Assembly (NCBI GenBank): GCA_964565125.1
Contig: CAZMCX010000022.1
Span: forward strand, 1-10,220
DNA length: 10,220 nt
From: an uncultured archaeon
GTDB taxonomy: Archaea > Iainarchaeota > Iainarchaeia > Iainarchaeales > 0-14-0-20-30-16
Reading direction: 5' to 3'
This document shows positions 1 to 10,220 of the stretch, piece after piece (position 1 is the stretch's first letter; each line of letters begins with the position of its first letter). The translations under genes were made by a program, and so were the position numbers. The notes beneath the pieces were generated by a model that was not told the DNA's origin, did not search any database, and saw only the letters and a program-made list of their open reading frames with translations.

Positions 1-13
1 TATAAAAGATATG

Positions 14-21
14 TTTATATA
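14..21 (+). promoter_or_regulatory. Archaeal box-A/TATA element (TTTATATA) for the 44-1222 gene
   Basis: TTTATATA at 14-21 leaves 22 nt before the ATG at 44, so the box centre is about 26-27 nt upstream. That spacing is typical for an archaeal TATA-to-TSS distance and predicts a leaderless or near-leaderless mRNA. No SD motif lies in between. The same 13-mer ATGTTTATATATT recurs at 3962-3974. Confidence 0.55.
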
Positions 22-29
22 TTGTTTGA

Positions 30-43
30 GTTAACAAGTTAAC
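30..43. promoter_or_regulatory. GTTAAC-AA-GTTAAC dyad abutting the start codon (possible operator)
   Basis: The palindromic hexamer GTTAAC occurs at 30-35 and 38-43. Together they form a 14-bp near-palindrome over the predicted TSS and end 1 nt before the ATG at 44. Confidence 0.3.
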
Positions 44-1222
44 ATGAGTAAAAAGATTATCTTTTGTATCATAGGGACAATTATACTTTTCGTACTAATA
101 GCAAATTCTTATTCTTACTCCACTTTTGATATGGAGAAGCAAATTAAAGCACAAAATGAAGACTTTTCAATAGAGATCCTTCCTGAAGCAGAGTATCTAA
201 GCCTACGGCAAGGCTCTTTTTCAATTATTAAACTTGGCATAAACATAGACTCCTATTACAAACTAAAGCTAAATTATGGCTTTGAAAGTGATTTGGAAGT
301 CACAAGCCCAACATACACAGATAACACAAATTTTTCATATTCTAAGGTTCTAAACCTACAAATTCCAAATAACACAGAACTGAGAGAGCATAAAATCTTA
401 GTAAAAATAAATGCAAATAATGGCTTCAAGAACAAAGATTTCGAAAAAGAAATTATAGTAAAAGTAACCGAAAAAGATAGCAAATACTCTTTCAGTTCAA
501 ACACAAATAACTCGACCCCGAATCTTGAGGTAGTTTATTGGAATTATACAACCTTAGCAATAGGAAAGAATTTCCCTTCAGAAAAGGTAATATTTAGTGT
601 AAAAAACACAGGTGCAAACTCAGACTTTTTTCCGATTTTTGAAAATGATGAAAATTGCTTTGTTGTAAAGTACATTCCAATGATAACAAACATCCCAAGC
701 AATACAATAAAGGATTTCTTTTTTGTGGTAGATTACAATACAGAAGTAGGTTATTGTAAAGACACAGAAATCTCAGTTTTCCTGAGAGATTCCCACACAA
801 ACAAGGAATATTTCTTAGGCAAGGAGTTAGTTCTATTTAGGGACGATTACGAGCAAAAAGTAATGCCAGAAACAAAGACAACTCAAACCAATACAAATGA
901 TGAAACAGGACCAAATGTTGACAATCCTACTGGCGTACCTACTGCAGGCTTAGATTATAGTAAGGACTTAAACACAGGCATAGTAGTTAATTCCAATGAA
1001 AATACAGAAGATGTTAATACCTCAATAATACCTATTGGCTCTACTAGTACATTATCAAATTCCAAACCAACAGCATTATTTGCTCTAGAGAATAGAAGCA
1101 TAACAATTGGCGCAATAGTTTTAATTGTTTTAATTTTCGTAGTTGTTATTTTCCGTGGTGGATTTATGAACAACACAAAGAATGTTAAAAAGCTTGTAAA
1201 ACAAATGCAAAAAGAAGAATAA
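44..1222 (+). CDS. Predicted cell-surface / envelope protein (N-terminal signal or anchor, C-terminal TM anchor); function unknown
   Basis: 392-aa ORF. The N-terminus has a charged-then-hydrophobic segment (MSKKIIFCIIGTIILFVLIANS). Two beta-rich segments have alternating-residue patterns. Several N-x-S/T sequons are present (NFS, NNT, NNS/NST, NYT, NTS, NRS). A Thr/Asn/Pro-rich linker (ETKTTQTNTNDETGPNVDNPTGVPT) precedes a C-terminal TM (ITIGAIVLIVLIFVVVIF) and a Lys-rich tail. I recognise no family. Confidence 0.8.
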   Translation: MSKKIIFCIIGTIILFVLIANSYSYSTFDMEKQIKAQNEDFSIEILPEAEYLSLRQGSFSIIKLGINIDSYYKLKLNYGFESDLEVTSPTYTDNTNFSYSKVLNLQIPNNTELREHKILVKINANNGFKNKDFEKEIIVKVTEKDSKYSFSSNTNNSTPNLEVVYWNYTTLAIGKNFPSEKVIFSVKNTGANSDFFPIFENDENCFVVKYIPMITNIPSNTIKDFFFVVDYNTEVGYCKDTEISVFLRDSHTNKEYFLGKELVLFRDDYEQKVMPETKTTQTNTNDETGPNVDNPTGVPTAGLDYSKDLNTGIVVNSNENTEDVNTSIIPIGSTSTLSNSKPTALFALENRSITIGAIVLIVLIFVVVIFRGGFMNNTKNVKKLVKQMQKEE

Positions 1223-1226
1223 AGTG

Positions 1227-2498
1227 TTACAAGAAAATTATACTTGCTAATCCTAAAAATATAAAGAATCCACAAACATCTGTTGCAGTAGTTATAAATA
1301 TGCTTGATCCTGTTGCTGGATCCTTTCCAATATGCTTAAGGAATAAAGGAACAAAGAAACCTGCGCTAACTGCAACCATTAAATTCAACAAAACCGACAC
1401 TGCCACAACAAGGCCAAAGACAAGACTTGCCCCTAATAAATAAGCCAATATCACTGCAACAATTCCAACTACCAGCCCATTAAAAAAAGCTGCAAAAAGT
1501 TCATTGAAATAGATTTTGAAAAATGCTTTTTTTTCTATATTGTGTAAAACAAGACCTCTAACTGTTACAGCAAGAGTCTGAGTCCCGGCATTTCCACCCA
1601 TCCCTGCAATTATTGGCATATAAGCAGCAAGAACAACAAGCGCAGAAATTACATCTCTAAATAACACCACAACAAAAGAAGCAAGGAATGCAGTAAATAA
1701 ATTAAGTATTAGCCATACAGCCCTATTCTTTATTTTTACATAAAATTTATCAAAAATATCTTCTTCTTGCCTTAACCCTGCAAAGCCATACAAATCTTGT
1801 GCCCTCTGTTTTTTTAATAACCTAAAAACATCATCAGAATAAATAATTCCAATAATTGCTTTGCCTTTGTCCAAAACAATTACTTTATTGTGTTTATTAT
1901 GTTCAAATAATTTTATAACTCTTGATTGTTTTTCATGATAAAAAATAGTTGGTACTTTTATAACATAATTGTCTACAACATTATCAAAACTACCGTGAAT
2001 AAATGCTGAAACTGGTATCTCACCCACAAAAAGTCCGTCTTTCTGAACCAAAACTATTGGGTCTTTTCCAGTTTTCTTTTTATGTTTTTCAACAACTGTT
2101 AGAACATCTTTAAATTCAATTCCTAAATCCACCAATACATAATTCAGATCCATCAAACCAGCCGCGGTGTCTGGGGGATATTCTAAAAGATCCGCCACTT
2201 TCTTTGCCATGCTATCCTCCAGCTTAGAAAGTATTTTTTTACGTCTAAAAAAAGATAATCCTTGAATTATATCAGTAATATCGTCTGGATCAGGATACCT
2301 TAATAAATCAATTAATTTTTCGTCTGAGATTTTTTTAAAAATTTGTTTTTGAATTGTATTGGGCAAAGATAAAAGCACTACCCCCCTAAGCCCAATCGGC
2401 ACCCTTAAAAATTCAGCACAATAATCAGTACTATTAATTATTTGGTCAACATATTGGCTTGGCAGGAGATATCCATTATGCATTATAGAAAGAAGCAA
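1227..2498 (-). CDS. mgtE: Magnesium transporter MgtE
   Basis: 423-aa ORF. It has the MgtE_N-type motif LLEYPPDTAAGLMD, a CBS-pair-like middle region, and a TM domain with the signature MGGNAGTQTLAVTVRGL and a TATDVCGFF segment. The track start at 2498 is TTG; an ATG at 2483 (MHNGY...) is the alternative. Confidence 0.9.
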   Translation of the reverse strand: MLLSIMHNGYLLPSQYVDQIINSTDYCAEFLRVPIGLRGVVLLSLPNTIQKQIFKKISDEKLIDLLRYPDPDDITDIIQGLSFFRRKKILSKLEDSMAKKVADLLEYPPDTAAGLMDLNYVLVDLGIEFKDVLTVVEKHKKKTGKDPIVLVQKDGLFVGEIPVSAFIHGSFDNVVDNYVIKVPTIFYHEKQSRVIKLFEHNKHNKVIVLDKGKAIIGIIYSDDVFRLLKKQRAQDLYGFAGLRQEEDIFDKFYVKIKNRAVWLILNLFTAFLASFVVVLFRDVISALVVLAAYMPIIAGMGGNAGTQTLAVTVRGLVLHNIEKKAFFKIYFNELFAAFFNGLVVGIVAVILAYLLGASLVFGLVVAVSVLLNLMVAVSAGFFVPLFLKHIGKDPATGSSIFITTATDVCGFFIFLGLASIIFL

Positions 2499-2510
2499 AC
2501 CAGGTATATA

Positions 2511-2777
2511 TTATTTCTTCTTTTTCTTGATTTCTTTTAAGCCTTCGAGTTTACTTAAAAGCATCCACAAATCTGGTTTCACAGAAATAGGCAAGTTTAT
2601 ATCTTCACAAACATCTTGCAATTTGTAAACAACATCAGAAAGAGCAACAATCTCTAATTCTTTCCCTTCAACGACTTTTTTTGTGTCTTCCAAAACACTT
2701 TTTATGTTTCTCGGGATTGAATAGTCCGAAAGTAACATATTTAAAATATCTACAAGTTCATTTATTTCCGGAGCCAT
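2511..2777 (-). CDS. UPF0147-family small helical protein (archaeal, function unknown)
   Basis: 88-aa ORF with the two repeat motifs I associate with UPF0147 (PF03685-like): D-x-S-[IV]-P-R-N-I-[KR] (DYSIPRNIK) and a second N-[LM]-P ... W ... L-S-x-L-E element (DINLPISVKPDLWMLLSKLE). A strong SD (GAGGTGGTC, plus coordinates 2780-2788) lies upstream of the ATG at 2777. Confidence 0.7.
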   Translation of the reverse strand: MAPEINELVDILNMLLSDYSIPRNIKSVLEDTKKVVEGKELEIVALSDVVYKLQDVCEDINLPISVKPDLWMLLSKLEGLKEIKKKKK

Positions 2778-2794
2778 AGGACCACCTCATAAAT

Positions 2795-2830
2795 AAAAAA
2801 AAGGAAAATTAAATTCCCACAAGGGAATTT
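2795..2830 (-). terminator. Stem-loop plus oligo-T, terminator/attenuator-like, between S3Ae and UPF0147
   Basis: On the minus strand, a perfect 8-bp stem AAATTCCC-TTGT-GGGAATTT (2811-2830) starts inside the S3Ae TAA stop. It is followed by AATTTTCC and a T8 run (plus-strand A8 at 2795-2802). Oligo-T is the known archaeal termination signal. Confidence 0.5.
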
Positions 2831-3422
2831 ACTTCTTCTTGTTTACCTTCTTCAAAAGCAATATTGCACATCCTCTTATTTCCGCAATATTTTTTACTTT
2901 CGAAATAAGGTCTTTTTCTACATCTTTGTTCATAACTAAGTCAAACACATCATCACTACTATTTTTTGAAACAATCATTCCGATCTGCTTTCTCAGTTCT
3001 TTTGAAATATCTTTTACTTTTATTTTTTCAACTTTTCTTCTTGTAACACACAAAGATTTTACTTTTAGTCTCTGACCATCTTTGGTATCTAAAAATTGAA
3101 CAATATCCAATTTATTGCATCTTCGTCCAATAAGCCTTCTTGAAAAGTTTCCTTTCATTTCTAATGCAAACATTTCCGTATATGCATTTGAGGCTTGTAT
3201 ATTATTTACTCTGAAGTAAACATCGTATTTTTTCTTCTGAAATTGGTTTGTAAGTTGTCCCAAGTTTGCTTTAGTAACTCTTCCAATTACTTTTTCATCT
3301 TTATCGGATACTGTATGGCCTATTTCAACATTACCAACTAATTTTGGCGCCATAATTGTATATTCCTTTTTTTTCTTCCACTTATCAACCACAACTCTTT
3401 GTTGTTTACTAGTAGCAGCCAT
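2829..3422 (-). CDS. rps3ae: 30S ribosomal protein S3Ae (eS1)
   Basis: The N-terminal VVDKWKKKKEYTIMAP and the downstream GRV...L..LT and RRL..RR patterns are typical of archaeal S3Ae. The ATG at 3422 (MAATSKQQ...) is preferred. The track start at 3431 is a GTG that overlaps the uS15 TGA stop (GTGA). Confidence 0.9.
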   Translation of the reverse strand: MAATSKQQRVVVDKWKKKKEYTIMAPKLVGNVEIGHTVSDKDEKVIGRVTKANLGQLTNQFQKKKYDVYFRVNNIQASNAYTEMFALEMKGNFSRRLIGRRCNKLDIVQFLDTKDGQRLKVKSLCVTRRKVEKIKVKDISKELRKQIGMIVSKNSSDDVFDLVMNKDVEKDLISKVKNIAEIRGCAILLLKKVNKKK

Positions 3423-3427
3423 AACTA

Positions 3428-3883
3428 TCACCTAACCAATAATGCTGCCTTTTCATCACTATATTTCCAATCCATTGGCAACAATTTCTTTCCTTTATAA
3501 TAAATCGCTAATCTTCTAATCTTAGAAACTGTCAATTGATGACCTCTTTTAGCAGTTCTATCCTTTTTATTAAGTTCTAAGTGCTTCAAAAGTTTAACTG
3601 CGGATCTAATTAGATTCCCTAAATCTTCTGGAAGCCCTGGTTGCAGTTTATTATCCTTTAAAATTTGTGTTATTGTCTTCCCTGCAACAATATCTGCAGA
3701 GGGAATACCATATTGATCTCTTAAGGTTATACCAATCACCGAAGGAGACATTCCTTCCTTCGCAAATGATACAACTAAATCTTCTATTTCTTTCGGTTTC
3801 AACTTTACCCAATCTGGTTTATCTTTTACGTCGGGTTTGGTTGAGCCTGATTTTCCTTTTGATTTTGAGTGCATTCTTGCCAT
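3428..3883 (-). CDS. rps15: 30S ribosomal protein S15 (uS15; S15P/S13e type)
   Basis: MARMHSKSKGKSGSTKP is the conserved archaeal uS15 N-terminus, and the C-terminal KRLAIYYKGKKLLPMDWKY also fits. The ATG at 3883 is preceded by GGAGG (3896-3900) and GGTGA. An alternative ATG at 3895 directly abuts GGAGG and would add MVRV. Confidence 0.9.
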   Translation of the reverse strand: MARMHSKSKGKSGSTKPDVKDKPDWVKLKPKEIEDLVVSFAKEGMSPSVIGITLRDQYGIPSADIVAGKTITQILKDNKLQPGLPEDLGNLIRSAVKLLKHLELNKKDRTAKRGHQLTVSKIRRLAIYYKGKKLLPMDWKYSDEKAALLVR

Positions 3884-3964
3884 GACTCTCACCATCCTCC
3901 TTTTTGAAATTCAAAATAGAATCTAAAAAAAATTAGAGTCTTTTAATTATATTATATGGTAATG

Positions 3965-3972
3965 TTTATATA
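3965..3972 (+). promoter_or_regulatory. Archaeal box-A/TATA element (TTTATATA) for the 4004-5622 operon
   Basis: TTTATATA lies 31 nt upstream of the ATG at 4004 and downstream of the ORF-track ATG at 3956. This argues that 4004 is the real start. It is part of the 13-mer ATGTTTATATATT shared with 11-23. Confidence 0.5.
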
Positions 3973-4003
3973 TTCTACCGCAATATATTTCTTAGTGGGT
4001 CAT

Positions 4004-4507
4004 ATGGGAAAAAAGATTCTTATTTTAGTAGTTATTATTGCAATAATTATTGGCGGATATTTTTATTACACAAATTTCATGGCTGATTCTGCCTATTTTA
4101 TAGAAAAAAGTAGGGAAAAATTCAATATAACTGATTATGCAAACGAAACACAAATTAATGAATACAAAGCATATCTACTCAAAGAACAAGGTTCTAAAGG
4201 TAGCGAAATCTCAAAAGCAATAGATATTGAAACTGGATATTGGGAGTACTATTTAGTTAACAAAAACGCCATGAAATACATCGCAGACACCCCAAATTTA
4301 CTTTCCATAAACTGTGGGCTTGAAGCACAACAACTAAAAACTTTAACAGACAATGGAAAATTAAAATTAAAAGCAATAAAAGCAGACCTGGAATCAAATA
4401 AAGAAAAACTAAAAAGTTATTACGAAATTATGCAAGAACCAATTGAAAATCTAGAAAACGACCTAATTAAGCACAACGACATTTTATATATTTTATGCCC
4501 AAACTAA
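4004..4507 (+). CDS. Membrane-anchored hypothetical protein (single N-terminal TM)
   Basis: The ORF track gives 3956-4507. I prefer the start at 4004 (MGKKILILVVIIAIIIGGYFYY, a classic signal-anchor) because of the TATA position. The rest is a charged, helix-prone domain with two Cys. No family recognised. Confidence 0.65.
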   Translation: MGKKILILVVIIAIIIGGYFYYTNFMADSAYFIEKSREKFNITDYANETQINEYKAYLLKEQGSKGSEISKAIDIETGYWEYYLVNKNAMKYIADTPNLLSINCGLEAQQLKTLTDNGKLKLKAIKADLESNKEKLKSYYEIMQEPIENLENDLIKHNDILYILCPN

Positions 4508-4512
4508 TTAGT

Positions 4513-5088
4513 ATGAAACTAATTTACGAAGGGGCAGAGGCAAAGGTCTTTTTAGACAAAGGCATAATAATCAAACAACGAATTGTAAAAAAATATCGAC
4601 ATCCAAACCTAAATAACAAAATCCTAAAACAAAGAACCAAGGCAGAAGCAAGTATTTTAAGAAAGGTTAAAAAAGCAGGAATTGCTTGCCCAGAAGTAAT
4701 AAAAGAAGATCTAGAAAATTACACTTTATACTTATCTTACATTAAGGGAAATCCTTTAAGAAAATATTCTAAAGACAAAGAAAAACTTATTTTAGTTGGA
4801 AAAGAAATTGCAAAACTCCACAACCACAATATAATTCATGGGGATCTAACAGCACAAAATATTTTTTATGGAGACAAAAAACCAATATTTTTAGATTTTG
4901 GGTTGTCCAGTATTTCTGCAAAGCTCGAAGATTATGCAACAGATTTAACTGTACTAAAAGGAACGATTCTTGCTGATTTTTCAGAAGAAACCTGGAACTA
5001 CATTCTTGAAGGATATTTAAAAAATACGAAGCACGAAATCGAAAACAAAATAAATGAAATTGAAAAAAGAAAACGTTATTTAGGCTAA
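4513..5088 (+). CDS. bud32: KEOPS complex kinase/ATPase Bud32 (Kae1-associated kinase)
   Basis: It has the glycine-loop equivalent LIYEGAEAKVF, the catalytic-loop motif IIHGDLTAQN (family consensus HGDLTxSN), FLDFGLS (the DFG equivalent), and a basic C-terminal tail RKRYLG. Starting at 4513 gives the typical M-x-LI-x-GAEA N-terminus. An alternative ATG at 4495 would overlap the upstream gene by 13 nt. Confidence 0.88.
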   Translation: MKLIYEGAEAKVFLDKGIIIKQRIVKKYRHPNLNNKILKQRTKAEASILRKVKKAGIACPEVIKEDLENYTLYLSYIKGNPLRKYSKDKEKLILVGKEIAKLHNHNIIHGDLTAQNIFYGDKKPIFLDFGLSSISAKLEDYATDLTVLKGTILADFSEETWNYILEGYLKNTKHEIENKINEIEKRKRYLG

Positions 5089-5103
5089 ATAAGTGATACA
5101 AAA

Positions 5104-5622
5104 ATGATTTTAGAGTTATTATTTTACCCTGGAGTAATAATTCATGAGTTCACACACTTTCTAGCCTGCATATTATTGGGTGTAAAAGTAACAAAAATAA
5201 AATTTGGATTAAAAGAATCATATGTACAGCACCAGGATGTGCATAACTGGAAAACAATAATTATTGCTATTGCCCCATTTTTATTAAGCAATTTAATTGC
5301 CACTCTTGGTATTTGGTATGCAGTAAAATTTTATCCAGAGTTTTATTTTTTTGCAATAATTTTATGGCTGGCAATCACAATTATCTTTCAATCAGTTCCA
5401 AGCAAGAAAGATATCCAAAATGTAGACTCAAAAATAGTTTCAATCTACAAAGGTATTGCAAAGAGCCATTTCCTTCTACAAATTCCGTTATTTCTGGCGA
5501 ATACAATTATAATAATTCCATTAAAGTTATTCAATTTTCTTATGCTAATTTTCAATAAATATCAACTTCTAAAAATAGTTTTAATTATTGCGGTATTCCA
5601 CTTAGGAATTTGGTTGGCATAA
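5104..5622 (+). CDS. Small polytopic membrane protein with an HExxH motif (putative zinc metallopeptidase, M50B/DUF3267-like)
   Basis: 172-aa ORF. YPGVIIHEFTHFLACILLGVKV resembles the HExGHxxxxxxxG segment of M50B-like membrane peptidases. At least three further hydrophobic segments follow. The SD-like GTGAT at 5093-5097 lies 6 nt before the ATG. Confidence 0.6.
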   Translation: MILELLFYPGVIIHEFTHFLACILLGVKVTKIKFGLKESYVQHQDVHNWKTIIIAIAPFLLSNLIATLGIWYAVKFYPEFYFFAIILWLAITIIFQSVPSKKDIQNVDSKIVSIYKGIAKSHFLLQIPLFLANTIIIIPLKLFNFLMLIFNKYQLLKIVLIIAVFHLGIWLA

Positions 5623-5686
5623 TTTAGTAAGACAAAGACAGCATTAGTTAGGCAACAAAATATAAAAAAGAAGATAAACTAAAGAC

Positions 5687-5711
5687 AAAAAAACATCACG
5701 GCAAAGAAAAA
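5687..5711 (-). terminator. Oligo-T termination tracts downstream of the archaeosortase gene
   Basis: The minus strand reads ...CCGAGTTTTTCTTTGCCGTGATGTTTTTTTG... starting about 20 nt after the TAG stop at 5735-5737. It contains a T5 run (5707-5711) and a T7 run (5687-5693). I found no convincing stem. Confidence 0.4.
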
Positions 5712-5734
5712 CTCGGAACCACTTGGACCCCTAC

Positions 5735-6295
5735 CTATTCTGCAAAGATTAAAAAATATACAAAAAATAATAAAGTAAATATCCAAAATCCAAACTTAAA
5801 CAAAACAGTATGTAAGATATCTACAGACATCAGATCAAGAATTCCTAAAGAATAGATTACTATTACAATTCTTACAAGATTAAAAATCACAAAGGCAAGA
5901 ATATACCCCAAAATTCCAACTGCTCTTTTCCACAATTTGATTTCAAAGCAAGCAAAAATCAATGAAATAAACACAATCAATTCGTATGCCCCTGAGCAAA
6001 CATCAGTAATATTTATTTGAAAAGTGGAAAAATCCACTGTTGTTCCAACCAAAGTAACATTTTGAAAACTTGCACTAAAAAAATTATAAACCAAGTAAGA
6101 AAAAAACAAAGAGACATAATAATACAAATTAAAATATTCAAAAATAAAATACAAAACCAAAAATGCAAACAAAAATGAAATTAGGAATACAAAAATCTTT
6201 GAAAAAATAGTTAAGGATTTTTTGCTTTTTCCGTTGTTATGTGCATAATGCCTTATTTTTTCAAAAATATTCATTTTTTTCTGCAAAGAAATCAC
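5735..6295 (-). CDS. Exosortase/archaeosortase-family protein (miniature, 186 aa)
   Basis: About five TM segments. FQINITDVCSGAYELIVF matches the family active-site Cys motif (V..CSG). FNLVRIVIVIY matches the N-x-x-R motif. DILHTVLFKFGFWIF matches the His-containing motif. The GTG start at 6295 is preceded by GAGGT (4-nt spacer) and overlaps the patatin TGA stop (GTGA). The ATG at 6274 is an alternative start. Confidence 0.72.
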   Translation of the reverse strand: MISLQKKMNIFEKIRHYAHNNGKSKKSLTIFSKIFVFLISFLFAFLVLYFIFEYFNLYYYVSLFFSYLVYNFFSASFQNVTLVGTTVDFSTFQINITDVCSGAYELIVFISLIFACFEIKLWKRAVGILGYILAFVIFNLVRIVIVIYSLGILDLMSVDILHTVLFKFGFWIFTLLFFVYFLIFAE

Positions 6296-7086
6296 TTTAA
6301 CCTCTGTTTAATTTCGTCTACTTTTGCTCTTGCTGCTTTTTCGCCCTCAATAATTTGTTTTTTTGATAACGCGTAATCAAATCTCATTGAAGAAACCACT
6401 ATTTTTGGATTTATAATTATTGCATCATGCACAGATTTCTTTATTCTTGAAGTCAAATCATCCGACATAATAATAAAAGATCTTTTTAGGGCATCTATTC
6501 TTGTTGGCTTTGCTTCAATATTTTTTAGGGCTTCTATATTCCCTAAATCACTACCAATAACAACATTGTAGCCTTTTTTTGCAACAATATCTACAGGAAG
6601 ATTATTTAGAACACCCCCATCTACTAACCAAGAGCCCCAAAAAAACCTTGCAGGAAATAATCCTGGAATACTCATGCTTGCAAAAATAGCATCAATAAGC
6701 CGCCCATAATCTATATCTAATAAAGCCCCATTTTCGATATTAACTGCAGTACAAGAAAGTGGTATTTTCGTATCTGAAAATCTATTGGACTTGTACACAG
6801 ATTCCAAAAAAAACTGGATATTTTTTAATGTTTTTTTGTACCCAGGTTTTAATAAATTAAATATATCTAAATTATTTTCTTTCAAAAAAGAAAATGCGTC
6901 TGATTTTAGGTGGTCTATATCTTTGTATAAAGCATAATGACCCCCAATCAAAGACCCAATAGAGGTACCACAAATATAATCTATTGGTATTCCTTCTTCT
7001 TCAAAGACTTGTAAAACACCAATATGTGCAAAACCTTTTGATGCCCCGCCGCCTAAAGCAATACCAACTTTTTTTCTTTGGATCAT
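6292..7086 (-). CDS. Patatin-like phospholipase (PNPLA/RssA-like)
   Basis: It has the oxyanion-hole motif GIALGGGASKG, the nucleophile elbow G-T-S-I-G, and the catalytic Asp in LVDGGVLNNLP. The ATG at 7086 (MIQRKKVGIALGGG) is preferred. It has GGTGA 5 nt upstream and lies 1 nt after the Pop5 TAA stop. The track start at 7110 would overlap Pop5 by 23 nt. No signal peptide is apparent. Confidence 0.88.
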   Translation of the reverse strand: MIQRKKVGIALGGGASKGFAHIGVLQVFEEEGIPIDYICGTSIGSLIGGHYALYKDIDHLKSDAFSFLKENNLDIFNLLKPGYKKTLKNIQFFLESVYKSNRFSDTKIPLSCTAVNIENGALLDIDYGRLIDAIFASMSIPGLFPARFFWGSWLVDGGVLNNLPVDIVAKKGYNVVIGSDLGNIEALKNIEAKPTRIDALKRSFIIMSDDLTSRIKKSVHDAIIINPKIVVSSMRFDYALSKKQIIEGEKAARAKVDEIKQRLK

Positions 7087-7087
7087 T

Positions 7088-7429
7088 TTATTCACCCAAC
7101 AAAACATCATTAATTGTCTTTATAGTTCCACTAACTTTTTCTAATTTTATATCCAACATGATTTCATTAGATTTCTTAAATAGTTCTAAAGCAGCAATTA
7201 TTTTTTCAAATTCATCTCTTGATGCTTTTACAACAAAATAAATTCTTTTCTTTTTTTCTGCACTTTTCAAAATTCTAAATTCCATTTGCGCCATAAAATA
7301 AGTTCCAAAAAAAGACCTTACATAACTGTTAATTATATTTTCAAAATTCTCTACTTTATTCATAGAAAACAAAAGGTATCTTTTCTTCTCTCTTAATGAC
7401 AACGGCAAGGGATTCAATTTTCTCTTCAT
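7088..7429 (-). CDS. rnp2: RNase P protein component 2 (Pop5)
   Basis: The N-terminal LPLSLREKKRYLLF matches the archaeal Pop5 signature (LPxxLRxxxRYhxF). The C-terminal VSGTIKT matches the conserved SGTI element. Size (113 aa) and adjacency to Rpp30 also fit. Confidence 0.85.
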   Translation of the reverse strand: MKRKLNPLPLSLREKKRYLLFSMNKVENFENIINSYVRSFFGTYFMAQMEFRILKSAEKKKRIYFVVKASRDEFEKIIAALELFKKSNEIMLDIKLEKVSGTIKTINDVLLGE

Positions 7430-7435
7430 GAAGGA

Positions 7436-7996
7436 TCACTTTCTTTCTAAAATATTAAAAAAATTATTTGCTTGCTCTATTTTTATATTAAATAAAGGAT
7501 ACAAAAATTCATTATTATAAATTACCTGCCAAGGCTCTTTTGCACCCGAAGCAATAAACACAGGTATTGATTGTTTCTTTGCAAGATCCACAAGCAAAAA
7601 AGCGTTCTTTAAGAACCCTATTTGCTGGCCTCTACTCAAATTCAGGTATTCATCAATAAAAACCAGAGGGCAGAGCCCCCTTTGTTTCATAACTGTTATT
7701 GTTGAATTATCAAAGAATTTTGTTTTGTAGTTAAAAGGGTTTATTATAAAATCCAATTTTTTGTCTAAGCAAAAAAACACATCTTTTAGAGAGCTTACTC
7801 TTGCCCCAACATAACAGCCATAATTCCCAGTTTTCTTGAATTCATTTTTGTTTTTTGAGACATCAACAACAAGACAGTGTTTTTTGTTATTCACGTCTTT
7901 AGAATATACTTCTGTGAGAAAAATTATTTGGCTTTCTTTTTCCTTGCCAAGCTTGCCCTTGAGTTCAAAGCCAATAAAATCATACATAAAAATCAT
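7436..7996 (-). CDS. rnp3: RNase P protein component 3 (Rpp30)
   Basis: By eye the C-terminal half aligns to Pyrococcus Rpp30 as I remember it. DFIINPF matches DAIISPW. IPVFIASGAKEPWQVIYNNEFLYPL matches [24 protein letters not shown]. It lies immediately upstream of Pop5, its known partner. The ATG at 7996 overlaps the ATPase TAA stop by 1 nt (TAATG). Alternative starts are the ATG at 7987 (MYDF...) and the GTG at 8017. Confidence 0.8.
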   Translation of the reverse strand: MIFMYDFIGFELKGKLGKEKESQIIFLTEVYSKDVNNKKHCLVVDVSKNKNEFKKTGNYGCYVGARVSSLKDVFFCLDKKLDFIINPFNYKTKFFDNSTITVMKQRGLCPLVFIDEYLNLSRGQQIGFLKNAFLLVDLAKKQSIPVFIASGAKEPWQVIYNNEFLYPLFNIKIEQANNFFNILERK

Positions 7997-9267
7997 TACT
8001 CCAATAACCAAAGCCACAGTGGAACATATTTTATTTTCTTTCCTTTAACTGTTTCTACTTTTTCTATATCATCAGTTATTATTAAACCCTCTTTTAAATT
8101 TAACTTATCCATGGCATCTAAAAGGCCTATCTTTTCTCGATCCAGTTCTGGACTTAATGTTACTTGTATTGCTTTTTTTTCATTGTGTTTTATCGCAATA
8201 AAATCACATTCTTTTTCCCCAGAATAATAAAATAAATCATATTCTCTTCTCTTAAGCTCCAAAAAAACTTGGTTTTCATAATACCAACCTTTCTCTTGTG
8301 CCTCTTTATTTAATAAAGCATTAACTAAACCATTATCAACAATATATATTTTTTTTGGATTCACTACTCTTTTTTTTTCTGAGTCAGTATATAGTGGGAC
8401 AAAGAAAAAATACATTGTAGTTTCAATATAATTTATAAGATCATAAAGAGGATCTTTTGTTACTTTTCTACCTTGACTTTTCAAAAAATTATAATATTTA
8501 TTAACTGAAAAAAATCTTGAAAAATTATTTAGCAAATAATACAAGGTATTTTTTACAAGATCCGGCTGTGGCAAATTATAACGCTCTATTAAATCCCTAA
8601 ATAATACTACATCAAAATAATTTTGCAAAATCCTCGCTCTTGAATAATCATCTTGTTTTATTACTTCTGGAAATCCGCCTATTTTGAGGTACCTGTCAAA
8701 ATGATTTTTTAAAGTATAGCGTTCTTTAGAATGAGTAATTTTATTATCAACAGAAATCTCCAAAGCGTCAAGATATTCCTTAAAACTAAATGGGAACATA
8801 TTATAATCCCAAGTTCTACCTCTTAGTTCAGTAGCTATTTCTTTACTAAGTAACTTAGCAGAACTTCTAGTAATATATATTTCATAATTTTCTGTAGAAT
8901 AAAGTCGCCTCACGAATTTCTGCCAATAGGGAACATTCTGTATTTCATCAAAAAAACAATATACTTTTTTTGAGGTATTATGTGGATAAAGTTCATAATA
9001 TGAATCTAATATTTTTTGTAAATCATCAACATTCAGATCTCTTAATCTTTCATCTTCAAAATTAAGGTAAAGTATTTGGGTTTTATCTATCTTTTTCTTA
9101 AGAAGAGAATAAATTATTTCGAACAAAAAATAAGTTTTTCCTGATCTTCTTGGGCCTATTATTGAATAAATTTTTCCAACATCTACTAGTTTTTTATCTC
9201 TTTTCACTAGTTTTTTCTCTGGAAAACCTTCTAAAAGCACAGTTTTTATGACAGACTTTTCAACCAT
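7996..9267 (-). CDS. COG1373-type AAA ATPase (AAA_14 N-domain + DUF4143 PD-(D/E)xK-like C-domain)
   Basis: Walker A is IIGPRRSGKT and Walker B is YCFFDEIQ. Family-typical elements are LNFEDERL, YITRSSAKLL, RGRTWDYNMFPFSFKEY and IYIVDNGL. The C-terminal segment is YYSGEKECDFIAIK...AIQVT. Confidence 0.88.
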   Translation of the reverse strand: MVEKSVIKTVLLEGFPEKKLVKRDKKLVDVGKIYSIIGPRRSGKTYFLFEIIYSLLKKKIDKTQILYLNFEDERLRDLNVDDLQKILDSYYELYPHNTSKKVYCFFDEIQNVPYWQKFVRRLYSTENYEIYITRSSAKLLSKEIATELRGRTWDYNMFPFSFKEYLDALEISVDNKITHSKERYTLKNHFDRYLKIGGFPEVIKQDDYSRARILQNYFDVVLFRDLIERYNLPQPDLVKNTLYYLLNNFSRFFSVNKYYNFLKSQGRKVTKDPLYDLINYIETTMYFFFVPLYTDSEKKRVVNPKKIYIVDNGLVNALLNKEAQEKGWYYENQVFLELKRREYDLFYYSGEKECDFIAIKHNEKKAIQVTLSPELDREKIGLLDAMDKLNLKEGLIITDDIEKVETVKGKKIKYVPLWLWLLE

Positions 9268-9291
9268 ATAACATATATACTACGGTACGAA

Positions 9292-9299
9292 TATTTAAA
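9292..9299 (-). promoter_or_regulatory. Archaeal TATA element (TTTAAATA on minus) for the ATPase-to-archaeosortase transcription unit
   Basis: The minus strand reads TTTAAATA, with 24 nt between the box and the ATG at 9267. No SD lies between them, which predicts a leaderless mRNA. Confidence 0.5.
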
Positions 9300-9300
9300 G

Positions 9301-9360
9301 GTTTCCTTTTTTTAAGGAAACTATTTACAAAAAGCTTCCTTTTTTTAAGGAAACTATTTC
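9301..9360. repeat. Two-copy 33-bp tandem duplication, each unit containing a hairpin-forming palindrome
   Basis: The 24-nt perfect direct repeat TTCCTTTTTTTAAGGAAACTATTT occurs at 9303-9326 and 9336-9359. Copy 1 forms GTTTCCTT-N5-AAGGAAAC (8-bp stem, 9301-9321). Copy 2 forms a 6-bp stem. The full 33-nt units match at about 28 of 33 positions. Confidence 0.85.
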
Positions 9361-9540
9361 TGAACCAAATTCTTGAATCATGGAATTTAGATCCAATAAT
9401 GTAAAATTATAATATTTGAGTACAGAAATTATAAAATGGCAATCTTTCTCATTACTAATATGATGTTCAACAGGTAGGCCACCAATATTCAAAGATTTTA
9501 CTTCTTCAAGGTTTTTCCAGAGTTTATGTTCTAAAGGCAT
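9325..9540 (-). CDS. Hypothetical small protein (71 aa), coding status uncertain
   Basis: This is the only ORF in the 364-nt gap between eL15 and the ATPase, and it is on the same strand as both. Its composition is not low-complexity. The last 12 codons lie inside the tandem repeat. No motif recognised. Confidence 0.4.
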   Translation of the reverse strand: MPLEHKLWKNLEEVKSLNIGGLPVEHHISNEKDCHFIISVLKYYNFTLLDLNSMIQEFGSEIVSLKKGSFL

Positions 9541-9587
9541 ATAAATAATAAGAATATTAAAAATCTTTGTAAATAATAAATAGAAGA

Positions 9588-9618
9588 ATTAGAAAGTAAT
9601 AATTATTAGAAAGTAATA
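9588..9618. repeat. 14-bp direct repeat ATTAGAAAGTAATA x2 (17-bp period)
   Basis: Perfect copies at 9588-9601 and 9605-9618 are separated by ATT. They lie in the intergenic region between the eL15 stop (9632) and the small ORF start (9540). Confidence 0.8.
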
Positions 9619-9631
9619 GGGACCTAGATTC

Positions 9632-10204
9632 CTATTTTGCCTTTCTTCCTTTTGCTCTTATAGATGGTCTATTCTTCTCGGATCCTTTGCCTTTGTCTAT
9701 TAATCCTCTTCCTTTCTTCCCTGCAGAAGTCAATCCTCTAAATACTCTTCTTGTCTGAGCAACTACACCAGCATAATTCTTGTCTGCCAATATTACCGGG
9801 TGTGATTTTTCTAGTAAAATAACTTCGTAGTATTTATCCTTACCATCTTCTCCAACCCAATAGCTATTCAAAACTTCGCAGTTACTAAATTTTGTGCCTG
9901 CTCTCTGCTCAGCCATCTTCTGGATTGAAACTTTTCTTGTTAATTTTAAGTATCCTGTTCTCTTTGGCTTTCTCCCTTTATTTACTCTAGAAAAAGCACC
10001 TGTTCCTTTTCTTATTTTTACCATGGCCACAATTACCCCTTGTTTTGCCTTGTAACCAAGTTCTCTTGCTCTTACTGGGTTTGTTGGCTTAGCCAATTTA
10101 ACAACACTTGCTTTTTTCTTTCTTAAAGTAATTAGTCTATCAGAATACAATTTTTTATAATCATAATCCGCATCTTTTTCTTTTTTTCTTATCTTAACCG
10201 ACAC
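9632..10204 (-). CDS. rpl15e: 50S ribosomal protein L15e (eL15), possibly 5'-incomplete in this window
   Basis: AKPTNPVRARELGYKAKQGVIVAMVKIRKG, LNSYWVGEDGKDKYYEVILL, RVFRGLTSAGKKGRGL and GKGSEKNRPS are hallmark eL15 segments. The track start at 10204 is GTG. The frame stays open to the window edge at 10220, and the conserved PT(R/N) element sits about 4 residues earlier than in the Haloarcula L15e I remember. The true start may therefore lie just outside the window. Confidence 0.9.
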   Translation of the reverse strand: MSVKIRKKEKDADYDYKKLYSDRLITLRKKKASVVKLAKPTNPVRARELGYKAKQGVIVAMVKIRKGTGAFSRVNKGRKPKRTGYLKLTRKVSIQKMAEQRAGTKFSNCEVLNSYWVGEDGKDKYYEVILLEKSHPVILADKNYAGVVAQTRRVFRGLTSAGKKGRGLIDKGKGSEKNRPSIRAKGRKAK

Positions 10205-10220
10205 TTTCTTGAATTGTTTT

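Follow-up and report, generated by a model that had tools for sequence, protein, structure and literature searches.

Gene organization of the locus

The stretch of DNA analyzed here, which we refer to as the window, comprises 10,220 nucleotides with a GC content of 30% and contains a run of 4 genes that are all located on the minus strand. In the order in which they are read, the genes code for an Rpp30-like RNase P subunit (positions 7436 to 8017), the RNase P protein subunit Pop5 of the Rpp14/Pop5 family (7088 to 7429; 113 aa), a predicted patatin-like Ser-Asp acyl-ester hydrolase (6292 to 7086; 264 aa; contained in an open reading frame at 6292 to 7110), and a miniature membrane protein of the exosortase/archaeosortase family (5735 to 6295), here called the sortase. 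A previous reading of the same DNA, made from the sequence only, had described the 4 genes as having essentially no intergenic space, and this was borne out by spacings of 6 nt between Rpp30 and Pop5, 1 nt between Pop5 and the patatin gene, and -4 nt between the patatin and sortase genes.

The Pop5 protein was recognized by PF01900 with a score of 36.8 bits (cutoff 23). The HMM support for the Rpp30-like protein was weak, with scores below the cutoffs for both PF01876 (14.3 bits vs. 35) and NF003023 (25 bits vs. 323). The protein was 34% identical to proteins encoded beside L15e and Pop5 in 2 related loci (L019 and L025), and the Rpp30 assignment is supported by this identical placement of its homologs in relatives. 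The actual start of the gene is probably the ATG codon at position 7996.

The ATG codon of the patatin gene at position 7086 is located 1 nt past the TAA stop codon of Pop5 (7088 to 7090). It is preceded at a distance of 5 nt by the Shine-Dalgarno-like motif GGGTGA (7092 to 7097, minus strand), which favours this codon over the alternative start at position 7110, and the alignment indicated that the patatin homologs begin at an equivalent methionine. Pop5 is preceded by a similar motif, GTGATC, and the motif GAGGT (6300 to 6304, minus strand) is located 4 nt upstream of a candidate GTG start codon of the sortase gene. Motifs of these types are presumably complementary to the usual 3' end of archaeal 16S rRNA.

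The overlap of the patatin stop codon TGA with this GTG codon in the tetranucleotide GTGA (6292 to 6295, minus strand), downstream of a Shine-Dalgarno motif, is present as originally described. The start of the sortase gene is nevertheless ambiguous, with candidates at GTG 6295, TTG 6286 and ATG 6274. The TTG codon aligns with the ATG start codon of the sortase gene in locus L001, and the public gene call for the same 10,220-nt contig begins at ATG 6274. The protein would consist of 186 amino acids if translated from GTG 6295 and of 179 if translated from ATG 6274. These 2 starts are equally possible, and with the latter the overlap would be replaced by a gap of 17 nt to the patatin gene.

The first non-coding DNA after the run is a spacer of 112 nt past the sortase stop codon, which contains 3 oligo-T runs of 5 to 7 T on the minus strand (5664 to 5711) in what is a plausible archaeal terminator region. 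The earlier statement that such tracts appear after the last gene only holds for the intergenic space but not for the genes themselves, in which runs of at least 5 T were found on the coding strand 13 times in the sortase gene, 4 times in the patatin gene, once in Pop5 and 7 times in Rpp30. The support for a terminator is weak, since, at a GC content of 30%, the genes themselves contain comparable T runs.

The patatin-like protein

The patatin-like protein matched PF01734 with a score of 118.7 bits (gathering score 27.7; E = 4.7e-34) over profile positions 2 to 190 of 191. The motifs by which it was originally assigned to the family are intact and include GGGASKG at residues 12 to 18, which corresponds to the glycine-rich oxyanion loop (7033 to 7053), GTSIG at residues 40 to 44 and DGG at residues 156 to 158. 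The predicted catalytic residues are Ser42 (codon 6961 to 6963) and Asp156 (codon 6619 to 6621), and both of these, along with Gly40, Gly44, Gly157 and Gly158, were invariant in the 14 aligned sequences. We also agree that the protein lacks a signal peptide. Its N-terminus opens directly with the glycine-rich strand, and it is predicted to be cytoplasmic. Canonical archaeal lipids are ether-linked and hence are not substrates for patatins.

The protein scored 107.1 bits with the RssA equivalog model NF007623, which does not reach the cutoff of 272, and its nearest relative with a solved structure was the patatin domain of PlpD (5FQU; E = 3.5e-27). Bacterial proteins of the RssA/YchK type (COG1752, "NTE family") and PlpD have the same domain and the same Ser-Asp dyad motifs, and many bacterial homologs of the same length were 35% to 38% identical to the patatin in the window. 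Unlike these, the latter falls below the RssA cutoff, is archaeal, is paired with a sortase and belongs to a separate clade. On the basis of these scores, we classify it as an RssA/NTE-like protein of the COG1752 type, yet not as an ortholog of RssA. Among 130 patatins, those linked to a sortase formed an exclusive clade, which is characterized by the clade-specific motif F[FY]WGxW beside the catalytic Asp (signature F[FY]WGxWLVDGG). We also considered the patatin as a substrate of the sortase, but this was ruled out by its hydrophilic C-terminus, which has no transmembrane helix.

A small sortase of an unnamed subfamily

The sortase matched the exosortase/archaeosortase model TIGR04178 with a score of 36.2 bits (cutoff 23; E = 5.7e-9) and scored slightly below the gathering score for PF09721 (21.7 bits vs. 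25.7). Its relatives in loci L001, L002 and L004 matched TIGR04178 with 35 to 37 bits. The putative catalytic residues are Cys100 (codon 5996 to 5998), Arg142 (5870 to 5872) and His162 (5810 to 5812), all encoded on the minus strand. Together with Asn139 and Glu105, these were invariant in 27 family sequences, including the outgroup, and the equivalent Cys, Arg and His residues (plus the Asn) were invariant in 51 remote homologs, all 51 of which matched TIGR04178. The family assignment proposed for the 186-aa protein is thus upheld by the profile score as well as by the conserved residues.

The archaeosortase A (ArtA) model TIGR04125 gave no match to the sortase in the window, and the scores with other named models were all below the cutoffs: 22 bits for pacearchaeosortase (cutoff 80), 19 for ArtE (95), 15.5 for ArtD (125), 16.6 for XrtT (250) and 9.4 for XrtG (102.75). 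Judging from these scores, the protein is neither archaeosortase A nor another named Art/Xrt member, and we assign it to an unnamed subfamily. It resembles the small subfamilies pacearchaeosortase (NF033505), ArtD (TIGR04175), ArtE (TIGR04124), XrtG, XrtX and XrtH in its size (150 to 190 aa in these) and in its Cys/Arg/His core, and many of the remote homologs matched small-subfamily models, but it scored so far below the cutoffs for the 3 nearest (pacearchaeosortase, ArtD and ArtE) that it is a member of none. We know of no named small archaeosortase or exosortase subfamily that has been described with a patatin partner.

The subfamily is small, with 31 clusters among 5.8 billion proteins, and when the sortase alignment was scanned against the species genomes of GTDB, only 3 genomes were identified, each of which had already been found from the patatin side. 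Its members are confined to a small number of DPANN archaea, and Candidatus Iainarchaeum is the label of the closest genome. No fusion of a patatin to a sortase was found; the remote sortase homologs include longer proteins, one of 1102 aa, with no patatin domain.

The AF2 model of the sortase was all-helical (pLDDT 86.6) with a 3-strand loop ahead of Cys100; we found no solved homolog for structural comparison. The topology was predicted from the positive-inside charge pattern, in which the number of membrane crossings in the segment 30 to 74 is ambiguous. Segments rich in Lys and Arg are the N-terminal tail, the loop at residues 120 to 124 and the C-terminal tail, and the loops at residues 75 to 99 and 154 to 162 are acidic and poor in Lys and Arg. 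This pattern would place the putative triad at the outer face of the membrane and the N-terminal tail in the cytoplasm. With the triad predicted to be outside and the patatin in the cytosol, the 2 enzymes would be located on opposite sides of the membrane.

Conservation of the gene pair

The DNA upstream of the sortase gene was readable in about a dozen distinct lineages. A patatin gene was located immediately upstream of every readable sortase gene of the family, with the exception of one sub-clade and the outgroup. The pair was identified in the window and in loci L010, L011, L001, L002, L004, L014 to L019, L022 to L024, and L028 to L029, and the junctions in the relatives varied between an overlap of 4 nt and a gap of 9 nt. 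Three contexts were observed: the pair was preceded by Rpp30-Pop5 in the first, flanked by MutS-MutL-PDDEXK and MJ0043_C-SecDF in the second, and preceded by DUF6498 in the third. The identity of the L15e proteins between contexts was 47% to 58%. An adjacency unique to this contig, which the sequence-only reading had offered as grounds for abandoning the idea, was not what we observed, since gene order and spacing recur in 3 contexts and in deeply diverged lineages. No paper that combines a patatin with an archaeosortase or exosortase was found in the literature searched, which agrees with the earlier remark that a described pairing of this kind was not known.

The association of the pair with the RNase P genes, which had featured in the title of the earlier account, was not supported by the comparison. 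In lineages with the second context, L15e, Rpp30 and Pop5 were kept together but apart from the patatin gene, and the patatin and sortase genes were located behind MutS-MutL-PDDEXK. The adjacency of the patatin gene to the RNase P genes is lineage-specific and incidental. A third conserved partner, an M50-type peptidase, was also considered and rejected, because the DUF3267/M50B-like gene that adjoins the sortase gene in the first context and the M50 gene found at a distance of 7 kb in the second context were not related.

The pairwise distances of the patatins and sortases were strongly correlated (Mantel r = 0.93, p = 2e-4). Any 2 vertically inherited genes co-diverge, and the correlation therefore indicates co-descent rather than interaction. 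Likewise, tight spacing alone says little in compact genomes, which pack unrelated genes tightly, as in MutL-PDDEXK-patatin and Pop5-patatin. It is conceivable, albeit somewhat unlikely in our estimate, that the pair is the result of genomic hitch-hiking in a compact genome that rearranges slowly, and that the patatin, with a role in general lipid turnover, and the sortase, with a role in protein sorting, are functionally unconnected. Tightly packed mixtures of genes, for example Rpp30-Pop5-patatin and MutL-PDDEXK-patatin-sortase-MJ0043_C-SecDF, suggest that operon membership is functionally incoherent in these genomes, and the 2 major contexts are not fully independent, since L15e is found no more than a few kb from the pair in each. 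The predicted location of the 2 proteins on opposite sides of the membrane also fits with such an explanation. However, all other immediate neighbours have changed, while order, orientation and a junction of at most 9 nt have been kept in the dozen or so lineages, across the level of divergence seen for L15e. In locus L002, a gene for a protein of 307 aa has been inserted upstream of the pair, which was not split by the insertion.

The genes that do not form pairs point in both directions. In a nested sub-clade (P0143 to P0146 and P0148; loci L025, L026/L027 and L030), the sortase gene is located in the same slot between PDDEXK and MJ0043_C without the patatin gene, and no patatin gene was found within 20 kb in these loci. 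The triad and the N-terminal tail of the sortase are intact in this sub-clade. The lipase is thus not obligatory for the sortase, and a sortase gene that stays in place after its neighbour has been lost is also what hitch-hiking would leave behind. On the other hand, both partners belong to exclusive and mutually matched clades. In addition, the related patatin outside the linked clade for which the downstream DNA was readable (L005) had no adjoining sortase, and the nearest outgroup sortase (L021) had no patatin. Taken as a whole, we consider it very probable that the patatin and sortase genes represent a conserved, co-inherited cassette. That both proteins act in a single pathway is a separate question, for which we put the chances slightly below even. 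Even if the 2 genes were only hitch-hiking, the locus would have revealed a new unnamed subfamily of miniature archaeosortases and the incidental nature of the RNase P linkage.

Comparison with known systems and possible functions

The archaeosortase and exosortase systems are widespread, and to our knowledge experimental work exists on ArtA alone. Which lipid or head group archaeosortases and exosortases attach, and where it comes from, is only partly known. The sortase in the window shares the TIGR04178 signature and the conserved Cys and Arg with ArtA, in which these catalytic residue types are critical according to work cited in PMC6098224. A precedent for a sortase gene that adjoins a lipid-metabolism gene is provided by artA itself: the syntenic placement of artA, pssA and pssD in Methanosarcina correctly predicted a link between ArtA and lipid enzymes in Haloferax, where cleavage and lipid anchoring that depend on ArtA require the head-group enzymes PssA and PssD (PMC7157517). 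There are also differences. The artA genes are 834 to 912 bp and code for proteins of about 280 to 300 aa (PMC7157517), whereas the sortase in the window has about 180 aa and 4 to 5 helices. The partners of ArtA are a synthase and a decarboxylase of archaetidyl head groups, whereas the partner here is a predicted ester-lipid hydrolase. Since the sortase falls outside ArtA, the lipid-anchoring chemistry of the latter can be borrowed by analogy only.

With these restrictions, we give an even chance to the interpretation that the 2 genes are inherited together as a cassette and that the lipase has an accessory role, on the lipid side, in the C-terminal processing of proteins. The ether linkage of canonical archaeal lipids and the failure to find a patatin-sortase fusion both count against this interpretation. 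The 2 genes would be co-transcribed, with the patatin gene first, followed by the gene for the sortase of about 180 aa with its intact triad. By analogy with ArtA, one or a few surface proteins would carry a C-terminal signal made up of a motif, a transmembrane helix and a charged tail, which the sortase would cleave off at the outer face of the membrane. The resulting Cys-thioester would then be resolved on an amine that belongs to a membrane lipid or to a head group. At the cytoplasmic leaflet, the patatin might prepare, remodel or recycle the acceptor, an ester-type lipid or head group, for instance through deacylation of a scavenged phospholipid, and it may dock on the conserved basic N-terminal tail of the sortase. 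Its loss from the cassette in one sub-clade argues that its role would be accessory rather than essential. A specific role of the patatin in providing the lipid acceptor is, however, unlikely.

We searched for candidate substrates in the proteins encoded within about 10 to 20 kb per genome. Large proteins encoded upstream of L15e were found to have a C-terminal transmembrane helix and a short charged tail, with the C-termini SSWDIPLT...KREDE in L001 and GGINP[LI]...PKK in L019, L025, L026 and L028. The candidate motifs vary between clades, and the proteins in the second context carry a second transmembrane helix. None of the known CTERM sorting-signal models scored above its cutoff with the candidate tails, the sole match being to LPxTATN (18 bits vs. 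32), and neither the PGF-CTERM signal nor any other known signal was found among them. No cognate signal for the sortase was established in the 10 to 20 kb covered. The interpretation of the sequence-only reading, in which the 2 proteins may act together in lipid-dependent maturation of surface proteins, is supported in part: the family assignments and the recurrent pairing speak in its favour, and the lack of an established sorting signal, the predicted location on opposite membrane faces and the patatin-less sub-clade speak against it.

For their membrane lipids, the DPANN archaea are generally believed to rely on other cells. The most far-reaching version of the proposal would be that the C-termini of surface proteins in these archaea are anchored or modified by means of a lipid or glycerophospho head group that is of the ester type and possibly comes from a host, and that this acceptor is tailored by a dedicated cytoplasmic patatin. 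We regard it as distinctly improbable. If true, the patatin would be the first enzyme outside the head-group pathway of PssA and PssD to be tied to an archaeosortase, and the pair would represent a prokaryotic counterpart of the GPI transamidase and a lipid-remodelling phospholipase. GPI anchors are added by a Cys transamidase, which cuts off a hydrophobic C-terminal signal and joins a lipid bearing ethanolamine to the protein, and a phospholipase A2-type step (e.g. PGAP3) then remodels the acyl chains of the anchor. The resemblance of the eukaryotic system to the pair is a functional analogy with no homology to either component, and GPI remodelling is lumenal, whereas the patatin is predicted to be cytoplasmic. 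More generally, a sortase subfamily that has been accompanied by a lipase through deep divergence could represent a small 2-protein system that couples C-terminal processing to lipid supply, and the pair could reveal whether ester lipids have a role in an archaeon. The conservation of the pair suggests that the attachment of surface proteins may include a hitherto undescribed lipid step.

The lack of a cognate sorting signal would also be explained if the sortase homolog has taken on a new role, in which it docks the patatin to the membrane or activates it, so that the pair remodels or detoxifies scavenged, host-derived ester-type lipids and takes no part in protein sorting. The conserved N-terminal tail, rich in Lys and Arg and predicted to be cytoplasmic, could bind the lipase, and the F[FY]WGxW motif close to the catalytic Asp of the linked patatins could serve as an interface or membrane-contact element. 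However, the tail has been retained where the patatin is absent, and Cys100, Arg142, His162, Asn139 and Glu105 are strictly conserved also in the patatin-less sub-clade and in the outgroup, which argues for a sortase that has retained its catalytic function independently of the patatin. We therefore consider a docking function very unlikely, and C-terminal processing with the lipase as an accessory remains our preferred interpretation.

Finally, a defence or abortive-infection function, with the patatin as a phospholipase effector similar to CapV of CBASS and the small membrane protein as its partner, seems extremely improbable and was rejected on the basis of the PADLOC and NCBIfam scores and the gene context: although the patatin weakly matched PADLOC phospholipase effector models (36.5 bits) and a gene for a candidate defence ATPase (PDC-S01, 362 bits) is located 2 genes upstream in the window, the patatin scored 107 bits with RssA against 30.1 bits with CapV (NF041079, cutoff 200), the sortase had no PADLOC match, no cyclase or sensor gene was found nearby (and no cyclase in the window or the related loci), the syntenic loci L001 and L002 lacked the PDC-S01 gene, and the cassette is located in conserved housekeeping surroundings rather than in a variable island, with stable vertical inheritance.

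The Patatin and Sortase Genes Form a Conserved Pair

On the minus strand of the window, an Rpp30-like ORF (7436-8017), identified by weak HMM support and by homology to proteins at the same position in relatives, is followed after 6 nt by the gene for Pop5 (7088-7429), which scored above the PF01900 cutoff. The patatin ORF begins 1 nt further on, with an SD-preceded ATG at 7086 (GGGTGA), and ends at 6292, where it shares the sequence GTGA (6292-6295) with the ORF for the 186-aa exosortase/archaeosortase-family protein (5735-6295), here called the sortase. The sequence-only reading had described this junction as an SD-preceded GTG start. The overlap, the GAGGT 5' of the GTG, and the 1-nt gap after Pop5 are real, but the start of the sortase gene is ambiguous, with three possible codons within 6272-6295 (GTG at 6295, TTG at 6286, and ATG at 6274). 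The TTG lines up with the ATG of the nearest relative, the public annotation of the contig gives a 179-aa protein from ATG 6274, and further proteins in its 90% cluster were called at 186 aa. The oligo-T runs reported after the last gene are also present, but provide weak evidence for a terminator because such runs are frequent within the genes of this DNA, which has a GC content of 30%.

The adjacency had been considered a chance juxtaposition if unique to this contig; instead, the pair recurs in three contexts across deeply diverged lineages (window, L010, L011, L001, L002, L004, L014-L018, L019, L022-L024, and L028-L029). A search from the sortase side yielded 9 metagenome loci and 3 species genomes, and the sortase family comprised 31 clusters in a profile search of 5.8 billion proteins. 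Wherever the upstream DNA was readable in the listed loci, the patatin gene or its C-terminal end was located directly 5' of the sortase gene, the two overlapping by up to 4 nt or being separated by up to 9 nt.

In the first context, the pair follows Rpp30 and Pop5. The long contigs L001 and L002, which encode the nearest relatives of the window patatin (89% and 74% identical, respectively), are syntenic with the window and have kept the pair. L001 comes from the MAG GCA_028710695.1, labelled "Candidatus ainarchaeum sp.", which we take to be a shortened form of Iainarchaeum, a DPANN phylum. In L002, Pop5 and the patatin are separated by an inserted gene for a 307-aa protein, which leaves the pair intact; the inserted protein (5035-5958) is basic, soluble, and without family match, and was seen in the L002 lineage only. 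In the second context, represented by L004, MutS, MutL, and PDDEXK genes are located upstream, and genes for an MJ0043_C/TIGR00375 protein and SecDF downstream. The patatin is here 43% identical and overlaps by 4 nt with the gene for a 181-aa protein that likewise scored above the TIGR04178 cutoff (37.3 bits). In the third context (L015), a gene for a DUF6498 membrane protein precedes the pair.

The L15e proteins of the window and the context-2 lineages are only 47% to 58% identical, showing that these lineages are deeply diverged. Since the context-2 lineages have an intact L15e-Rpp30-Pop5(-Rpp21) cluster on the other strand, apart from the patatin, the RNase P linkage that was earlier included in the feature is lineage-specific and incidental; the conserved feature is the adjacency of the patatin and the sortase. 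Pairwise distances for the two proteins were strongly correlated across ten lineages (Mantel r = 0.93, p = 2e-4), which shows co-descent as a unit and is not in itself proof of interaction. Judged from these sequences, the genes form a co-inherited, tightly coupled cassette for two enzymes with intact predicted catalytic residues.

Sequence Features of the Two Proteins

Both family assignments were upheld. The patatin scored 118.7 bits against PF01734 (E = 4.7e-34), and its quoted catalytic motifs were found in place (G12-G14 to G18, G40-T-S42-I-G44, and D156-G-G). With 107 bits against the RssA equivalog NF007623 (cutoff 272), it is RssA-like, below equivalog level. When 130 patatins were placed in a neighbour-joining tree, those linked to a sortase formed an exclusive clade of 18 tips. 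They have in common the sequence F[FY]WGxWLVDGG directly before the catalytic Asp (residues 146-156; window 6619-6650), and both Trp residues of F[FY]WGxW are missing in the outgroup patatins P0014 and P0108. This signature could mediate contact with the membrane or with a partner. A 41%-identical patatin in L005 fell outside the linked clade, and no membrane protein was found downstream of it.

The sortase scored 36.2 bits against the exosortase/archaeosortase signature TIGR04178 (cutoff 23) and 21.7 bits against PF09721, just under the gathering score of 25.7. It contains the predicted catalytic residues C100, R142, and H162. Assignment to ArtA or a named subfamily was rejected, with scores of 22 versus 80 for pacearchaeosortase, 19 versus 95 for ArtE, and 15.5 versus 125 for ArtD. 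An exhaustive profile search matched 4 representatives at E <= 1e-30, 177 at <= 1e-10, and 751 at <= 1e-3, the remoter ones being mostly mini-sortases of 160-220 aa. All 51 remote homologs scanned matched TIGR04178, and they are spread over the XrtX, ArtD, XrtH, XrtG, and ArtB models. We place the sortase in an unnamed mini-archaeosortase subfamily that is small and narrow. AF2 modelled it (pLDDT 86.6) as a helical protein that has a short three-strand loop directly before Cys100, and a structure comparison found no solved structure resembling it.

The public annotation was already correct ("patatin-like phospholipase family protein" and "exosortase/archaeosortase family protein"). The searched literature contained no paper on a patatin together with an archaeosortase or exosortase and none with the term "pacearchaeosortase"; by title or abstract, none of the listed papers naming patatin and DPANN dealt with this pairing. 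What appears to be new is a mini-archaeosortase subfamily, without a name in current models, whose conserved partner is a lipase. The weight of this finding is limited by the small and narrow family, the putative function, and one sub-clade that manages without the lipase.

Lineages without the Patatin

In L025 (9567-10546), L026/L027 (GCA_053535935.1; 9533-10522), and L030 (1931-2920), context-2 synteny is retained, the patatin is missing, and the sortase gene directly follows the PDDEXK gene (PDDEXK_15). No patatin was found in the 20 kb analysed for each of L025 and L026. In an outgroup-rooted neighbour-joining tree, inferred without bootstrap support, these sortases formed one sub-clade nested in the patatin-linked lineages, for which a single loss or relocation would be the simplest reading. 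They retain the Cys, Arg, and His residues and the basic N-terminal tail, so an adjacent patatin is not a requirement for the sortase. P0151 in L021, the most divergent match to the family, also had no patatin, its neighbours being a secretion-type ATPase and a 2785-aa protein.

In one metagenome (L020, 9218-10004), the patatin is split into ORFs of 119 and 127 aa. The near-identical L019 has an intact 262-aa patatin, and the downstream sortases are identical. The split reflects incipient loss through a frameshift or else a fault in the assembly, and is notable beside the patatin-less sub-clade.

Membrane Topology and Candidate Substrates

Across the sortase family, Lys and Arg residues are clustered in the N-terminal tail, loop 120-124, and the C-terminal tail, while loops 75-99 and 154-162 are acidic and poor in these residues. 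The positive-inside rule predicts an outward position for Cys100 and His162, together with the outer half of the Arg142 helix, which fits the need to process C-terminal signals on a secreted protein. Since the patatin has no signal peptide, the two active sites would lie on opposite sides of the membrane.

In both major contexts, with 10-20 kb read per genome, a large protein (~935-1458 aa) encoded just beyond L15e, outside the window, ends in a TM helix and a short charged tail. The C-termini read SSWDIPLT-TM-KREDE or -RKDE in L001 (1-2584) and L002 (1-2228), and GGINP[LI]-TM-PKK in L019 (1-2635), L025 (1-2581), L026 (1-2487), and L028 (1-2630). The motifs are not the same from clade to clade, a second TM helix is present ~70 residues upstream in the context-2 proteins, and known CTERM models gave no match to the tails above cutoff. 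The large proteins are candidate substrates at best.

No convincing sorting signal was found among the window proteins. The ORF at 44-1222 (+) encodes a 392-aa, Asn/Thr-rich protein without family match. Its N-terminus contains a signal-like helix, and a TM helix near the C-terminus precedes a Lys-rich tail of 22 residues. This is a probable surface protein whose tail is longer than a typical sortase signal would allow.

A Possible Shared Pathway

In the ArtA system, both ArtA-dependent cleavage and lipid anchoring require PssA and PssD, which are enzymes of lipid head groups (PMC7157517; review PMC6098224), a dependence that was predicted from artA-pssA-pssD synteny (PMC7157517). There, the sortase gene is located beside genes for lipid head-group enzymes, whereas here it is located beside a lipase gene. 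We tentatively suggest, as a reading with a reasonable chance of being correct, that the patatin and the sortase share one pathway. By analogy with ArtA, the sortase would process the C-termini of surface proteins at the outer face, and the patatin at the cytoplasmic leaflet might act on the acceptor, an ester-type lipid or head group, by preparing, remodelling, or recycling it. A specific role in acceptor supply is doubtful, and the patatin would be an accessory partner, given that one sub-clade has lost it.

Alternatively, the genes may be adjacent simply because the genome is compact and slowly rearranging. Such hitch-hiking is the main rival, though the less probable reading. The functionally mixed gene runs and the patatin-less sub-clade favour it, and the persistence of the pair through the change of every other immediate neighbour speaks against it. 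A role of the patatin as a defence effector is unlikely considering its 30 bits against CapV (cutoff 200), the lack of a PADLOC match for the sortase, and the housekeeping gene context.

Gene Surroundings in the Window

The surrounding genes, at 4495-5088 (+), 3428-3895 (-), 2829-3431 (-), and 9632-10204 (-), belong to a housekeeping set with the KEOPS kinase Bud32 (176 bits), ribosomal S15/S13N, S3Ae, L15e, UPF0147, and MgtE, and the neighbourhood has the typical make-up of a conserved core region in a small archaeal genome. A 423-aa AAA_14 and DUF4143 ATPase (7996-9267, -), matching the PADLOC candidate defence family PDC-S01 with 362 bits, is encoded between L15e and Rpp30. Its gene, which looks like an insertion specific to one lineage, is missing from the syntenic L001 and L002; in L001, the position is taken by an unrelated 280-aa gene on the opposite strand. 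A 172-aa membrane protein (5104-5622, +) with an HExxH-type motif and weak matches to Peptidase_M50B and DUF3267 is unrelated to the context-2 M50 peptidase, which is encoded at a distance of 7 kb from the pair. Its gene is convergent with the sortase gene, a position kept in L001, L002, L011, and L012.
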